Positions 1 to 64,000 of a DNA stretch of 64,000 bases are shown one piece after another. Position numbers and translations under genes: made by a program. The DNA comes from Candidatus Nomurabacteria bacterium (GTDB lineage: Bacteria > Patescibacteriota > Patescibacteriia > HK-STAS-PATE-3). The notes beneath the pieces were generated by a model, which saw only the letters and a program-made list of their open reading frames with translations, was not told the origin of the DNA and ran no database searches. Positions within the stretch are counted from its first letter, which is position 1. Each line of letters begins with the position of its first letter. The stretch is from positions 288,001 through 352,000 of the forward strand of contig CP060223.1 in assembly GCA_023898465.1 (NCBI GenBank). Reading direction: 5' to 3'.

Positions 1-2
1 GC

Positions 3-893
3 GCTCGTGACTTCCTGGTGCCGTCGCGATTACAAGCTGGTAAATTTTTTGCCCTACCGCAGTCTCCTCAACAGTATAAGCAGCTTTTGATGGTAGCCGG
101 CTTTGAGCGCTATTTCCAAATCGCTCCATGCTTCCGCGATGAAGATGCTCGAGTCGATCGAGCGCCGGGCGACTTTTATCAAATTGATATGGAGTTGTCG
201 TTTGTGACCCAGGATGAAATCCTTCGCTTGACTGAGGAAATGTTCACCAAGCTAATCGCTGAAGTATTTCCAGAAAAGAAAATCCTGCAATCGCCCTGGC
301 CGCGGCTCACACACGCTGAGGTGATGGAGAAATACGGCACGGACAAACCTGATTTGCGTAAGAATAAAGACGACGATAATGAGCTGGCTTTTGCCTGGGT
401 GCTTGATTTCCCGCTTTTTGTCACGCAGTCTGAGGAAGATTTCTTTCACGGTTCTGGGAAATCTCGTTACGCGCCTTCGCACCACATGTTCACCGCGCCC
501 AAGGAAGAGGATATTCCTATGCTCGACAGCGATCCTGGCAAAGTGCGCTCATACCAGCATGATTTAGTGCTGAATGGCTTTGAAGTCGGTGGGGGAAGTA
601 TGCGTATTCATCAACCAGAGATTCAGGAAAAAGTGTTTGACATCATTGGTTTTACCAAGGAGCAAAAAAAAGAATTCCGTCACTTACTCACTGCGTTTAA
701 ATACGGCGTGCCTCCGCACGGTGGTATTGCTCCAGGCTTTGATCGCTTACTTTTCCGTTTATTGGGCGAGACAAGCATTCGGGAAATTATTCCTTTCCCG
801 CTCACGTCAGATGGCCGTGATCCAATGATGGGATCGCCTTCAAAAGTCGCTCCAAATCAACTTCGCGATTTACATATTCGTGTAGAGAAGTAA
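3..893 (+). CDS. aspS: aspartyl-tRNA synthetase, C-terminal part (5' end outside window)
   Basis: Open in frame from the window edge. Class II aaRS signatures are present: FFALPQSPQQYKQLLM, motif 2 FRDEDARVDRAPGDFYQIDMELSF and motif 3 region GGIAPGFDRL. Bacterial-type flanks YGTDKPDLR and FAWVLDFPLF are also present. Confidence 0.92.
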   Translation, partial: ARDFLVPSRLQAGKFFALPQSPQQYKQLLMVAGFERYFQIAPCFRDEDARVDRAPGDFYQIDMELSFVTQDEILRLTEEMFTKLIAEVFPEKKILQSPWPRLTHAEVMEKYGTDKPDLRKNKDDDNELAFAWVLDFPLFVTQSEEDFFHGSGKSRYAPSHHMFTAPKEEDIPMLDSDPGKVRSYQHDLVLNGFEVGGGSMRIHQPEIQEKVFDIIGFTKEQKKEFRHLLTAFKYGVPPHGGIAPGFDRLLFRLLGETSIREIIPFPLTSDGRDPMMGSPSKVAPNQLRDLHIRVEK

Positions 894-895
894 GT

Positions 896-1228
896 ATGGG
901 CCTCTCGCGCCTGCAGAAATATATCCTGAGGGAATTGGCGCAGACTCGACAAAAACAGGTGCCGAGCCAGCAGTTTCGTAAGTATTACACGAAGCAGTCA
1001 GCCAAGCCCAAGCAGAACGACATCGTTTCCATTGTCAGCACTTCCATTGAGCGTTTAATTGAGAGGGGGCTAGTCGTTGGCTACGGACGTCGCACCAAAG
1101 AGAAGTGGTTTATTGAAACGATTAGTCTGACTCCGAACGGTCGACATATCGCCAGAGCCTTACTCGGTCAACAACAGCGCTTGCCGCTCTTCCGCAGAAA
1201 AAAACATTCATCATCTTCCCATGCCTAA
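896..1228 (+). CDS. hypothetical small basic protein, possible winged-helix DNA binding
   Basis: 110-aa ORF 2 nt after aspS, overlapping the next gene by 8 nt. Helical and basic sequence; no family recognised. Confidence 0.55.
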   Translation: MGLSRLQKYILRELAQTRQKQVPSQQFRKYYTKQSAKPKQNDIVSIVSTSIERLIERGLVVGYGRRTKEKWFIETISLTPNGRHIARALLGQQQRLPLFRRKKHSSSSHA

Positions 1229-1814
1229 AAAAACTCCAAAGATTCCTCCCAAAGTAGATCGTTACCTTAGCCAAGCTGAATATCGCTTCGAGGCTTTTGT
1301 ACACCGAACGGTTTTTACGGCCTATGATTTAGCGCAGACCCTGAAATTTCCTTTAGAGAAAATCGCGAAAGTATTGCTGGTGCGGGCTGATAAGGACTTC
1401 GCGCTTATTGTGGTGGCAGCTAAGCGACGCCTGGACATGGCCAAAATCAAGAAGGCGCTCAAAGTAAAAAGCGTGAAAATTGCCAGCGAGAAAGATATGG
1501 TGAAGTACTTTAAGGTAAAAGCCGGTGCGATGACTGCCTTTGCCAAACTGCACGGCATTACCATGGCGCTGGATCGCGGATTAGCCAAAGAGTCGCAGGT
1601 GCTTTTCCCCAGTGGTGATTTTCAAATCGCCTTGCGGCTTTCTCCTAAGCAAGTGGTGAAGAATGAAGAGGCTATCCTGGCTGATTTGAGCGTTGCCACT
1701 AATCTGAAACTGCAGACACCCAAAAAGCCTCAGAAGAAATCCCGCCCAAAGAAAAAGGCGCGTCCCAGCAAAAAGAAAGTTTCATCGCCTAAACGGAAGA
1801 AGGGGAAGCGCTAG
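1221..1814 (+). CDS. YbaK/EbsC-type aminoacyl-tRNA deacylase domain protein with lysine-rich C-terminal tail
   Basis: Core region (AKVLLVRADKDFALIVVAAKRRLDMAKIKKAL ... MTAFAKLHG ... LFPSGDF) resembles the YbaK/ProRS-associated editing domain. Of the last 32 residues, 18 are K/R. Confidence 0.65.
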   Translation: MPKKTPKIPPKVDRYLSQAEYRFEAFVHRTVFTAYDLAQTLKFPLEKIAKVLLVRADKDFALIVVAAKRRLDMAKIKKALKVKSVKIASEKDMVKYFKVKAGAMTAFAKLHGITMALDRGLAKESQVLFPSGDFQIALRLSPKQVVKNEEAILADLSVATNLKLQTPKKPQKKSRPKKKARPSKKKVSSPKRKKGKR

Positions 1815-2533
1815 TGTATCAAATCAAGCTGCAGCAATTTGAAGGGCCGCTTGATCTGCTTTTGCGTTTGATTGAGCAGAATCAGCTGGATATTTCTCAA
1901 TTAGCCCTGGCGGAAGTCACCGAGCAGTTTATTGCAGAGATTGAAGCGGCTGAGTATATGAGTCCGGAGGAGCTGGCTGACTTCTTAGTCGTGGCTGCTA
2001 AACTGCTCTACATCAAGTCAAAAATACTCTTACCGCGTGATGAAGAGGATGAGGAAGAAGACCCGGGCATTTCCTTAGAGCAGCAGCTACGTCTTTACCG
2101 AGCCTACATTGATGCAGCCAAGCATATTGCCGAGCGCTGGCAAAAAGGCGATCGTATGTTTGTGCGCGAGCAGGCTAGTTTGCCTGAATCAATTTTCTTA
2201 CCACCACCGGGTGTGACACCAACCTTGCTCCAAGAGTTACTCTTGCACGTGATTGCCGGTATTGAGCCGATTGTGAATGTGAACGAAGGTGTGGTGCGCG
2301 CCACCGTAAACATCCGCGAAAAAATTACGCAAATTCGCGACATGCTGACTGCACAGCCCGACATTCGCTTCAATTCCTTGCTCGAAAAAATTACCACCAA
2401 GACTGAACTCGTTGTTACCTTCTTAGCCATGCTGGAGTTGGTCAAGCAGCGTTCAGTATTGCTGCACCAAGAAGATAATTTTTCCGACATTGTTATTTCC
2501 AGTTATAATGAAAGTCCTAACGAAAACGTATGA
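1814..2533 (+). CDS. scpA: segregation and condensation protein A
   Basis: GTG start. N-terminus QIKLQQFEGPLDLLLRLIEQNQLDISQLALAEVTEQF is the typical ScpA signature. Followed by scpB with a 4-nt overlap. Confidence 0.88.
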   Translation: MYQIKLQQFEGPLDLLLRLIEQNQLDISQLALAEVTEQFIAEIEAAEYMSPEELADFLVVAAKLLYIKSKILLPRDEEDEEEDPGISLEQQLRLYRAYIDAAKHIAERWQKGDRMFVREQASLPESIFLPPPGVTPTLLQELLLHVIAGIEPIVNVNEGVVRATVNIREKITQIRDMLTAQPDIRFNSLLEKITTKTELVVTFLAMLELVKQRSVLLHQEDNFSDIVISSYNESPNENV

Positions 2534-3237
2534 CACTTGAAGCCCAAATCGAAGCATTACTTTTTGCCAGCGCCCGATCTATCAGCCTGAAAAAAATCAG
2601 CGAGCTTACGCAGCAAGACACTGAGAAGGTGCAAAGCGCGGTAGAGCAGCTTATTGAAAAATATCGCAGCGAAGAGCGAGGGATTCGACTTATTCGTCAG
2701 GCGCAATCCGTCCAAATGGCCACCAGCGCTGAGGCCAGCGACATTGTCACCGCTCTGGTAAAGGATGATCAGCGGGCTGAGCTGACCAAACCGGCCCTGG
2801 AAACACTCACCATCATTGCTTACCGTGGACCGATTACCAAGGCAGAGCTCGACACTATCCGTGGTGTGAACTGCAGTTTGATTCTCCGCAACCTGATGAT
2901 TAAGGGCTTGGTGGAAACAGCGGAACGCGGACAAAAAATAATGACGAGCTATCAAGTGACCAATGATTTTCTGAGCTTCCTTGGATTGGAAAATATTGAT
3001 CAACTGCCTGACTATGCTACCTTGCATAGTGAAGAGCACATGAATAAGCTCCTGGAAAACGACGCAAAAGCCGCTACAGAAGCAGAAAAGACTGCTGAGG
3101 AAGGCGAGGACAAGCCTCAGGAGCAGTCTGAAGAGCCGACTCAAGCTATAGAGGACGAGACAAGCTCCAGTGAACATGCTTCATCAGATGGAAACGATGA
3201 GGCGAGCGAAGGGGAACATGATCAAAACACCAACTGA
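2530..3237 (+). CDS. scpB: segregation and condensation protein B with long acidic C-terminal tail
   Basis: IEALLFAS...ISLKKISELT and TLTIIAYRGPITKAELDTIRGVNCSLILRNLMIKGLVE match ScpB winged-helix repeats. The last ~60 aa are D/E/S rich. Confidence 0.88.
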   Translation: MTLEAQIEALLFASARSISLKKISELTQQDTEKVQSAVEQLIEKYRSEERGIRLIRQAQSVQMATSAEASDIVTALVKDDQRAELTKPALETLTIIAYRGPITKAELDTIRGVNCSLILRNLMIKGLVETAERGQKIMTSYQVTNDFLSFLGLENIDQLPDYATLHSEEHMNKLLENDAKAATEAEKTAEEGEDKPQEQSEEPTQAIEDETSSSEHASSDGNDEASEGEHDQNTN

Positions 3238-4051
3238 ATTTACCAAGCGCAATGAGCCCTTCTTTGTGTTGGGCAATTGGAAAATGCATTTACGCGCCAG
3301 TGAGAGTGCGCGCATAGCCAAGGGTTTGGTGAGCACGGCCAAGCGCGTGCAGGGCAAGGTGACGACGGTGGTCTTCCCTAGCTTTCCCGCATTAGAGAAG
3401 GTCCACACCCAGGTAAAAAAGAGCGCGGTGCAGCTGGGAGCGCAAAATATGTCTTGGGAACTAGATGCCAGTGATACTGGTGAGGTTTCGGCTGAGCAGA
3501 TTAAGGAATTTGGTGCGTCCTGGGTTATTATTGGCCATTCTGAACGGCGCTTAAAACTGGCTGAGTCAGATGAAATGATAGAGCGTAAATTGGCTGCAGC
3601 GCTTTTGCGCGGGTTGCAGCCGGTCTTATGCGTGGGCGAGTCTGCACTTGAGCGTAACCAAGGCAGGGGATTATTGCATATCATGCATCAAGTTGAATCA
3701 GCCATGCGTTACGTGCAGCCGCAAAAAGATCAGGTGATTACCATTGCCTATGAGCCAATCTGGGCTATTTCACCTGGTAAACCCTGCGAGCCGGCTGATG
3801 CTGATGAAATGACGCAAAATATCCGACAAGTTCTCATTGACCGCTACGGGGTAAAACCAGCCTACCAACATTTCCGGATTCTCTATGGCGGGAGCGTCGA
3901 TGCCAACAATATTGCCTCGTATTTACGCTTAGATGAAGTTTCCGGCGTACTTGTCGGCAGCGCCTCGCTGAAAATTCCTTCATTTCGTGCTATGCTAGTG
4001 AAAGCTGCTCAGCTTCGGCAGTCGTTAGTAAAGAAGCGCACTCATTCCTAA
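3218..4051 (+). CDS. tpiA: triosephosphate isomerase
   Basis: GNWKMH, IGHSERR, AYEPIWAI and YGGSV motifs. The start is uncertain: the ORF track opens at 3170, ATG 3218 is chosen here, and GTG 3266 is also possible. Confidence 0.9.
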   Translation: MIKTPTEFTKRNEPFFVLGNWKMHLRASESARIAKGLVSTAKRVQGKVTTVVFPSFPALEKVHTQVKKSAVQLGAQNMSWELDASDTGEVSAEQIKEFGASWVIIGHSERRLKLAESDEMIERKLAAALLRGLQPVLCVGESALERNQGRGLLHIMHQVESAMRYVQPQKDQVITIAYEPIWAISPGKPCEPADADEMTQNIRQVLIDRYGVKPAYQHFRILYGGSVDANNIASYLRLDEVSGVLVGSASLKIPSFRAMLVKAAQLRQSLVKKRTHS

Positions 4052-4064
4052 TACTCCCGTATCC

Positions 4065-5090
4065 ATGCCACGTAAGACTTCTGCAAAACGACGACTCGCC
4101 ATTAACGGATTTGGCCGAATTGGACGAGCTGCTTTTAAAATTGCTTTAGAAAGTAAAAAGTTTGATATTGTCGCGATTAACGACCTGACTGATACCGAAA
4201 GTCTGGCCATGCTCCTGAAGCATGATTCGGTGTATCGCAACTTCAATCACAAGGTTGGCTTTACCAAGGATTCCCTTATTGTGGATGGTAAAAAAATTCG
4301 CATTCTGGCTGAAAAAGATCCGGCTATGTTGCCTTGGAAGCGTCTGAAGATTGACGTGGTGCTCGAATGTACTGGCCGCTTTGTGAAGGATGGCGCTGCC
4401 CGGGCCCATATCAAAGCAGGTGCCAAAGCAGCTGTCGTTTCTGCGCCAACCAAGGGCGGAGACATCCCAACAGCCTTACTCGGTGTGCGTCAACCAAAGC
4501 CCGGCGAGCAGGTCGTTTCTAACGCTTCTTGCACTACGAATAACGTCGCACCGGTCACTCGAGTGATTATGGAGAATTTCGGCGTGTTGCGAGCAGCCAT
4601 GACCACGATTCACTCCTACACGGCTGAGCAAAACTTGGTTGACGGCCCACCGCCACCATTGCACCGCGATTTACGACGTATGCGAGCTGCTGCGGTTAAC
4701 CTCGTACCAACCACTTCTGGCGCGGCTATTGCCACGACCGAGGTGATTCCTGAGCTTAAGGGCTCCTTTGATGGTTTTGCTATTCGCGTGCCAACACCAG
4801 TGGTGTCCTTGTCTGACTTCACTTTCCTGGTAAAGAAAAAGACCACTATCGAAGAAGTAAACCGAGCCATGAAAAAGGCGGCTGAGGATCCTTCCTACAA
4901 AAATGTGCTGGCCGTAAATGAAGAACCACGCGTCTCTAGCGACTTTATTGGCGACCCACATTCTGCAATAGTTGACTTACCGCTCACGAATGTGATAGGT
5001 GGCGACCTTGTCAAAATCGTGGCTTGGTATGATAATGAATGGGGATATTCAACGCGGCTGGTAGAGATGGCACAGAAAGTGCATATCTAA
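4065..5090 (+). CDS. gap: type I glyceraldehyde-3-phosphate dehydrogenase
   Basis: INGFGRIGR Rossmann start, catalytic SNASCTTN and WYDNEWGYS C-terminus. Confidence 0.95.
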   Translation: MPRKTSAKRRLAINGFGRIGRAAFKIALESKKFDIVAINDLTDTESLAMLLKHDSVYRNFNHKVGFTKDSLIVDGKKIRILAEKDPAMLPWKRLKIDVVLECTGRFVKDGAARAHIKAGAKAAVVSAPTKGGDIPTALLGVRQPKPGEQVVSNASCTTNNVAPVTRVIMENFGVLRAAMTTIHSYTAEQNLVDGPPPPLHRDLRRMRAAAVNLVPTTSGAAIATTEVIPELKGSFDGFAIRVPTPVVSLSDFTFLVKKKTTIEEVNRAMKKAAEDPSYKNVLAVNEEPRVSSDFIGDPHSAIVDLPLTNVIGGDLVKIVAWYDNEWGYSTRLVEMAQKVHI

Positions 5091-5126
5091 AAGCACGCAA
5101 AAAACGAAAGGGGGTGTATTCCGTAC

Positions 5127-5312
5127 ATGTTACAGCTTAATTCATCAATGCTCGCCAGAGCCTTTCTCTGGTTCGGCCTCGTTTGTGGGTTGTTTGCCGT
5201 ATTAACCCAGCTGTCTGGTAAGACTTTCTTTGCCAGCTCGTTTTTCTATCTACAGGCCGGTATTTTAGGCGTCTTAGCCAGCATTGCCGTCCGAATGGAT
5301 AAGAATAAGTAG
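5127..5312 (+). CDS. small membrane protein (2 predicted TM helices)
   Basis: 61-aa hydrophobic ORF with an upstream AAAGGGGG Shine-Dalgarno-like run. Confidence 0.45.
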   Translation: MLQLNSSMLARAFLWFGLVCGLFAVLTQLSGKTFFASSFFYLQAGILGVLASIAVRMDKNK

Positions 5313-5381
5313 TTTGAGCAGGGCCATAATGAAGGGCTTGGCGAATTGCGTAGTTTTTGTTACCCTACGCTGGTATTTCGG

Positions 5382-5456
5382 GGCCCTATCGTCTAGTGGC
5401 TAGGACGCATGGTTCTCATCCATGTAACAGGGGTTCGATTCCCCTTAGGGCTACCA
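5382..5456 (+). tRNA. tRNA-Glu (anticodon CTC), CCA encoded
   Basis: Hand-folded cloverleaf. Acceptor GGCCCTA/TAGGGCT, D arm GTCT-AGTGGCTA-GGAC, anticodon stem CATGG/CCATG with loop TTCTCAT, T arm AGGGG-TTCGATT-CCCCT, discriminator A, then CCA. 75 nt. Confidence 0.93.
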
Positions 5457-5471
5457 GCCCGCTTAGCGGGC
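5457..5471 (+). terminator. stem-loop directly after tRNA-Glu (GCCCGC-TTA-GCGGGC)
   Basis: Perfect 6-bp GC stem starting at the base after CCA. The trailing U-tract is poor (TCTGCTG). Confidence 0.4.
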
Positions 5472-5539
5472 TCTGCTGATAAGGATAGAAGAAAGTAAAA
5501 GTGGAATGTTTAGCATGTTGTTTTATAAGTTAAGGAATC

Positions 5540-5840
5540 GAACGGGCGAGGACGTCTGCCAGCGGCAGGCGACCGCAAGCCCCGGCCTGAAGTCCCGATA
5601 GGGACGGAATGGTCGATTCCCCTTAGGGCTACCACGGGCCATTGCGCCGTGCGGACTGCGTCCGACCAGGTCGGACTCCGCCCTTACGGCGCATGTCCCT
5701 TTCCCCATTGCAAACAGTCCCTCTCGGCAGCCTCGAGGTCCTTGGTTTGCAACGGGGGCCCCGATAAGAGTGCGGGCCCAAGTGCTCGGCATTACAAAGC
5801 GTCCCAGAAAAAATGCCAGACACAAGTCTTCGGCATTTAA
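5540..5840. other. GC-rich, heavily base-paired non-coding segment (possible ncRNA or relic of foreign DNA)
   Basis: Nested helix 5644-5692: GCGCCGT/ACGGCGC enclosing GCGGA/TCCGC enclosing GTCCGAC/GTCGGAC. Long-range TTGCAAAC/GTTTGCAA pairs 5708-5715 with 5745-5752. Hairpin at 5811-5838. Only overlapping multi-frame ORFs lie here. Confidence 0.3.
5613..5634 (+). repeat. 22-nt exact direct repeat of the tRNA-Glu 3' end (copy of 5435-5456)
   Basis: TCGATTCCCCTTAGGGCTACCA occurs at 5435-5456 (T loop to CCA of the tRNA) and again at 5613-5634. Confidence 0.9.
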
Positions 5841-5927
5841 TGAGAAGAAGACGTAGGTCAACTTCAGAGTGAGTCACCACAAACATCGTCGCTGCGCTAG
5901 AGGCAGCATAATTCAGGAGGAAAAAAT

Positions 5928-6467
5928 ATGTCACGTAGCGTACTCATTTTCATCGTACTCCTCGTTATCCTCGCAGTAGGCGGTGGAATTGTTTGGTGGA
6001 TGGTCACCAACCCAAGCGAAAATAGCAACACAAATAATGCCGTTGTCGCGAATACCAACACTGAGGTGAATGCAAATGCTGCACCGAATATTGATGTACA
6101 GGCCGGTGCGGTGGATGTAGGACGAGAAGCCTTGCTGACCAGTGCGAACTTCCGCGCCAGCTCAGCTTCATTGCTCAGCGAATTTGACGGCCTAAGCGCC
6201 GCTGAAGATAAAAGCTACCTGGTTGTCTATTACATGTTGACGCCTTACGAAGGATCAAGCGAAAACGTGCCAAATCTGAACGATCAAAACGTTTCAGTCA
6301 GCAGCGGTGACACTTCCTATACACTGCAAGCAATTGGCACCACCCAGAGCGAAACTGATGGCGAAGAACTTGGCTATCTGCGTTTCGAAGTGCCTGTTGA
6401 CGCAAGCGGATTTGTCCTAACGATTTTAGACGGCGACATAGAGCAGACGATTGATCTGGGCTTTTAA
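5928..6467 (+). CDS. membrane-anchored hypothetical protein
   Basis: Strong SD (AGGAGG, 7 nt upstream). N-terminal TM helix IFIVLLVILAVGGGIVWWMV followed by an N/T-rich linker. Confidence 0.65.
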   Translation: MSRSVLIFIVLLVILAVGGGIVWWMVTNPSENSNTNNAVVANTNTEVNANAAPNIDVQAGAVDVGREALLTSANFRASSASLLSEFDGLSAAEDKSYLVVYYMLTPYEGSSENVPNLNDQNVSVSSGDTSYTLQAIGTTQSETDGEELGYLRFEVPVDASGFVLTILDGDIEQTIDLGF

Positions 6468-6520
6468 CCTATTGAGTGCCGGGTGAGTAACGGGGGATTG
6501 GCATTAGCGCAGGAGATGGC

Positions 6521-7633
6521 ATGAAGATTGGCATAGTTACGCAGAGCTTTTTCCCCATTCGCGGAGGTGTCGCAGAACACGTCTATCATACAGCGCATGC
6601 TTTAGAGCGGCGCGGACACGAGGTCGTTATTATTACGGCCAATTTTAGTCGTTTTGATGAGGATAGGGGATGTCGGGTCGAGCGCATCGGCCGCGATTTA
6701 ACCATTCCCTTTAATCAGGCTTTTGTAAACCTGACCATTAGCTGGAATATCCCGCAGGAGTTACGCCACCTAGAGCGCAAGTACGGCTTCGACGTGGTGC
6801 ATATTCACGGACCCTACGAACCATTTTTACCTGCCCTGGCGCTGAAGAATATCGAGTGCCCAAAGGTTGGCACTTTTCATGCCTTTAACGCGCATCCCTC
6901 GTTGGGCTATCGCGTGTTTGAAAATTACATCCGAACCTTTAAGGATCGTTTGTCAGCCCGCATCGCGGTTTCGCAAGCCGCTAAGGACTTTATCTCGCAT
7001 CATTTCCCGGATGATTATGAAATCATCCCAAACGGCGTGGATGTGCAGCGCTTTAGTCCGCAGGTCAAACCCTTCCCTTGGTATAACCCAGAGAAATTCA
7101 CCATCCTCTTTGTCGGTCGTATGGATCCGCGCAAAGGTTTGAAATATCTCTTACGCGCCTTCACCATGATCGCGTCCGAGTTCCCGCAGGCCGAGGTGGT
7201 GGTTGTCGGCAATGGTATATTGCGTCGCTATTACGAAACCTTTTTAGAGCCGAGCCTGAAAGATCGCGTGCGTTTCGAGGGCTTTGTCTCGGCTGCAGAT
7301 TTACCGCGCTACTATGCCTCCAGCGATGTGTATGTGTCGCCAGCCACCGGCAATGAGAGTTTCGGCATTGTCTTGCTCGAGGGTATGGCCAGCGGCAAGC
7401 CGGTGATTGCGTCGGATATTGACGGGTATCGGGATGTGATTCGCCATGGCCAGGATGGGATTTTGGTGCCAAAATCTGACCCAGCCGCCCTAGCCCAGGC
7501 TCTCCGCACCCTGGCCCGTGACCCGCAAGAAAGAGCAAAATACCAGCAGGCCGGCCGTCAGCGGGCTGAGGAATTCTCCTGGGAGTCTATTACTGACCGC
7601 TTGGAGGAGGTGTATAGGAGGGTGGTGTATTGA
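6521..7633 (+). CDS. glycosyltransferase family 4
   Basis: GT-B fold signatures: N-terminal KIGIVTQSFFPIRGGVAEHV and C-terminal ESFGIVLLEGMASGKPVIASD. Confidence 0.85.
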   Translation: MKIGIVTQSFFPIRGGVAEHVYHTAHALERRGHEVVIITANFSRFDEDRGCRVERIGRDLTIPFNQAFVNLTISWNIPQELRHLERKYGFDVVHIHGPYEPFLPALALKNIECPKVGTFHAFNAHPSLGYRVFENYIRTFKDRLSARIAVSQAAKDFISHHFPDDYEIIPNGVDVQRFSPQVKPFPWYNPEKFTILFVGRMDPRKGLKYLLRAFTMIASEFPQAEVVVVGNGILRRYYETFLEPSLKDRVRFEGFVSAADLPRYYASSDVYVSPATGNESFGIVLLEGMASGKPVIASDIDGYRDVIRHGQDGILVPKSDPAALAQALRTLARDPQERAKYQQAGRQRAEEFSWESITDRLEEVYRRVVY

Positions 7634-7666
7634 ACGTAGCAATGGAAGAATTATTAAAGTAAAAGA

Positions 7667-10600
7667 ATGGACTCTGCCCCATTAACACTACAAACGAAGA
7701 CACTGCAGAGGTCTTCCGATCTAAATAATTACAGACTCTATCGCGCAGCTCTTGAATGGGAGTTGATTGATCCTATTGTCATAGAAGACCGGGATGACAT
7801 GCATTCCGAAAGTAGTTGGCGTGATCGTCTTGAGCCGTATCATCATCAAGTAACTAACCTAATAACTTTTTGTCGTCGCCTACCTGTTACTTTACTGGCG
7901 GATGATGTCGGGTTAGGAAAAACAATTAGTGCTGGCCTAGTTTTAAGCGAGTTAATTTCGCGCGGGAGAATTTCAAAAATATTAATAGTTTGCCCAAAAA
8001 TACTTCGAGATCAGTGGAAAGAAGAATTGGAAATAAAGTTCCGAATTCCGTCCACAATTGTGACAGGAAGAGAATTAATTACGGCAAAGCCTCCTGAAGA
8101 ACCAGGAGCGGTAATTACCACATACAATACGGCCAGACTGTATTTAGATAGAATTGACCAGAATGGTTTTGAAATATTGATACTTGATGAGGCGCATAAA
8201 TTGCGGAATCTATATGGTGTTGACCCAACACCTCAAGTTGCAATTAAATTCCGTAAAGCTCTGGCTGACCGGATGTTTAAGTACGTATTAATGTTAACTG
8301 CAACGCCGATCCAGAACAGACTATGGGATCTCTACTCGTTGGTTGACTTATTAACCGTTGCACGCGGCCATGAAAATCCCTTTGGAACGCCAGGTATTTT
8401 TGCGAGAAAATTTATTGCAGATAGTCGCACACAAGCGCGTCAGCTTAATCCGGAGATGCGGGATGAGTTTCGCTCAATTATTTACGGTTATATGTCTCGG
8501 GTTCGTCGTGGAGATGCAAAACTCCACTTCCCAGAGCGGGTAGTACAGTTGCATAAAGTTGACCCAACACCAGAAGAATTGCAGTTGATCGGTGTGGTCG
8601 GAAAATCTATACAACAACTGAATGCGCTTACACAAATTGTAATCCTCCAAGCTTTGGTGAGTAGTCCAGAAGCGCTAATAAAGATGTTAGAAGGAATGGC
8701 TAAAAAAGGAACCGTACCGCGTGAGGTGTTGGCGAACGTTAAGGAATCAGCCAAAGAAATTCAAATCACTACAAAACTAAAAGGTTTGGGCGCGTTAGTT
8801 GAAAAACTTAGAAAGGAGCAACCCAATACTTGGCGGGTGGTAGTTTTTACAAGATGGCGAGAAACTCAAACAACTATCGAAACTTTTCTTGAAAAGCAAG
8901 GAGTAAAATGCGGCTTGATAAATGGCGATTCAAGTAAGCGAAATCAGGAAACAATCCAAAGATTTAAAAAAGACTTACCAGACATTAATGTAATTATTTC
9001 TACTGAAGCAGGTTCGGAGGGCGTTAACCTTCAGGCCGCTAATGTTTTGGTTAATTACGATCTCCCCTGGAATCCAATGATAGTGGAACAAAGAATAGGT
9101 CGTATTCAAAGACTTGCTTCTAATTATGCAAATGTTTCTATTTTTAATATTGTTTTGCAAAATACCTTTGAAGAATATATTGTAGGGCGCTTGATGGAAA
9201 AGTTGCAGATGGCTTCTCATGCAATTGGGGATATTGAAGCACTATTGGAAGCATCCGGCATTGATGAAGGTGAAGAAAATGGCTCAAGTGGTTTTGAAGA
9301 AAAAATTCGCCAGTTAGTAGTTGCATCTTTAGCTGGAAAAGATGTTGAGCAGGCAACTCGTAAAGCTGAACAGAGTATTTCAGAAGCTAAAACAGAATTA
9401 GACCATGAAGAAAAGAACATTAATGCTTTACTTGGGGGGATGAGTGATTCTCTAGATTCTGGTCCAAGATGTCCGAAGCTTCCTCAAACTACTAAGTCGA
9501 TGGATGTCCGTGATTTTACTACGGCTGCTCTTATGAGCTTAGGCGCGGAACTACATCCAAAAAAGGATGGTTTATTAGTTTCACAACTTGCTGGGAAAAA
9601 AGAATTAATCCGATTTGATAATAACACTCTGAGCAGTGAAGAGGAGAGTGTCTTATATGCACCGGGAACTTCAACTTTTGAACGCTTAGTCCATAAAGTT
9701 GCAAATGTAGGAAAACACATTGTTGAAGACCTTGATAAAAACCCCCAACAGCAAATTGAGAAAGTAAGTCGTCAATGGGTCGAAAGTTTTGGCGGAGACT
9801 TCGAAAATGTAACGGTAGAGGACGTTTCTCGATGTTTTGCAGGAGTAGCAATAATTCGTGCAAGATCAACAGTAGCTCACGATAGTTATGAGCGTCTCAT
9901 TGAGGTTTCGTGCGCTCCCACTGAGCATTTCAGTTTTGTGACAAGAACGGGATTGGAACCCATCGGAGACTATATTGAAAATCCGACATCTGTTGGTGCG
10001 CTTTCAGAAAAATTAATTGAAAAAGCCAGCCAAGACTCGAGTATTCTTGAGTTCTGTAGATTTTATTTAGAACGAAGATCTCAAGAAATTGCCTCCGCAG
10101 GAAATGACGAAAGAAAAAAGAAAAAGCTTGAGGATGAGTTTACGCCCCGTCTTGAATTTTCCCTAGTCGGTCTTGAGGGCAAGGTTCATCGGATAGTTAA
10201 AAATCAGGTCTCTTATAGAATTGAACGTGAGGGCCAATACAAAAGTACCCTCATGATAACCCCCTCTTCTGGGCAAGTTGATATGCCGGGGATGGGACAA
10301 TGCATGAAAACAGGTAAGACTGTACCGAGCGATTGCTTAGCAAAGTGCGAAATAAGCGGACTTATAGTATTGCGGCATTTTCTTGATCAATCAGAGATCA
10401 GTAATCGACTGGCGCTCCCTGAGCACATCGTTTTATGTACGTTAAGCAACAAGCGAGTGCTAGCGGACGAAGCTATAAAATCAGATGTTACGGGCAAACT
10501 AGTCGCAAAGAAGTTTTTAAAAACATCTTCTCTGAGTGGCAAATTCGCTGAACCACAGTTCATTAACACTTGTGAGTTTACAAAAACAGAAGTTCTGGAA

Positions 10601-11194
10601 AGCGAAATTGCGGTCAGCCAGATTTCAGGAAAAAGATATCGCATTGATGAGCAACTTAAATCCGCAGTTTCAGGAAAACTAGGCCATCGACAAGAATTTG
10701 TAGCAAGTAGTATTTCATCAGCCCCACTTCTTGAAGAAGAAGCCATTCGTTCGGTCACTGGAAAATTTTGTGCACCAATGGAAGCGAGGCCCTGCACTTG
10801 GAGTGGTCGAAAGTGTCACCCCGAAGACCTTAGGACTTGCGAGTTGACCGGAGTCCAAATTCATTCAGAGTACGTAACGCTCGAACCACCAATTCGTTTA
10901 GAAACCCTAAATAATCTTTTGAATGGCACGAGGAGCAAATCTGACAAATTGGAAGTATGGCCTTCACTTTCAAATAGCGTTACAGCTTTATTAAAAGCAA
11001 AACGTTGTAAAATTGAAACAGCAGAAGTTTCACCTAGTGACGATATTTTGGCCGCTTCTATAGAGCTTCGAACTTTTCTAGGCCTGCGCGTGAGTCACAT
11101 TGGCGTACTTTATTCAATAAAGGATGGATCCGTAGTCGGGCGTGTTGCTAGAGGCAAGCGTGGTGATAAGGGCTGGAATCAAACTAAGAACTAA
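7667..11194 (+). CDS. SNF2-family ATPase/helicase with long C-terminal extension containing 13 tandem 15-aa repeats
   Basis: Motif I DDVGLGKT (GLGKT = aa 82-86), motif II DEAH (aa 174-177), motif III TATP, and motif VI QRIGRIQR (aa 475-482). About 690 further residues have no family I recognise. Low GC. Confidence 0.9.
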   Translation: MDSAPLTLQTKTLQRSSDLNNYRLYRAALEWELIDPIVIEDRDDMHSESSWRDRLEPYHHQVTNLITFCRRLPVTLLADDVGLGKTISAGLVLSELISRGRISKILIVCPKILRDQWKEELEIKFRIPSTIVTGRELITAKPPEEPGAVITTYNTARLYLDRIDQNGFEILILDEAHKLRNLYGVDPTPQVAIKFRKALADRMFKYVLMLTATPIQNRLWDLYSLVDLLTVARGHENPFGTPGIFARKFIADSRTQARQLNPEMRDEFRSIIYGYMSRVRRGDAKLHFPERVVQLHKVDPTPEELQLIGVVGKSIQQLNALTQIVILQALVSSPEALIKMLEGMAKKGTVPREVLANVKESAKEIQITTKLKGLGALVEKLRKEQPNTWRVVVFTRWRETQTTIETFLEKQGVKCGLINGDSSKRNQETIQRFKKDLPDINVIISTEAGSEGVNLQAANVLVNYDLPWNPMIVEQRIGRIQRLASNYANVSIFNIVLQNTFEEYIVGRLMEKLQMASHAIGDIEALLEASGIDEGEENGSSGFEEKIRQLVVASLAGKDVEQATRKAEQSISEAKTELDHEEKNINALLGGMSDSLDSGPRCPKLPQTTKSMDVRDFTTAALMSLGAELHPKKDGLLVSQLAGKKELIRFDNNTLSSEEESVLYAPGTSTFERLVHKVANVGKHIVEDLDKNPQQQIEKVSRQWVESFGGDFENVTVEDVSRCFAGVAIIRARSTVAHDSYERLIEVSCAPTEHFSFVTRTGLEPIGDYIENPTSVGALSEKLIEKASQDSSILEFCRFYLERRSQEIASAGNDERKKKKLEDEFTPRLEFSLVGLEGKVHRIVKNQVSYRIEREGQYKSTLMITPSSGQVDMPGMGQCMKTGKTVPSDCLAKCEISGLIVLRHFLDQSEISNRLALPEHIVLCTLSNKRVLADEAIKSDVTGKLVAKKFLKTSSLSGKFAEPQFINTCEFTKTEVLESEIAVSQISGKRYRIDEQLKSAVSGKLGHRQEFVASSISSAPLLEEEAIRSVTGKFCAPMEARPCTWSGRKCHPEDLRTCELTGVQIHSEYVTLEPPIRLETLNNLLNGTRSKSDKLEVWPSLSNSVTALLKAKRCKIETAEVSPSDDILAASIELRTFLGLRVSHIGVLYSIKDGSVVGRVARGKRGDKGWNQTKN
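10301..10882 (+). repeat. intragenic tandem array: 13 units of 15 codons (one unit has 14) inside the SNF2 gene
   Basis: The units, in order: CMKTGKTVPSDCLAK, CEISGLIVLRHFLDQ, SEISNRLALPEHIVL, CTLSNKRVLADEAIK, SDVTGKLVAKKFLKT, SSLSGKFAEPQFINT, CEFTKTEVLESEIAV, SQISGKRYRIDEQLK, SAVSGKLGHRQEFVA, SSISSAPLLEEEAIR, SVTGKFCAPMEARP, CTWSGRKCHPEDLRT, CELTGVQIHSEYVTL. Confidence 0.85.
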
Positions 11195-11195
11195 T

Positions 11196-12686
11196 ATGAA
11201 CCCTCTACTTACAAAAACCGATTATCTTCTTTACCGGGAATGCCCAAAGAATGTTTGGTATAAAATCCAAAAACCTGAATTGTATGCTACATCGGAGCTA
11301 ACAGAGTTTGAAAAATCGATAATGGAAACAGGTAATGAGGTTGAAAAGATTGCAAGGCAACTTTTTCCAAACGGGGTGTTAGTAACTTATCGTGATGCGC
11401 GCGGTCAAGCTGAGACACAAAAGCTATTGGCGGAGAACAAGGATGTGATTTTTCAGCCAGTTTTTGTCAAAAATAACTTTTTGGCTGCTATTGATGTTCT
11501 ACAAAAAGAAAAGAATGGCAAGGGCTACAATGTTTACGAAATAAAATCGACTAGTGATGTAGATAAGAAAACACATTTTCACGACCTAGCATTTCAAGTA
11601 AACGTTCTCAGAATGACAGGCCTGGGAATTAATAAATCATTTGTCATTCATCTAAACTCTGAATATATTCGAAAGGGAGAAATTGAGCTGGATCAGTTAT
11701 TTAAAGTATCAGATGTGACGGATGAAGTAGAAAGTCTTTTACCGGATGTTGCGACTGAGGCGGAAGAAGCATTGAAGTATATTAGCCAAACTTCTGAACC
11801 AGAGGGGTACTGCTGCTGTATTTATAAAGGTCGATCAAGGCATTGTTCAACCTTTCAGCTAGCGAACCCCGAAGTACCCGAATATAGTGTCCACGATATT
11901 TCTAGGATAGGGGTAAGCAAGGCTAAATTAAAAGAGCTAATTGACGGAAGTATTTTTCACCTGGACAAGATTCCGCCACACATTAAATTAAGCGAAATTC
12001 AACAAGGTCAAGTTGAAACCTATAAATTGAATAAGGTATTAGTAGATAAGGAAAGAATTGCGGAAGAATTTAGTGGTCTCACATTCCCACTTTATTTTCT
12101 TGATTATGAAACATTTCCATCAGCAATACCAAGATATGATGGCTTTTCACCATATAAACAAATTCCGTTCCAGTATTCTGTTTACAAACTAGATTCAGTC
12201 GAGAGTGAGCCAACTCATTTTGATTTTTTGTACTCTGGTCCCGAAGACCCCAGCAAGCACTTTGCCGAGTCTTTAAGGGAACATATCGGGGATAAAGGCT
12301 CGATCATCGTTTGGCATAAAGACTTCGAGTGTGGCAGAAATAATGAAATAGGTAGTCGAATTCCTACTTCGAAGGCTTTTTTTGACTCTGTTAATCAGCG
12401 AGTATACGATCTCGAAGACATTTTCAAGAAACAATACCACGTTCATCGAGATTATAAGGGAAGCACATCTATTAAAAACGTATTGCCTGTTTTAGTGCCA
12501 GAATTAACGTATAAAGACCTTGAAATTCGTGATGGTGGCAGTGCAGCGGATAGTTGGGACAAAATAATTAGTGGTGTATATAACGAGACAGAGAAAGAAA
12601 AGGTAATAAAAGATTTAAAGATTTATTGTGGTCTTGATACATTTGCAATGTATGCTATTTGGAATTGCTTGAACAAGCTACTCTAA
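11196..12686 (+). CDS. DUF2779-type protein: Cas4-like PD-(D/E)xK nuclease fused to a DEDDy-like 3'-5' exonuclease domain
   Basis: ATG lies 1 nt after the SNF2 stop. N-terminus TKTDYLLYRECPKNVWYK, then D100...E115-I-K117 (AAIDVL...YEIKS). Cys set C16 plus C206-C207-C208...C217. C-terminal half has FLDYET (D303/E305), WHKDFE (D376) and Y477-CGL-D481. Confidence 0.7.
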   Translation: MNPLLTKTDYLLYRECPKNVWYKIQKPELYATSELTEFEKSIMETGNEVEKIARQLFPNGVLVTYRDARGQAETQKLLAENKDVIFQPVFVKNNFLAAIDVLQKEKNGKGYNVYEIKSTSDVDKKTHFHDLAFQVNVLRMTGLGINKSFVIHLNSEYIRKGEIELDQLFKVSDVTDEVESLLPDVATEAEEALKYISQTSEPEGYCCCIYKGRSRHCSTFQLANPEVPEYSVHDISRIGVSKAKLKELIDGSIFHLDKIPPHIKLSEIQQGQVETYKLNKVLVDKERIAEEFSGLTFPLYFLDYETFPSAIPRYDGFSPYKQIPFQYSVYKLDSVESEPTHFDFLYSGPEDPSKHFAESLREHIGDKGSIIVWHKDFECGRNNEIGSRIPTSKAFFDSVNQRVYDLEDIFKKQYHVHRDYKGSTSIKNVLPVLVPELTYKDLEIRDGGSAADSWDKIISGVYNETEKEKVIKDLKIYCGLDTFAMYAIWNCLNKLL

Positions 12687-12690
12687 ACCT

Positions 12691-13392
12691 ATGAGCTTTC
12701 TTAAGATTTTTAGTGATGATTCTAAAGACAAGCCAAAAGAAAATGATAGTCGGAAACCTGAATGTCCATACTGTCAGGGCGTTTTAGTTAAAATTCCTGC
12801 TAGAAAAACAAAATGTTTTCACTGTGGGAAATATATTTTTGTACGAACACAGACAAAGGACAGAAAGCTCGTTTTGGTTACTGAAGAAAATTCGGCCGCG
12901 ATAGACTCTGAATGGGAGTCAAAACAAGCCGCTACGATCACTTCATTGGTGGAGAAAGTAGATTTTACAAAGAAAAAAGAAGGTCTGCGCGAAGGGTTTG
13001 GGGACAAGGAACCCTCCGTTAGTGACATAAAGTGGGGCTTGTGGAACAAGAGGCTTCAGGAAGCAATGAAACGCAATGATTTTTCAGAACTTTCAGGAAT
13101 ATATTTTCAAATGGCTCTGCGCTTGCACGAAAGTGGAAAAGACAGCTTTAAACTTCAGGGCCAGGCTCAAAAAATGTTTTTGTTTAAAGAAAAGCAAAGC
13201 GGTGTTGTTTCTAGCGTAGAGGTTTTTTCTAGAGATGGCTGTGAAGAATGTAAGAAAATAAACGGAAAGAAATTTGTTATTTTTGAAGCACTAAAACTCA
13301 TGCCACTACCCGTTCAATCCTGCACAAACAAACTGAATAAGAATGCGCCCAATGGTTGGTGTCGATGCACTTTTCTTCCTTTTATAGATTAA
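12691..13392 (+). CDS. zinc-ribbon protein with C-terminal CxxC...C...CxC module
   Basis: Starts 4 nt after the previous stop. N-terminal CPYC-x17-CFHC ribbon, a helical middle, then the C-terminal CEECKKINGKKF...LPVQSC...NGWCRCTFLP. Confidence 0.7.
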   Translation: MSFLKIFSDDSKDKPKENDSRKPECPYCQGVLVKIPARKTKCFHCGKYIFVRTQTKDRKLVLVTEENSAAIDSEWESKQAATITSLVEKVDFTKKKEGLREGFGDKEPSVSDIKWGLWNKRLQEAMKRNDFSELSGIYFQMALRLHESGKDSFKLQGQAQKMFLFKEKQSGVVSSVEVFSRDGCEECKKINGKKFVIFEALKLMPLPVQSCTNKLNKNAPNGWCRCTFLPFID

Positions 13393-13546
13393 GACTTTGC
13401 CACCAATACTTTTGTTTCGGTCGCTGAGCATCCACCCTTTTTATCCCCCTCTGCCGATCTTCTAAAAAGAAACGGGAATTTAATCACGTAAAAAATAAAG
13501 AGGACCCATTATAACCCCTTGCCTCCGTCATTCGCGAACGACGGGG

Positions 13547-13575
13547 TTGACAGGGCTTTTTTGTTATACTATTCT
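13547..13575 (+). promoter_or_regulatory. sigma70-type promoter of the hrcA operon
   Basis: TTGACA (13547-13552), 17-nt spacer, TATTCT (13570-13575). Sits immediately upstream of the CIRCE element. Confidence 0.6.
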
Positions 13576-13579
13576 TGTT

Positions 13580-13606
13580 TTAGCACTCAAATATTGAGAG
13601 TGCTAA
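13580..13606 (+). promoter_or_regulatory. CIRCE operator (HrcA binding site)
   Basis: TTAGCACTC-AAATATTGA-GAGTGCTAA is a perfect match to the consensus TTAGCACTC-N9-GAGTGCTAA. It ends 9 nt before the hrcA ATG. Confidence 0.95.
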
Positions 13607-13615
13607 TTCAAGCCC

Positions 13616-14341
13616 ATGAAGCTCTCAGAACGACAACAACACATATTACAGGCCGTGATTCAAGAACACCTGGTGCAGGGGAAGCCGGTTGGTTCGCAGC
13701 AACTGGTGACGGCCGGTGGATTCGACGTGTCGAGCGCGACTATGCGCAATGAAATGGCTGAATTAGAGGAAAAGGGCTTTTTAACGCATCCCCACACCTC
13801 AGCCGGTCGGATTCCGACGGAGCAGGGTTGGCGCTACTACCTCGACCATATCATTGAAAAAAAAGAGCTAAGTAAAAAGGAAGAAAGCTATCTGCAGCAG
13901 CAAGTGAAAAGCAGCGAGCCAGCTGGTCCGCAAAAAGTGAAAACCTTAGCCAAAGCACTGGCTGAGCTGTCAGAAGAAGCCATCATGATCGGTTTCGCGC
14001 CAAATGATGTGTACTACACCGGCTTGCGTAACCTTTTCTCTAAACCGGAATTCCAGGATTTTGCCGTGGTGACGCAGTTGTCTGAAGTGATTGACCATTT
14101 GGACGAGGCCTTGTCTCGCTTATTTCTACGAAAAGAAAAGTCCCAGCAGGATGTAACAGTATTAGTGGGACAGGAGCATCCTTTTGGCGCTGACTGCAGT
14201 GTCATTATGACGCAGATTCCGGTGGCCAAGGGGAATGCGACCGGTATACTCGGTATCCTGGGCCCGATGCGGCAGCAATATGCAGACAACATTGCTCGAT
14301 TAGATTATTCTCGTCATTTACTTACTGAATTATTTTCCTAA
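13616..14341 (+). CDS. hrcA: heat-inducible transcription repressor HrcA (short form, 241 aa)
   Basis: LSERQQHILQAVIQEHL...GKPVGSQQL...VSSATMRNEMAELEEKGFLTHPHTSAGRIPT. CIRCE lies upstream and grpE downstream. Confidence 0.9.
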   Translation: MKLSERQQHILQAVIQEHLVQGKPVGSQQLVTAGGFDVSSATMRNEMAELEEKGFLTHPHTSAGRIPTEQGWRYYLDHIIEKKELSKKEESYLQQQVKSSEPAGPQKVKTLAKALAELSEEAIMIGFAPNDVYYTGLRNLFSKPEFQDFAVVTQLSEVIDHLDEALSRLFLRKEKSQQDVTVLVGQEHPFGADCSVIMTQIPVAKGNATGILGILGPMRQQYADNIARLDYSRHLLTELFS

Positions 14342-14344
14342 AGC

Positions 14345-14848
14345 ATGAGCACGAACGAAAACGAAGTCCAAGAAGACACTTCACCTGAAATGAGCACCCT
14401 GCAAAAGAAGGCGGAAGAGTACCTAGCCGGCTGGCAGCGCGCCAAGGCAGACTATCAAAACCTGAAGCGTCAGAATGAAAAAGAGCGCGAAGAGCTCATG
14501 AGTATGACCACTGGTGCGCTCATCCTCGACCTCCTGCCCGTGAAAACCAACTTTGACCTAGCCTGGCAACATCTGCCAGAGGATCTGAAAGACCACGCCT
14601 GGGTAAAGGGCATGGAACACGTGCAAAAGCAGTTTACCGAATTTTTACAAACCCTGGGTATTAGTTCCTATCAACCATCACATGAAGCCTTTGACCCCAG
14701 TAGCATGGAAGCGATCGAGCACACGGCTGACGCAGAAGTGCCCGAGGGTCAGGTGATCCGCACCACTGAGCCAGGCTATCGGATGCGCGACAAAGTCATC
14801 CGTCCGGCCAAAGTGGTGGTCAGCTCAGGTCCTAGTCAAGAATCGTAA
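14345..14848 (+). CDS. grpE: nucleotide exchange factor GrpE
   Basis: YLAGWQRAKADYQNLKRQNEKERE coiled-coil followed by the C-terminal beta domain GYRMRDKVIRPAKVVV. Confidence 0.92.
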   Translation: MSTNENEVQEDTSPEMSTLQKKAEEYLAGWQRAKADYQNLKRQNEKEREELMSMTTGALILDLLPVKTNFDLAWQHLPEDLKDHAWVKGMEHVQKQFTEFLQTLGISSYQPSHEAFDPSSMEAIEHTADAEVPEGQVIRTTEPGYRMRDKVIRPAKVVVSSGPSQES

Positions 14849-14883
14849 TCTTCTCTCAACATTAACCCTTAAGGAGAAACACT

Positions 14884-15294
14884 ATGGCAATTATCAAATG
14901 GAGTCCTTTTGCAGACATGCTTGGCGAAGATTTCTTCGAAGACATGCCGCTGGCTCGTAATTATCGCTTTGTCCCGGCCCTCGACATTTATGAGGATAAG
15001 GACAACATCGTAGTAGAAACCCCACTCTCGGGCATTGATCCAAACAAAGTAAATATTGAGATCGAGGACAACATCCTCAAAATCTCTGGATCAACCGAAA
15101 AGAAATCCGAAGTGGATGAAAAAAACTACTACCGCAAAGAAGTCCGCAGTGGACAATTCTTCCGCTCGGTTGCCCTGCCAAAAGCAGTGGATGCAGATAA
15201 GGCTGATGCGCAATATCACGACGGTATCCTGAAAATCACCGTGCCAAAGCGCGAAGAAGCCAAGCCAAAGACTATTTCCGTTCAAGTAAAGTAA
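14884..15294 (+). CDS. Hsp20/alpha-crystallin small heat-shock protein
   Basis: SD AAGGAG. PALDIYEDKDNIVVETPLSGIDPNKVNIEIEDNILKISG...YHDGILKITVPK. Confidence 0.92.
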   Translation: MAIIKWSPFADMLGEDFFEDMPLARNYRFVPALDIYEDKDNIVVETPLSGIDPNKVNIEIEDNILKISGSTEKKSEVDEKNYYRKEVRSGQFFRSVALPKAVDADKADAQYHDGILKITVPKREEAKPKTISVQVK

Positions 15295-15358
15295 ATTCGC
15301 CGTTTGAGCAGCCCCGCCTACGCTAAAAGCTTTGGCGGGGAACTGAGACGAGGAACCT

Positions 15359-15715
15359 ATGTCACAACAACGTATACCAGCCCCGCAATTTAATAACCCG
15401 CTCCTGCGGATGAATGGTCGCTGTCCGGTCTGCAATAGTTTGTACGACGTTCAGCAGCTGCGCATCCTGGCTGAAAAAGAGCAGTCTATCCTGGCGCACC
15501 TCGAGTGCAGCAACTGCTCAACCGCGGTGCTGTCTTATCTGCAGTTGAGCGGCATGGGCTTATCCAATCACGCATTGATTACGGATTTAACTCCGGATGA
15601 GGTGCACGATCGGATGGGAAGCTCGCCGCCTATTTCCAGCGATGACATCATTCTCTTCCACAGCTATCTGGAGAATGAGGTCAAGGCGACTGATCTCTAC
15701 AGTGAAGATAGCTAA
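15359..15715 (+). CDS. hypothetical zinc-ribbon protein embedded in the heat-shock block
   Basis: CPVC-x27-CSNC four-Cys arrangement; no family recognised. Confidence 0.55.
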   Translation: MSQQRIPAPQFNNPLLRMNGRCPVCNSLYDVQQLRILAEKEQSILAHLECSNCSTAVLSYLQLSGMGLSNHALITDLTPDEVHDRMGSSPPISSDDIILFHSYLENEVKATDLYSEDS

Positions 15716-15751
15716 CACTTATTTGTAAATCTCTTTAATCTCAACACACCT

Positions 15752-17686
15752 ATGGCAAAAATTCTCGGAATCGATCTCGGTACGACCAACTCAGCAATGG
15801 CTGTAGTGGAGGGTGGTGAACCGAAAATCATTGAAAACAACGAAGGCAATCGCACGACACCTTCTATGGTGGCGATGGCCAAAAACGGCGAGCGCTTAGC
15901 TGGACAGCTGGCCAAGCGACAAGCGGTTACCAATCCAGAAAACACAATTTTCTCGGTCAAGCGTTTAATTGGACGCCACTGGGATGATGCAGAAGTGCAG
16001 CGTGATGTAAAAACCATGCCCTACAAGATTACTCAGGGCGGTGAAGGCGTGAAAGTGAAGCTGGGTGATAAGGAATACACCCCGCAGGAAATTTCCGCCA
16101 TGATCCTGCAGAAGTTAAAGGCAGACGCTGAGGAGCGCTTGGGCGAAAAAATCACTGAAGCGGTCATTACGGTTCCAGCCTACTTTGATGACAGTCAGCG
16201 CCAAGCTACCAAAGACGCGGGTCGCATTGCCGGCTTTGACGTGAAGCGCATTATTAACGAGCCAACTGCTGCAGCCTTGGCCTATGGCTTTAACAAGAAA
16301 AAGGATGAGAAGATCGCCGTGTATGACCTTGGCGGCGGTACTTTTGACATCTCTATTCTCGAAGTGTCAGCTGACACGGTGGAAGTGAAATCCACCAATG
16401 GTGACACGCACTTGGGCGGTGATGACTTTGACCAAGTGATTATTCACTGGATCATTGATGAGTTTAAGAAACTGGAAGGCATTGATCTGTCTAAGGACAC
16501 CCAAGCGCTCCAACGCTTAAAGGATTCAGCAGAAAAAGCCAAGCATGAGCTTTCCACTGCTATGGAAACAGAAATCAGTCAGCCTTTCATCACCACTGAT
16601 GCCAGCGGTCCAAAGCACTTGAGCTTGAAATTGACCCGGGCCAAACTCGAAGGCCTGGTAGGCGAGCTGGTTGAAAAAACCCTGGTGCCGGTCAAGCAGG
16701 CGCTGAAGGATGCCGGCCTAGAAGCCAGCGATATCAATGAAGTCATTATGGTTGGTGGACAGACACGCATGCCTTTGGTGCAAAAAACCGTTGAGCAATT
16801 CTTTGGCAAGAAACCACACCTGGGCGTGAACCCTGACGAAGTGGTCGCCCTCGGTGCTGCAGTGCAGGCCGGCGTGCTCCAAGGTGATGTGAAAGACGTG
16901 CTGCTACTCGACGTCACACCTTTGACCCTTGGCTTAGAAACCCTGGGCGGTGTAGCGACTCCTTTAATCGAGCGTAACACGACTGTGCCGACCTCGAAGT
17001 CGCAAACCTTCTCCACCGCAGCTGATAATCAGACCTCAGTGGAAATCCATGTGCTGCAGGGTGAGCGACCAATGGCCAGCGATAACAAGACCTTAGGCAA
17101 ATTTATCCTCTCTGGTATTCCACCAGCTCCTCGAGGTGTGCCGCAGGTTGAAGTGACCTTTGATATTGACGCCAATGGTATCCTGAACGTGAAGGCAAAA
17201 GATAAGGCCTCGGGCAAAGAGCAGTCGATTACCATTACTGCTTCCACGCAGCTCTCCAAAGATGAAATTGAGCGCATGCGTACCGAAGCTGAGTCACATG
17301 CGGAAGAGGATAAGAAAAAGCGCGAGTCAATTGAGCTGAAGAACCAGGCTGAAACCCTTATCTACACGGCTGAGAAAGCGCTCAAAGACGCTGGCGATAA
17401 AGTTACTGATGATGTGAAAAAAGAAGTGCAAGAGAAGATTGATGCCCTGAAGAAGGCGCAAGAAAGTGATGACGCCGCGCAAATCCAGCCAGCCCTTGAT
17501 GTGCTCAATCAAAGCATGCAAAAAATCGGCCAAGCCATGTACGGCCAGCAGCAGCCAGGTCAGCCCGGCGCTGAACAAGCTGGTCAAGATGCTGGAGCAG
17601 CCGGTCAGGCCTCTGAAGAACCCAAAACTGATAACGCCAAAGATAGCGATACGGTAGAGGGGAACTACGAGGAAGTAAAAAAATAA
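15752..17686 (+). CDS. dnaK: molecular chaperone DnaK (Hsp70)
   Basis: [17 protein letters not shown], the EKA lid, and a G/Q/A-rich C-terminus ending EEVKK. Confidence 0.98.
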
Positions 17687-17696
17687 GCGCACTAAC

Positions 17697-17724
17697 CCCG
17701 CCGTGTCTGCAAAGGCACGGCGGG
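17697..17724 (+). other. GC stem-loop after dnaK (CCCGCCGTG / CACGGCGGG), no U-tract
   Basis: 9-bp perfect stem with a 10-nt loop, starting 10 nt after the dnaK stop. Possibly a partial terminator or mRNA stabiliser. Confidence 0.4.
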
Positions 17725-17755
17725 ATCGCAAATAATCTTCATAACTAGGAATACT

Positions 17756-18085
17756 ATGGCCAACAATTACAATATGCCCCCACAACAACAACGCCCGCAG
17801 ATTCAGATTAAGATTGCTGATGAGCAATTAAAAGGTGCTTACACCAACTCGGTGGCAGTTTTTCACTCCAAAGAGGAGTTTGTGCTTGATTTCATGAACG
17901 TGTATCCACCGCAAGGCATGGGCACGGTTGTCAGTCGCGTGATCACCAGCCCGGGACACATGAAGCGCCTCCTGGCAGCTCTGCAGGACAATATTGCCAA
18001 ATATGAGAAGCAACATGGTAAAATAGAAGAGGCAAAAACGCCTGACGCATCATTTGGCTTTAATACCGAAGAAAAGGATAAATAA
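17756..18085 (+). CDS. DUF3467 family protein
   Basis: GAYTNSVAVFHSKEEFVLDFMNVYPPQ...SRVITSPGHMKRLLAALQDNIAKYEKQHG matches my recollection of DUF3467. Confidence 0.7.
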   Translation: MANNYNMPPQQQRPQIQIKIADEQLKGAYTNSVAVFHSKEEFVLDFMNVYPPQGMGTVVSRVITSPGHMKRLLAALQDNIAKYEKQHGKIEEAKTPDASFGFNTEEKDK

Positions 18086-18337
18086 ATGGAAGAAGATAGT
18101 GAAAATAAATTAGTAAGCTGGAAAATAAAATTTATTTTTGGAGCCGTGATCGTGTCACTTTTTGCGGTTGAGGTAGGTGCTTTGTATGAACATGCGCCGA
18201 TGAATGATCATACAGGACCATGTAAGGTTATTGATTGCCATCAGGATCATACTGAAGAGTCTATATTTAACGGGGCAGTAAGTGGTATTTCTCCGTCAGG
18301 AACCATGGATTATACTGACCTTAACATTCCAAGCTAG
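18086..18337 (+). CDS. small membrane-anchored hypothetical protein
   Basis: ATG abuts the previous stop. One TM helix (IKFIFGAVIVSLFAVEVGAL). AT-rich. Confidence 0.5.
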   Translation: MEEDSENKLVSWKIKFIFGAVIVSLFAVEVGALYEHAPMNDHTGPCKVIDCHQDHTEESIFNGAVSGISPSGTMDYTDLNIPS

Positions 18338-18351
18338 TAGTTATAGTTATT

Positions 18352-19419
18352 ATGGCCTCGAAGCAAAACAAAAAAAAGAAAGAAGAGCCAGTCGCGCCTT
18401 TGCAATACCATCAGCGTAATCGTTTGATAGGGATATACGCCTTTGCGATTCTTGCTTGGGCAGGCTTTTGGTGGCTCATCCGGACGGCCTTTGCTGCAGA
18501 GATGCTACTTAGCGCAGAAACGCTTTGGCTCGTCAGTGGTGCTTTTGTGCTGTTTGGGCTTTCCCTTGGACTCTTTGGCTTGATGGCGGCAGTTGTTCGC
18601 ATACCGCGTTGGGGCGTTCTCTATGCCGCCGGAGCTGGGCTATTGCCGATCGCGTTTTTCCCTTTGAACCTTTTTACTTTGGCCGGAGCTTTACTGCTCA
18701 TGGCAGTGTGGTTTCGCTATTGGGCCATGGTAACGGAGGAGTCTGAGCATCGCATTCGCTTCAATCTAGTAAAAAGTGTTACCCACGGACTTGGTACGAT
18801 AATTTACCTGACCGTATTAAGTGTGGCCGTGTTTTATCTGGCCGTGACCAGTCAGTCGAATCAAACAAGCACGACATTTATTGATAACGTAACAAACTCC
18901 GCCTCTGATGCCGTCTTAGCAGTGCTGGATAATCAGCTGCCGGAATTTGATGCACAAATGACTTTGGATGCATTTATTACGCAGTATAGCGACCAGGATA
19001 TCACCGCCCTTTTACCTGAAAACTTTTTACCGGAAGACGTAAATAAATCCTTATTGGAAGAAAACACGCAGCAGAATATTGAAAACCTGGACGAAACCGC
19101 GCGGCAAGCAGCTATTGAAGAAGCGCGTACGCAGTTATTGCAAGCCTTGAATATTCACGCTGAGGGTAGTGACAGTATGGAAACGGTGGTGCGTCGCTTA
19201 GTGGAAGATAAACTGCAGCCGTTACTTGAGCGTTATGATACTGTTATCCCGCCAGTGCTCGCCTTAGCACTTTTCTCAGTCCTTTCCATCCTGGGCCTGG
19301 TGTATTTCTGGTGGATCGTGTTGTGGGCTTTCATTTGCTATGGTATCCTGCGAATTCTTCGCTGGGTGGAATTTGTTGAACATACGCAGACCGTCACCCG
19401 CGCGGAAATAAAGAACTGA
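18352..19419 (+). CDS. polytopic membrane protein, unknown function
   Basis: 355 aa. Several N-terminal TM helices and one C-terminal pair, with an acidic soluble middle. Confidence 0.65.
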
Positions 19420-19423
19420 AGCT

Positions 19424-20530
19424 ATGGCTAGAGATTATTACGAAATCCTCGGCGTCAGCCGCAACGCCTCGCAGGATGATATTAAAAAAGCATATCGCAA
19501 ATTAGCGCATCAACACCACCCAGATAAAAAGGGCGGGGATGAGGCAAAGTTTAAAGAGGTAAACGAGGCCTACCAGGTATTAGGCAACGCGGACAAACGG
19601 GCCAAGTACGATCAATTTGGCAGTGCTGTGTTCCAAGGTGGCGGAGCAGGCCCGGGCGGCGCCCAGTGGTCTGATTTCGCGCGCGGTGGTGGTTTCGGCG
19701 GCGGACAAGCCTATGGCAATGTTGATTTTGGTGACCTGGGAGATATTTTTGGCGACATTTTTGGTTTTGGTGGGCAGCGAGGCGGCCGCGGGAGTCGTCA
19801 GCAGCGCGGGAATGACGTGGAAACTGAAGTCCATATCTCCTTGAAAGACGCTGCTTTTGGTGTAAGTAAGTCTTTAGAGCTGACACAAGATTTGCCTTGC
19901 AGCACCTGTAAAGGAAACGGCGCTAAGCCAGGCTCAAAAGTGGATACCTGCTCGACCTGCGGAGGCAGCGGGCAAGTCGCTCAAGTGCGTAACACCTTAT
20001 TCGGTGCTATGCAGACCGTGGGTGCCTGTCCAAATTGCCAGGGCGAGGGGACTATCGTGAAAGAAGCCTGTACCACCTGCCGAGGCAGTGGAGTTGAGCG
20101 ACGGAAGCGCACACTAAAAGTACAGATCCCGGCCGGAATCGCTGATGGGCAGAGTATACGTTTGAACGGCGAAGGACAGGCAGGCAAGCGGGGAGTCGCA
20201 CCTGGAGATTTATATGTCCGAGTACGCGTTGATATGGATGCGAGTTTCGAGCGACAAGGCGATGATCTCTACATGCGCGTTCCCGTGTCGGTTTCCCAAG
20301 CTGCCTTAGGCGATAGCATTCAGATTGCCACCATCGATGGAGAAGTGAAGCTTGATATCCCGTCCGGTACGCAGCCAAATAGCAAGATACGCCTGAAGGG
20401 TAAGGGTATGACTCATCTGCGCTCCCGCGGCCGCGGCGATCTTTACGTTGTGGTGAAAGTGGAGATTCCAAAGAAGCTGAGCAAGGAAGCGAAAAAGGCG
20501 CTGGAGGTGTTGCGCGGCGAGGGGGTTTAG
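19424..20530 (+). CDS. dnaJ: molecular chaperone DnaJ
   Basis: J domain DYYEILGV...HPDK, G/F region, and four CxxCxGxG zinc motifs. Confidence 0.97.
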
Positions 20531-20537
20531 TTTCATA

Positions 20538-20569
20538 GACAAGGCGTCCCGGCCTTGTCGTAGTTTTTT
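20538..20569 (+). terminator. rho-independent terminator of dnaJ
   Basis: GACAAGGC-gtcccg-GCCTTGTC followed by GTAGTTTTTT. Confidence 0.75.
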
Positions 20570-20757
20570 GTTATTCCATCCCGCCCTCACCGTGTTGTTA
20601 TAAGTAACTGCTCAAAGTACCACCTTTGAGCAGTAGTAGCGCTCCTCCCTGAACGTGGTAGTTCATGGAGTTGGGTAGTTCTTGCGTGAAGGTATGCGCT
20701 CTGCTACCATACGGGCGTTTTCACGTTCCTTAGGAGTGAATCAAGAGGAGGGAGCAC

Positions 20758-21081
20758 ATGTCCTGCACTTTTACCTTTCCCGTACCCAAGGGCGTCACGG
20801 AGTTTCGGATCACCACACCCAATTCTGAGAAACTGGCCGGCACCGGACCTCGCTGGGTGGAGGTCAAGGAAGGCTGGACCAGATCCTACAAGCCGATCGA
20901 GGGTGGGCCTGGTACCATCAGAGTGACCAAGGTTGGTCAGGTGCGAGGCGGACACCGTATGGTGACCGTCGAGCTGGTCGACATGACCGCCACCTACGAG
21001 GCGGTGCTGCACTGCAAGCCGGCACCGAGCCAGGCAGTGCAGGAGGCCAGACAGGAGGTCCCGGTCGCCCAAGCATCCTAG
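20758..21081 (+). CDS. orphan hypothetical protein in a high-GC cassette
   Basis: SD GAGGAGGGA at 20745-20753. 107 aa with strongly G/C-biased third codon positions. Has its own terminator. No family recognised. Confidence 0.6.
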   Translation: MSCTFTFPVPKGVTEFRITTPNSEKLAGTGPRWVEVKEGWTRSYKPIEGGPGTIRVTKVGQVRGGHRMVTVELVDMTATYEAVLHCKPAPSQAVQEARQEVPVAQAS

Positions 21082-21103
21082 CTTCTCGACGCGCATAGTC
21101 CAC

Positions 21104-21137
21104 AACGGCCTAGTATTGCACTGGGCCGTTTTCTTTT
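21104..21137 (+). terminator. rho-independent terminator
   Basis: AACGGCCTAG-tattgca-CTGGGCCGTT (10 bp including one G.U) followed by TTTCTTTT. Confidence 0.7.
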
Positions 21138-21146
21138 ACGCGTTCA

Positions 21147-21175
21147 TTGCAGCAGATTCGCGATTGTGGTATAAT
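21147..21175 (+). promoter_or_regulatory. sigma70-type promoter with extended -10
   Basis: TTGCAG, 17-nt spacer ending in TGG, then TATAAT (21170-21175). Lies 25 nt upstream of the 21200 ATG. Confidence 0.65.
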
Positions 21176-21199
21176 GCAAATAGATAAACACATACACAC

Positions 21200-21745
21200 A
21201 TGGGGGAAGCACAACAATTTGTCGCAAATATTGACTGGGCCACGCCTACTTGGGATTTATTCATCATCCTCTTCTTTGTGGTGGCTGGTTTGCTCTATGG
21301 TTTGAGTCTTGGTCGCGATCGCATTGTGGTTATCTTGGTGTCGATTTATATGGCTATGGCAGTGGCAACTACCGCGCCCTATATTGGCGAGTTAAATGCG
21401 CAAATCGGCATTCAGAATGTGTTTGTGTTCCAAATCTCCGCCTTCCTCGTTGCCTTTATTGCGCTTTTTCTGCTCTTGTCGCGCTCAGCCTTGCTCAAAA
21501 CAATTGCTGTTGGTGATGCGCAAGGCAGCTGGTGGCAGGTGCTGGTCTTCAGCATTCTCCATGTTGGCTTATTGGTGAGCATTACTTTGTCCTTTTTGCC
21601 GCCTGAAGCAGCTGAGGGTCTGTCACCACTCACACGTCAAATGTTTGCCTCCGAGGGCGCTCGCTTTGGCTGGATTATTGCGCCGATTATCTTAATGGTG
21701 CTCTTGCGCACGGATAACAAAAAGAAGTTTAAGTACGATATGTAG
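21200..21745 (+). CDS. polytopic membrane protein, unknown function
   Basis: 181 aa with 5 or more hydrophobic helices. Short leader without an SD. Confidence 0.65.
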   Translation: MGEAQQFVANIDWATPTWDLFIILFFVVAGLLYGLSLGRDRIVVILVSIYMAMAVATTAPYIGELNAQIGIQNVFVFQISAFLVAFIALFLLLSRSALLKTIAVGDAQGSWWQVLVFSILHVGLLVSITLSFLPPEAAEGLSPLTRQMFASEGARFGWIIAPIILMVLLRTDNKKKFKYDM

Positions 21746-21829
21746 GAGAAATTCGAAATACTAATTTCGAAAATCAAAACAAATACTAAATCCGAATAAT
21801 ACAGAAGGAGGAATTGAGTCCCTAGAAAT

Positions 21830-22828
21830 TTATTTTTCCACTGCTGTGACCTCCTGCGGGAGGATTTTTTCTATTTGCTCAACTGATTCCACTTGTACGA
21901 GTTTTTGACGCAAGGCAGAGGCGCCTTCGATTCCGCGGATGTACCAGGTGAGATGCTTGCGAATTTCAAACATGCCGCGGCGTCCTTTTCGTTCATAGAG
22001 TAGTTCAGCATGTCGGAGCATGAGCGCGCGGATTTCCGGCCAGCTGATTGGATCGTAGGATCCACTTTCTAAATACTGACGCGTTTGACGGAAAATCCAC
22101 GCCTGTCCCTGGCTGCCACGGGCAATACCCACTCCATCAGCACCAGTTTGCTCGAGCATGCGTTTTGTATCCTCAGGTGTTTTAATACCCCCGTTCGCGA
22201 GTACTAATCCTTTGAAACGCTGCTTCACTGCTTGAATCATTTCAGTGTCTACTTCGCCACTATGACCCATTTCATATGAACGTCCGTGGATCATGATAGT
22301 GCTGACCGGGAGATCTTCAATTGCCTCGACGAGATCTAGGGCAGTATAACGCTCTTGGCATCCCGGGTCTTCTTCCTTACTTCGCTTGCGTATACTCGAA
22401 CGCACTTTAATAGAGAGGGGGATGGATACGCTGCCTAAAACAGATTCAATAAGCGCACGACAATAGGCTGGTTTGCGAAGCAGTGCCGCGCCAGAGCCGT
22501 GGCCCACCACCTTACGAGCCGGGCAGCCAAAGTTAATATCAATGCCGGAAAATCCGCGCGCCTCCACCTCTTTAGCTGCTTTTGCAAAAGCCTCGATGTC
22601 GTGTCCAAAGATTTGACAGACCACCGGTTGCTCAGCCGGATCAAAATCCATTTTCGCCAAAGCGGTGCGACCGCGATGTGCGATTGCGTCAGAAGAAATA
22701 AATTCGGTATATGCAACGGCAGCTCCTTGTTCGCGACAAAGCTGACGAAATGCCGAATCAGTCACGCCCTCCATGGGTGCCAGGGCGATAATCGGCTGCT
22801 TGAGTTGTGTCCAAAAGTTAGTAGCCAT
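21830..22828 (-). CDS. dus: tRNA-dihydrouridine synthase
   Basis: IALAPMEGVTDSAFRQLCREQGA...TEFIS, plus GIDINFGCP with the catalytic Cys. Confidence 0.88.
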   Translation of the reverse strand: MATNFWTQLKQPIIALAPMEGVTDSAFRQLCREQGAAVAYTEFISSDAIAHRGRTALAKMDFDPAEQPVVCQIFGHDIEAFAKAAKEVEARGFSGIDINFGCPARKVVGHGSGAALLRKPAYCRALIESVLGSVSIPLSIKVRSSIRKRSKEEDPGCQERYTALDLVEAIEDLPVSTIMIHGRSYEMGHSGEVDTEMIQAVKQRFKGLVLANGGIKTPEDTKRMLEQTGADGVGIARGSQGQAWIFRQTRQYLESGSYDPISWPEIRALMLRHAELLYERKGRRGMFEIRKHLTWYIRGIEGASALRQKLVQVESVEQIEKILPQEVTAVEK

Positions 22829-22949
22829 ACGCAGATGCCCACTTTTCCTACCACGTTTTTGCTCTGCCGGTCAATACAAAGCGTGTGTGTCATTGACTTT
22901 TCGCTTGAGGCGAGTTAGCGTTTTGTTAGACCTTTACAGGGAGGGAAGT

Positions 22950-23216
22950 ATGGCTTCACTGCAGGTTTTTGTGCAAGAGGGCTCCAGGAAGCTCGTGCCT
23001 TTGGAAATCGTACTGGACGGAGGGCGTTTGACCTTCCGGGTGATTACCTCGCTCGGAGAAATGGGGGATACTGAGGCGCGCAGTGTGCTTGCCTCCTTGG
23101 TGGAGACCTGCCAAGGCGAGGGCTTGGCGTATACTCCAGAGTGCATTCGGGATGGAGATCGGCATGTGATCGACATGCTCTTTTTTACCCTGAATGCAAA
23201 GCCCACCACCTCGTGA
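22950..23216 (+). CDS. orphan hypothetical protein (88 aa), elevated GC
   Basis: SD GGGAGGGA 4 nt upstream of ATG 22950 (the ORF track opens earlier, at 22773). Has its own terminator. Confidence 0.5.
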   Translation: MASLQVFVQEGSRKLVPLEIVLDGGRLTFRVITSLGEMGDTEARSVLASLVETCQGEGLAYTPECIRDGDRHVIDMLFFTLNAKPTTS

Positions 23217-23234
23217 GTGGAGGAGATGATCAGA

Positions 23235-23267
23235 AACGTCTCGGTTATACCGGGGCGTTTTCCTTTA
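23235..23267 (+). terminator. rho-independent terminator of the 22950 ORF
   Basis: AACGTCTCGG-ttata-CCGGGGCGTT (10 bp, two G.U) followed by TTTCCTTT. Confidence 0.55.
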
Positions 23268-24362
23268 GACGTCGCGTACTCGGAATGACTTCCAGGCCAG
23301 TAAGAAGGACAGGAGAATCCAGCCACCCAGGATGCTGAACTCATAACCGAAGTCACTTATTGGGCTGCCATTTACTGCTACGCCACGTAAGACCTTGAGC
23401 AGTGAAGTGAGTGGCAAGAAGTCAACAATCCGTTCCACAGCTGGTGGTAACATGTCAGGCGAGAAAAAGACGCCAGACAAGAACATCATCGGCGTGGTGA
23501 AAGCATTAGACATTGCCTCAGCAGTATTCACTGTTTTTGCTTGTCCAGCCACAAAGAATCCGATGTTGAGGAAGACGATTGTGCCAATAAGTGTAACCAG
23601 AGTAAGCAGTAACAAGCTGCCGTGAATTTCGACACCAAAGACTAAGCGGGCCACGCTGAGAATTACCGTGATCTGCATTAAAGACAGCACGAGATAAGAT
23701 CCAACCTCAGCCACTAAGAAATTTCGTACCTTAATCGGCGTAGCTAATAAACGCTTGAGGATTTTTCGTTCACGATAGCGCGTAATGCCCACAGCAATAC
23801 CAATGATGGCCGAGAACATGATAGCCATGCCCAGGATGCCCGGGGTAAGGAAATCGAGGTATTTCACATCTTGACCCTGCACACCCTCGGTTGCCACGGT
23901 GAAAATAGGTTGGGCGCCCGCGATTTGCAGATTTACCTTATTTAAAAAGTCATTAAGCACGCTGACGATAATACCGCTCTGCTGATTTGTTTCATCCAGT
24001 ATAACGGTGAAGTTGAGCGGCTCAGTTACTTCATTTTGGGGGACTTGGCCATAGGCGTCTGGGATAACAATAATCCCATCGAGCTCACCATCTTTCATGC
24101 TTTGCACCGCCTCATCCTTATTCGTAATATCGGATTCAGTGAAAATTTCTAAGGAGAACATTTGCTCGCGCAGCATTTGAGAGGATTCAGTTTGTGCCTC
24201 ATCAATCACTGCAATATCAAAGGAGGCTGGAGCATCAAAATTAAATAAGCCAAAAATAACTAGGAAGAGCAGGGGAAAGACCAGCGACCAAAAGAGAGAC
24301 TGCCGGTCGCGAAACAGCATTTTGAGGTTGGAAAGGAAAAGCCTCCAGGTAGGGTTATTCAC
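23265..24362 (-). CDS. ABC-2 type transporter permease
   Basis: 365 aa. N-terminal TM, a large extracytoplasmic loop, then a cluster of 5 TM helices. Overlaps the upstream ATPase gene by 8 nt. Confidence 0.85.
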   Translation of the reverse strand: MNNPTWRLFLSNLKMLFRDRQSLFWSLVFPLLFLVIFGLFNFDAPASFDIAVIDEAQTESSQMLREQMFSLEIFTESDITNKDEAVQSMKDGELDGIIVIPDAYGQVPQNEVTEPLNFTVILDETNQQSGIIVSVLNDFLNKVNLQIAGAQPIFTVATEGVQGQDVKYLDFLTPGILGMAIMFSAIIGIAVGITRYRERKILKRLLATPIKVRNFLVAEVGSYLVLSLMQITVILSVARLVFGVEIHGSLLLLTLVTLIGTIVFLNIGFFVAGQAKTVNTAEAMSNAFTTPMMFLSGVFFSPDMLPPAVERIVDFLPLTSLLKVLRGVAVNGSPISDFGYEFSILGGWILLSFLLAWKSFRVRDV

Positions 24363-25296
24363 GGAGTTTGCTCCCGGTTAAGTGCAAGAAGACATCCTCC
24401 AAGGTTGCTCGAGTGACTTCAATATCTTCCAAGTGCATTTGATGCTGCTCAGCCCAACGGATGAGTGGAGGGAGTACGGCTGAGGCGTGAGTTATTTGTA
24501 ATCGGTATGAGTTTGGCTCACCGTTCATTTCAGCTTTGATGACACCTTCCATGTTAGTGAATTCACTCACTTCTACAGCCTGCGGTGTTTTAAAAGCAAG
24601 ATGGGCAGACGCGTCCAGCTGATCAATCAGTGCCTTAGGCGTATCCAAAGCTACAATCTTACCGTGATCTATGACGCCAATACGATCACAAAGCTCCTCA
24701 GCTTCTTCCATATAGTGGGTGGTGAGGACGACGGTCTTGCCTTGTTCCTTAATCTTGCGAATGAATTGCCACATATGCCGACGCGCCTGTGGGTCCAGAC
24801 CAGTGGTCGGCTCATCCAAGAATACAATCTCCGGATCATTCACTAGGCTAACGGCAATTGAGAAACGTTGCTGCTGACCGCCGGATAATTCCTTTACCAG
24901 TGCTTTTCGCTTTTCGTAGAGGTCAACAATCTTCAGTAGCTCCTCAGCATTTTTTTGCTTTGGGTAAAAAGTGCCAAACAGTTTCAAAATTTCTTCCAGT
25001 GACAGGTAATCGTAAAAAGATGATGACTGTAGTTGGATACCAATGCGTTGCTTTACTTTTTCTACCTCGTGATGAGAATCAAAGCCAAGCACCTTGGCTG
25101 AGCCTCGGGTGGGTACTTGCAGGCCTTCAATTATTTCCAGTGTGGTGGTTTTCCCGGCGCCATTAGGACCCAGGAAGCCAAAAATTTCACCTTGGGCCAC
25201 TTGGAAACTAATGCCGTCCACTGCAGTAAGTTTGCCTGAGCCTTTACCCGGGAGAGGAAATTCTTTGACTAGTTCTTGTACTTCGATGACAGACAT
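24355..25296 (-). CDS. ABC transporter ATP-binding protein
   Basis: Walker A GPNGAGKTT, signature LSGGQQQR, Walker B VFLDEPTTGLD. Start taken at MSVIEVQELVKEF; the ORF track opens 8 codons earlier. Confidence 0.9.
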   Translation of the reverse strand: MSVIEVQELVKEFPLPGKGSGKLTAVDGISFQVAQGEIFGFLGPNGAGKTTTLEIIEGLQVPTRGSAKVLGFDSHHEVEKVKQRIGIQLQSSSFYDYLSLEEILKLFGTFYPKQKNAEELLKIVDLYEKRKALVKELSGGQQQRFSIAVSLVNDPEIVFLDEPTTGLDPQARRHMWQFIRKIKEQGKTVVLTTHYMEEAEELCDRIGVIDHGKIVALDTPKALIDQLDASAHLAFKTPQAVEVSEFTNMEGVIKAEMNGEPNSYRLQITHASAVLPPLIRWAEQHQMHLEDIEVTRATLEDVFLHLTGSKLRE

Positions 25297-25379
25297 AAAG
25301 CAAAGGGGAGTGTAGTACATTCAAATGTGGGTGTAAAGGGAGCATTTGACATATTTTCATATTGTTTTATCCTTAGTCA

Positions 25380-25815
25380 GGATCTTTCGAAGAAATCAAT
25401 AGAGATGGCCTAACCCGCTCTTGGGGTTGAAGTCAACGTTGTTGCATTTCTCGGGTCCCTTTGGGACTCATGCAACCGATCGACAAACTGTTCTTCGGAA
25501 CAGGGGTCTGAGCCAAAACCAGTGTCGTGTACGTTGTACGACGTTGCGACTCTGGGGTTGTGGGGCATGCAGTAGAGTTCCGTACAGAAACTCATCGAGT
25601 AAGAAAATCGAGGGTTGAGAAGCCCCACGATCTCGACTAGCATGTACCCTGGACTTCGGTCCGCTGGGTGTTCGTCCCTTCGTGGTATATCGGCCTTCAT
25701 GGTCGAGCGCACATCCATGGCTAAACAATAGAAAGATCCTTTTGACCAGGACCTAGTCCTGTGCTCTCGAGGGGTGACACCACGTGTGCTCACCCCTCTC
25801 TTTCTTGCTTGTTTT
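25380..25815 (+). ncRNA. candidate ~430-nt structured RNA (function unknown)
   Basis: Candidate promoter TTGACA-16-TATCCT at 25346-25373. Helices at 25441-25476, 25488-25503 (UUCG loop), 25560-25566 paired with 25622-25628, and 25651-25662 (UUCG loop). Terminal 9-bp hairpin at 25769-25798 followed by a T-rich tract. Confidence 0.3.
25769..25815 (+). terminator. hairpin plus T-rich tract (GAGGGGTGA / TCACCCCTC)
   Basis: 9-bp perfect stem, 12-nt loop, then TCTTTCTTGCTTGTTTTC. Confidence 0.45.
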
Positions 25816-25871
25816 CTGCTTCTCGCCTAGACTGACCATAGCTCTTTTGTTTCGTCGATCGAGGAGGGACC

Positions 25872-26051
25872 ATGAGGTTGTTTCTTCTTTGTGTCACCAT
25901 CGTCGCCCTGCCAAGCATGTTTGGCTATGCGGTGCTATGGGCGAGTGCTCGAGGAGCAAAGGCCATCGAGGATGAGCTCCCTGACGACAGGGAAGGGCGG
26001 CGGGCAGCTCATTTGGCCAGATCGCTTGATCCACCTTTTCCTGACTACTAA
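25872..26051 (+). CDS. small orphan membrane/secreted protein (59 aa), below the ORF-track cutoff
   Basis: Translated by hand: MRLFLLCVTIVALPSMFGYAVLWASARGAKAIEDELPDDREGRRAAHLARSLDPPFPDY. SD GAGGAGGGA at 25861-25869. A terminator follows. Confidence 0.45.
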   Translation: MRLFLLCVTIVALPSMFGYAVLWASARGAKAIEDELPDDREGRRAAHLARSLDPPFPDY

Positions 26052-26068
26052 GTCAGGTGCATTCCATT

Positions 26069-26097
26069 GAGACGACTTTGCCCGGAGTCGTCTTTTC
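26069..26097 (+). terminator. rho-independent terminator
   Basis: GACGACT-ttgcccgg-AGTCGTC followed by TTTTC. Confidence 0.65.
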
Positions 26098-26147
26098 ATA
26101 GCGTCTTTTCGAGAAAATTGCTATAGTGGAAGCTGAATTACGGGGGT

Positions 26148-27980
26148 ATGACGCAAAAATTTTCTTCATTAGAAAAAATAGCTGCCCAGCTTCGTTATGA
26201 TGTGCTCACCATGACGTCGCGGGCCGGATCAGGTCATCCATCATCTTGCTTATCCGCAGTCGAGATAATGACTGCTTTGTTTTTTGGAGGAGTATTTCAC
26301 GCTGATCTGACGAAGCCGGAGTATGCGAATAACGACCGACTTATTTTTTCAAAAGGTCATGCTGCTCCATTGCTCTATGCGCTCTACGCAAGTGCAGGTC
26401 AAGTAACGGAAAAAGAGCTGCTGAGTTTGCGTGCGTTCCAAAGTCCGCTGGAGGGGCACCCTAGTCGCGCTTTTCCTTACACTGAGGTGCCGACCGGATC
26501 GCTAGGACAAGGTTTATCCAATGGCATAGGTATGGCTGAGTACGCACACCGTCATCGTTTGTCGTATCACACCTATGTGCTTCTTGGTGACAGTGAAATG
26601 AGTGAAGGTTCAAACTGGGAGGCAATGGAGTATGCGGCCTCGCATAAGTTGAGTGCACTCGTGGCGCTTATTGACCTGAATGATTTAGGTCAAAGCATGC
26701 GCACTCTGCCACTCGCTAAGGCGGAACAATTAGCTGCTCGGATAAAGTCATTTGGATGGCAAGTCTATGTTGTTGATGGGCATACTATCCCACAACTCTT
26801 GTCCGTGTTGAGTAAGGCAAAAAAGAGTCTCCAAAAACCCGTAGCGATTATTGCTCGGACGGTAAAAGGGAAAGGCGTCTCTTTTATCGAGGGGCGTCAA
26901 GGCTGGCATGGAAAAGCGCTGAGCAATGAAGAGCTGGAAAAAGCTTTAAAAGAAATTCCGTATCCAAAAAATAGAGTGCGAGGAAAGCTAGCCCAGCCGC
27001 AGAAAAAATCCCTGCCAGAATCAACAGCACGTCCAGTGCCGAATTGCCAGTACCGTAAGAGCACTTCAGTTTCCACTCGACGGGCGGCTGCCCATGCACT
27101 TGTCCGATTGGCGCCAAAGTATCCGGAGCTGCTTGTCCTAGACACTGAGGTAGGAAACTCAACGCATACGGAAGACTTTGCCGAAGTGTATCCTGAGCGT
27201 TTTTTGCAGTGTGGCATAGCTGAACAAAATGCCGTTGGCATGGTTAATGGCTTAGCGCGTCGCGGCGCTTTACCAGTCTACGCTACCTTTAGCGCCTTTC
27301 TCACACGAGCCTTTGATCAGCTGCGCATGAATCAATACAGCGACACGCGTCAGGTGTATATTGGTACGCATTCGGGTGTTTCTATTGGCGCGGATGGTCC
27401 ATCGCAAATGGGTCTGCAGGACATTGCCATGTTTCGTTCGCTGGAAAAAAGCGTGGTGCTTTATCCATCTGATGCCTTTGCAGCTGAGCGCTTAGTTGAG
27501 GAGGCTATGAAGCAGAGCGGTATGGTCTATATCCGCGCGACCCGGCCTCGAGTACCTATACTGTACAGCGCAGGGACAAAGTTTATTGTCGGCGGCAGTC
27601 AGACTTTGCGTCAAAGTACAAATGATAAACTCACCATTCTCGCCGCTGGCATCACTGTGTTTGAGGCATTAAAAGCTGCTGATGCATTAGCTGGCAGGGG
27701 CGTTAAGGTGCGAGTGATCGACCTCTATAGTGTGAAGCCGCTTGATGTGTCAACCTTACGCAAGGCGGCTAAGCAAACGAAAGCCTTCATCGTTGTAGAG
27801 GATCATAACCCTGAGGGCGGTATTGCCGAAGCAGTGCGTAGTGCTTTTATCCAATGCCCAGTACCCATCTATAGCCTAGCGGTGCAAAAACGACCCAAGA
27901 GCGGAACGCCAGAAGAACTTTTAAAATATTGCAATATTGATGCCAGTGCCATACTTCGTAAAGCGCAGACACTCATATGA
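26148..27980 (+). CDS. tkt: transketolase (single-chain, 610 aa)
   Basis: N-terminal TPP domain (GSGHPSSCLSAVEIMTALFF, GSLGQGLS, GDSEMSEGSNWEA), then Pyr and C-terminal domains. Confidence 0.9.
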   Translation: MTQKFSSLEKIAAQLRYDVLTMTSRAGSGHPSSCLSAVEIMTALFFGGVFHADLTKPEYANNDRLIFSKGHAAPLLYALYASAGQVTEKELLSLRAFQSPLEGHPSRAFPYTEVPTGSLGQGLSNGIGMAEYAHRHRLSYHTYVLLGDSEMSEGSNWEAMEYAASHKLSALVALIDLNDLGQSMRTLPLAKAEQLAARIKSFGWQVYVVDGHTIPQLLSVLSKAKKSLQKPVAIIARTVKGKGVSFIEGRQGWHGKALSNEELEKALKEIPYPKNRVRGKLAQPQKKSLPESTARPVPNCQYRKSTSVSTRRAAAHALVRLAPKYPELLVLDTEVGNSTHTEDFAEVYPERFLQCGIAEQNAVGMVNGLARRGALPVYATFSAFLTRAFDQLRMNQYSDTRQVYIGTHSGVSIGADGPSQMGLQDIAMFRSLEKSVVLYPSDAFAAERLVEEAMKQSGMVYIRATRPRVPILYSAGTKFIVGGSQTLRQSTNDKLTILAAGITVFEALKAADALAGRGVKVRVIDLYSVKPLDVSTLRKAAKQTKAFIVVEDHNPEGGIAEAVRSAFIQCPVPIYSLAVQKRPKSGTPEELLKYCNIDASAILRKAQTLI

Positions 27981-28807
27981 ATATAGTTTTTGACATTGGT
28001 GGTACAAACATTCGCATTGCGCGAGTAAAAGGCACTCGCCTTGATCGAATTGAGAAATTTTCCACTCCCTCAAAGCCACAAGCTGCATTTACCTTGATGG
28101 TAAAGCACATTGATGCGCTTCGAGGTGAGGAAAAAGTCACACGGATTATCGGTGGCGTACCCGGGTCAGTGGATAGTACACGTCAACAGTTAGTCCGGGC
28201 AGCTAATTTAACGCAATGGAAAAAATTCGCCCTGGGAAAAAAACTTGCCCAGCATTATTCCGCTCGTGTACAACTTTATAATGATGCTGATCTCGCAGGA
28301 TTAGGTGAAGCATATTATGGCGCGGGAAAAGGCAAAGAAGTGTTTGCTTACCTTACCCTGAGCACCGGCATCGGCGGCACGAGAATCGTGAAAGGGAAAA
28401 TTGACCAGGCAAGTGGAACATTTGAACCTGGACACCACGTGATAGATGCTGCAACTGTCCTTCGGAAGGGCCCACGGTCAGAAGGCTATTGGGAAAAATT
28501 CGTTTCTGGTTCAGCTCTGCAGCGCCGCTTCCATAACCCAGCTGAAAAAATACATGATGCCAAAGTGTGGCAGGAATTTCATGCATATATTGCCCTGGGT
28601 TTGGTCAACGTCAGTATTTTTTGGTCACCGGAGGCCATAGTCTTAGGTGGCGCGCTTATGCAGAATACGCACGTTTCCATATCCCGTTTGCAAAAACTTT
28701 TACAAAAGTATTATTACATTTCCAGTCCTACACCCAAGCTCATCCGAGGCAAGTTAGGGGATAGAGCGGGCTTGTATGGCGCAATGAGTTTACTTCGTCA
28801 TATTTAA
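27977..28807 (+). CDS. ROK-family sugar kinase (glucokinase-like)
   Basis: ATGA overlap with tkt. IVFDIGGTNIRIA start and TLSTGIGG motif. Confidence 0.75.
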   Translation: MNIVFDIGGTNIRIARVKGTRLDRIEKFSTPSKPQAAFTLMVKHIDALRGEEKVTRIIGGVPGSVDSTRQQLVRAANLTQWKKFALGKKLAQHYSARVQLYNDADLAGLGEAYYGAGKGKEVFAYLTLSTGIGGTRIVKGKIDQASGTFEPGHHVIDAATVLRKGPRSEGYWEKFVSGSALQRRFHNPAEKIHDAKVWQEFHAYIALGLVNVSIFWSPEAIVLGGALMQNTHVSISRLQKLLQKYYYISSPTPKLIRGKLGDRAGLYGAMSLLRHI

Positions 28808-28816
28808 GGAGCGTAT

Positions 28817-29251
28817 ATGCTTTATCTCGCATCCGACCACGGTGGATATCAACTCAAAGAGAAGTTAAAAAAACAATTAGGCAAGGCAAATATTTCTTTT
28901 GTCGACTTGGGTGCAAAAACAGTGAAGCCGGATGATGATTATCCCATCATTACCAAGCAGCTGGCCGAGGCGGTGGCAAAGTCCTCGAAGCATCAGGGCA
29001 TACTGGTCTGTCGATCTGGTACTGGGGTGTGCATTGCCGCGAATAAGATGAAAAAGATTCGAGCAGTGGCAGCGGGCGATGCGTGGACAGCCAGACGCGG
29101 CAAACGCGATGAAAATGCAAACGTGCTTTGTCTAGGATCTGAGCATCCTAATGCGGCCCAGAGCTGGAGCATTGTCCAGGCTTGGTTAAAGCAAGCATTT
29201 CGTAATAGCACTCGGGATAAGCGTCGCCTCATTCAGATAAGTACTTTGTAA
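28817..29251 (+). CDS. rpiB: ribose-5-phosphate isomerase B
   Basis: LYLASDHGGYQLKEKL, GILVCRSGTGVCIAANK. Confidence 0.88.
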   Translation: MLYLASDHGGYQLKEKLKKQLGKANISFVDLGAKTVKPDDDYPIITKQLAEAVAKSSKHQGILVCRSGTGVCIAANKMKKIRAVAAGDAWTARRGKRDENANVLCLGSEHPNAAQSWSIVQAWLKQAFRNSTRDKRRLIQISTL

Positions 29252-29890
29252 ATGGCGAAGGTCCTGCTTACTCCATCAATTCTCACTGCCTCGATCGCGG
29301 TTGCGCAAAAGCAAGTAAAACTTTTTCATAGCTTTTGCCCTCGACTGCACTTGGATTTAATGGACGGCGTCTTTGTTGCGCAGCGATCATTCAGTCCGAA
29401 GCAGCTCATGAAGCTGCGTTTGCCGCGGCAGACAAGTGCGCATTTAATGGTGCATGATCCCAGCGAATGGATGAGCCAAGGGGTGCAGGCGGGGATTCGT
29501 AGTTTTATCTTACATACCAGCTCTGACTTCACTCCAGTCTTGTTACGCGAGTTGTCTGCGCAATATACATTGCGTCTGGCTGTCCGGCCGGGCGTTTCCT
29601 TGAGCGAGGTGAAGAAGCTGGCCAAGTATGCAAAAGGTCTACATGTGATGACAGTTGAGCCGGGCCGTCAGGGTGGACCCTTTTTGCCTGCTCAGATAAG
29701 CGTGCTGAGGCGTTTGCGTAAGCTTTATCCGCGCATGTCGATCAGCGTAGATGGACACATGAATGCTGATACCATACCACTCGCCGTTGAGGCAGGGGCA
29801 AACGAGATCATTTTAGGTTCAGTATTGACTCGGTCTCGTGAGCCAAAGAAAGTGTTTCACGCTTTGCAAAAAATAGCCCAGGCAGTTTAG
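29252..29890 (+). CDS. rpe: ribulose-phosphate 3-epimerase
   Basis: PSILTAS...LHLDLMDGVFV, MTVEPG, VDG...GANEIILGS. ATG abuts the rpiB stop. Confidence 0.8.
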   Translation: MAKVLLTPSILTASIAVAQKQVKLFHSFCPRLHLDLMDGVFVAQRSFSPKQLMKLRLPRQTSAHLMVHDPSEWMSQGVQAGIRSFILHTSSDFTPVLLRELSAQYTLRLAVRPGVSLSEVKKLAKYAKGLHVMTVEPGRQGGPFLPAQISVLRRLRKLYPRMSISVDGHMNADTIPLAVEAGANEIILGSVLTRSREPKKVFHALQKIAQAV

Positions 29891-29932
29891 GAGATTGCGC
29901 CGCCGGCAGACTTCCAGTATAGTAGCCACTGT

Positions 29933-31807
29933 ATGAACGCCCAGTCTATTCGTAAGGAATTTCTAGAATATTTTGCGTCCAAAGGTCACGCGGTAGTGCC
30001 CTCATCTTCGCTCATACCAGATAATGATGCGTCAGTATTGCTGACCACGGCTGGAATGCAACAGTTTAAGCCATACTTCTTAGGGCAGCGTGATCCTAAA
30101 GAAGACTTTGGTGCGAATCGTCTTTGCTCGGTACAGAAGTGTTATCGCACGAGTGATATTGAGCCGGTCGGCGATGCCTCGCATCACACCTTTTTTGAAA
30201 TGCTGGGTAACTTCGCCATGCATGATTATTTTAAACCCGAAGCAATTGCTTTTGCCTGGGAGTTTCTGACCAAGAAAATGCACCTCCACAAGGATCGACT
30301 TTGGGCAACCTATTATGCCGGAGACGAGTTGGTGGGTGAGGATAGTGAGGCGGCAAAGCTATGGGAAGAGTATTTACCAAAAGAACGCATCCAGGGCTTT
30401 GGTCGCGATGCCAACTGGTGGGGTCCACCAGGTAATACCGGGTCTTGCGGTCCTTGCGCTGAGCTGCACTATGACATGACGGAAAAGGCCTGTGCCCTGG
30501 GAGAACAGTGTAAGCCAAACTGTGCCTGCGGTCGTTTCGTAGAGCTCTGGAATCTTGTGTTCACGGAGTACGAAAAAAATGAGAAAGGCGAATTCACTCC
30601 TTTGCCAACCAAGAATATTGATACCGGCATGGGTTTAGAGCGCCTGGCGACCGTTGTCCAAAAAAAGCAGAGCAACTACGAAACAGATTTATTTGCACCA
30701 ATTTTCGAGTTTCTAGAAAAAGACGAACACTTTGGTCAATTGGAATTTGCTTCAGAGAATTTGAAGCGCATGCGTATTGTGGCTGATCATATTCGAGGCG
30801 CGGTTTTCTTATTAGCTGATGGTGTGCGCTTTAGTAATAAGGATCGGGGATATGTGTTGCGTCGTGTGGTCCGTCGAGCAATTGATCAGTATGCATCGCT
30901 TGAACTTACTTTTGCCGGCATTGTTGAAACGATAGTGAGCATGTACGAAATGCCATATCCGTACTTGCGAGAGCATCAGTCAGAAATAGTGAGCTTGTTG
31001 GAAAAAGAGCTCGAAGGCTACCGTCGAGTATTAAAAGCTGATGTCACGGTGGTGTATAAGAAAGTGCAGAAGCAGCTTGGGTCGCAAGAGCTTGAAGAAA
31101 TGACAGAGCGGACACCGAGCGAACGGGACATAAGTGCTGAAGAAGCTTTTCGACTATTTACTAGCTACGGCTTTTCACCTGATCGATTAAAGAAAGAGGG
31201 CTATCGTTTTGATGAGGCAGCCTTCCAAGAGTTTCTCAAGCAGCATCAGGATGTTTCACGATCGCAGTCAGGGAAGGTGACTGGATTCCATGGAGGTTTA
31301 GCAGACACCAAGCCAAACACTGTGCGCGGGCATACTGCAACACACTTACTCCAAGCGGCTTTGCGTGAAGTGCTGGGGAATCATGTGGCACAAAAGGGAA
31401 GTAATATCACTACTGAACGCGTGCGTTTTGACTTCCTGCATCCTGATAAAATGACACCTGAGCAGATTCAGCAAGTTGAGCAGATTGTGAATGAAAAGAT
31501 CAAGGCGGATTTACCGGTCTATAAGAAGTGGTACACGGTAGCTGAAGCCAAAGAGATTGGCGCCTTAGGTTTATTTGAAGAGCGCTACGGCGATAAGGTG
31601 TCAGTATATTTAATGGGAAGTGAAGATCCGGCAAAAGTTTTTTCAAAAGAGTTTTGTGGAGGCCCTCACGTTGCGCACACCGGCTTAATCGGCAGCTTTA
31701 AAATAAGCAAGGAAGAATCTTCTAGTGCTGGGGTGCGCCGTATTAAAGCCTTGGTGGGGGAGAGTCTTGACCCTTCTTTGGCTGGAAAAGAAATCGAAAC
31801 GCTCTAA
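29933..31807 (+). CDS. alaS: alanyl-tRNA synthetase, short form (624 aa, no C-Ala domain)
   Basis: IRKEFLEYFASKGH, TTAGMQQFKPYF, WGPPGNTGSCGPCAELHYD. Editing domain has HTATHLL and CGGPHV. The protein ends just after GVRRIKALVGE. Confidence 0.92.
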   Translation: MNAQSIRKEFLEYFASKGHAVVPSSSLIPDNDASVLLTTAGMQQFKPYFLGQRDPKEDFGANRLCSVQKCYRTSDIEPVGDASHHTFFEMLGNFAMHDYFKPEAIAFAWEFLTKKMHLHKDRLWATYYAGDELVGEDSEAAKLWEEYLPKERIQGFGRDANWWGPPGNTGSCGPCAELHYDMTEKACALGEQCKPNCACGRFVELWNLVFTEYEKNEKGEFTPLPTKNIDTGMGLERLATVVQKKQSNYETDLFAPIFEFLEKDEHFGQLEFASENLKRMRIVADHIRGAVFLLADGVRFSNKDRGYVLRRVVRRAIDQYASLELTFAGIVETIVSMYEMPYPYLREHQSEIVSLLEKELEGYRRVLKADVTVVYKKVQKQLGSQELEEMTERTPSERDISAEEAFRLFTSYGFSPDRLKKEGYRFDEAAFQEFLKQHQDVSRSQSGKVTGFHGGLADTKPNTVRGHTATHLLQAALREVLGNHVAQKGSNITTERVRFDFLHPDKMTPEQIQQVEQIVNEKIKADLPVYKKWYTVAEAKEIGALGLFEERYGDKVSVYLMGSEDPAKVFSKEFCGGPHVAHTGLIGSFKISKEESSSAGVRRIKALVGESLDPSLAGKEIETL

Positions 31808-31827
31808 ATTTTTTCTTAAGAAAAAGT

Positions 31828-31849
31828 AAGCCCTCCCAAGGGCTTTTTT
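31828..31849 (+). terminator. rho-independent terminator of alaS
   Basis: AAGCCCT-ccca-AGGGCTT followed by TTTTT. Confidence 0.75.
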
Positions 31850-31852
31850 GTA

Positions 31853-31880
31853 TTGACGAAACCATTTTAAGTGATAAAAT
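31853..31880 (+). promoter_or_regulatory. sigma70-type promoter upstream of ssb leader
   Basis: TTGACG, 16-nt spacer, TAAAAT. Lies about 190 nt upstream of the ssb ATG. Confidence 0.6.
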
Positions 31881-31891
31881 ACTTGCGTAAT

Positions 31892-32005
31892 AAGCCGTCG
31901 CATATAAAGCGCGACGGCGCACAAAAAAGAAATATTCGCTCTCTTACAAAGTTCTCAAAACATTTATTACAAAATCCGCGCCGTCGCAATGTGAGCGCCG
32001 TCGCA
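31892..32005 (+). promoter_or_regulatory. repeated GCGCCGTCGCA boxes in the ssb leader
   Basis: AAGCCGTCGCA at 31892-31902. Inverted copy GCGACGGCGC at 31911-31920. Exact GCGCCGTCGCA at 31978-31988 and again at 31995-32005. Confidence 0.5.
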
Positions 32006-32070
32006 GGTGAATGTGGAAAAGTATTTTTTCTTTCAACGCATACGACAAAGGTGGCATGAAAGGAGTTCAC

Positions 32071-32481
32071 ATGGACGTGAACAAAGTAACTTTGATCGGG
32101 AATTTAGTCCGCGATCCCGAGGCGAGAAATTTACCGAGCGGACAGGCGATTAGCACTTTTTCACTCGCCACAAACTATAGCTGGCGAGACATTAAAACAA
32201 AGAGTCGCAAGGAGTCAACTGAATTTCATGACATTGTTGCCTGGGGAAAATTGGGCGAAATCATCCAGCAGTACGTGAAAAAGGGCAGCAAAGTATATAT
32301 CGAAGGTCGCCTCCACCGTCGTTCTTGGGAAGATAAGGCAAAACAAAAGCATTATCGAACCGAGGTAGTTGCAGAAAATTTGGTCATGCTAGGTCATCGT
32401 AGTGCAAAGACAAAAGAAGTTGAACCAACCGAGTTACCAAAAGATGAGGTCAGTGTAGAAGAAATCCCCGTTACCGCTTAA
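32071..32481 (+). CDS. ssb: single-stranded DNA-binding protein
   Basis: SD AAAGGAG. NKVTLIGNLVRDPE...FHDIVAWGKLGE...VYIEGRL OB fold. The C-terminal tail ends EEIPVTA rather than the usual DDDIPF. Confidence 0.9.
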   Translation: MDVNKVTLIGNLVRDPEARNLPSGQAISTFSLATNYSWRDIKTKSRKESTEFHDIVAWGKLGEIIQQYVKKGSKVYIEGRLHRRSWEDKAKQKHYRTEVVAENLVMLGHRSAKTKEVEPTELPKDEVSVEEIPVTA

Positions 32482-32769
32482 GCTCTTTACACTCGAGAAG
32501 TTTGAACAAGCGTTCAGGCTTCTCGTCCGCTCAGCATGTGCGATCACTTGATGGTTCCTTTAAATTTTGATCGCCACCAAAATTTGTCTGCTATCAAGCG
32601 GCTGCTATGTTGAGTGGACGAGAGGTTAATTCTCTTCTTATGCAAATCATTTACTCCATCATTTCTATACTTATTCTCTGTGTTTTGGGAATCATTTTCC
32701 GAGTGCTTACTTGGACAGAGGAAGAAAACTAATTGTCTTTGTTGTAAGACTTTAGGTGTCTGTAGAAAA

Positions 32770-32961
32770 ATGAACAAAGCTACACTAATAAAAGGATTAC
32801 TACGTTTTGGTGCGAGCAGCTTATTACTCTCAGGGTATTATTTTCATATTTTTTCTACCGATAGCATATTGGTTGACTTAGTCGTTCCTCTTGCTACTTT
32901 TATCTTTGCCGTCTTTTTGATTGATAAAGGTGTAGATAGAGCTTTCAGAAAACTCAACTAA
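32770..32961 (+). CDS. small membrane protein (63 aa)
   Basis: Internal ATG of ORF 32614-32961. Two TM helices. Confidence 0.4.
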   Translation: MNKATLIKGLLRFGASSLLLSGYYFHIFSTDSILVDLVVPLATFIFAVFLIDKGVDRAFRKLN

Positions 32962-33054
32962 AAATGGGGGAAAGAACGCCTAAGCGTTTCTTCCCCACAC
33001 TCCAATAGAGAGAATGCTGCAGCGCGGTTGCTACGTCAACGCCTGATTTTTAGC

Positions 33055-33083
33055 TTGGAAAAGTTAGAAAAAAATGGTATACT
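33055..33083 (+). promoter_or_regulatory. sigma70-type promoter of the pgk-eno-gpmI block
   Basis: TTGGAA, 17-nt spacer ending in TGG, then TATACT. Lies 12 nt before the pgk ATG. Confidence 0.55.
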
Positions 33084-33095
33084 AAGATCGAAGAA

Positions 33096-34280
33096 ATGAA
33101 ACTTCGATCTCATCGACAAGCAAAATATAAAGACAAGGTCGTGCTCTATCGCGCGACCTATGATATTACCCTAGCAAAACGAGGAAACGCCTGGGTGGTG
33201 CCGGATGATACCCGCATTCGGGAAACTTTGCCGTCTTTGCGTTGGATATTGAAGCAAAAACCCCGGGCAGTGGTAATTCTCACCTGGCTGGGTCGCCCAA
33301 AACGAAGCGGCGACCCGCAATATAAGCTTGATCCTGTAGCAAAGCGCTTAAGCTCACTGCTACATAAGCCAGTGAAGAAACTTGATCAGACCGTGGGTCC
33401 AAAGGTGCAAGAAGTCATTGAAGACGCAAAAGCGGGCAGTATACTTATGCTTGAAAATGTGCGCTTTGAAAAAGGTGAGGAAAATAATTCAACTGCCTTT
33501 GCAAAGGCGCTCGCCGCTAACGCCGATATAATGGTAAATGATGCTTTTGGTCAGTGTCATCGCAATGTGCCTTCCATTGTCGGCGTGCAAAAGTATTTAC
33601 CCTCATTTGCCGGACCTTTGCTTGAAAAAGAGGTAGAAATGCTTGACCTAGTGCGTAAAAAACCGAAGCGCCCACTGGTGGCGATTATGGGCGGTGTAAA
33701 AATTGGTACACGCATCGGGTTAATTAAATATTATCTTAAGCACGTTGATTACTTGTTGCTTGGTGGCGCCTTATCAAACACAATCCTGGCCGTGAAGGGT
33801 GTGCAGATTGGTAAATCTGTACAGGAGCCAGGCGTTCGTTCCGTGGTGCGTGGCCTCAATCTCATGAACAAAAAACTATATATTCCAATTGATGTGGTAA
33901 CCTCTACTGACGCAAAAGGAAAGGGATCTTTGCATCGACGACCAGTTGGCCGGGTAAGTAAGAATGAGTACATACTTGATATTGGTCCTGATACCGTAGC
34001 GCTTTTTTCTTCTATTATTCGAAAAGCTCGAATGATAGTATGGAATGGACCTCTTGGTTATACTGAAAATAAGCGCTTTGCGTACGGTACACGTTCGATA
34101 GCGCTAGAAATGGCAAAAGGTAAGGGCGAAACAATTGTAGGCGGAGGCGACACGCTTGCCATCTTGTCTCAGTCTCATCTTTTATCAAAATACGATCATG
34201 TCTGCACGGCTGGAGGGGCCATGCTGACTTACCTTGAATACGGGACACTCCCGGGTCTTAAACCACTTTTTACTCGTTAA
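33096..34280 (+). CDS. pgk: phosphoglycerate kinase
   Basis: VLYRATYDI, RIRETLPSL, NDAFGQCHR, GGGDT motifs. Confidence 0.92.
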   Translation: MKLRSHRQAKYKDKVVLYRATYDITLAKRGNAWVVPDDTRIRETLPSLRWILKQKPRAVVILTWLGRPKRSGDPQYKLDPVAKRLSSLLHKPVKKLDQTVGPKVQEVIEDAKAGSILMLENVRFEKGEENNSTAFAKALAANADIMVNDAFGQCHRNVPSIVGVQKYLPSFAGPLLEKEVEMLDLVRKKPKRPLVAIMGGVKIGTRIGLIKYYLKHVDYLLLGGALSNTILAVKGVQIGKSVQEPGVRSVVRGLNLMNKKLYIPIDVVTSTDAKGKGSLHRRPVGRVSKNEYILDIGPDTVALFSSIIRKARMIVWNGPLGYTENKRFAYGTRSIALEMAKGKGETIVGGGDTLAILSQSHLLSKYDHVCTAGGAMLTYLEYGTLPGLKPLFTR

Positions 34281-34293
34281 TATTTTCTCCTTC

Positions 34294-35568
34294 ATGCCTA
34301 CACCAAGCATCTCCAAAGTTACTGCACTAGAAATTCTTGATTCACGTGGCAATCCTACCGTGATGGCAAAGGTTGAATTAAGCAATGGTATGGAAGCGCG
34401 AGCGGGGGTGCCATCCGGAGCTTCTACCGGACGTTTTGAAGCATTGGAGTTGCGCGATAATGACATTAATCGATACCGCGGCCGGGGCACTCGTAAAGCA
34501 GTAGATAATATTAAGACGGTTATTCACCAAGCGCTAAAAGGTAAAAGTGTTGATGATAGCTCGCAGATTGATCGCATCATGATTGATTTGGACGGTACAG
34601 AATACAAATCCAAGTTGGGGGCAAATGCCATCCTGGCGGTTTCATTAGCCTGCGCGCGCTTAGCCGCAAAAGTCTCAGGTAAACCACTCTATCAGTACAT
34701 TCATGAGCATTATGGTTTTTCTGATCAGCCGCTCCGCTTACCCGAACCCATGATGAACATTATGAATGGAGGTAAACACAGCGACTCTGGCTTATCGATC
34801 CAAGAATTTATGGTTGTACCGCACGCGCCGTCCTTCCATGAACGAGTACGCATCGGCGCAGAAATTTTTATGGCTCTCGGAGATCTCCTTCATCAGCAGC
34901 GGCTCTCAAAGTTGGTCGGAGATGAGGGTGGCTATGCACCACGCTTAGATGCAAACACAAAAGCTTTTGAGATGATTCTCGAAGCAATTCATCAGACAAA
35001 TTACAAACCAATCGATGATGTGACTTTGGCTATCGATGCCGCAGCAACGGTCTTTTATGAAGCTGATCTGAATCAATATCGTCTTATGCCAGAGGATTCA
35101 ACTTACTCGGCTGATAAGTTAGTTGATCTCTATAAAGAATGGACAGAAAAATATTTCCTTCGCTCGGTTGAAGATGGATTGCGTGAAGATGACTGGAACG
35201 GTTGGAAGATGATGACAAAGAAGTTAGGAGGAAAAGCTATGGTGGTAGGTGACGATCTCTTTGTAACGAATCCATCGCGCTTACGAGAAGGTATAAAGAA
35301 AAATGCTGCCAACGCTATCATTATCAAGCCGAACCAGATAGGCACAATGACTGAGGCAATTGAGGCGACAAAACTGGCTCAGCAAAATCATTACGCGGTG
35401 ATTGTGGCGCATCGCTCTGGTGAAACTATTGATGATTTTATTGCTGACTTAGCTGTTGGCGTGAACGCAGATTATATTAAGACTGGCTCCTTGTCTCGTG
35501 GCGAGCGTATGGCAAAATACAATCGCTTGTTGGAAATCGAAATGGAATTGAGTGAGTGGAAGAAATAA
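34294..35568 (+). CDS. eno: enolase
   Basis: ISKVTALEILDSRGNPTV, SGASTG..EALELRD, IKPNQIGT, SHRSGET. Start moved to ATG 34294. Confidence 0.95.
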   Translation: MPTPSISKVTALEILDSRGNPTVMAKVELSNGMEARAGVPSGASTGRFEALELRDNDINRYRGRGTRKAVDNIKTVIHQALKGKSVDDSSQIDRIMIDLDGTEYKSKLGANAILAVSLACARLAAKVSGKPLYQYIHEHYGFSDQPLRLPEPMMNIMNGGKHSDSGLSIQEFMVVPHAPSFHERVRIGAEIFMALGDLLHQQRLSKLVGDEGGYAPRLDANTKAFEMILEAIHQTNYKPIDDVTLAIDAAATVFYEADLNQYRLMPEDSTYSADKLVDLYKEWTEKYFLRSVEDGLREDDWNGWKMMTKKLGGKAMVVGDDLFVTNPSRLREGIKKNAANAIIIKPNQIGTMTEAIEATKLAQQNHYAVIVAHRSGETIDDFIADLAVGVNADYIKTGSLSRGERMAKYNRLLEIEMELSEWKK

Positions 35569-35577
35569 ACAGCTACT

Positions 35578-37158
35578 ATGGCAACGAAAAAAGGGACTAG
35601 CACAAAAACTTCTCGAGAAGCACATCTTTGGCCCGCAGTATTGTTAGTCATTGATGGCTTTGGTCACGCGCCAGCCGGCCCAGGGAATGCTGTTACCCTG
35701 GCCAAGACGCCGAACCTAACAAAAATTATGAAAGAAAATCCCTGGACCCTACTTGACGCATCTGGTCCAGCAGTTGGTTTACCCCCGGGTCAGGCAGGAA
35801 ACTCCGAAGCTGGCCATATGAACATCGGGGCAGGTCGAGTTGTATTGCAAGATAGCGTGCATATCACGAAAGAAATTGAAGATGGCCGCTTCTTTAAAAA
35901 TGCCGCATTCCTAGATGCTATCCACCACTGTCAAAAACGCAACAGCCGTGTGCATTTGATGGGGTTACTTTCTAACGAACAGAGTGGGCATAGTAATCCG
36001 GGTCATTTGCAAGCACTCTTAAAGCTCATGCGGCAAAAAAAAGTGAAAGAAGTCTATTTACATCTTTTCACTGATGGTCGCGATACACCTCCCCGTAGCG
36101 GCCTCGGCATGCTTCATAAGTTAGAAAAAACTTTGCGACCAAATGAGCGGGTTGTCAGCATCGCCGGACGTCTATGGGCAATGGATCGTAAGAAAAATTG
36201 GCAGCGAACAGATGCCTCATATCATATGCTTATTGAGGGACAAGGTCATCAAGTAAAATCCGCCTCAGAAGCCATCAGTCAAGGCTATGCGCATGGTACG
36301 ACTGATGAATTTATCGAACCCTCTGTCATATTTGAGAAAGATAAGCCGGTCGGTCGAATCGAGGACGGTGATGCAGTCATTTACTTTAATTTACGTTCTG
36401 ATCGCGCCCGGCAGCTTACCAAGCCTTTTGTGCAGGATAACTTCAAAGAATTCCGTCGCCGCAAAGTCATGCACGACTTAGCCTTTGTGGCTATGACCGA
36501 CTTTGGCCCAGACTTGAATCATTTATTGACTGCGTATCCAAGCGTTGATATTCAGGGCACTTTGCCGATGGCCCTAAAAGGGAAGCGGCAAATGTATATT
36601 GCAGAGAATGAAAAATTCGCCCATGTAACGTATTTCTTAAACGGTGGCTATGCTAACCCGGTGGCAAATGAAGATCGCATTATGATTCCTTCACCTGCGG
36701 TTGCCCATTATGATGAGGTGCCTGGGATGTCCACCCCGGGGATTACCTTGCGTACACTTTCCGTTTTGCAAAAAAAGCAGTACGACTTTATTGGCATGAA
36801 CTTTGCCAATTGCGATATGGTAGGGCATACCGGAAATCTCAAAGCCGCCATCACTGCTGTCGAAACCGTTGATGAGGCGATTGGAACTTTATACAAAGAA
36901 ATCCAAAAGCAGGATGGGTTACTTTTTATAACTGCCGATCATGGCAATGTAGAAAGTATGCTCTTCCCAGAAACCGGTGAGGCCGATACTGAACATTCGC
37001 AAAACCCGGTTCCATTCATTATCGCTGGCAAAGTTCCGAAGCAGTTTAACATTTTGAAAAAAGATGGCGTGTTGGGTCAGGTAGCTCCGACCGTGCTTGA
37101 TACTTTGGGGATCCCCATACCGACAGAAATGAAACTCAGTTCACTATGGCAAAAGTAA
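35578..37158 (+). CDS. gpmI: 2,3-bisphosphoglycerate-independent phosphoglycerate mutase, copy 1
   Basis: VIDGFG, GNSEAGHMNIGAGR, TDGRDTPP, MVGHTG, TADHGN. Confidence 0.9.
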   Translation: MATKKGTSTKTSREAHLWPAVLLVIDGFGHAPAGPGNAVTLAKTPNLTKIMKENPWTLLDASGPAVGLPPGQAGNSEAGHMNIGAGRVVLQDSVHITKEIEDGRFFKNAAFLDAIHHCQKRNSRVHLMGLLSNEQSGHSNPGHLQALLKLMRQKKVKEVYLHLFTDGRDTPPRSGLGMLHKLEKTLRPNERVVSIAGRLWAMDRKKNWQRTDASYHMLIEGQGHQVKSASEAISQGYAHGTTDEFIEPSVIFEKDKPVGRIEDGDAVIYFNLRSDRARQLTKPFVQDNFKEFRRRKVMHDLAFVAMTDFGPDLNHLLTAYPSVDIQGTLPMALKGKRQMYIAENEKFAHVTYFLNGGYANPVANEDRIMIPSPAVAHYDEVPGMSTPGITLRTLSVLQKKQYDFIGMNFANCDMVGHTGNLKAAITAVETVDEAIGTLYKEIQKQDGLLFITADHGNVESMLFPETGEADTEHSQNPVPFIIAGKVPKQFNILKKDGVLGQVAPTVLDTLGIPIPTEMKLSSLWQK

Positions 37159-38744
37159 GCTCCTCAGTTTATCGACCCGTCGTGCTTGTTGTCTACGATG
37201 GTTTTGGTGTCGCACCAGCTTCTCGCGGCAATGCCATTAGCTTAGCCAAGACACCACACTTTGACGATATACTCCGGCATTACCCGGCAATTACCCTACA
37301 AGCTTCTGGCGAGGCGGTTGGTTCGCTCTGGGGGGAGTTGGGGAATTCAGAAGTCGGACACATGAATATGGGCGCCGGCCGCATCGTTTATCAGGATTTG
37401 CCGAGAATCACCAAGGCAGTTGCCGACGGCAGTATCATGAAAAATCCAGCCTTGCTTGATGCGGTAAAGCACGTGAAGGAGAAGGGGAGCAGTCTCCATA
37501 TTATGGGATTGATGAGCTCAGGAGGTGTGCATAGTTTTAATGAGCACGCCTATGCTTTACTCGAATTTGCCAAGCATGAAAAAATCGACAAAGTATTTAT
37601 TCATGCCTTCTTAGACGGTCGCGATACGCCGCATAATAGCGCAGAGCGTTTTATTACCAAACTTCAAGCGACAATACAGAGTTTAGGCGTAGGGAAGATT
37701 GCCTCACTCTCTGGACGCTACTGGGCCATGGATCGAGATAATCGTTGGGATAGGATTGAAAAAGCGTATCGCGTATTAGTTGACGGCAATGCAGAACAAA
37801 GCGCAACTGATCCGATGCAAGCAATTCACGACAGCTATGCAAAGAAAGTATACGATGAGGAATTTATACCTACAGTTATCACTGATGCGGCCGGCGCCCC
37901 GATTGGGAAGATAAACAATAACGACGCAGTCATTTTCTTTAATTTCCGACCAGATCGCGCTCGCCAGTTAACCAAGGCATTTGTGCTGCCAGGTTTTGAA
38001 AAGTTTTCTCGTGTCTACATGCCAGATCTCTTTTTTGTGACAATGACTGAGTACGAAAAGGATTTGCCGGTGAGTATTGCCTTCCCACCTGAGCATGTGG
38101 CAGAGCCTCTAGCAAAAGTCCTCTCTGACGCCGGCAAGACACAACTCCATATTGCCGAGACGGAAAAGTATGCCCATGTCACTTTCTTCTTTAACGGAGG
38201 CCGAGAAAAAGCCTATCCGCAAGAGGACCGCATACTTATTCCTTCACCGGCAGTGAATTCCTATGATCAGAAGCCGGACATGAGCGCTCGTGAAATAACC
38301 GATCGCGTGATTGAAGAAATTCAGAGCATGAAGTATGACTTGATTGTTATTAATTACGCAAACGCAGATATGGTGGGTCACACCGGCAAATTGCCAGCGA
38401 CGATTGAGGCAATTGAAATGTTGGATGAGATGACAGCCCGGCTCAAAGAAATTGTCGAGGAGGTAAACGGTGTGTTGCTACTAACTGCTGATCACGGCAA
38501 TGCTGAGGATATGATTAATTTACAAACCGGCTTTTTACAAAAAGAGCACACGACAAATCCTGTCCCATGTATTTTGGTAGGAAAGGCTTTTCGTTCAACG
38601 AAAGATAAAGACACCATGTCGCTCGATCTTTCTTTGCAGACGCCACGAGGATTACTTTCTGATGTTGCACCAACTATTCTCGAGCTGATGGGAGTTGCCA
38701 AACCAAAATCCATGACTGGAAAGAGTTTGCTCCATGTGTTTTAG
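37146..38744 (+). CDS. gpmI: 2,3-bisphosphoglycerate-independent phosphoglycerate mutase, copy 2
   Basis: VYDGFG, GNSEVGHMNMGAGR, LDGRDTPH, MVGHTG, TADHGN. Overlaps copy 1 by 13 nt. Confidence 0.9.
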   Translation: MAKVSSSVYRPVVLVVYDGFGVAPASRGNAISLAKTPHFDDILRHYPAITLQASGEAVGSLWGELGNSEVGHMNMGAGRIVYQDLPRITKAVADGSIMKNPALLDAVKHVKEKGSSLHIMGLMSSGGVHSFNEHAYALLEFAKHEKIDKVFIHAFLDGRDTPHNSAERFITKLQATIQSLGVGKIASLSGRYWAMDRDNRWDRIEKAYRVLVDGNAEQSATDPMQAIHDSYAKKVYDEEFIPTVITDAAGAPIGKINNNDAVIFFNFRPDRARQLTKAFVLPGFEKFSRVYMPDLFFVTMTEYEKDLPVSIAFPPEHVAEPLAKVLSDAGKTQLHIAETEKYAHVTFFFNGGREKAYPQEDRILIPSPAVNSYDQKPDMSAREITDRVIEEIQSMKYDLIVINYANADMVGHTGKLPATIEAIEMLDEMTARLKEIVEEVNGVLLLTADHGNAEDMINLQTGFLQKEHTTNPVPCILVGKAFRSTKDKDTMSLDLSLQTPRGLLSDVAPTILELMGVAKPKSMTGKSLLHVF

Positions 38745-38774
38745 TTACTCCTTGTTGTGATATACTAAATATCT

Positions 38775-39398
38775 ATGGAAGGTTTCACTGTCCCCGTAGA
38801 AGTTTCCGCGCGACATCTCCACGTAACTGAGGAGACTTTTCATATCTTATTTGGAGCTGAAGCGAATTTGAGTATTGAGAAAAATATTTCTCAGCCAAAT
38901 CAGTTTATAGCAAAAGAGCGGGTAAAAGTAATCGGACCAAAAGGTTCATTTTCATCTGTTGGTATTGTTGGTCCTTATCGTGCATATACCCAGCTTGAAC
39001 TGGCTAAGAGCGACGCGCGTCACATCGGCGTAGATGCTGCGTTAACCGTGTCTGGCACAGAGGTAGAAAATACCGTGCCAGTGACACTGGAGGGTCCCCT
39101 AGGCTCTGTAACGATTCATAAAGATGTCATTATTGCCGCGCGACATCTCCACTGCGATCCAGCAACGGCAGCTAAGTATGGCCTGAAACATCTGGATAAG
39201 GTAAAAGCGCGAATCACTGGCCCCCGTGGCTTAGCATTTGATCAGGTGGTAGTACGGGCGAGAGAAGGCAAAGACGCATTAGCGCTGCATCTCGATACTG
39301 ATGAAGGGAATGCGGCAGGGGTAGAGCCCGGGACGACTGCGGAACTCATACTAGAAGATATTTCCGACGTGCCGCAGCCTGAATTAACTCTCGACTAG
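38775..39398 (+). CDS. pduL: PduL-type phosphate acyltransferase (phosphotransacetylase analogue)
   Basis: VPVEVSARHLHVTEETFHILFG, SQPNQFIAKERV, AARHLHCDP, LHLDTDEGNAAG. Confidence 0.85.
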   Translation: MEGFTVPVEVSARHLHVTEETFHILFGAEANLSIEKNISQPNQFIAKERVKVIGPKGSFSSVGIVGPYRAYTQLELAKSDARHIGVDAALTVSGTEVENTVPVTLEGPLGSVTIHKDVIIAARHLHCDPATAAKYGLKHLDKVKARITGPRGLAFDQVVVRAREGKDALALHLDTDEGNAAGVEPGTTAELILEDISDVPQPELTLD

Positions 39399-39399
39399 T

Positions 39400-40545
39400 A
39401 TGTACACTCTTTCCGTGAATGTAGGCAGCTCAAGTATGAAGTTTGCCGTTTTTGCTCGTGATGAAAAGGTGCTACTGCGGGGTGTGCTCGATGGTATGAA
39501 GCGCGTTAATGTTGTTGTGCATTTGCAGTACGGTAACAAGAAGCGAACCTATGATGTGCGCGGGCCAATTCGTTTGGCTAAGGCGTTTCAATTACTTCGC
39601 AGCGCATTAACCGAGGCGGGGATTGATCAGGCAGAAGTATCAAGCGTGGGTCATCGAGTTGTACACGGGGGAAAGTTTGGTCATGCGGTGAAAATTACCC
39701 CGGCAGTATTACGCGAGTTAAAAAAGTACATTCCACTGGCGCCTCTGCATCAAGGTCAAGATATTGAGGCTATACGTACTGCCCAAAAAGTTTTTCCTGA
39801 GGCGCAGCATATAGCGGTTTTTGACACCTCATTCTTTACGCACTTACCTGAAAAAGCAAAATACTACGCGTTACCGCGAGCGATCATGAAGAAATACCAG
39901 CTGCGCCGGGCAGGTTTCCACGGCCCTTCGCACCAGCACGCTGCCCAGTACGCCGCCCAGAAACTCGGCCGGCCTTTGCGTAAACTTAATCTCATCAGCA
40001 TACACCTAGGTTCAGGCTGTAGCATGACGGCAATTCAGCACGGTAAGCCAGTTGATACCTCTATGGGTTTCACTCCATTGGAAGGCTTAGTCATGTCTAC
40101 TCGTTCTGGTGATATTGATCCTGGCCTGATGCTCTTTCTTTTACGACAGGGATGGAACGTTTCCATGATTGATCGATTACTTCATACGCAATCCGGCTGG
40201 TACGGCCTAAGCGGATTTGTAGATTTTCGTGATGTACTTAAAGCATCTGGTTATCCCGTACCAAATTGGAAATTGCCGCATAAAGTAAATACACAACAAA
40301 AGGCCGAGTGTCGGGCGACAGTCGATACTGTGCTGTATCGACTGACCAAGTATCTTGGTGCGTACTGGGCAGTGCTTGGTGAAGTTGATGCAGTTATTTG
40401 TACCGGCGCAATGGGAGCGAAGAATGTCTGGTTTCGGAAGGCTCTGAAATCCTCCTCGCCTTTGTTTCATCATGCGAAGTGGTTAGCGGTGGAATCAGAC
40501 GAAGAGTTATTAATTGCTCGAGCAGTCCATACTACAGTGAAATAA
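39400..40545 (+). CDS. ackA: acetate kinase
   Basis: LSVNVGSSSMKFAVF, VGHRVVHGG, FDTSFF, GFHGPSH, HLGSGCS. Confidence 0.9.
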   Translation: MYTLSVNVGSSSMKFAVFARDEKVLLRGVLDGMKRVNVVVHLQYGNKKRTYDVRGPIRLAKAFQLLRSALTEAGIDQAEVSSVGHRVVHGGKFGHAVKITPAVLRELKKYIPLAPLHQGQDIEAIRTAQKVFPEAQHIAVFDTSFFTHLPEKAKYYALPRAIMKKYQLRRAGFHGPSHQHAAQYAAQKLGRPLRKLNLISIHLGSGCSMTAIQHGKPVDTSMGFTPLEGLVMSTRSGDIDPGLMLFLLRQGWNVSMIDRLLHTQSGWYGLSGFVDFRDVLKASGYPVPNWKLPHKVNTQQKAECRATVDTVLYRLTKYLGAYWAVLGEVDAVICTGAMGAKNVWFRKALKSSSPLFHHAKWLAVESDEELLIARAVHTTVK

Positions 40546-40547
40546 CT

Positions 40548-41045
40548 ATGTGGTTTACGCCTAGTGAATGGATTGAGCTACTCATCTTGTTTTTTGCTAC
40601 CTTACTTATCCCGACCTTTAATTTCGTCTCACCTTTCCGTCCAATCCTTCTCATTATCGCTTTTGCCACTCATATCCACTTTCTTGTTGTTGGTGTGGTG
40701 GCTTCGGTGGGGGCAACGCTCGGCACTTTGCCACTTTACTACGTTGGACGAAAAACGCAGGAAATGGAAAAGGTGCAAACATGGCTGCAGCATCACTCAA
40801 AATGGAAGCGCTTACTTGAGAGAGTAGAACACAGCACATTTCTTGTCCTTTTGCTTTTACTTTGGACACCCTTACCTGATCAACTCGTTGGACTCTATGG
40901 CGGATTTGAGCGCTATACTATGAAAAAGTTTCTCCTAGCAAATTTTATTGGGCGAGCCGTATGGTACATCCCTCTCGCTTTTGCTGCGACAATATTTGAT
41001 GATCCATTAAGTGGCTTATGGCATTGGCTAACCGGGTGGCTATAA
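40548..41045 (+). CDS. small polytopic membrane protein, DedA/VTT-like
   Basis: Internal ATG 2 nt after the ackA stop. 165 aa, 4-5 TM helices, LGTLPLYYVGRK motif. Confidence 0.5.
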   Translation: MWFTPSEWIELLILFFATLLIPTFNFVSPFRPILLIIAFATHIHFLVVGVVASVGATLGTLPLYYVGRKTQEMEKVQTWLQHHSKWKRLLERVEHSTFLVLLLLLWTPLPDQLVGLYGGFERYTMKKFLLANFIGRAVWYIPLAFAATIFDDPLSGLWHWLTGWL

Positions 41046-41046
41046 G

Positions 41047-41075
41047 TTGCGTGAAAGTAGAAAAATTCGTATACT
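41047..41075 (+). promoter_or_regulatory. sigma70-type promoter of korAB
   Basis: TTGCGT, 17-nt spacer, TATACT. Lies 11 nt before ATG 41087. Confidence 0.55.
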
Positions 41076-41086
41076 AGTGGAACGTC

Positions 41087-42832
41087 ATGGAGGAAATAAC
41101 ACTGAAAATTGGGGGTATCGCCGGGGCGGGAATTAAATCTACCGGCGAGATATTTGCAAAAATCTGCTTGCGCTCAGGCTGGCATGTCTTTGATTACACT
41201 GAATATCCCTCACTTATTCGCGGAGGACATAACACCTATCACGTGCGAGCAGCCACGGAGCCAATCTGGAGCACGGTGCAGTATATACACATCCTTATCG
41301 CACTAAATGAGGAGGCCGTACGACTTCATTTGGAGCACGTGATTGAGGGTGGAGTAGTGGTGTACGATCCTTCGGTCGTGGATGCTGAAAAACTTGGTCG
41401 AGGTCGTAGTGATGTGCGCTTTTGTGCAGTACCTTTTGCTGAATTGGCCATTTCCTCAGGCGGTATTGAAAAGATGGGAAATATGGTTTCCATTGGTGCG
41501 GTGGTTGGACTCTTACACGGCTCGCTGAAAATTACCAAGTCAGTTATTGCCGATATTTTTGCCACTAAGGGTGAGCAAATTGTTTCACAGAATGAAGTAG
41601 CGGCTGAGGCTGGCTATGAATATGTGCAAGAGCATTTTTCTGAACCTTTTGCATGGACTTTGCATGAGTTGGATGCGCCTGAACAGATGCTCGTAGCAGG
41701 AAACGAAGCATTAGGCTTTGGCGCTTTAGCCGGCGGCGTGCAATTTTATGCGGGATATCCCATGACACCATCCTCATCCATCCTGCATTTCATGGCCAAA
41801 TACGGGCCAAAGCAGGGCGTGGTAGTGAAGCACGCTAGCGATGAAATTGGTGCAGTAAATATGTGCATTGGCGCTGGATTTGCGGGAGCGCGAGCCATGA
41901 CCGCCAGTTCGGGTGGGGGTTTTTCTCTCATGGTGGAATCACTTGGTCTAGCTGGGATTACCGAAACGCCAATTGTTATTACCGAAGTGCAGCGTGGTGG
42001 TCCAGCCACCGGCCTACCAACCTGGACCGAGCAAGCCGACCTTCGCTTTGTTGCTCATGCCTCACAGGGTGAATTTCCTCGCGTGCTTTTGGCACCTGCT
42101 TCGGTCGAGGAATGCTTTACCCATGCGGCACTGGCACTTAATCTAGCAGAAATCGCACAAACCCCAGTGCTTATCTTGTCTGATAAATTATTGGCAGAGA
42201 GTCAGAAGAGTACAGAGCCTTTCACCTCCAAACACGTTGCTATTGATCGAGGTAAGCTCATGACCACTCGGGAGGCAAATAGACAAAAAGACTACCACCG
42301 TTATGAAATCACAGAGGATGGTATTTCACCTCGAGCTGTACCAGGCCTGCCCAATACACTTTTCCTAGCTAATAGCGATGAGCATGACACCTATGGCTAT
42401 AGTGAAGAGAACGCAGAGAATCGCACCGCAATGGTTGATAAGCGAGCTCGTAAGCTTGAGCAGATTAAGGATTTACTGCCAAAGCCGATAATAATCGGAC
42501 CAAAGCAAGCTGACTACACTTTTATTACCTGGGGATCCACTATGGGCCCGGTGCTTGATGCAATGCGTATCCTCGAGGCTGAGGGACATAGCGTGCAGAT
42601 GTATCGCTTGCCAGTGATACTTCCGTTCCCAAGCGAAGAGGTAACACAATTTCTAGAAACTACCACGCAAACTATTTTAGTAGAGAATAACAGCGAAGGT
42701 CAGCTTGGTGGTTTGATTCGCGAAAAAACTGGTTACGAATTAGATGTGCACATGTTGAAATATGATGGCCGGCCCTTTTTCCCAGAGGAAATTGTACAAA
42801 ACTTTTTAGCAATGATTGAAGAAGCGCATTAA
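41087..42832 (+). CDS. korA: 2-oxoacid:ferredoxin oxidoreductase, fused gamma-alpha subunit
   Basis: N-terminal gamma-like domain (GGIAGAGIKSTGEIFA...SLIRGGHN) followed by the alpha domain (GNEALGFGALAGGVQFYAGYPMTPSS). Confidence 0.85.
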   Translation: MEEITLKIGGIAGAGIKSTGEIFAKICLRSGWHVFDYTEYPSLIRGGHNTYHVRAATEPIWSTVQYIHILIALNEEAVRLHLEHVIEGGVVVYDPSVVDAEKLGRGRSDVRFCAVPFAELAISSGGIEKMGNMVSIGAVVGLLHGSLKITKSVIADIFATKGEQIVSQNEVAAEAGYEYVQEHFSEPFAWTLHELDAPEQMLVAGNEALGFGALAGGVQFYAGYPMTPSSSILHFMAKYGPKQGVVVKHASDEIGAVNMCIGAGFAGARAMTASSGGGFSLMVESLGLAGITETPIVITEVQRGGPATGLPTWTEQADLRFVAHASQGEFPRVLLAPASVEECFTHAALALNLAEIAQTPVLILSDKLLAESQKSTEPFTSKHVAIDRGKLMTTREANRQKDYHRYEITEDGISPRAVPGLPNTLFLANSDEHDTYGYSEENAENRTAMVDKRARKLEQIKDLLPKPIIIGPKQADYTFITWGSTMGPVLDAMRILEAEGHSVQMYRLPVILPFPSEEVTQFLETTTQTILVENNSEGQLGGLIREKTGYELDVHMLKYDGRPFFPEEIVQNFLAMIEEAH

Positions 42833-42834
42833 GC

Positions 42835-43704
42835 ATGGCCAAAGCAATCGAAAAAAAAGATAAGTTTCACACTGATAAGTCGCCAACTTGGTGCCCGGGC
42901 TGCGGCGATTTCAGTATTTGGATGGCGCTGAAAGAAGCGTTGGAGAAGTTGCAGCTAGAACCAGAAAAAGTTGTGATTGTGTACGGCATTGGTTGTTCTG
43001 GCAATATGGCGAATTATGTCCGCACCTATGGCTTCCACGGCCTGCACGGAAGAGCCTTACCAGTAGGTGAGGCGGTGAAGATGATTAATCCAGGCATGAC
43101 CGTGATCGTAGTCGGTGGAGATGGTGATGGTTTGGGCGAGGGGATCGGCCATTTCTTGCACTCAGTGCGTGGCAATCATGATCTCACGTATATTATTCAT
43201 GATAACCAGGTGTATGGCCTAACCACTGGGCAGACCGCGCCAACCTCAGCTAAGGGTTTTGTTACAAAATCTACTCCCTTCGGCGTCTTGGAAGAGCCGG
43301 TGAACGCCGCAGCACTAGCTTTAGCAGCTGGCGGGCACTTTGTGGCGCGTGGTTTTGCTGGCGAGCAAATGCATTTGGTTGATACTTTGGTTCGAGCTAT
43401 TCAGCACCCTGGCTTCTCGCTTGTAGATGTACTCCAGCCTTGTGTCACTTTTAATGACTTAAATACCTACGCCTGGTTTTTTGAGCGTATTTACAAACTG
43501 GAAGAGAGTGAGTATGCTCCGAATGACCGAATGCAGGCGATGGTAAAAGCAATGGAAAGCGCCACGCTGCCGATTGGTGTGATGTATGAAGGTGAAAGTA
43601 CGCCATATCATTTGGGTGTTGAGGGTCTGGATATTAGTAAGCCTTTAGCTGAGCAAAAGTTGAAGCCGAGAAATATTTCTACGATTGTCGAGCACTACCT
43701 CTAA
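42835..43704 (+). CDS. korB: 2-oxoacid:ferredoxin oxidoreductase beta (TPP-binding) subunit
   Basis: TWCPGCGDFSI, GIGCSG, GGDGDGLGEG. Confidence 0.88.
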   Translation: MAKAIEKKDKFHTDKSPTWCPGCGDFSIWMALKEALEKLQLEPEKVVIVYGIGCSGNMANYVRTYGFHGLHGRALPVGEAVKMINPGMTVIVVGGDGDGLGEGIGHFLHSVRGNHDLTYIIHDNQVYGLTTGQTAPTSAKGFVTKSTPFGVLEEPVNAAALALAAGGHFVARGFAGEQMHLVDTLVRAIQHPGFSLVDVLQPCVTFNDLNTYAWFFERIYKLEESEYAPNDRMQAMVKAMESATLPIGVMYEGESTPYHLGVEGLDISKPLAEQKLKPRNISTIVEHYL

Positions 43705-43705
43705 G

Positions 43706-45496
43706 ATGAGCACCACAACTCAGGAACAGTTTCGGGAGGGGCCGAGCACGTCACGGGCGCGTTGGCTTTTTCGTAACCCAGTCGCCGAAAGCTTTGCCGC
43801 CAGCTTCCCTGAACATAGCGCGGTTATGCTGCAGCTATTGCAGGCACGGGGCTTAGAAAAGCAAACGCAAATTGATGAATTTTTGCAGCCTGATTATGGC
43901 AGCGACGTGCATGACCCTTTCCTTTTTCGTGATATGCACAAAGCGGTTGATCGCATTATTGATGGCGTGAAAAAAAATGAACGCATTGTTGTGTATGGCG
44001 ACTATGATGCTGATGGCGTGTGTGGCGCTTCTGTGCTCTGGTCTACTCTACATGCCCTCGGTGCCAACCCAGGAGTGTATTTACCTGATCGGCAGAGTGA
44101 GGGTTATGGTTTAAATGAAAAAGCCCTAGAGTCGCTTCACTCGCAGGGTTACACTCTCGTAATCACGGTTGATTGCGGTGTGACGAGCGTGGGGGAAGTA
44201 AAGAAGGCAAATGAGTTAGGCATCGACGTTATTATCACTGACCACCATAGCGAGCCGCCGGAGCTACCTGCCGCTTTTGCTATTCTCAACCCAAAACTCG
44301 CTGAAGAAACATATCCATTTCGTGAATTAGCCGGTACTGCTGTAGGTTTTAAACTAGCTCATGCGCTTTTACTTAAAAGTGAGTATGGGAAATCCTTTAA
44401 TCGTGAGCCCCTCGTGCAAGGTTGGGAAAAATGGCTACTTGATTTAGTGGCAATAGCCACTGTAGCAGACATGATGCCGATGTTAGGTGAGAATCGCACG
44501 TTAACCATGTATGGCTTGAAGGTGTTGCAAAAAACCCGCCGCCTGGGATTACGTTCACTTTTCTCTGTCATGCATAATGATCTCGCGAAAGCGGATACCG
44601 AGACTATCGGCTTCATGATAGCTCCACGCTTAAATGCAGCTGGTCGCCTTGATCATGCAAACACTGCTTTTCGTTTACTTGTTACTGAGGACGCCGCTGA
44701 AGCATTCGCACTGGCTGACGATTTAGAACGGACCAATACAGCTCGCCAGGCAGAGACAGAGCGAATCGTTGATGCAGCTATTGAGCAAATTGGATCTGAG
44801 CCCGAGCAACCGATTGTCGGTGCGTATCATCCAGACTGGCAAGTTGGCGTACTGGGATTAGCGGCCGGCCGCCTGGTGCATCGCTATGGACGTCCGGCTA
44901 TTGTTATGGCTAAGGTGCGTGGTCTGGTAACGGGATCAGGACGTTCTATACCTGCGCTAAATCTCATGGAAGCACTTGACCCGCTTCGTCCAAATTTTGA
45001 AAAGTTCGGTGGGCATCCGCAGGCATGTGGCTTCACATTGAAGGCAAATTACACACCAGAGGAATTTGTTATAGATTTTGCCGCGCGCGCCGGAGAGCTG
45101 CTGAAGGGGAGGGAGTTAGCACCGGAATTACTTATTGACGCGGAACTAGTTTTGCATGATGTGAATTGGGATTTACTTGAACAAATTGAGCAACTGGCAC
45201 CTTTTGGACAGAATGCGCGACGTCCAATTTTCGCAGTCCGCAATGTACAGGTCGTTGAAGCGCGCCAGGTAGGCAAGAAAAATCAACACCTCAGCCTTAC
45301 CATTCGTTCTGCGCAGGGGACTGAACATCGTAGCATCGGCTTTACCTGGGGAGAGGAGCACAGTAAACTACCAGTAGGCAAAAATATTGATTTAGCTTTT
45401 GAGCTCAGTGCAGACGAATGGAATGGTGAACGTCGCCTGCAGCTCAAAATACTTGATATTCATTACAGCGATGAAACAGATAATACTTCGATCTGA
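43706..45496 (+). CDS. recJ: single-stranded-DNA-specific exonuclease RecJ
   Basis: DHH family motifs: VVYGDYDADGVCG, ITVDCG, IITDHH, plus GGHPQACG (DHHA1). Confidence 0.9.
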   Translation: MSTTTQEQFREGPSTSRARWLFRNPVAESFAASFPEHSAVMLQLLQARGLEKQTQIDEFLQPDYGSDVHDPFLFRDMHKAVDRIIDGVKKNERIVVYGDYDADGVCGASVLWSTLHALGANPGVYLPDRQSEGYGLNEKALESLHSQGYTLVITVDCGVTSVGEVKKANELGIDVIITDHHSEPPELPAAFAILNPKLAEETYPFRELAGTAVGFKLAHALLLKSEYGKSFNREPLVQGWEKWLLDLVAIATVADMMPMLGENRTLTMYGLKVLQKTRRLGLRSLFSVMHNDLAKADTETIGFMIAPRLNAAGRLDHANTAFRLLVTEDAAEAFALADDLERTNTARQAETERIVDAAIEQIGSEPEQPIVGAYHPDWQVGVLGLAAGRLVHRYGRPAIVMAKVRGLVTGSGRSIPALNLMEALDPLRPNFEKFGGHPQACGFTLKANYTPEEFVIDFAARAGELLKGRELAPELLIDAELVLHDVNWDLLEQIEQLAPFGQNARRPIFAVRNVQVVEARQVGKKNQHLSLTIRSAQGTEHRSIGFTWGEEHSKLPVGKNIDLAFELSADEWNGERRLQLKILDIHYSDETDNTSI

Positions 45497-45881
45497 CGGC
45501 GGCGCGCGGGGCAACCCAGGTCCAGCCGGTATTGGCGTGGTCCTAGAGGCTGATGGGCAAATCGTAGCAGAAATCAGCGAGTATATTGGTGAAGCGACGA
45601 ACAATGTTGCTGAGTACTCAGCCTTGATTGCTGGTCTGAAAAAAGCTAAAGAATTAGCCGCTACAACCGTGCAGTGCTTTCTCGATAGTCAGTTGATTGT
45701 TGAGCAGATGAATTTACGCTACAAAGTAAAAAATCCAGACTTGGGTAAACTTTTCTTGCAAGCGCAAAACCTGGCACACACTTTTAGTAAAGTGACCTAT
45801 CAGCATGTACCGCGCGAATTAAATAAAGCCGCTGATGCGCTGGTGAATAAGGCGATTGATAGTGCGGTGGGCGCTAGCTAA
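45471..45881 (+). CDS. rnhA: ribonuclease HI-type protein
   Basis: ILRSDGGARGNPGPAGIGVVL, TNNVAEYSALI, DSQLIVEQ, NKAADALVN. Overlaps recJ by 26 nt. Confidence 0.8.
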   Translation: MKQIILRSDGGARGNPGPAGIGVVLEADGQIVAEISEYIGEATNNVAEYSALIAGLKKAKELAATTVQCFLDSQLIVEQMNLRYKVKNPDLGKLFLQAQNLAHTFSKVTYQHVPRELNKAADALVNKAIDSAVGAS

Positions 45882-45891
45882 CTTTATTCGC

Positions 45892-46281
45892 ATGCACAAG
45901 GACATTGAATTATATAACAGGGCTTTAACGGCAAAAGAAAAAGCCATTTGCACAACGCTTGCTCACAGCATTGACGAGAGTCTTAAGTTGGCAGAAAGTA
46001 AAATATGGCACGCCCATCCGGTTTGGTTCTTAGCCGGTAATCCCATTGTCGGGTATAGTAAAATGAAGGAAGGTGTTCGGATACTTTTTTGGAGCGGCCA
46101 ATCCTTTGATGAGGAAAAGTTACAACCCGAAGGAAGTTTTAAAGCAGCTGAAGCCAGATATACTAATGTGAAGCAAATGAATAAAACTGACCTTAAAAGG
46201 TGGCTAAAAAAGGCAAAAGAAATTCAGTGGGACTACAAAAATATAGTCAAGCGAAAAGGACGACTTGAGAGGTTGAAATAG
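45892..46281 (+). CDS. DUF1801 (YdhG-like) domain protein
   Basis: 129 aa. HPVWFLAGNPIVGYSKMKEGVRILFWSG resembles DUF1801. Recalled from memory; not searched. Confidence 0.55.
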   Translation: MHKDIELYNRALTAKEKAICTTLAHSIDESLKLAESKIWHAHPVWFLAGNPIVGYSKMKEGVRILFWSGQSFDEEKLQPEGSFKAAEARYTNVKQMNKTDLKRWLKKAKEIQWDYKNIVKRKGRLERLK

Positions 46282-46324
46282 CGTTGTGTTAACTAGACGG
46301 TTCTTGATGGTGAGTTTTTTTATT

Positions 46325-46513
46325 TAAACAAAGAAAAAGACCCCCCATCAGATGTGCTAATGGGGGGTAGGGACGGGTCTCGGCGGCACCTTAGGGCACC
46401 AGGGGTCCGCTCTGTTCTACGGTCAACTTTTTCACGTCTCAAGGGACGTGCCAAAGAGTGCTGAACAATCACAGACCGCGTTGGCCACTGTATGCACTCG
46501 CTCACCATCCCGT
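46325..46513 (-). ncRNA. candidate orphan ncRNA (~190 nt) with own promoter and terminator
   Basis: On the minus strand: TTGACG (46548-46543), 17-nt spacer, TAGCTT (46525-46520). GC-rich body with a CACGTC/GACGTG hairpin. Terminator ACCCCCCAT-11 nt-ATGGGGGGT followed by CTTTTTCTTTG (46368-46325). Confidence 0.35.
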
Positions 46514-46629
46514 GTGCAGAAGCTAACAAAAACTACCTTTTGCGTCAATAGAGAGTATGACAATTACCAACTTTCCTTGCAAAAAAGGTCATTTTCAGGC
46601 ACTATTAGCCCGTACTTAACCACACACCT

Positions 46630-49386
46630 ATGCGCATGCGACGATGGATTCTCACAATAGTAGCAGTAGTTTTTGTGCTCAGTGCTTTAATTGCAGCTTT
46701 AGCGAACACCATAACAGATTGGTGGTGGTTTCAATCGATTCAGCAGACTGATCTCTTCCTCACGCCATTGTATACACAACTACTCTTAGGTTTCGGAGTA
46801 GGCTTATTTGTGGCTCTACTTTTCTTTTTTAATACCTATTTAGTTGGTCGTTTCGCGCGTACGCCATCAAAGACTTTTCAATGGTCACAACGAAAAGGGG
46901 ATGCTGTAGAAATTAAGTCGGTAGCGGTGGCGCCATTTGCTCGCAAGATAAGCATGGTCTTTGCCTTGCTCCTTGGGTTAATTTTTGGATTTACTGCGGC
47001 TAGTCACTGGGAAACCGTGCAACTATTCCTTCATCGTGTGGCTGTTGGACAGACCGATCCATTATTTGGGCGTGATGTGAGTTATTACTTTTTCACGCTG
47101 CCTTTTGTAAAGATTGTGGTACAGACGGCTTTTGCGGCCATGTTACTACTCACCATAACGACCATTGTTTTGTATTTTGTGCATGGTGCCTTAGAAGTTG
47201 GTCGTCGCATTATGGGGCGGGATCGACTGGGTATGAAGACTTTAGTAAGCGCCGCACGTCAGCATCTGTCCATTATCAGCGCGATTCTTTTCGCCTTAGT
47301 CGCTGTTCAGCTTTATTTCATCGCAGTTCCGGATTTAGTGTATAGCGCTACTGGTCCAATCACTGGAGCGAGTTATACCGATGTCCACATCCGCTTGCCC
47401 ATCCTTTATATCGGCACGGGTATTGCGATTCTTCTAGCCGTCAGTCTACTTGCCCACAGTATTAAATCCTCTACACGTTGGGTGGCTGGATTTGCCGGAG
47501 CTTTTCTAGTTCTCTTCATTGTCGGTGGTTGGTTAGTGCCTGATTTGTTGCAGCGCTTCGTTGTTTTACCGAACGAATTAGATAAAGAGTCGGAGTATAT
47601 CACCCGTCATCTCGAGGCTACTCGGCAAGCCTATGGTTTAGATACCATTGAGAAACGTGATCTATCCGGTGACACCGCACTAACCCGGAGTGATATTGAT
47701 GCGAATCCTGGCACAATTAAAAATGTTCGCTTGTGGGATCGCGATCCACTTCTTGATACCTTTAGCCAGATTCAGGAAATTCGCACCTACTATGAGTTTA
47801 ATTCGATCGATAATGATCGCTATACCATCAATGGTGATTATCGTCAGGTGCTATTGTCACCCCGTGAATTGGAGGCTGGGAATCTCCCTCAGCGTAATTT
47901 TATTAACGAGCATCTAACCTTCACCCACGGATATGGACTTACCTTGGGTCCTGTGAACGAAGTCACACCAGAAGGTTTACCAGTGCTATTTGTGCAGGAT
48001 ATTCCACCAAGCTCTTCCACTAATGTTGAGGTGAAGCGTCCGGAAATTTACTTCGGTGAATTAGCAAATGATTACGTCGTAGTAGATAGCGGTGCGAAAG
48101 AGTTTGATTATCCATCCGGTGAGGAAAATGTCTTCAGTGATTACAGTGGAGATGGGGGAGTGCAGGTGAACTCTCTATTCCGTAAGTTGCTCTACGCTAT
48201 TCGCTTCCAATCAAGTAAATTCCTGTTCTCCTCAGATATCAAAGGCGACTCACGCGTCATGTACTACCGTGATATTCAGGATCGAGTGCAGCGTACCTTG
48301 CCGTTTTTACGCTTTGATGGTGACCCATATCTCGTGGTGCGTGATGATGGTTCCTTGACTTGGATCTACGACGCGTATACCACCTCGAATGCGTATCCAT
48401 ATGCCGAGCGAGTCTCTGATGCACTCCTACAGCATAATAGCGGTGGGCTCTATGGTCAGATTAACTACATTCGCAATGCGGTAAAAGTGAGCATTGATGG
48501 ATATACAGGCGCCATGACCTTCTATGTCGCGGACGCTAATGATGCAATTATTCAGGCATATCAGGGCGTTTTCCCGGCTAGCTTCACCTCAATGAATGAA
48601 ATGCCGGATGATTTGCGTTCACATATCCGCTTCCCAGAAGATATGTTCCAGTATTTGACCAACATCTACTCGATCTATCACATGGAGGATGCGCAAATCT
48701 TCTATAACCGCGAGGACCAGTGGTCGATTCCAACCCGGCCAAATGAAAGCTCTGATCCCTTCATGCGACATATGATTATGCGCTTGCCAGAAGAGGAAAA
48801 AGAGGAATACATCCTCATGCTTCCTTTCACGCCTAGGGGTAAAGATAATCTCTCAGCCTGGATGGTTGCCCGAAATGACGGCCAACACTACGGTCAATTG
48901 GTTGTGTATCGATTCCCGAAACAAAAGTTAGTGTATGGCCCAATCCAGATCATCAATCGTATTAACCAGGATCCGGATATTTCGCGACAAATTTCACTTT
49001 GGGATCAGCGCGGCTCAGAGGTTATTCGTGGTAACTTGTTGGTTATCCCGATTGAGTCATCCTTGCTTTATGTGCAGCCAATTTATCTCCGTGCCGAAGG
49101 AGGACGCATCCCAGAGTTGAAGCGCGTCATTGTAGCGCATGAAAACAAGATCGCCATGGAGGAAACGCTTGATCAAGCCTTGATTCGACTTTTCCCTCGT
49201 GATGGAGAGGCGCCAGCACCGAGCAATACCACCGATGAAGAGACTGATACCACGGACGCAAGTGTGGCGCAGCAGGCCAGCGATGCATACCAGCGAGCCT
49301 TAGATGCGCAGCGGAATGGCGACTGGACGACCTATGGCGAGGAGATACAGCGTCTCGGTGAGTTGCTTGGGCAGCTAAACCAATAG
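46630..49386 (+). CDS. UPF0182 family large membrane protein
   Basis: 918 aa. About 7 N-terminal TM helices plus a large soluble region. Hallmark LLYVQPIYLRAEGGRIPELKRVIVAHENKIAME. Confidence 0.8.
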   Translation: MRMRRWILTIVAVVFVLSALIAALANTITDWWWFQSIQQTDLFLTPLYTQLLLGFGVGLFVALLFFFNTYLVGRFARTPSKTFQWSQRKGDAVEIKSVAVAPFARKISMVFALLLGLIFGFTAASHWETVQLFLHRVAVGQTDPLFGRDVSYYFFTLPFVKIVVQTAFAAMLLLTITTIVLYFVHGALEVGRRIMGRDRLGMKTLVSAARQHLSIISAILFALVAVQLYFIAVPDLVYSATGPITGASYTDVHIRLPILYIGTGIAILLAVSLLAHSIKSSTRWVAGFAGAFLVLFIVGGWLVPDLLQRFVVLPNELDKESEYITRHLEATRQAYGLDTIEKRDLSGDTALTRSDIDANPGTIKNVRLWDRDPLLDTFSQIQEIRTYYEFNSIDNDRYTINGDYRQVLLSPRELEAGNLPQRNFINEHLTFTHGYGLTLGPVNEVTPEGLPVLFVQDIPPSSSTNVEVKRPEIYFGELANDYVVVDSGAKEFDYPSGEENVFSDYSGDGGVQVNSLFRKLLYAIRFQSSKFLFSSDIKGDSRVMYYRDIQDRVQRTLPFLRFDGDPYLVVRDDGSLTWIYDAYTTSNAYPYAERVSDALLQHNSGGLYGQINYIRNAVKVSIDGYTGAMTFYVADANDAIIQAYQGVFPASFTSMNEMPDDLRSHIRFPEDMFQYLTNIYSIYHMEDAQIFYNREDQWSIPTRPNESSDPFMRHMIMRLPEEEKEEYILMLPFTPRGKDNLSAWMVARNDGQHYGQLVVYRFPKQKLVYGPIQIINRINQDPDISRQISLWDQRGSEVIRGNLLVIPIESSLLYVQPIYLRAEGGRIPELKRVIVAHENKIAMEETLDQALIRLFPRDGEAPAPSNTTDEETDTTDASVAQQASDAYQRALDAQRNGDWTTYGEEIQRLGELLGQLNQ

Positions 49387-49387
49387 C

Positions 49388-49954
49388 ATGAAACGGGGGA
49401 TCAAGGTACTGCTTATTTCCGACGCTTGGATTAATCTTGCCTTAGGCATGATAGGTCCGATTTACGCTATTTTTGTGGAAGACATTGGCGGGGACCTCCT
49501 GGACGCGAGCTGGGCGTATTCCGTTTACATGATCACTGCTGGAGTTGTGATGTTTTTGCTTGGTAAGTGGGAGGATCGCGCCAAACACAAGGAAAAGTTT
49601 GTGGTTATTGGTTATGCGCTTATTAGCCTAGCGTGTTTCATGTATATTTTTGTGAATAGTCAGATTATGCTTTTGTTCACGCAGGCAGTACTTGGACTTT
49701 CTCTCGCCGTGCTCAGTCCGTCATTTGATGCCATTTATTCACATTTTGTGAAGCGTAAAGAAGAGGCCTCAAATTGGGGTATTTGGGAAGCGATGAGTTA
49801 TGTAGTGACCGCCATTGCCGCGATCATTGGAGGCTATGTCGCGGACGGTTTCGGTTTCCGCACCCTTTTCATTGTCATGTTTGTTATTTCCTTATTTGGT
49901 ACAAGTTATAGCATGCATTTGTATCGAGGTAAGAAGTATTTGAATCGGGGATGA
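49388..49954 (+). CDS. half-size (6-TM) MFS-like transporter protein
   Basis: 188 aa and 6 hydrophobic helices. The loop motif GKWEDRAKHK resembles the MFS TM2-3 loop. Confidence 0.5.
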   Translation: MKRGIKVLLISDAWINLALGMIGPIYAIFVEDIGGDLLDASWAYSVYMITAGVVMFLLGKWEDRAKHKEKFVVIGYALISLACFMYIFVNSQIMLLFTQAVLGLSLAVLSPSFDAIYSHFVKRKEEASNWGIWEAMSYVVTAIAAIIGGYVADGFGFRTLFIVMFVISLFGTSYSMHLYRGKKYLNRG

Positions 49955-49971
49955 TTCGAATGAATATGAGA

Positions 49972-50009
49972 AGAACAGGGACCACGCGAAGGCATAGTCC
50001 CTGTGTTCT
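49972..50009. terminator. stem-loop between convergent genes
   Basis: ACAGGGAC (49975-49982) pairs with GTCCCTGT (49997-50004), extended with a bulge. U-tracts are weak on both strands. Confidence 0.4.
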
Positions 50010-50010
50010 G

Positions 50011-50490
50011 CTATTCACCGCTTGATCCGGCGCCGATCGAGGCTCCAAACACCGTCACTCCGTCGCGTTGTCCGATCATCAAGTCAACCGGTGGGAGTTG
50101 GATGAACTTCATCACATAAGGGTTCAGATACTGCAGTACCCGGAAGTGGGCAGCGTATCCGAGTATCGGGTCAAATCCGTCCGAAGGTTGGAAGCCAAGC
50201 GTTGCTGATACACCGAGGAAAGGAAGCGGTTGCACATGGACATGGCCGCCCAACATCCAGAGGATTTCCTTGTCCTCGACCTGCAGGCAGACTTGGGGTC
50301 CGACCGAGAGGTGGCTGAGAGGAAAAAGTCGATGGTACTGACCGTCGAGACGCAGTTCGTCTTCTTCATCGACTCTGGTGTCGCCACCAACGATGATTGC
50401 TCCGAACTTGGGATGAGTATCGTCGTCAGCCAGGCTTGTCCCAGCCATCAAGCCTAGCAGTAACAGTGAAAAAAGAACGCACACTTTCAT
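50011..50490 (-). CDS. orphan secreted protein (signal peptide), elevated GC
   Basis: SD GGAGGG 6 nt upstream of ATG 50490. MKVCVLFSLLLLGLMAGTSLADDD is signal-like. No family recognised. Confidence 0.6.
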   Translation of the reverse strand: MKVCVLFSLLLLGLMAGTSLADDDTHPKFGAIIVGGDTRVDEEDELRLDGQYHRLFPLSHLSVGPQVCLQVEDKEILWMLGGHVHVQPLPFLGVSATLGFQPSDGFDPILGYAAHFRVLQYLNPYVMKFIQLPPVDLMIGQRDGVTVFGASIGAGSSGE

Positions 50491-50578
50491 GGCACACCCT
50501 CCGTATGCATAGTGGAAACTGACGCTTACTATGGTACTCCAGGAGGGACTATCTCGCAAAAAGTGGAGAAATAGCAAC

Positions 50579-50607
50579 TTGACAAACAGGCGCTTTTTCG
50601 GTATGTT
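50579..50607 (+). promoter_or_regulatory. sigma70-type promoter of rnpB
   Basis: TTGACA, 17-nt spacer, TATGTT. The -10 element ends 5 nt before the first P1 base. Confidence 0.7.
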
Positions 50608-50612
50608 CGCAT

Positions 50613-51031
50613 GTGCTGACGTGCGCCGGATGACTGCTCCGCCTTAGGTGGAGAGGAAAGTCCGAACACCCCCCAAGCCCCCCATTTTTGAGAGGTTTGT
50701 GGAAGTAGGTCGTTCCGAAAGGGAACCGAGCAATTGGTTGTAAGCTTTCGGCCGAATAACCAATGGTTTAGGGAAAGTGTCACAGAGACAATACTGCCGA
50801 TGATCTCGCTTAGCGGGATACAGGTAATAGGTGAAAAGTAAGGGCCTAAGAATCCTTTCTCTTCATAGGTGACTATGAGGAGTGAAAAACCCGACCTGGT
50901 GCAAGATCGCATAGGTCTAGTCATTCGACTGGACGGGTAGATCGCATGATCCCGACGGCGACGTCGGGGCTAGAGAGATAGTCATCCCTCATTATGAGGA
51001 CAGAATTCGGCTTATAGGTGTGCGTCAGCAC
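50613..51031 (+). ncRNA. rnpB: RNase P RNA (bacterial type A)
   Basis: P1 pairs GTGCTGACG (50613-50621) with CGTCAGCAC (51023-51031). Conserved GAGGAAAGTCCGAAC, ACAGAGACAATACTGCC and ACAGAATTCGGCTTATAGG blocks are present. Confidence 0.92.
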
Positions 51032-51043
51032 CTAAGAGAATTT

Positions 51044-52432
51044 ATGAAAAAGCTTGAATTGGTAATTAGCGCAATTCTTGTACCGATCGACTGGCTTATG
51101 ATCGTTGCTGCTGGTTTGGCTTCGTATTACCTACGTTTCACCAGTTTTGCTGAATTGCGACCGGTTATTTATGAAATGCCATTTGATGAGTACGTTAATA
51201 TCGTGCTCGGAGTGGCAGTGTTATGGCTGCTTATTTTTGCCATGAGCGGTCTCTATAGCTTAGGTGGTCGTGTCCGATGGGTTGATGAATTCGCAAAGGT
51301 CTTTTTTGCCTGTTCAACCGGAGTTATGCTCCTGATTATTTTGATTTTCTTCCAGCGTGAACTTTTTTCTTCACGTTTTATTATTGTATCCGGCTGGGTG
51401 CTTAGCATACTTTTTGTGGCCCTAGCCCGCATTGTGGTTCGCGTTGTACAACATTCCTTATATGTGAAAGGTGTGGGTGTGCATCGTTTAGCTCTGGTAG
51501 GTAATAGTGGATCTCAGCATGAATTACAGAATCACATTAGCAATCATCCTGGGTTAGGCATGCGTGTGGTGCATACCTATGGGCAAGCAGATGAAAGCGT
51601 TCTTCCTCAGCTGGAAACGCTTATGCAACAGCGTGCCATTGACGAGCTAGTGGTCACTGATGCACGGATGCCAAAAGAAGCTATGTTGAAGTTGATCGAA
51701 TTGGCAAATGATTATCATGTAAATTTTAAATATGCGGCAGATCGTTTTGAGACCATGGCGTCAAGTATTAGTACGCAAACGCTGGGTGGTATACCGATCA
51801 TTGAATTGTGCCGCACACCGCTCGATGGTTGGGGTAAGATATTGAAACGCAGCTTCGATATTTTTGGCGCGGTGATAGGTCTCATCATTCTTATTCCAGT
51901 CGGCGCAATAGTCGCCTTAGCTATCTCCATAGACAATCCAGGTCCGATCTTTGTTCGACTTGAGCGGATAGGTAAAGCAAATAAACGATTCCATCTTTAT
52001 AAGTTTCGTTCCATGGTGCCAAATGCGCATGCTATGAAGCCACAACTCATGCAAATGAATGAGCGAAATGATGGACCCCTCTTTAAAATGAAAAACGATC
52101 CACGCATTACGCGAGTTGGTCGCTTCCTCCGGGTTTCCAGTATTGATGAGCTACCGCAGCTATGGAACGTGTTAAAAGGTGAAATGAGTTTAGTGGGCCC
52201 TCGTCCACATGAGCCAGAAGAGGTGGCAAAGTATTCGCGCAACGATCGCAGCCTGCTGACTGTGAAGCCGGGGATTACCGGCCTGGCACAGATTTCCGGT
52301 CGTTCTACACTTAGCTTTGAGGAAGAGGTGCGCTTGGATCTCTATTACATTGAGCATTGGTCGCTTCGTCTAGATCTGCATATACTCGTAAAAACACCCG
52401 CAGTCGTGTTGTCGACTCGTTCCGCCGCATGA
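51044..52432 (+). CDS. polyprenyl-phosphate hexose-1-phosphate transferase (WbaP/bacterial sugar transferase family)
   Basis: N-terminal TM helices. C-terminal IGKANKRFHLYKFRSM, DELPQLWNVLKGEMSLVGPRP, PGITGLAQ. Start moved to 51044 to clear rnpB. Confidence 0.88.
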   Translation: MKKLELVISAILVPIDWLMIVAAGLASYYLRFTSFAELRPVIYEMPFDEYVNIVLGVAVLWLLIFAMSGLYSLGGRVRWVDEFAKVFFACSTGVMLLIILIFFQRELFSSRFIIVSGWVLSILFVALARIVVRVVQHSLYVKGVGVHRLALVGNSGSQHELQNHISNHPGLGMRVVHTYGQADESVLPQLETLMQQRAIDELVVTDARMPKEAMLKLIELANDYHVNFKYAADRFETMASSISTQTLGGIPIIELCRTPLDGWGKILKRSFDIFGAVIGLIILIPVGAIVALAISIDNPGPIFVRLERIGKANKRFHLYKFRSMVPNAHAMKPQLMQMNERNDGPLFKMKNDPRITRVGRFLRVSSIDELPQLWNVLKGEMSLVGPRPHEPEEVAKYSRNDRSLLTVKPGITGLAQISGRSTLSFEEEVRLDLYYIEHWSLRLDLHILVKTPAVVLSTRSAA

Positions 52433-53565
52433 AAAAACCACGCATCGCTTTAGTTCATGAGCACTTAGCCCAGGACGGGGGAGCAGAAAAAGTGCTGAAA
52501 GTGTTTCAGGAAATGTTTCCTGAGGCGCCTACCTATACCTTGGTATTTGATAAACGCAAAACGAATCGGGCCTTTTTAGGAAAGGATATTCGCACGTCTT
52601 TTATTCAAAAGTTGCCTTTCGGGGTACGTCATTATCAAATGTATTTGCCACTTATGCCATCGGCGGTTGAGCAATTCAACTTAGGTGACTACGATATTGT
52701 GCTCTCTTCCAGTTCTGCTTTATCAAAGGGCGTGCTCACGCTTCCAGAGACTCTTCACATTTGTTACTGCCATTCACCAACGCGCTATCTGTGGAGTGAT
52801 ACGCATCGTTACGTGCAGGAGCTACCCTACAATCGTCTGATCAAAAAGTTTGTTCCGATGCTGCTTAATCGCATTCGCATGTGGGACCGTTTAGCGGCTG
52901 AGCGAGTTGATACTTTTATTGCAAATTCATACGCTATCCGACGTCGCATTCAGAAATATTATCAGCGCGACAGTCAGGTTATTTATCCGCCGGTTGATGC
53001 ACAGTCATTTAGTATTAGCCCGACTATTGGCAATTACTATTTGATCGGTGGTCGCTTAGTTGCGTACAAGCGCTATGACCTGGCGGTGATGGCCTTTAAT
53101 CGCCTTGGTATTCCTTTGAAGATATTTGGCGATGGGCCGGAACTTAAAAACCTCAAAAGCATTGCTAAGTCTAATATTGAGTTTGTCGGCAAAGTTTCGC
53201 CGGATGAATTAAAAAAGCTGTATCGTGAGTGCGTGGCTTTTCTTCACCCACAAGAAGAAGACTTTGGCATCACTGCAATTGAGGCAATGGCGTCTGGTCG
53301 TCCTGTTATTGCGTATGCGGCTGGTGGTGCGCTGGAAACAGTAATACCCGGAAAAACAGGCGAGCTTTTTGATGATCAAAATTGGGAAACCTTAGCAGAC
53401 ACAATAGTCCGTTTCCATCCCGAACAGTATTCACCAGAAGAAATTCGTGCGCACGCTTTGCAGTTTGATACCGAAGTGTTTAAGAAGCGGGTGCACGACT
53501 TTGTCGATCAAAAATACGCTGAGCATTCAACTATTCGTAATTCATCACATCCCTATGGAGCTTGA
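52429..53565 (+). CDS. glycosyltransferase family 4
   Basis: ATGA overlap with the previous gene. IALVHEHLAQDGGAEKV and EDFGITAIEAMASGRPVIA. Confidence 0.85.
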   Translation: MKKPRIALVHEHLAQDGGAEKVLKVFQEMFPEAPTYTLVFDKRKTNRAFLGKDIRTSFIQKLPFGVRHYQMYLPLMPSAVEQFNLGDYDIVLSSSSALSKGVLTLPETLHICYCHSPTRYLWSDTHRYVQELPYNRLIKKFVPMLLNRIRMWDRLAAERVDTFIANSYAIRRRIQKYYQRDSQVIYPPVDAQSFSISPTIGNYYLIGGRLVAYKRYDLAVMAFNRLGIPLKIFGDGPELKNLKSIAKSNIEFVGKVSPDELKKLYRECVAFLHPQEEDFGITAIEAMASGRPVIAYAAGGALETVIPGKTGELFDDQNWETLADTIVRFHPEQYSPEEIRAHALQFDTEVFKKRVHDFVDQKYAEHSTIRNSSHPYGA

Positions 53566-54178
53566 CGGATACCTACGGGCCACATTGCGCCGCCGCACTT
53601 TGGTCATCTCACTTACCTTACTCGGCGGTATTATTGCCTTTGTCTTAAGTTATCTGACGCCGGTGCGCTATGATGTGGCAGTCGCCTCAACTATCCAGCG
53701 TGTGAATGGTCAGAACACTGAACAGTTTCAGTACGATGAGTATTATGCACTGCAGTCGGTTGACCTCGTGGCGCAAACTATCGTGAGCTGGTTTGCCACC
53801 CCATCTTTTGTGGTAGCGGTGTACGAGGAAGCTGGGTTTGATCCGGCAGTCCAATCAGTCAACGAATTAAGTCGTCGCTTTGAAGCACGGAAGTATTCCG
53901 GCCAAAACGTGGTAATAAACTTCACTCAAGAATCGCGAGACAGCGCTGAAAAACTTGCCCAGGGTATTATTGCTTTAGTTGGTGAGCGAGTACCGCAGCT
54001 TGTCCAAGATGCTAATGATACTGGTGCCTTTGCAATTGATTTTGATGCGCCGGTTATTTCCGAGCGAAAAGCAAATCAATTACTCGATACGATACTCGGA
54101 TTATTGGTAGGACTTTTTGTTGCCCTGTTTATTGCCGCTGCGCAAGAAGCCTTAAGCCGGGACACGCAAAGTGTCTGA
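53555..54178 (+). CDS. Wzz-like bitopic membrane protein (possible chain-length determinant)
   Basis: 207 aa. TM helices at both ends (VISLTLLGGIIAFVL and ILGLLVGLFVALFIAAA). Call rests on locus context. Confidence 0.45.
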   Translation: MELDGYLRATLRRRTLVISLTLLGGIIAFVLSYLTPVRYDVAVASTIQRVNGQNTEQFQYDEYYALQSVDLVAQTIVSWFATPSFVVAVYEEAGFDPAVQSVNELSRRFEARKYSGQNVVINFTQESRDSAEKLAQGIIALVGERVPQLVQDANDTGAFAIDFDAPVISERKANQLLDTILGLLVGLFVALFIAAAQEALSRDTQSV

Positions 54179-55307
54179 GAAACGAGTTGGCATTGATGCA
54201 CGTTTCTTTGGACCAGGGGGTAAGGGCTTAGGTCGCTACACCGAGCGTTTGATTAAACACTTGGAGGCACTCGACTTGCCATTTGAGCTGGTAGTTTTTT
54301 TGCGCGAAGAAAATTGGGAAGAGTATCAGCCAAGTAATCCCAAAGTGAAGAAAGTCTTAGCTCCGTATCGCTGGTATTCACTTGCCGAGCAGCTGTATTT
54401 TCCACGCTTGATACGCGCGCAAAAACTTGACCTCACCCACTACGCACACTTTAATGTGCCACTCTTTGCGCCAAAGCGTTTCATCGTCACTATTCACGAT
54501 CTCATCTTAACAAAGTTTCCCACCGAGCGGGCGAGCACACTAGGCCCCTTACGCTATTGGGTGAAACATGCCGGGTCGCAGTTGGTCTTGCAGCAGGCCG
54601 TGAAGCGCGCAGAGAAGGTGATTACAGTATCTCAGTACTCAGCCGAGCAAATCGCTCAAACGCTCCATGTGCCAAAAGAGAAAATTCAAGTAATTCTCGA
54701 GGGTTGTGAACCATTAGCAAACACAGATCCAGTGAGGCCACAGAGCTTAACCCAAGTAGAAGATGGCTATGTGCTCTACGTTGGTAACGCGTATCCGCAT
54801 AAGAATCTAGAATATCTGCTAGAAGTTTGGGAAAAGATGAGAGCCTCTGGACGTGATGAGACGCTCGTCTTAGTGGGTAAGATGGATTATTTTTATTCTC
54901 GGCTTCGTGAGCGCGCCAAGCAAAAGGGTTTACTCGAAGGAAAATCACCAGTTGTCTTTGCTGGAGGTTTGAGCGATGCCGAGCTGCAATGGGCTTATGC
55001 ACACAGCGGTCTCTATGTATTTCCATCTCTTATGGAAGGTTTTGGTCTGCCTCCGCTTGAAGCAATGCGCGCCGGCGTGCCTGTGGTGGCTGCTCGTGCT
55101 TCTTGCCTCCCTGAAATTTTGGGCCCGGCTGCTGAGTATTTTGATCCACATTCACAGGAAGACCTCCAGCGCGCTATGTTGGCTGTTTTAGATAACCCCG
55201 CACTTCGGGAAAAGTACATCTCCTTAGGCTATGAGCAGATAGGGCGCTATCGTTGGGAGGAAATGGCAAAGCAGACCGCCCAACTTTATCAAGAACTGCT
55301 ATACTAG
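54171..55307 (+). CDS. glycosyltransferase family 1/4
   Basis: GTG start. EGFGLPPLEAMRAGVPVVAA motif. Confidence 0.85.
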   Translation: MSEKRVGIDARFFGPGGKGLGRYTERLIKHLEALDLPFELVVFLREENWEEYQPSNPKVKKVLAPYRWYSLAEQLYFPRLIRAQKLDLTHYAHFNVPLFAPKRFIVTIHDLILTKFPTERASTLGPLRYWVKHAGSQLVLQQAVKRAEKVITVSQYSAEQIAQTLHVPKEKIQVILEGCEPLANTDPVRPQSLTQVEDGYVLYVGNAYPHKNLEYLLEVWEKMRASGRDETLVLVGKMDYFYSRLRERAKQKGLLEGKSPVVFAGGLSDAELQWAYAHSGLYVFPSLMEGFGLPPLEAMRAGVPVVAARASCLPEILGPAAEYFDPHSQEDLQRAMLAVLDNPALREKYISLGYEQIGRYRWEEMAKQTAQLYQELLY

Positions 55308-55326
55308 GGTGATAGAGGATTGACCC

Positions 55327-57531
55327 ATGCTACACTCATCCAAATCTAACTCGACCGAAGGCGTCCCACAACAAAATGTGCTTGATTTGCGCAAAATGTT
55401 GCAGCGGCCAAAACCAGCGCCAGAAGTAAAGAAAAAACCTGTTCAGAAAATAGTGAAAGAGCAGCTTTCTTCTCTTCGCCCGACTCATTTCTCAATTGAA
55501 AAACCAAAGGTGAGCATGCGCTTACCTCAGGTTTCTTTTGTATATTTCCGTCGCCTACCTGGACATTGGCGAAGTGTGCTGGTCTTTGCGGCGATTGCGT
55601 TACTTTTACTCAGTCCTATGCTCCTAAGCGGGCCTGTACGTCGTTTACATACAGCGAAAGGTGAAGTTTTAGCTGCCTCCACTCAAGCCTATGCGTTTTT
55701 ACAAACAGCCGGTGATGAGGCGAGTCAATTTGAGTTTAGCAAGGCTGAGGATGCTTTTAACCAGGCGCTCAGTCAATTTCAAGATGCGCAAAATTCTTTT
55801 GATGGTATTGGTGGCTCATTAAAGACGATTTTGCGGATTATGCCTTTTACCGGCTCCTCAGTCACTACTGGTGAAGCGTTGCTGACGGCTGGTCAGTCAA
55901 TCGCCCGAGCTGGTCAACGCTTTAGCCAGGCGGCGCAGGTGCTGACCGAGCAAACGAGTCAACTTGATCCAAATGTAGAGCAGGGCACAAATTTACAAGA
56001 AATTTTTCAAGTACTTCCCCCGGCTTTAGATGATATTAGCAGTGACATCGATGTTGCGCTGGCAGCAATTAAAAAGGTTGATCCAAAGCAGGTACCAGAA
56101 TCATATCGAGATGCGCTTGAGCAAGTGCGAAGTCAGCTGCCGAGTTTTTATGTAGCATTCCATCGAGTTCAATCAAGTGTTCATGTGCTATCTACACTCT
56201 TCTCTAGCGGCGAAGAAAAGCAATACGCTCTCGTCTTTCAAAATAGTAATGAGCTACGCCCGACCGGTGGCTTCATGGGGAGCTGGGCGCTTATCAGTGT
56301 ACGGGATGGCCGAGTAAAGGTGCTTGAAGTGCCAGGGCGGGGTTTCCTCGACTTAAATTTTGGAAGCGATGCACCGTATGTGCCACCTGAGCCTCTCCAG
56401 CTCGTTAATCCGACTTGGCAAATTCAAGACGCGAATTGGTGGCCAGATTTTCCTAGCTCGGCCGAGAAAATTAATTGGTTCTACGAGCGGGCAAGAGGAT
56501 ACCAGCTTGATGGCATTATTGCCATGACACCAGCAGTCGTAGAGGATTTACTTAGCTTAACCGGCTCAATTGAGTTACCTGACTATGATTTGCAGGTTGA
56601 TGCCGAGAGCTTCCGCACCGGTTTACAAGAGGCAGTTGAAGTGACCTATGATAAGGAGTTGAACCAGCCGAAGCAAGTTGTTGGAGCATTATTGCCCAAG
56701 CTGCTTGAATCAGTTTTTGCGCTGCCAACCAAGGATTTACTACAGGTCGCATCAGTCTTAACCGATTCATTGGCTCATCGAGATATTTTACTTTATAGCA
56801 AAGATGTTGACTTACAGAACGAAATTCGCGACTTAGGTTGGGCTGGGGAGGTGTTATCGGCGCCGCATGATTATCTTCAAGTGGTCGAAGCGAACATCGG
56901 GGGTGGCAAGACCGATGGCATGATGCAGCAAGATATTTCCCATGAAGTAAGTATCCAATCTGATGGAAGTCTAGAAGTGCACCTAACCTTGCACCGGCGT
57001 AATCTCGGCGATCCAAATGACGAGTGGACTGGTGTGAAAAATGTCTCGTACTTGCGTTTCTATGTGCCAGAGGGAAGTCGTTTCTTAAGCGCTGAGGGAT
57101 TTACTGCGATTGGTCCAGGGCGTCAGCAACGCGTACCCTCTGATGCACAAAGCGATCCGACGAGTGCTGGGCTCGAGCAAATTGATGCAGAGGATGCGCT
57201 TTCCCATACGCAGATAAGTCATGGCTTTGCTAAGACAATATTTGGTAATTGGCTTGAATTAGGCCCTGGTGAAGAAGTAACTGCAACAATAAGCTATCAA
57301 CTACCGTTTACTTGGGATGATGTGCGTAAGGATGGATATAGCCTCTATGTTCAACAACAAGCCGGGACGAGTCAGCGTACATTACTAAGTAGTTTTAGTT
57401 TTCCTGAATCATTTACTCCAAACTGGTCTAGTCCGACCGGTGGAGAGGTATATCGCCTCGGAAATTCGGTGCGCTTTTCTGCTCCTTTAGTAATGGATCA
57501 GAGTTATGCGCTTTCTTTTACTAAGCGCTAG
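55327..57531 (+). CDS. DUF4012 domain membrane-anchored protein
   Basis: 734 aa with one TM helix. NSNELRPTGGFMGSWALI matches the DUF4012 core as I recall it. Confidence 0.65.
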   Translation: MLHSSKSNSTEGVPQQNVLDLRKMLQRPKPAPEVKKKPVQKIVKEQLSSLRPTHFSIEKPKVSMRLPQVSFVYFRRLPGHWRSVLVFAAIALLLLSPMLLSGPVRRLHTAKGEVLAASTQAYAFLQTAGDEASQFEFSKAEDAFNQALSQFQDAQNSFDGIGGSLKTILRIMPFTGSSVTTGEALLTAGQSIARAGQRFSQAAQVLTEQTSQLDPNVEQGTNLQEIFQVLPPALDDISSDIDVALAAIKKVDPKQVPESYRDALEQVRSQLPSFYVAFHRVQSSVHVLSTLFSSGEEKQYALVFQNSNELRPTGGFMGSWALISVRDGRVKVLEVPGRGFLDLNFGSDAPYVPPEPLQLVNPTWQIQDANWWPDFPSSAEKINWFYERARGYQLDGIIAMTPAVVEDLLSLTGSIELPDYDLQVDAESFRTGLQEAVEVTYDKELNQPKQVVGALLPKLLESVFALPTKDLLQVASVLTDSLAHRDILLYSKDVDLQNEIRDLGWAGEVLSAPHDYLQVVEANIGGGKTDGMMQQDISHEVSIQSDGSLEVHLTLHRRNLGDPNDEWTGVKNVSYLRFYVPEGSRFLSAEGFTAIGPGRQQRVPSDAQSDPTSAGLEQIDAEDALSHTQISHGFAKTIFGNWLELGPGEEVTATISYQLPFTWDDVRKDGYSLYVQQQAGTSQRTLLSSFSFPESFTPNWSSPTGGEVYRLGNSVRFSAPLVMDQSYALSFTKR

Positions 57532-57545
57532 TAGAATAGCATTTT

Positions 57546-59177
57546 ATGAGTGGTCGCTGGCAACGAATTCAAACATCACTAACTGGCGGAGCCTTGCTGA
57601 TTGCAGCGGCTTCTTTAGTGAGTAAGGTATTAGGCTTTGTTCGTGACAGGCTTTTGGCTGCTCAATTTGGCGCAGGTGATACGCTTGATGCGTACTATGC
57701 AGCGTTTAAGCTTCCGGACTTAATATTTAATGTGCTGGTGCTCGGCGCCTTATCAGCAGCTTTCATCCCTGTTTTTATCGAGCGTTGGCAAAAATGTCAG
57801 ACCGAAGAAGAAAAACAGCAAGCGTGGCATATTGCAAATTCGGTTTTAAATATTTTGCTGATTATTCTGGCGGTCCTTAGCGTGCTCTTGATACTTTTCG
57901 CGCCGTGGTTAGTACCGTTTTTGGCTCCTGGATTTCCTGAAGAGAAGATGCGTCTAACTGTGCAGCTGACGCAGATCATGCTCGGTTCGATTCTTTTCTT
58001 CGGGGTGAGTAATGTGTTTAGCGGCCTATTAAACGCTTTTCGACGATTTGCTGCGTATGCTATGGCGCCGATTTTTTACAACGTCGGCATCATCGTCGGT
58101 ATCACCGCGTTTTATAGCTGGTGGGGCATCCCAGGTTTAGCCTGGGGGGTTGTGTTAGGTGCGGCATTGCACATGCTTGTACAAATTCCGGCCGTCTTTC
58201 ACACGGGTTATCGCTATTCCACCGCACTTGATATGCGCGATCCAGCAGTGAAAAAAATAATGCGCCTTATTTTGCCGCGAACTTTAGGCCTAGCAGTAAA
58301 CCAATTGAACAATGTTGTCATTACCATCATTGGGTCAACTCTGGCAGCGGGCTCGGTCGCCATTTTTAATTTTGCAAACAATTTACAAAGCTTTCCCATT
58401 GGCTTAGTCGGAGTTTCGCTTGCTGTGGCGGCCTTCCCATATTTTTCCGAAGCTTTTTCTCAGCAGGATAAAGAGAAGTTTGTGACGCATTTTTCTATAA
58501 CCCTACGTCGGATCGTCTTCTTTATCGTGCCGGCCGCTGTCCTCATCCTCTTACTACGTGCGCATATTGTTCGTGTTGTCTTGGGGGCAGGGGAGTTTGA
58601 TTGGGAGGCAACATATTTAACTGCGCAGACGCTGGGGTATTTCGCAGTCTCACTAGTAGCCCAAAGTTTATTACCAATGTTAGCTCGGTCTTTTTATGCT
58701 GATCAGGATACAAGCACTCCGGTAAAAATCGCTGTGGTCAGTCTCTTGGTCAACGTCGCTTTATCGATCTGGTTGGCGCCTCAGCACGGAATACTTGGTT
58801 TGGCTGCTGCATTTTCCGTAGCCAATGTGGTGAATATGCTGCTCTTATTGGCAGTGCTTCGGGTACGGCATGGAAATCTCGATGACGAGAGAATAATCCG
58901 ATCGACTATTAATATTTTACTCGCCTCAGCAGTGATGGCCTTGGTTACCTGGATAAGTTTGCGCGCATTTTTACCTGGAATTAACAATCGGACCTTTATC
59001 GGCATCTTCTTGCAAGGGGCAATAGCGGGCAGTATTGGTATTCTTGTATATTTGGGAATTGCCATCACTTTCCGTTTTGATGAGGTGCATCTTGTCACAA
59101 CACGTCTGCAGCGGATTTGGCAACAATTGAGAGCTGTGCTAAGAAACGGTGGTAAGTGGAAACAGGGAGCAGAATAA
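57546..59177 (+). CDS. murJ: lipid II flippase MurJ (MviN)
   Basis: SRVLGFVRDRLLAAQFGAG...DAYYAAFKLPD, with 12-14 TM helices. Confidence 0.9.
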   Translation: MSGRWQRIQTSLTGGALLIAAASLVSKVLGFVRDRLLAAQFGAGDTLDAYYAAFKLPDLIFNVLVLGALSAAFIPVFIERWQKCQTEEEKQQAWHIANSVLNILLIILAVLSVLLILFAPWLVPFLAPGFPEEKMRLTVQLTQIMLGSILFFGVSNVFSGLLNAFRRFAAYAMAPIFYNVGIIVGITAFYSWWGIPGLAWGVVLGAALHMLVQIPAVFHTGYRYSTALDMRDPAVKKIMRLILPRTLGLAVNQLNNVVITIIGSTLAAGSVAIFNFANNLQSFPIGLVGVSLAVAAFPYFSEAFSQQDKEKFVTHFSITLRRIVFFIVPAAVLILLLRAHIVRVVLGAGEFDWEATYLTAQTLGYFAVSLVAQSLLPMLARSFYADQDTSTPVKIAVVSLLVNVALSIWLAPQHGILGLAAAFSVANVVNMLLLLAVLRVRHGNLDDERIIRSTINILLASAVMALVTWISLRAFLPGINNRTFIGIFLQGAIAGSIGILVYLGIAITFRFDEVHLVTTRLQRIWQQLRAVLRNGGKWKQGAE

Positions 59178-59185
59178 GCCCGTCT

Positions 59186-59233
59186 ATGCATCAACACATC
59201 CGTAATTTCAGCATCATTGCCCATATTGATCAT
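59186..59233 (+). pseudogene. relic 5' end of a lepA gene (16 codons MHQHIRNFSIIAHIDH), then divergent sequence to a stop at 59287
   Basis: Encodes the same IRNFSIIAHIDH as real lepA codons 8-19 (59314-59349). 8 of the 12 codons differ, all at synonymous third positions. Confidence 0.7.
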
Positions 59234-59292
59234 CCCGCTACCACTCTGTTTTTTTATCTACTAAGTAGGCGGGACGGGACTCGGTAATCTCT

Positions 59293-61074
59293 ATGAATTC
59301 CGCTGATAAGCAAATTCGAAATTTTAGTATTATCGCTCATATCGATCATGGGAAGTCGACTTTAGCCGATCGATTCTTGGAGTTGACAGGTACAGTAGAT
59401 GCTCGGCATATGCGAGCTCAGTATCTCGACCGGATGGATTTAGAGCGTGAACGGGGTATTACGATCAAGCTCAAGCCAATTCAGATGCAGTATAAGGGCT
59501 ATACCCTGAACTTGATTGATACACCAGGTCATGTGGATTTTACCTATGAGGTATCACGTTCCTTAGCAGCTGTTGAGGGGGTAATTCTCATTGTCGATGC
59601 GACGCAAGGTGTCGAGGCGCAGACAGTCGCCAATCTTTACTTAGCTTTGCAACAGGATCTACAGATCATTCCGGTTATGAACAAAATTGATCTGCCGAAT
59701 GCTGATGTGCCGCGGGTGAGGCAGGAATTAGCCCAACTCATCGGTGTGGACCCCGAGTCAATTTTAGCTGTTTCTGCCAAGACGGGGGAAGGTGTCGAAG
59801 CAGTACTTGAGCGAATTATTGCTGAAGTGCCAGCACCCAAAGGTACGCTTGATGCACCAACCCAGGCGCTTATTTTTGACTCCTACTTTGATGACTATCG
59901 AGGAGTGATTAGCTCGGTGCGAGTGGTCAACGGCGCAATTCGCAGCAATGAGGATATCCGTTTTCTTGCTACCAAAACGCAAACCAAAGCGCTCGAGGTT
60001 GGTCACTTTGGCATGGAGTTTCAACCAAAGCCTGAAATAAAAGCCGGCGAGATTGGATATATCGTGACCGGACTGCGTGACATTGAAAAGGCAAAAGTGG
60101 GTGATACGATAAGCACCACGAAAAGCGTTGCCACAGCACTGCCGGGATATCAGGCAATGAAGCCAATGGTTTTTGCCGCACTCTATTGCCAATCGGGCGA
60201 TGAGTTTGAGCGATTGCGCGAAGGAATTGAAAAGTTAAAATTGAACGACGCTGCCTTAGACTACATTCCTGAGCATTCGCCAGCACTAGGTTTTGGTTTT
60301 CGCTGTGGTTTCTTAGGCATGCTGCATATGGAAGTGGTAGAGCAGCGTCTGAAGCGAGAATTTGGTATCAGTGTTATTGTGAGCGCCCCATCAGTGGCCT
60401 ATCGAATCACTACAACAAACAAAGAAACAAAGGATTATGCAAATCCGATGGATTGGCCGGAAGCGAATCACATAGTGAAAGTTGAGGAGCCGTGGATGAG
60501 TGTAACCGTCGTCAGTCCAAACGACTGGATAGGCCCGGTCATGCAGGCAGTGACTGATCGGCGCGGGGTGTACAAGACTACCGAGTATCTCGAAGGAGGT
60601 CGCTTAGTGTTGCATTATGAAGTGCCTTTATCCTCGTTGATCAGCGATTTTCATGATACACTGAAGAGCGTATCGCAGGGTTATGCTTCTTTAAATTACG
60701 ATTATTTAGGCTTCCGAGAGGCAGACGTGACTCGATTGGATATCCACGTTGCCGAAGAGATGGTTGATGCGCTCACCATGATTGTGAATAGCGATGAGGC
60801 GTATCGAGAAGGTCGACGCGTGGTTGATACCCTCAAGGACATCCTTCCTCGTCAACAGTTTGAACTCAAAATCCAAGCCTTGATTGGCGGTAAGGTGATT
60901 GCCTCCAGCCGAATCGCTCCATTGCGCAAAGATGTCACGGCAAAACTCTATGGAGGCGATGTCACTCGTAAGCGTAAACTCTTGGAAAAGCAGAAAAAGG
61001 GAAAGAAGCGCATGAAAACCATGGGGCGCGTTTCTATCCCGGCTGATGCTTATATTAAACTGTTGCGGCGTTAA
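59293..61074 (+). CDS. lepA: translation elongation factor 4 (LepA)
   Basis: IRNFSIIAHIDHGKSTLADR, DTPGHVDF, NKIDL. LepA-specific C-terminal domain ending GRVSIPADAYIKLLRR. Confidence 0.97.
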   Translation: MNSADKQIRNFSIIAHIDHGKSTLADRFLELTGTVDARHMRAQYLDRMDLERERGITIKLKPIQMQYKGYTLNLIDTPGHVDFTYEVSRSLAAVEGVILIVDATQGVEAQTVANLYLALQQDLQIIPVMNKIDLPNADVPRVRQELAQLIGVDPESILAVSAKTGEGVEAVLERIIAEVPAPKGTLDAPTQALIFDSYFDDYRGVISSVRVVNGAIRSNEDIRFLATKTQTKALEVGHFGMEFQPKPEIKAGEIGYIVTGLRDIEKAKVGDTISTTKSVATALPGYQAMKPMVFAALYCQSGDEFERLREGIEKLKLNDAALDYIPEHSPALGFGFRCGFLGMLHMEVVEQRLKREFGISVIVSAPSVAYRITTTNKETKDYANPMDWPEANHIVKVEEPWMSVTVVSPNDWIGPVMQAVTDRRGVYKTTEYLEGGRLVLHYEVPLSSLISDFHDTLKSVSQGYASLNYDYLGFREADVTRLDIHVAEEMVDALTMIVNSDEAYREGRRVVDTLKDILPRQQFELKIQALIGGKVIASSRIAPLRKDVTAKLYGGDVTRKRKLLEKQKKGKKRMKTMGRVSIPADAYIKLLRR

Positions 61075-61182
61075 TTCCCTTATCTAGCTGAAAAACGGTG
61101 ATATCGTAAAGAGTATCATTGCTGCCAGCATGATGATGGAAACAACCAGCCAAATCTTGTGTGCGGTTTTCTTACGTGCCAT

Positions 61183-61731
61183 ATGCTCGATTCGTATATT
61201 AGCAAAAATTTAAAAGATGGAGAAACGGTCTTGCGGATAGTGAAGCAATTTCCCTTTATGGTGGCATTTCGACTTTCTCTGCTGGGCATTGTGCTGCTGC
61301 TCGATTTCTTCTTTTTAACCTTTTTTATACAAAGAGGCACCTGGGGCTTTCTTCTCTTTTGCTTGGTGCTTTTAGCGGTGATTTTTTTCTCATGGCGTCA
61401 ATGGTACATGTGGTCAATGAATGTTCTGCTCATTACCAACCAGAGGATTGTTGATATTGATCAAAGAGGCTTTTTTGATCGTACGGTTTCTGAGACCACC
61501 TATCGACGTATTCAAGATGTGAGTTATTCAAGCTCAGGTATCTTTGCCACACTTTTTCACTATGGCAGGATTGTTATTCAAACTGCAGGCACGCAGACGA
61601 GGATTGAATTGGCCTATATTAAGAATCCAGAGCACGTGCAAGATCTGATTACGCATCTTCAGGATGAGAGCGCGCTGACTGATCGAGCAAAAAGTCAGCC
61701 AGAGGAGGGGAACCATGCCCAGGAAATCTAA
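61183..61731 (+). CDS. membrane protein with bacterial PH (YdbS/DUF304-like) domain
   Basis: LKDGETVLRIVKQ, two TM helices, then ITNQRIVDIDQRGFFDRTVSETTYRRIQDV. Start at ATG 61183, or GTG 61159. Confidence 0.55.
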   Translation: MLDSYISKNLKDGETVLRIVKQFPFMVAFRLSLLGIVLLLDFFFLTFFIQRGTWGFLLFCLVLLAVIFFSWRQWYMWSMNVLLITNQRIVDIDQRGFFDRTVSETTYRRIQDVSYSSSGIFATLFHYGRIVIQTAGTQTRIELAYIKNPEHVQDLITHLQDESALTDRAKSQPEEGNHAQEI

Positions 61732-62137
61732 AAAGCGCCAAACGCAACAAAATCCCTTAGCCAAAACTCGCTTTGTGCTAGCTCTTGCTTTACTCGTTCT
61801 CGCCGTAATCAGTACCTCAATTGTAAAAGAGCTTATCCGGCGTCACGATGTACATAGTGAGTTATCTGGTTTATCAGAGGAAATTGCAGCCCTAGAGTCA
61901 CGCAATACTGAGCTGGGCTCGCTTCTGACATATTTGCAAAGCTCGACCTACCATGAACAAGAAGCTCGTCTTAAACTTGGCCTCCAGGGTCAGGGCGAGC
62001 GAGTACTTATTGTGCCAGGCTCCGAAAAAACTTTGCCTGACAACGTAAATGTAGAGAATGCAAAAGGTACAGATCCCCAAAAAGTGCAGGGTAATCCAAA
62101 CAAATGGTGGAAGTGGCTTTTCTTGGCAAAAGATTGA
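61715..62137 (+). CDS. FtsB/DivIC-like septum formation initiator family protein
   Basis: Basic N-terminus, one TM helix, a coiled coil (SGLSEEIAALESRNTELGSLL), then YHEQEARLKLGL. Confidence 0.55.
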   Translation: MPRKSKKRQTQQNPLAKTRFVLALALLVLAVISTSIVKELIRRHDVHSELSGLSEEIAALESRNTELGSLLTYLQSSTYHEQEARLKLGLQGQGERVLIVPGSEKTLPDNVNVENAKGTDPQKVQGNPNKWWKWLFLAKD

Positions 62138-62190
62138 CGGAAAAGGCCTAATTCCGTACACTTCTAGAGTACTATCTTTATCTCAATCCC

Positions 62191-63243
62191 ATGCCTCAGA
62201 CACAACCAAGTCAAGAAAGTCCTGCCGCTGCTCCTACGCCGGCGCCAGTAATGCCAGATGCTCAAGCTAAAATGAAAAAGCCGCAACTCAACAATCTCTA
62301 TGTCAAAGTTATCGGAGGCGTCCTCGGACTCTTTGTCTTGTTATTGATTGTGGTTGGTCTTGGTTTGTACGTGTTTGACTGGAAGGTAAATGTAGTCACT
62401 AATGTGGCAAAAACACTTCGCTATCCTATTGTCTTTGCGAATAGTCAGCCAATTTCCTACACCGCAATGCTGGAGGATAAGGCGACATTAAGTCATTACT
62501 ACAAAGCGCAATCAGACCTAAGTCCTGATCTCTTCCCAGAACCAAGTGACGAGGAGTTAACTGCAATTGTGTTAAATAAGCTGCTTAGCGACGCAATGAC
62601 AAATCAAATTGCGCATGATCAGGGTGTGAAGGTGAGTAACGCTGATGTGGAGTCAGAATACCAAAGCGTTGTTAGTCAATCAGGTAATGTTGAGACTGTA
62701 GAGCAAAATATTCGCGATCTATATAATTGGGACGTTGCCACCTTTAAAGAAAAGGTAATTCGACCCTTCCTCGTTCGCTCAGCAATTCAAGAGAAACTGG
62801 CGAATAATAACGATGAAAATGCACAAAAGCGTGAGTTAGCTGATGCGGTTTTGGCCAGAGTAAAAAATGGCAATGAAGATTTTGGCGAAGTTGCCAAGCA
62901 GTTTAGCGAAGATGAATCAACTGCCAGCAATGGCGGTGAGCTAGGCTTCTTTGGTCAGGGAGAAATGGTGCAGCCATTTGAAGACGCAGTGAGTCAACTT
63001 GAGCCAGGTGAAGTCAGCGACATCGTTGAAACGAGCTTTGGCTATCACATCATTCAACTCGAGGAAAAAGCTACGGACGATGATGGTAATCCAACTTATC
63101 GAGCCCGCCATATCCTCATCCGCACAAAGAGCGTGGACGACCTCATTGATGAGCGTCTAAAAGATGCCTCAGTATGGTTGCTTGCCAAGGGCTTTGTATG
63201 GAGCAAGGATGATGTCCAGGTATTGCCAGAAAGCGCACTATAG
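62191..63243 (+). CDS. membrane-anchored parvulin-type peptidyl-prolyl isomerase (PrsA/SurA-like)
   Basis: One TM helix. SASNGGELGFFGQGEMVQPFEDAV...ETSFGYHIIQL. Confidence 0.82.
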   Translation: MPQTQPSQESPAAAPTPAPVMPDAQAKMKKPQLNNLYVKVIGGVLGLFVLLLIVVGLGLYVFDWKVNVVTNVAKTLRYPIVFANSQPISYTAMLEDKATLSHYYKAQSDLSPDLFPEPSDEELTAIVLNKLLSDAMTNQIAHDQGVKVSNADVESEYQSVVSQSGNVETVEQNIRDLYNWDVATFKEKVIRPFLVRSAIQEKLANNNDENAQKRELADAVLARVKNGNEDFGEVAKQFSEDESTASNGGELGFFGQGEMVQPFEDAVSQLEPGEVSDIVETSFGYHIIQLEEKATDDDGNPTYRARHILIRTKSVDDLIDERLKDASVWLLAKGFVWSKDDVQVLPESAL

Positions 63244-63283
63244 GGATGCTAAAAAGTAGCTTCGCACAGTACGATGCGGAGCG

Positions 63284-63359
63284 TGGAGCCGAAGGGGGGA
63301 GTCGAACCCCCGACCTCTGCTTTACGAAAGCATTGCTCTACCAACTGAGCTACTTCGGC
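63284..63359 (-). tRNA. tRNA-Thr (anticodon CGT), CCA encoded
   Basis: The reverse complement folds as follows. Acceptor GCCGAAG/CTTCGGC, D arm GCTC-AGTTGGTA-GAGC, anticodon loop TTCGTAA, T arm GGGGG-TTCGACT-CCCCC, then discriminator T and CCA. 76 nt. Confidence 0.92.
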
Positions 63360-63425
63360 GAGTTATTATTGTCCGATTTTCAGAGCAAGGGAAGAATAGC
63401 GAAGACAGGGGAGTAACGTCAAGAA

Positions 63426-64000
63426 ATGGCCTATCCGATTCATCCAAAAGCAGGCGATTACTTTTTACAGGGAGGTCGCTTTGGGGTATTGCTTACTCAT
63501 GGCTTTTCTGGCTCTGCCTATGACCTGCGCGAGTTGGCCGAAGAGCTGCATACTCAAGGCTGGACCGTCTTAGTGAAGAGGTTAGCTGGCCACGGCACTG
63601 ATCCGCGTGATTTAGCGCAGAATGGGATAGCCGAGTGGCGAGCCTCGCTCGATGAAGCGCTTCATACACTACAAGAACATTGTGACAAAATCGCAGTTAT
63701 TGGCAATTCATTTGGCGGTAATCTTTTGACTGACCTGGCTCTGCGCCACCCAGGACAAGTATCCGGCATTGGGCTTTTATCAACGCCGATTTTTACCTAT
63801 GGTGAATGGTGGAAGCGTTTAGTGCTTCCTATGCTTATGCGTATTAAGTTTTCAGTGAAAAAGGCCTGGGTGCGCTACGAGGGTAAGGCTGATTATCTGG
63901 CTCGAGGTTCATACATTGAAATTCCGTTGCGTGCCTATAAGCAGTTTCTCGATTTTCTTAAGATCAGCCGCACTGAATTTTCACAGGTGCAGATCCCAGT
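63426..64000 (+). CDS. alpha/beta hydrolase (carboxylesterase-like), 3' end outside window
   Basis: Not in the ORF track because no stop lies in the window. Hand translation gives MAYPIHPKAGDYFLQGGRFGVLLTHGFSGSAYDLRELAEEL...IAVIGNSFGGNL (GxSxG nucleophile elbow). Confidence 0.75.
   Translation, partial: MAYPIHPKAGDYFLQGGRFGVLLTHGFSGSAYDLRELAEELHTQGWTVLVKRLAGHGTDPRDLAQNGIAEWRASLDEALHTLQEHCDKIAVIGNSFGGNLLTDLALRHPGQVSGIGLLSTPIFTYGEWWKRLVLPMLMRIKFSVKKAWVRYEGKADYLARGSYIEIPLRAYKQFLDFLKISRTEFSQVQIP

Follow-up and report, generated by a model that had tools for sequence, protein, structure and literature searches.

In site-specific integration, an element enters a tRNA gene and supplies it with a replacement 3' end, and the original tRNA 3' end is displaced to the far side of the insert. 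Streptococcal CIMEs are integrase-less, att-flanked remnants of integrative elements and are kilobases long. Phages of the CTX type, which carry single-stranded DNA, exploit Xer, possess hairpin attachment sites and target dif. The Islander signature of a genomic island consists of a tDNA and a displaced fragment that mark the ends of the island, and Islander rejects intervals of less than 2 kb (PMC4383910). The T loop, the T/acceptor junction and the anticodon loop are recognised crossover subsites (PMC4383910; sublocation classes of Williams, 2002, as cited therein), and small deletions near the discriminator have been reported in some displaced fragments (PMC4383910). Fragments of tRNA genes that stem from integration are pervasive (PMC9897764).

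Here, we analysed two short blocks on the plus strand of a 64-kb window, by which we mean the whole stretch of DNA under analysis. The window lies on a 1.08-Mb contig of an uncultivated Patescibacteria (CPR) MAG labelled Candidatus Nomurabacteria, and the two blocks are 41 kb apart. Block 1 (5599-5634) is composed of TAGGGACGG (5599-5607), the 13-nt spacer aatggtcgattcc and CCTTAGGGCTACCA (5621-5634), and is followed by CGGG. Block 2 (46368-46401) is composed of TAGGGACGG (46368-46376), the 12-nt spacer gtctcggcggca, CCTTAGGGC (46389-46397) and ACCA up to 46401, and is followed by GGGG. Re-reading the window confirmed the initial annotation in the exact sequences and coordinates of both blocks and in its description of two 9-mers in the same order with 13- versus 12-nt spacing, succeeded by ACCA and a G-run. 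It was also right that the second 9-mer plus ACCA is the end of tRNA-Glu, which is intact over 22 nt at 5613-5634 and lacks one base in block 2.

The identity between the blocks is limited to 9 + 9 + 4 nt (22 positions). The gapped pattern TAGGGACGG-N-CCTTAGGGC had exactly two matches in the 64-kb window, namely the two known copies, and none in 100 shuffles. Within the window, a third copy of the block with up to four mismatches was not found, and neither shared 9-mer had copies outside both blocks, apart from the true tRNA end. When the spacers and the flanks of 30-60 nt of block 1 and block 2 were compared, their similarity did not exceed that of shuffled controls, and local, semi-global and blastn-short alignments detected no extended homology between the two spacers. 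The claim of the initial annotation that both loci carry the same arm-plus-core sequence was overstated: only 9 nt of the arm are common, the flanks align no further, and TAGGGACGG has no counterpart in the homologous unit of the related contig L006 introduced below. The exact gapped pattern had zero matches in GTDB genomes, JGI metagenomes and IMG/VR; the source genome is therefore absent from these collections, and no intact parent element is known. Nor did blastn against a phage database with both spacers as queries return a match.

The first block lies in the spacer behind an intact tRNA-Glu(CTC) gene with encoded CCA (5382-5456, plus strand; ARAGORN, and Rfam tRNA at 62.5 bits). This gene is the target gene and corresponds to the attL side. 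Its final 22 nt, TCGATTCCCCTTAGGGCTACCA (5435-5456), comprise canonical positions 55-76, from the T loop to CCA. Repeat search and alignment located an identical, attR-type copy at 5613-5634, in the same orientation downstream of the tRNA and offset by 178 nt from start to start; it includes the second shared 9-mer and ACCA (5621-5634). The left part of the 178-nt unit (5457-5533) reads as a hairpin behind the tRNA, GCCCGCTTAGCGGGC, and an AT-rich stretch after it, and is missing from the empty sites of two relatives (L086 and L093). It is succeeded by an inverted complement of the repeated tRNA end (5530-5541), in which TTAA + GGAATCGA is predicted to pair with TTAG + TCGATTCC of the repeat across 71 nt, forming a helix of 4 + 8 bp with a CC bulge. 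The GC-rich interior (5542-5612) contains two predicted hairpins, the second of which, GTCCC-GATA-GGGAC, holds the TAGGGACGG copy at 5599-5607 that the 9-mer search had located.

The remaining 293 nt of the 471-nt spacer before ORF179 (5635-5927, plus strand) are GC-rich and strongly self-pairing, and their folding is far more stable than that of shuffles on both strands (z about -4). Relative to shuffles, the fold z-score of the whole spacer (5457-5927) was -4.1 on the plus strand, and that of 5530-5900 was -3.9 on the plus and -4.2 on the minus strand. The stretch 5635-5927 has no Rfam match, is missing from the relatives and may be older element debris. By eye, we also noticed a promoter-like site at 5934-5905 and, downstream of it, a minus-strand terminator-like hairpin with TTTTTT (about 5845-5806).

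We recovered relatives via GAPDH, whose gene is located just upstream of tRNA-Glu. Two closer relatives have the syntenic locus TIM-gap-tRNA-Glu-ORF17x-GT4. Contig L086 (GAPDH 73% identical) has the arrangement TIM-gap-small ORF-tRNA-Glu(CTC)-ORF175-GT4, with 63 nt from the tRNA to the ORF179 homolog and no repeat. In L093/L094, which are likewise 73% identical in GAPDH and represent the closest relative by UPF0182 as well (62%), the tRNA-Glu differs from that of the window at 2 positions and is followed by 96 AT-rich nt, again without a repeat, and then by ORF172-GT4-hrcA-grpE-hsp20-dnaK. The 471-nt spacer of the window (5457-5927) is hence a lineage-specific insertion. In the more distant L006 (Candidatus Kerfeldbacteria, GAPDH 63%), the locus is orthologous, and an ORF179-like gene and GT4 follow downstream. 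The tRNA-Glu of L006 differs from that of the window, and its final 22 nt, TCGAATCCCCATGGCGGTACCA, recur 162 nt downstream; this repeat starts at the same T-loop position as the tRNA fragment of block 1. Its inverted complement, TGCC + GGGATTCGA, pairs with GGCG + TCGAATCCC by 4 + 9 bp across 77 nt. Between the hairpins of the window and L006, A-U is swapped to U-A at tRNA position 59, which is a compensatory change; the pairing of the acceptor strand is lineage-specific, and the next bases, GGGC.AGGA, are similar. A truncated resolvase-like ORF, scoring under the Pfam cut-off, is located 130 nt beyond the L006 repeat and outside the unit.

The tRNA-Glu genes of further relatives are also accompanied by fragments. 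In three contigs (L087-L089), 21 nt from the 5' part of their own tRNA-Glu (positions 9-29) recur exactly about 100 nt upstream of the gene, and 46 nt downstream of it lies a 3' fragment, CCGGTGGGGCTACCA, that matches the tRNA-Glu of L091 and not their own; in L087, the fragments occupy 5801-5838 and 6040-6054. Since L087 carries both a 5' fragment and a 3' fragment of a foreign lineage, tRNA-Glu is a recurrent target in the clade. A generic search for an inverted complement combined with a repeated tRNA end recovered L006 and found nothing in IMG/VR or JGI. The sole IMG/VR match to the 22-mer was discarded as a candidate, because it belongs to a tRNA-Glu gene that is complete and lies on a viral contig of 332 kb (L004, IMGVR_UViG_3300033405_000002; tRNA-Glu(CTC) at 4611-4684, with the last 22 nt as in the window). 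This contig may belong to a phage of this CPR group. A sister-strain contig (L085, Logan SRR17818317) ends at window position 5375, 7 nt before tRNA-Glu, the kind of assembly break that a repeated or variable tRNA locus would be expected to cause.

Compared with the displaced fragments described by Islander, block 1 agrees in several respects. An intact tRNA is accompanied by a cognate 3'-end copy downstream on the same strand, which constitutes the tDNA island signature; the copy starts in the T loop, a known crossover subsite, as it does in L006; and the site is unoccupied in the related genomes L086 and L093/L094. Unlike Islander-type islands, no integrase gene is present between the tRNA and the fragment, and the interval is 178 nt rather than a foreign segment of 2-200 kb. 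The unit resembles CIMEs in that attL-like and attR-like copies flank a segment with no recombination genes, in that the tRNA is a hot spot used by other elements and in that the resolvase fragment of L006 adjoins the unit, yet CIMEs do not share the small size of 162-178 nt or the inverted complement of the core. We noted a further likeness, as an analogy only, to the hairpin attachment sites of CTX-type phages: in both the window and L006, inverted and direct copies of the target lie about 65-90 nt apart and pair across tens of nucleotides, so that the duplex would mimic the chromosomal target. Here, however, the target is a tRNA gene rather than dif, there are no phage genes, and phage or plasmid genes were found at neither block locus.

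Block 1 is thus probably a T-loop-type displaced tRNA-Glu fragment in a small, integrase-less insert. The exact fragment from the T loop to CCA, the empty sites in L086 and L093/L094 and the same architecture in L006 give good support to the part of the initial annotation that regarded block 1 as a scar of a tRNA-Glu-targeting element; for block 2, the same claim is plausible and unproven. The patchy distribution of the block-1 hairpin, absent from the closest relatives and present in the distant L006, favours a mobile origin. Two facts are evidence against a scar: a Pfam scan of ORFs of at least about 110 aa over the whole 64 kb found no integrase (PF00589), resolvase or transposase domains, and the unit is far below the size of an autonomous element. 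The size of 162-178 nt, the lack of a recombinase and the built-in inverted complement are unusual features of block-1-type units. Degenerate tRNA-Glu pseudogenes were rejected as an origin of both blocks, as their upstream parts align to the 5' part of the tRNA no better than shuffles.

The compact architecture could also be read in functional terms. The unit of 160-180 nt might be an entity in its own right, either a miniature, non-autonomous integrative element moved in trans, whose folded single strand would mimic the T-arm/acceptor duplex of the tRNA gene, or a co-transcribed hairpin RNA that would act on tRNA-Glu; block 2 would then be a second landing site or a trans-acting antisense partner. 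We regard this as quite improbable. To our knowledge, tRNA-targeting elements that lack an integrase and measure about 170 nt have not been described. Far less probable still is that the 22-mer serves as the guide or homing spacer of an RNA-guided element, such as a CRISPR-associated transposon or TnpB/IscB, with the upstream hairpins as the scaffold. The layout of a structured RNA followed by a copy of the target of about 21-22 nt would suit such an element, and the GGTT preceding the matching tRNA sequence presumably resembles a Cas12k PAM. Against this, cas, tns, tnpB and iscB genes and repeats are missing from the window, Rfam gave no match to HEARO or IS605-type RNAs, and the first 8-9 nt of the putative guide are paired with the inverted complement. 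An origin of the 22-mer as a CRISPR spacer was dismissed as well, because the window contains no repeat array.

The surroundings of block 2 are different. The block starts 87 nt past the stop codon of a DUF1801 gene (45892-46281, plus strand; Pfam), in the spacer before UPF0182. The best homologs of DUF1801 are 73-76% identical, and all named ones are from Bacteroidota (Niastella, Pinibacter, Cyclobacteriaceae) and not from CPR. This identity equals or exceeds that of UPF0182 and GAPDH to their nearest CPR relatives, which indicates that DUF1801 was horizontally acquired, judging from sequence comparison in an apparent single-gene transfer across phyla. The same-strain contig L096 is identical through block 2. 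In the sister-strain contig L095 (91.5% nucleotide identity), from the same sample as L085 (93.6% identity), the homology ends just after the DUF1801 stop codon, and block 2 is absent from the 960 nt that follow the break. In L001, the slot between rnhA and UPF0182 holds other genes and no DUF1801. Block 2 therefore sits at a synteny break, a feature for which the initial annotation had proposed to check the copies, and both copies lie in non-coding, lineage-variable DNA.

Within block 2, the TAGGGACGG copy found by the 9-mer search (46368-46376) precedes a 13-nt fragment of the tRNA-Glu 3' end, CCTTAGGGC-ACCA (46389-46401, plus strand), identified by sequence and alignment. The start of the fragment falls within the T-stem 3' strand, a subsite of the T stem/acceptor junction type, and T72 is missing. 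Like the displaced fragments described by Islander, it starts at a crossover subsite, and a small deletion near the discriminator is known from some of those; unlike them, it has no nearby tRNA gene, and core genome fills the interval from the tRNA to block 2. An equally good reading of CCTTAGGGC-ACCA is that a different tRNA, with the acceptor strand TTAGGGC, ends in this sequence and that nothing is missing from it. We found no tRNA gene, recombinase, inverted partner or arm homology at the block-2 locus. A scar of a tRNA end is a plausible description of block 2.

Abutting block 2, a strong minus-strand hairpin of 12 pairs followed by TCTTTTTCTTT (46340-46368) has the appearance of an intrinsic terminator. 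Hairpins also occur in L095, where two near-identical copies of AAAAAAGACGACCTCTTGATGGCGGGTCGTCG at about 800-840 and 1320-1360 flank a minus-strand ORF of 115 aa. A degenerate version of this L095 hairpin is seen at about 46290-46312 of the window, and the hairpin at 46340-46368 resembles its inverse.

Could the resemblance between the two blocks be accidental? Block 1 would then be an integration scar and block 2 no more than spacer next to a terminator hairpin. Several observations speak for this. Over the whole window, we counted about 6 other accidental collinear pairs of double 9-mers where about 4 are expected, which makes the general argument of the initial annotation, that two collinear 9-mers are unlikely by chance, weaker than it appeared. 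The spacers and flanks lack any similarity, the first 9-mer is not kept in the L006 homolog, block 2 is without a tRNA, a recombinase and an inverted partner, and exact pieces around an unrelated spacer are what chance matches look like. For block 1 in particular, however, the 51-nt region was matched by a double 9-mer in just 30 of 20,000 shuffles (p ~1.5e-3), with ACCA uncounted. Moreover, the adjoining ACCA, together with the second 9-mer being a tRNA end, reduces the chance probability about 100-fold further by our own estimate, and the location of both copies in non-coding, lineage-variable DNA also argues against coincidence. A chance origin of the match is unlikely, and we consider the account that includes it to be unlikely as a whole, albeit worth weighing.

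The exact short pieces and the free spacer would also suit pairing in trans, which leads to a possible role of the blocks as functional RNAs. The tRNA-Glu transcript might include a hairpin RNA with an ACCA tail, or a minus-strand sRNA might span 46330-46512, with a 3' region in antisense to both block 1 and the end of tRNA-Glu, in which case base pairing would preserve the pieces. A divergent sRNA antisense to block 2 is possible because the strong minus-strand terminator follows directly after the block-2 antisense and there is no minus-strand gene upstream for it to end. A promoter-like TTGACG-17-TAGCTT was spotted by eye at 46547-46519, both spacers fold better than shuffles, and the long hairpin of block 1 co-varies between the window and L006. 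The covariation concerns block 1 versus L006 only and not block 1 versus block 2, though, and for the block-2 core, folding was no more stable than in shuffles (z +1.3). A promoter scan returned nothing at block 2. When windows were ranked by duplex energy with the block-2 antisense, block 1 came about 12th of 5112, and chance sites equalled its energy; since the duplex energy was not outstanding, pairing in trans between the two was rejected.

Neither block has an Rfam match, even at E <= 10, and ARAGORN gives no tmRNA and no extra tRNA; in the window, the two programs report just the two true tRNAs and the RNase P RNA. As candidates, tmRNA, two-piece tmRNA, T-box, YrlA and other Rfam families were all searched for and absent from the blocks. 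Like tmRNA, YrlA and the 3' external transcribed spacers that act as sRNA sponges, block 1 places a T-loop/acceptor/ACCA end in a tRNA trailer. Unlike them, the blocks have neither an acceptor 5' strand nor a T-stem, are not kept in close relatives and share no common secondary structure. The absence of the unit from the closest relatives also speaks against a conserved RNA gene. The initial annotation had offered a small RNA family with a tRNA-like tail as its second option; the lack of a common fold, of Rfam and ARAGORN signals, of a third copy in the window and of any exact match in the three public collections leaves it unsupported. On balance, we judge a functional RNA at the blocks to be improbable.

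The order and orientation of the loci formally fit a single genomic island of 41 kb bounded by tRNA-Glu and block 2, since the intact tRNA precedes a 3' fragment that lies farther along the same strand. The interval encodes GT4 glycosyltransferase, hrcA-grpE-hsp20-dnaK-dnaJ, dus, tkt, rpiB and rpe, and also alaS, ssb, pgk, eno, two gpmI copies, ackA, PFOR, recJ and rnhA. As these are housekeeping genes without an integrase among them, tRNA-Glu and block 2 are not the bounds of one island. In addition, L093 has GT4-hrcA-grpE-hsp20-dnaK after its tRNA-Glu, and L001, from the same genome, has recJ-rnhA upstream of UPF0182, in each case with no tRNA fragment nearby. Gene content and synteny with L093 and L001 thus refute a single island, whose probability we put close to nil.

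A few other features of the window deserve mention. Between GT4 and hrcA, which are adjacent in L093, lies a 6-kb block of low GC content (0.37-0.42; 7667-13392) that contains genes for an SNF2 helicase (DrmD/BrxH-like in PADLOC) and a DUF2779/Cas4-like nuclease as well as an ORF of 233 aa, and that has the look of a small defence island lacking a recombinase. Two cofactor-independent phosphoglycerate mutase paralogs (526 and 532 aa) are arranged in tandem and overlap at 35578-38744. The class A RNase P RNA (50618-51030, plus strand; 164.8 bits) is flanked by an MFS gene fragment and a sugar transferase and has a 68-nt insertion in place of an 11-nt stretch of the model near model position 75. 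The fragment is a 188-aa ORF (49388-49954) with the first half only of an MFS transporter domain, possibly a truncated gene; it is followed by a minus-strand ORF of 188 aa with no Pfam match (50011-50577) that adjoins the RNase P RNA gene.

We tentatively favour, at somewhat below even confidence, the reading that both blocks are integration scars and not RNA genes, block 2 having been made by a related element and TAGGGACGG being a common arm site. Block 1 (5613-5634) would represent the displaced tRNA 3' end after a crossover in the T loop, and the remaining insert would be the 178 nt without a recombinase, including an element-side arm with TAGGGACGG. The inverted complement within this arm (5530-5541) may pair with the displaced end to form the long hairpin. 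Block 2 (46389-46401) would be a shorter, damaged fragment whose start lies at the T-stem/acceptor junction and that either travelled to the edge of the acquired DUF1801 cassette of about 0.75 kb or stayed behind there. Situated 12-13 nt upstream of the fragment, TAGGGACGG could be the arm site of two related elements, for example a site for a recombinase or an accessory protein. We infer both the shared origin of block 2 and this role of TAGGGACGG, and a tyrosine-type integrase presumably made the junctions. As evidence against a common element, true relatives ought to have more of the arm in common, and three short pieces that agree perfectly around an unrelated spacer do not match the outcome of simple decay from a single ancestor.

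Integration scars as such are a known kind of feature. The small hairpin form of the first scar is unusual, and this miniature form might be the sole new part. If both blocks are scars of integration, the finding would amount to routine genome archaeology: in a branch of the Candidate Phyla Radiation that has been sampled poorly, it would show tRNA-Glu(CTC) to be a gene where mobile DNA lands repeatedly, and it would flag three small acquired pieces of DNA in the window: the 471-nt insert, the 6-kb defence-like island and the DUF1801 cassette from Bacteroidota. It would gain more weight if the hairpin units, which we found independently in two distant lineages, turned out to be a working mini-element or RNA.

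Follow-up and report, generated by a model that had tools for sequence, protein, structure and literature searches.

Gene context and transcription signals

The window analysed here is the whole 64-kb stretch of DNA (64,000 nucleotides), about 90% of which is coding, with nearly all genes on the + strand. It comes from a CPR bacterium, and CPR organisms have roughly 1-Mb genomes. Around the locus of interest, the + strand carries, in order, genes for RecJ (43685–45496), an RNase H-like protein (to 45881), a DUF1801 protein (45856–46281), and a UPF0182 membrane protein (46630–49386). The candidate unit sits on the minus strand of the 348 nt that separate DUF1801 from UPF0182. A first-pass annotation had described it as an orphan minus-strand transcription unit between two + strand genes, and its self-contained signals are indeed real and correctly oriented.

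The two flanking genes differ in their affinities. UPF0182 has no close relative: scans of genome and metagenome contigs and a search of 5.8 billion proteins gave best matches of only 62% and 60% identity. The best DUF1801 matches are 70–76% identical when the identical protein and one 92% relative are excluded, and the few with organism names are Bacteroidota (Niastella, Pinibacter, and Cyclobacteriaceae). Because matches of 70–76% occur in Bacteroidota, whereas UPF0182 next door has no relative above 62%, the DUF1801 gene was probably acquired horizontally. Its GC content (41%) and its codon score (0.09) both depart from native values.

On the minus strand, a −35-like hexamer, TTGACG (46543–46548), is followed after a 17-nt spacer by an extended −10-like element, TG-T-TAGCTT (46520–46528; TG at 46528–46527 and the hexamer at 46525–46520), both read directly from the DNA. 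The promoter proposed in the first pass, TTGACG and TAGCTT spaced by 17 nt between 46548 and 46520, is therefore present, and the upstream TG is added to it. TAGCTT matches the consensus at three of six positions, retaining A2 and T6 with the TG upstream, and it is owing to this 3/6 match that the site is absent from the list of a sigma-70 scan. To place it among other sites, we counted the loose pattern TTGACN-N16-18-TAnnnT, which occurs 11 times in the window versus 7 ± 3 times in shuffled sequences; seven of these 11 sites fall in non-coding DNA, which makes up roughly 10% of the window. One site (TTGACA-17-TATGTT, 50579–50607) precedes the RNase P RNA, which starts at 50618, another (TTGACG-18-TATTCT, 63422–63393) precedes tRNA-Thr, and three further sites (13547, 31853, and 62134) precede protein genes. 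This non-coding enrichment and this placement before RNA and protein genes indicate that the loose pattern predicts real promoters here. Judged by its sequence, the candidate promoter is of the type used by known RNA genes of the same genome. With 11 such sites spread over 128,000 strand positions, the chance of finding a same-strand site 120–260 nt upstream of the terminator described below is about 0.01 by our own arithmetic. Promoter geometry predicts a minus-strand transcription start at 46512–46515, 5–8 nt downstream of the −10 element.

The RNase P RNA is of class A (164.8 bits, 413 nt, to 51030), and its near-consensus promoter ends 11 nt before it; the minus-strand ORF of 131 aa (50529–50924) that overlaps this RNA is spurious. 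A candidate + strand promoter for UPF0182, TTGCAA-17-CACTAT (46577–46605), was read by eye as a weak match and probably stands back to back with the minus-strand promoter. Moreover, an 11-nt perfect inverted repeat, ACAAAAACTAC / GTAGTTTTTGT (46526–46536 and 46666–46676), joins the spacer of the minus-strand promoter to UPF0182 codons 13–16, and a 13-nt, 85% inverted repeat joins the spacers of both divergent promoters (46529–46541 and 46583–46595). These inverted repeats could be a shared operator or could be due to chance.

At the other end of the unit, a minus-strand hairpin stem at 46368–46340 is followed by CTTTTTCTTTGTTT. The terminator scanner lengthens the stem to 12 pairs, and scan and folding together give an intrinsic terminator at 46326–46368 with a 12-bp stem (seven G-C pairs), a 5-nt loop, and then CUUUUUCUUUGUUU. 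Its folding energy is −21.1 kcal/mol (z = −4.3), and none of 200 shuffled sequences folds equally well. The hairpin and U-tract had already been recognized in the first pass on the minus strand at this position; the scan of the whole window additionally ranks the 46368–46326 hairpin as the strongest terminator-like site of the entire 64 kb. The window's other strong terminators (20538 and 21104) each close a + strand unit at its 3′ end. Since no T-run follows the hairpin on the + strand, the orientation of the terminator suits the minus strand only.

Predicted RNA, coding capacity and known RNA families

The predicted RNA is ~185 nt long, with its start near 46513 and its 3′ end near 46330. 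Between the promoter and the terminator lies a GC-rich body (minus strand, 46370–46511, about 59% GC) for which the minimum free energy (MFE) fold predicts one long imperfect hairpin. The GC content of the unit is 58.5%, compared with a window mean of 47.3%, which places it at the 98.5th percentile among 176-nt windows and bears out the GC-rich body noted earlier; in this respect the unit resembles the tRNAs (54–58%) and exceeds the RNase P RNA (51%). In the predicted fold, the closing stem pairs GGGAUGG (46511–46505) with CCGUCCC (46377–46371), and the apical hairpin is formed by CACGUC and GACGUG (46450–46433). The latter corresponds to an internal hairpin of the first-pass description, CACGTC (46450–46445), loop CCTTGA, and GACGTG (46438–46433). 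The GGTGCC repeat of that description can likewise be read directly on the minus strand as GGTGCC-CTAA-GGTGCC (46385–46400; copies at 46400–46395 and 46390–46385), on the 3′ strand of the predicted rod. Each of these two features, taken alone, is at chance level.

The full unit folds with z = −4.08, whereas the opposite strand does so more poorly (z = −1.93). Much of this signal comes from the terminator: the 146-nt body without it has an MFE of −54.4 kcal/mol and z = −2.24, and 6 of 200 shuffled sequences fold as well. The predicted layout comprises a 4-nt 5′ tail, a rod of roughly 140 nt with paired ends, and the terminator, which begins one base later. No competing antiterminator pairing was found in the predicted fold, and the MFE structure accommodates both rod and terminator; constitutive termination therefore fits this arrangement, and a switch does not. 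Complementarity of the RNA to other loci of the window, as well as its duplex energy against 58 translation-initiation regions in the window, did not exceed that of shuffled RNA.

The only ORF of the unit encodes 69 aa (minus strand, 46320–46529; 62 aa from the ATG at 46508), and we judge it non-coding from homology and codon statistics. A word-indexed search of 5.8 billion proteins returned no homologue of this ORF (ORF69), which is itself absent there as a called gene, and no gene was called over it on an identical contig of the Logan assembly (L025, described below). HMMER against 1.84 billion representative proteins gave five weak matches, all to long proteins in 5–10 stretches; the two that were read in detail are translated tandem repeats. 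With a codon log-odds model trained on 20 native genes, ORF69 scores −0.11 per codon, compared with 0.27 ± 0.10 for held-out native gene chunks, none of which is as low. Wrong-frame chunks score −0.52 ± 0.26, and 3.5% of them reach the level of ORF69. GC by codon position is 0.54/0.58/0.51, highest at position 2, unlike the usual low position-2 GC that is seen in another small ORF of the window (ORF107, 20758–21081) and in both ORFs of the related contig L024 (see below). Furthermore, the frame crosses the terminator stem, and its TAA stop (46322–46320) lies beyond the U-tract. Homology, codon statistics, and this terminator read-through thus agree with the earlier view that the ORF is unlikely to be a gene. 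A conserved small protein had been named in the first pass as an observation that would speak against an RNA unit, and neither protein library contains a homologue of ORF69. Judged on these sequence criteria, ORF69 is not a gene.

A scan of the whole window against Rfam 15 returned only the RNase P RNA and two tRNAs, both at the gathering threshold and at E ≤ 1. A permissive search (E ≤ 10) of the 501 nt at 46200–46700 gave sub-threshold noise only, including the matches to PyrR, NsiR1, and miRNA/snoRNA families. The best of them was the PyrR binding-site attenuator RF00515, with 21.5 bits (E = 1.2) against a gathering score of 54, and the terminator accounts for most of this score. We rejected membership in this family: the match is below threshold, and what follows downstream is the convergent DUF1801 gene, not a pyr gene on the same strand. 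The Infernal/Rfam scan for 6S, SRP, and other families that the first-pass annotation had proposed therefore gives nothing credible at the candidate unit. Its failure to find SRP RNA or tmRNA features by eye is upheld by the lack of any Rfam match to either family, and ARAGORN finds two tRNAs only in the window. In contrast, its suggestion of a possible 6S RNA did not hold: no Rfam 6S model matches even at E ≤ 10, and no large central bubble is predicted. The single-sequence MFE and centroid folds lack a central bubble between long arms, and they show a 7–9-bp closing stem and small internal loops; the sole 15/15-nt open region, in the centroid fold, adjoins the short closing stem. With no family match in Rfam, 6S RNA, SRP RNA, and tmRNA are all unsupported.

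Several other places in the window contain GC-rich or structured DNA. The highest-GC stretch, at about 5540–5900 (peak 66.5%), has junk-looking ORFs and no Rfam match; its minus strand forms long near-perfect hairpins (fold z = −3.4), with a small minus-strand terminator-like hairpin at about 5836–5808. This stretch may represent foreign DNA or a structured RNA. The 3′ end of tRNA-Glu (TCGATTCCCCTTAGGGCTACCA) is present as an exact 22-nt direct repeat at 5435–5456 and 5613–5634, with a spacing of 178 nt; the repeat resembles an att scar, as left when an element inserts into the tRNA gene or is excised again. The 107-aa ORF107 mentioned above (GC 62%, GC3 75%, no Pfam match) is flanked by strong + strand terminators at 20538–20559, after dnaJ, and at 21104–21130, and is probably a horizontally acquired small gene. 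Finally, a + strand promoter, TTGACA-16-TATCCT (25346–25373), is followed by about 490 nt without a convincing ORF. Next comes a 59-aa ORF (25872–26051) whose N-terminus is hydrophobic and whose ribosome-binding site, GAGGAGG, is strong, and then a GACGACT/AGTCGTC terminator hairpin near 26070–26097. The long leader before the 59-aa ORF has no Rfam match.

The DUF1801–UPF0182 interval in related genomes

The relatives' loci that we searched (L001–L020 and L026–L034) comprise about 280 kb around UPF0182 of relatives with 57–62% identity. Neither nhmmer (--max) nor blastn found an RNA homologue there, and a single-sequence covariance model of the 146-nt body (R1) found only itself in 284 kb consisting of the window and the relatives' loci. 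In the 62% relative (L020), the synteny from RecJ and RNase H to UPF0182 is kept; the interval is filled with different + strand genes, and no RNA-like sequence is present between RNase H and UPF0182. Upstream of UPF0182, five loci (L001, L003, L013, L020, and L026) leave too little space for such a unit.

Two useful contigs came from the search with the DUF1801 protein. One of them, L025 (Logan assembly, run SRR23493594), matches the window at 100% over 45300–46534. The other, L024 (run SRR17818317), is the only close relative found and encodes a 92%-identical DUF1801. Its nucleotide identity is 91.5% over window positions 45495–46268 (RNase H–DUF1801), and the similarity then breaks off, 13 nt short of the DUF1801 stop codon. 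Past the break, the minus strand carries two unrelated ORFs, one of 115 aa and one of 95 aa (L024 785–1747), the former with CxxC pairs and a promoter-like site upstream. Each is followed by a copy of a 38-nt terminator-containing repeat (799–836 and 1354–1391), with 95% identity between the copies. Pfam gave no significant match for either ORF, and tblastx of the window against L024 gave nothing past DUF1801. The replaced stretch has a GC content of 51% compared with 45% for the flank, and its repeats suggest a variable junction with cassettes that are modular or have been duplicated. Because unrelated sequence occupies this place in L024, the spot just after DUF1801 is such a junction. More broadly, the whole RNase H–UPF0182 interval behaves as a variable junction that holds the DUF1801 gene, probably acquired, and small units that differ between strains. 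A scan of viral contigs for the 16-mer GGTGCCCTAAGGTGCC gave three matches, which were judged to be chance for want of flanking similarity, and blastn against phage records gave nothing.

Collectively, these comparisons indicate that the candidate unit, as far as its sequence can be followed, is not shared even at genus-level divergence. Lack of conservation had been put forward in the first pass as the result that would count against the unit, and this is what the comparison gave: L024 differs, and no homologue was found in the roughly 280 kb searched.

A different arrangement is found in another Patescibacteria clade (L029–L034), whose UPF0182 proteins (P0006–P0008) are 56–57% identical to that of the window. 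There, UPF0182 is preceded by a gap of roughly 355 nt, in which lies a conserved minus-strand unit that is itself a candidate RNA (5729–5925 in L029/L030; about 2722–2860 in L031/L032; about 2727–2864 in L033, for L033/L034). It has a conserved TTGACA-N14-TGnTAnnnT promoter with an extended −10, a GC-rich hairpin body of ~90 nt in a 37% GC genome, whose ends pair as GGGGAU...AUCCCC, and an intrinsic terminator. Among its three distinct sequences, the stem changes are mostly one-sided and pair-preserving, and two pairs are changed on both sides. No Rfam family matches it. A second conserved promoter and a conserved minus-strand gene of ~107 aa follow, and given that gene, the analogue could be a leader. 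No homology to the window RNA was detected by nhmmer, by a covariance model built from the analogue (R2) on 46325–46548, or by R1 on the L029–L034 loci.

Interpretation and comparison with known systems

We propose that the unit is a strain- or lineage-specific, stand-alone non-coding transcript of ~185 nt, real and discrete, a reading for and against which we find the evidence evenly balanced. In such a case, RNA polymerase with the housekeeping sigma factor would start at about 46513 from TTGACG-17-TGnTAGCTT, divergently from the UPF0182 promoter, transcribe ~185 nt, and halt at the strong intrinsic terminator about 45 nt before the convergent DUF1801 gene. The product would consist of a 4-nt 5′ tail, a GC-rich imperfect hairpin of roughly 140 nt, and the terminator hairpin, and it may act in trans as a regulatory sRNA through base pairing or protein binding. 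For a regulatory function, our confidence is lower than for a discrete non-coding RNA. That the locus holds a genuine functional CPR regulatory RNA, recently acquired or fast-evolving and divergent from the UPF0182 membrane-protein gene, appears unlikely to us. Against an RNA gene we count the missing conservation, the body z-score of −2.2, the 3/6 match of the −10, and the lack, within the window, of targets above shuffled controls. Additionally, the high GC content could equally mark foreign DNA, and other GC-rich islands of the window hold plausible small ORFs.

Two alternatives read the DNA signals differently. In the main rival, the unit may be the decayed remnant of a strain-variable cargo cassette, in which promoter, scrambled body, and terminator survive and any transcript is functionless. 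The L024 contig is consistent with such a remnant, as it bears at the same position two small ORFs with a promoter-like site and terminator repeats in a stretch that is GC-richer than its flank (51% versus 45%); the RNase H–UPF0182 interval differs in L020 too, the ORF69 frame outscores 96.5% of wrong-frame chunks, and the unit is unconserved and belongs to no known RNA family. However, no residual protein similarity is left (by tblastx against L024, or as homologues of ORF69), and the codon-position GC of ORF69 lacks the coding pattern still present in the L024 ORFs and in ORF107. The promoter and the unusually strong terminator are, moreover, intact and neatly bound the predicted fold, and we regard a remnant as somewhat unlikely. 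Alternatively, there may be no RNA gene; the promoter would be a chance match, and the hairpin would act chiefly as an insulator or terminator that separates convergent from divergent transcription, ending the RecJ–RNase H–DUF1801 operon and stopping antisense transcripts that arise in the UPF0182 promoter region. A U-tract terminator is missing from DUF1801 itself, and in L024 the hairpin of the convergent gene occupies the same place; the −10 is a 3/6 match not called by the scan, and about 7 loose-pattern sites per window are expected by chance. Yet the U-run is on the minus-strand side only, and since UPF0182 and almost all neighbours are on the + strand, the hairpin would have nothing to terminate without a nearby minus-strand promoter. 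A correct-strand pattern 170 nt upstream has a probability of about 0.01, to which the extended −10 TG is added, and a 140-nt GC-rich stretch would be left unexplained. These points make a pure insulator improbable.

The remaining explanations fare worse. A conditional attenuator, riboswitch-like or bound by a PyrR-like protein, would let read-through produce antisense RNA across DUF1801. The unit is convergent with that gene, and its sole Rfam alignment is to a PyrR binding-site hairpin with terminator architecture, but 21.5 bits is far under the threshold of 54 and comes mostly from the terminator. No alternative antiterminator accompanies a rod and a terminator that coexist in the MFE fold, no minus-strand gene follows downstream, and the region is unconserved, all of which renders an attenuator very improbable. 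A divergent housekeeping RNA (6S RNA, SRP RNA, or tmRNA) has still less in its favour. The ~185-nt length and the rod-like predicted fold recall 6S RNA, whereas the absence of an Rfam match at E ≤ 10, of an ARAGORN tmRNA, and of a central bubble, together with the intrinsic terminator of its own and the absence from the same locus in the nearest relative, leaves hardly any weight to this explanation. We consider equally far-fetched a small basic protein of 62–69 aa, translated nearly leaderless from the ATG at 46508. Its frame is open across the unit, about 5 nt separate the ATG from the predicted start, and its codon score exceeds that of 96.5% of wrong frames; this score is nevertheless below every native gene chunk, and GC is highest at codon position 2. 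There is no homologue in either library, no gene call on L025, and no Shine-Dalgarno sequence, and the frame runs through the terminator stem to a stop after the U-tract.

If the discrete transcript that we favour is indeed made and is functional, it would be an sRNA defined from promoter to terminator in a CPR bacterium, a group for which riboregulation is unreported in the literature that we found; specifically, literature searches on CPR/Patescibacteria yielded nothing relevant on small RNAs or 6S RNA. Its present value is as a lead for metatranscriptome mapping, not as a finding. If the functional reading is true, then together with the L029–L034 analogue it would mean that, in these reduced genomes, the region upstream of UPF0182 has become a small-RNA locus on more than one independent occasion.

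Compared with known systems, the candidate shares with 6S RNA (ssrS, RF00013, and related families) a similar length and an imperfect rod with paired body ends. In contrast to 6S RNA, it has no covariance-model match or central bubble, it ends in its own intrinsic terminator, and its locus carries other sequence in the nearest relative. Similarly, it resembles the PyrR attenuator (RF00515), its sole Rfam alignment, in having a hairpin and then a terminator; it differs in departing from the binding-loop consensus and in lacking a downstream gene on its strand. The analogue of the L029–L034 clade agrees with it in position, in orientation (divergent from UPF0182), in promoter type, in a hairpin with paired ends, and in the terminator, while being shorter (~90-nt body) and without sequence or structural homology to the window RNA. 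Generic stand-alone sRNA genes of bacteria consist of a sigma-70 promoter, a structured body of 50–300 nt, and a Rho-independent terminator, and they are often divergent from a neighbouring gene. The candidate differs from them in being a single sequence without homologues and in having no assignable seed region, target, or chaperone. By an operational test for sRNA genes, conservation in relatives was not seen at the loci compared, whereas a promoter (loose) and a terminator (strong) of its own stand on the same strand of intergenic DNA that contains no credible coding frame. Thus, in architecture, size, the lack of an ORF, its intergenic site, and its divergent back-to-back promoters, the unit matches a generic sRNA gene, and it is an orphan small-RNA candidate of an ordinary kind in an unusual host, seen in a single genome.
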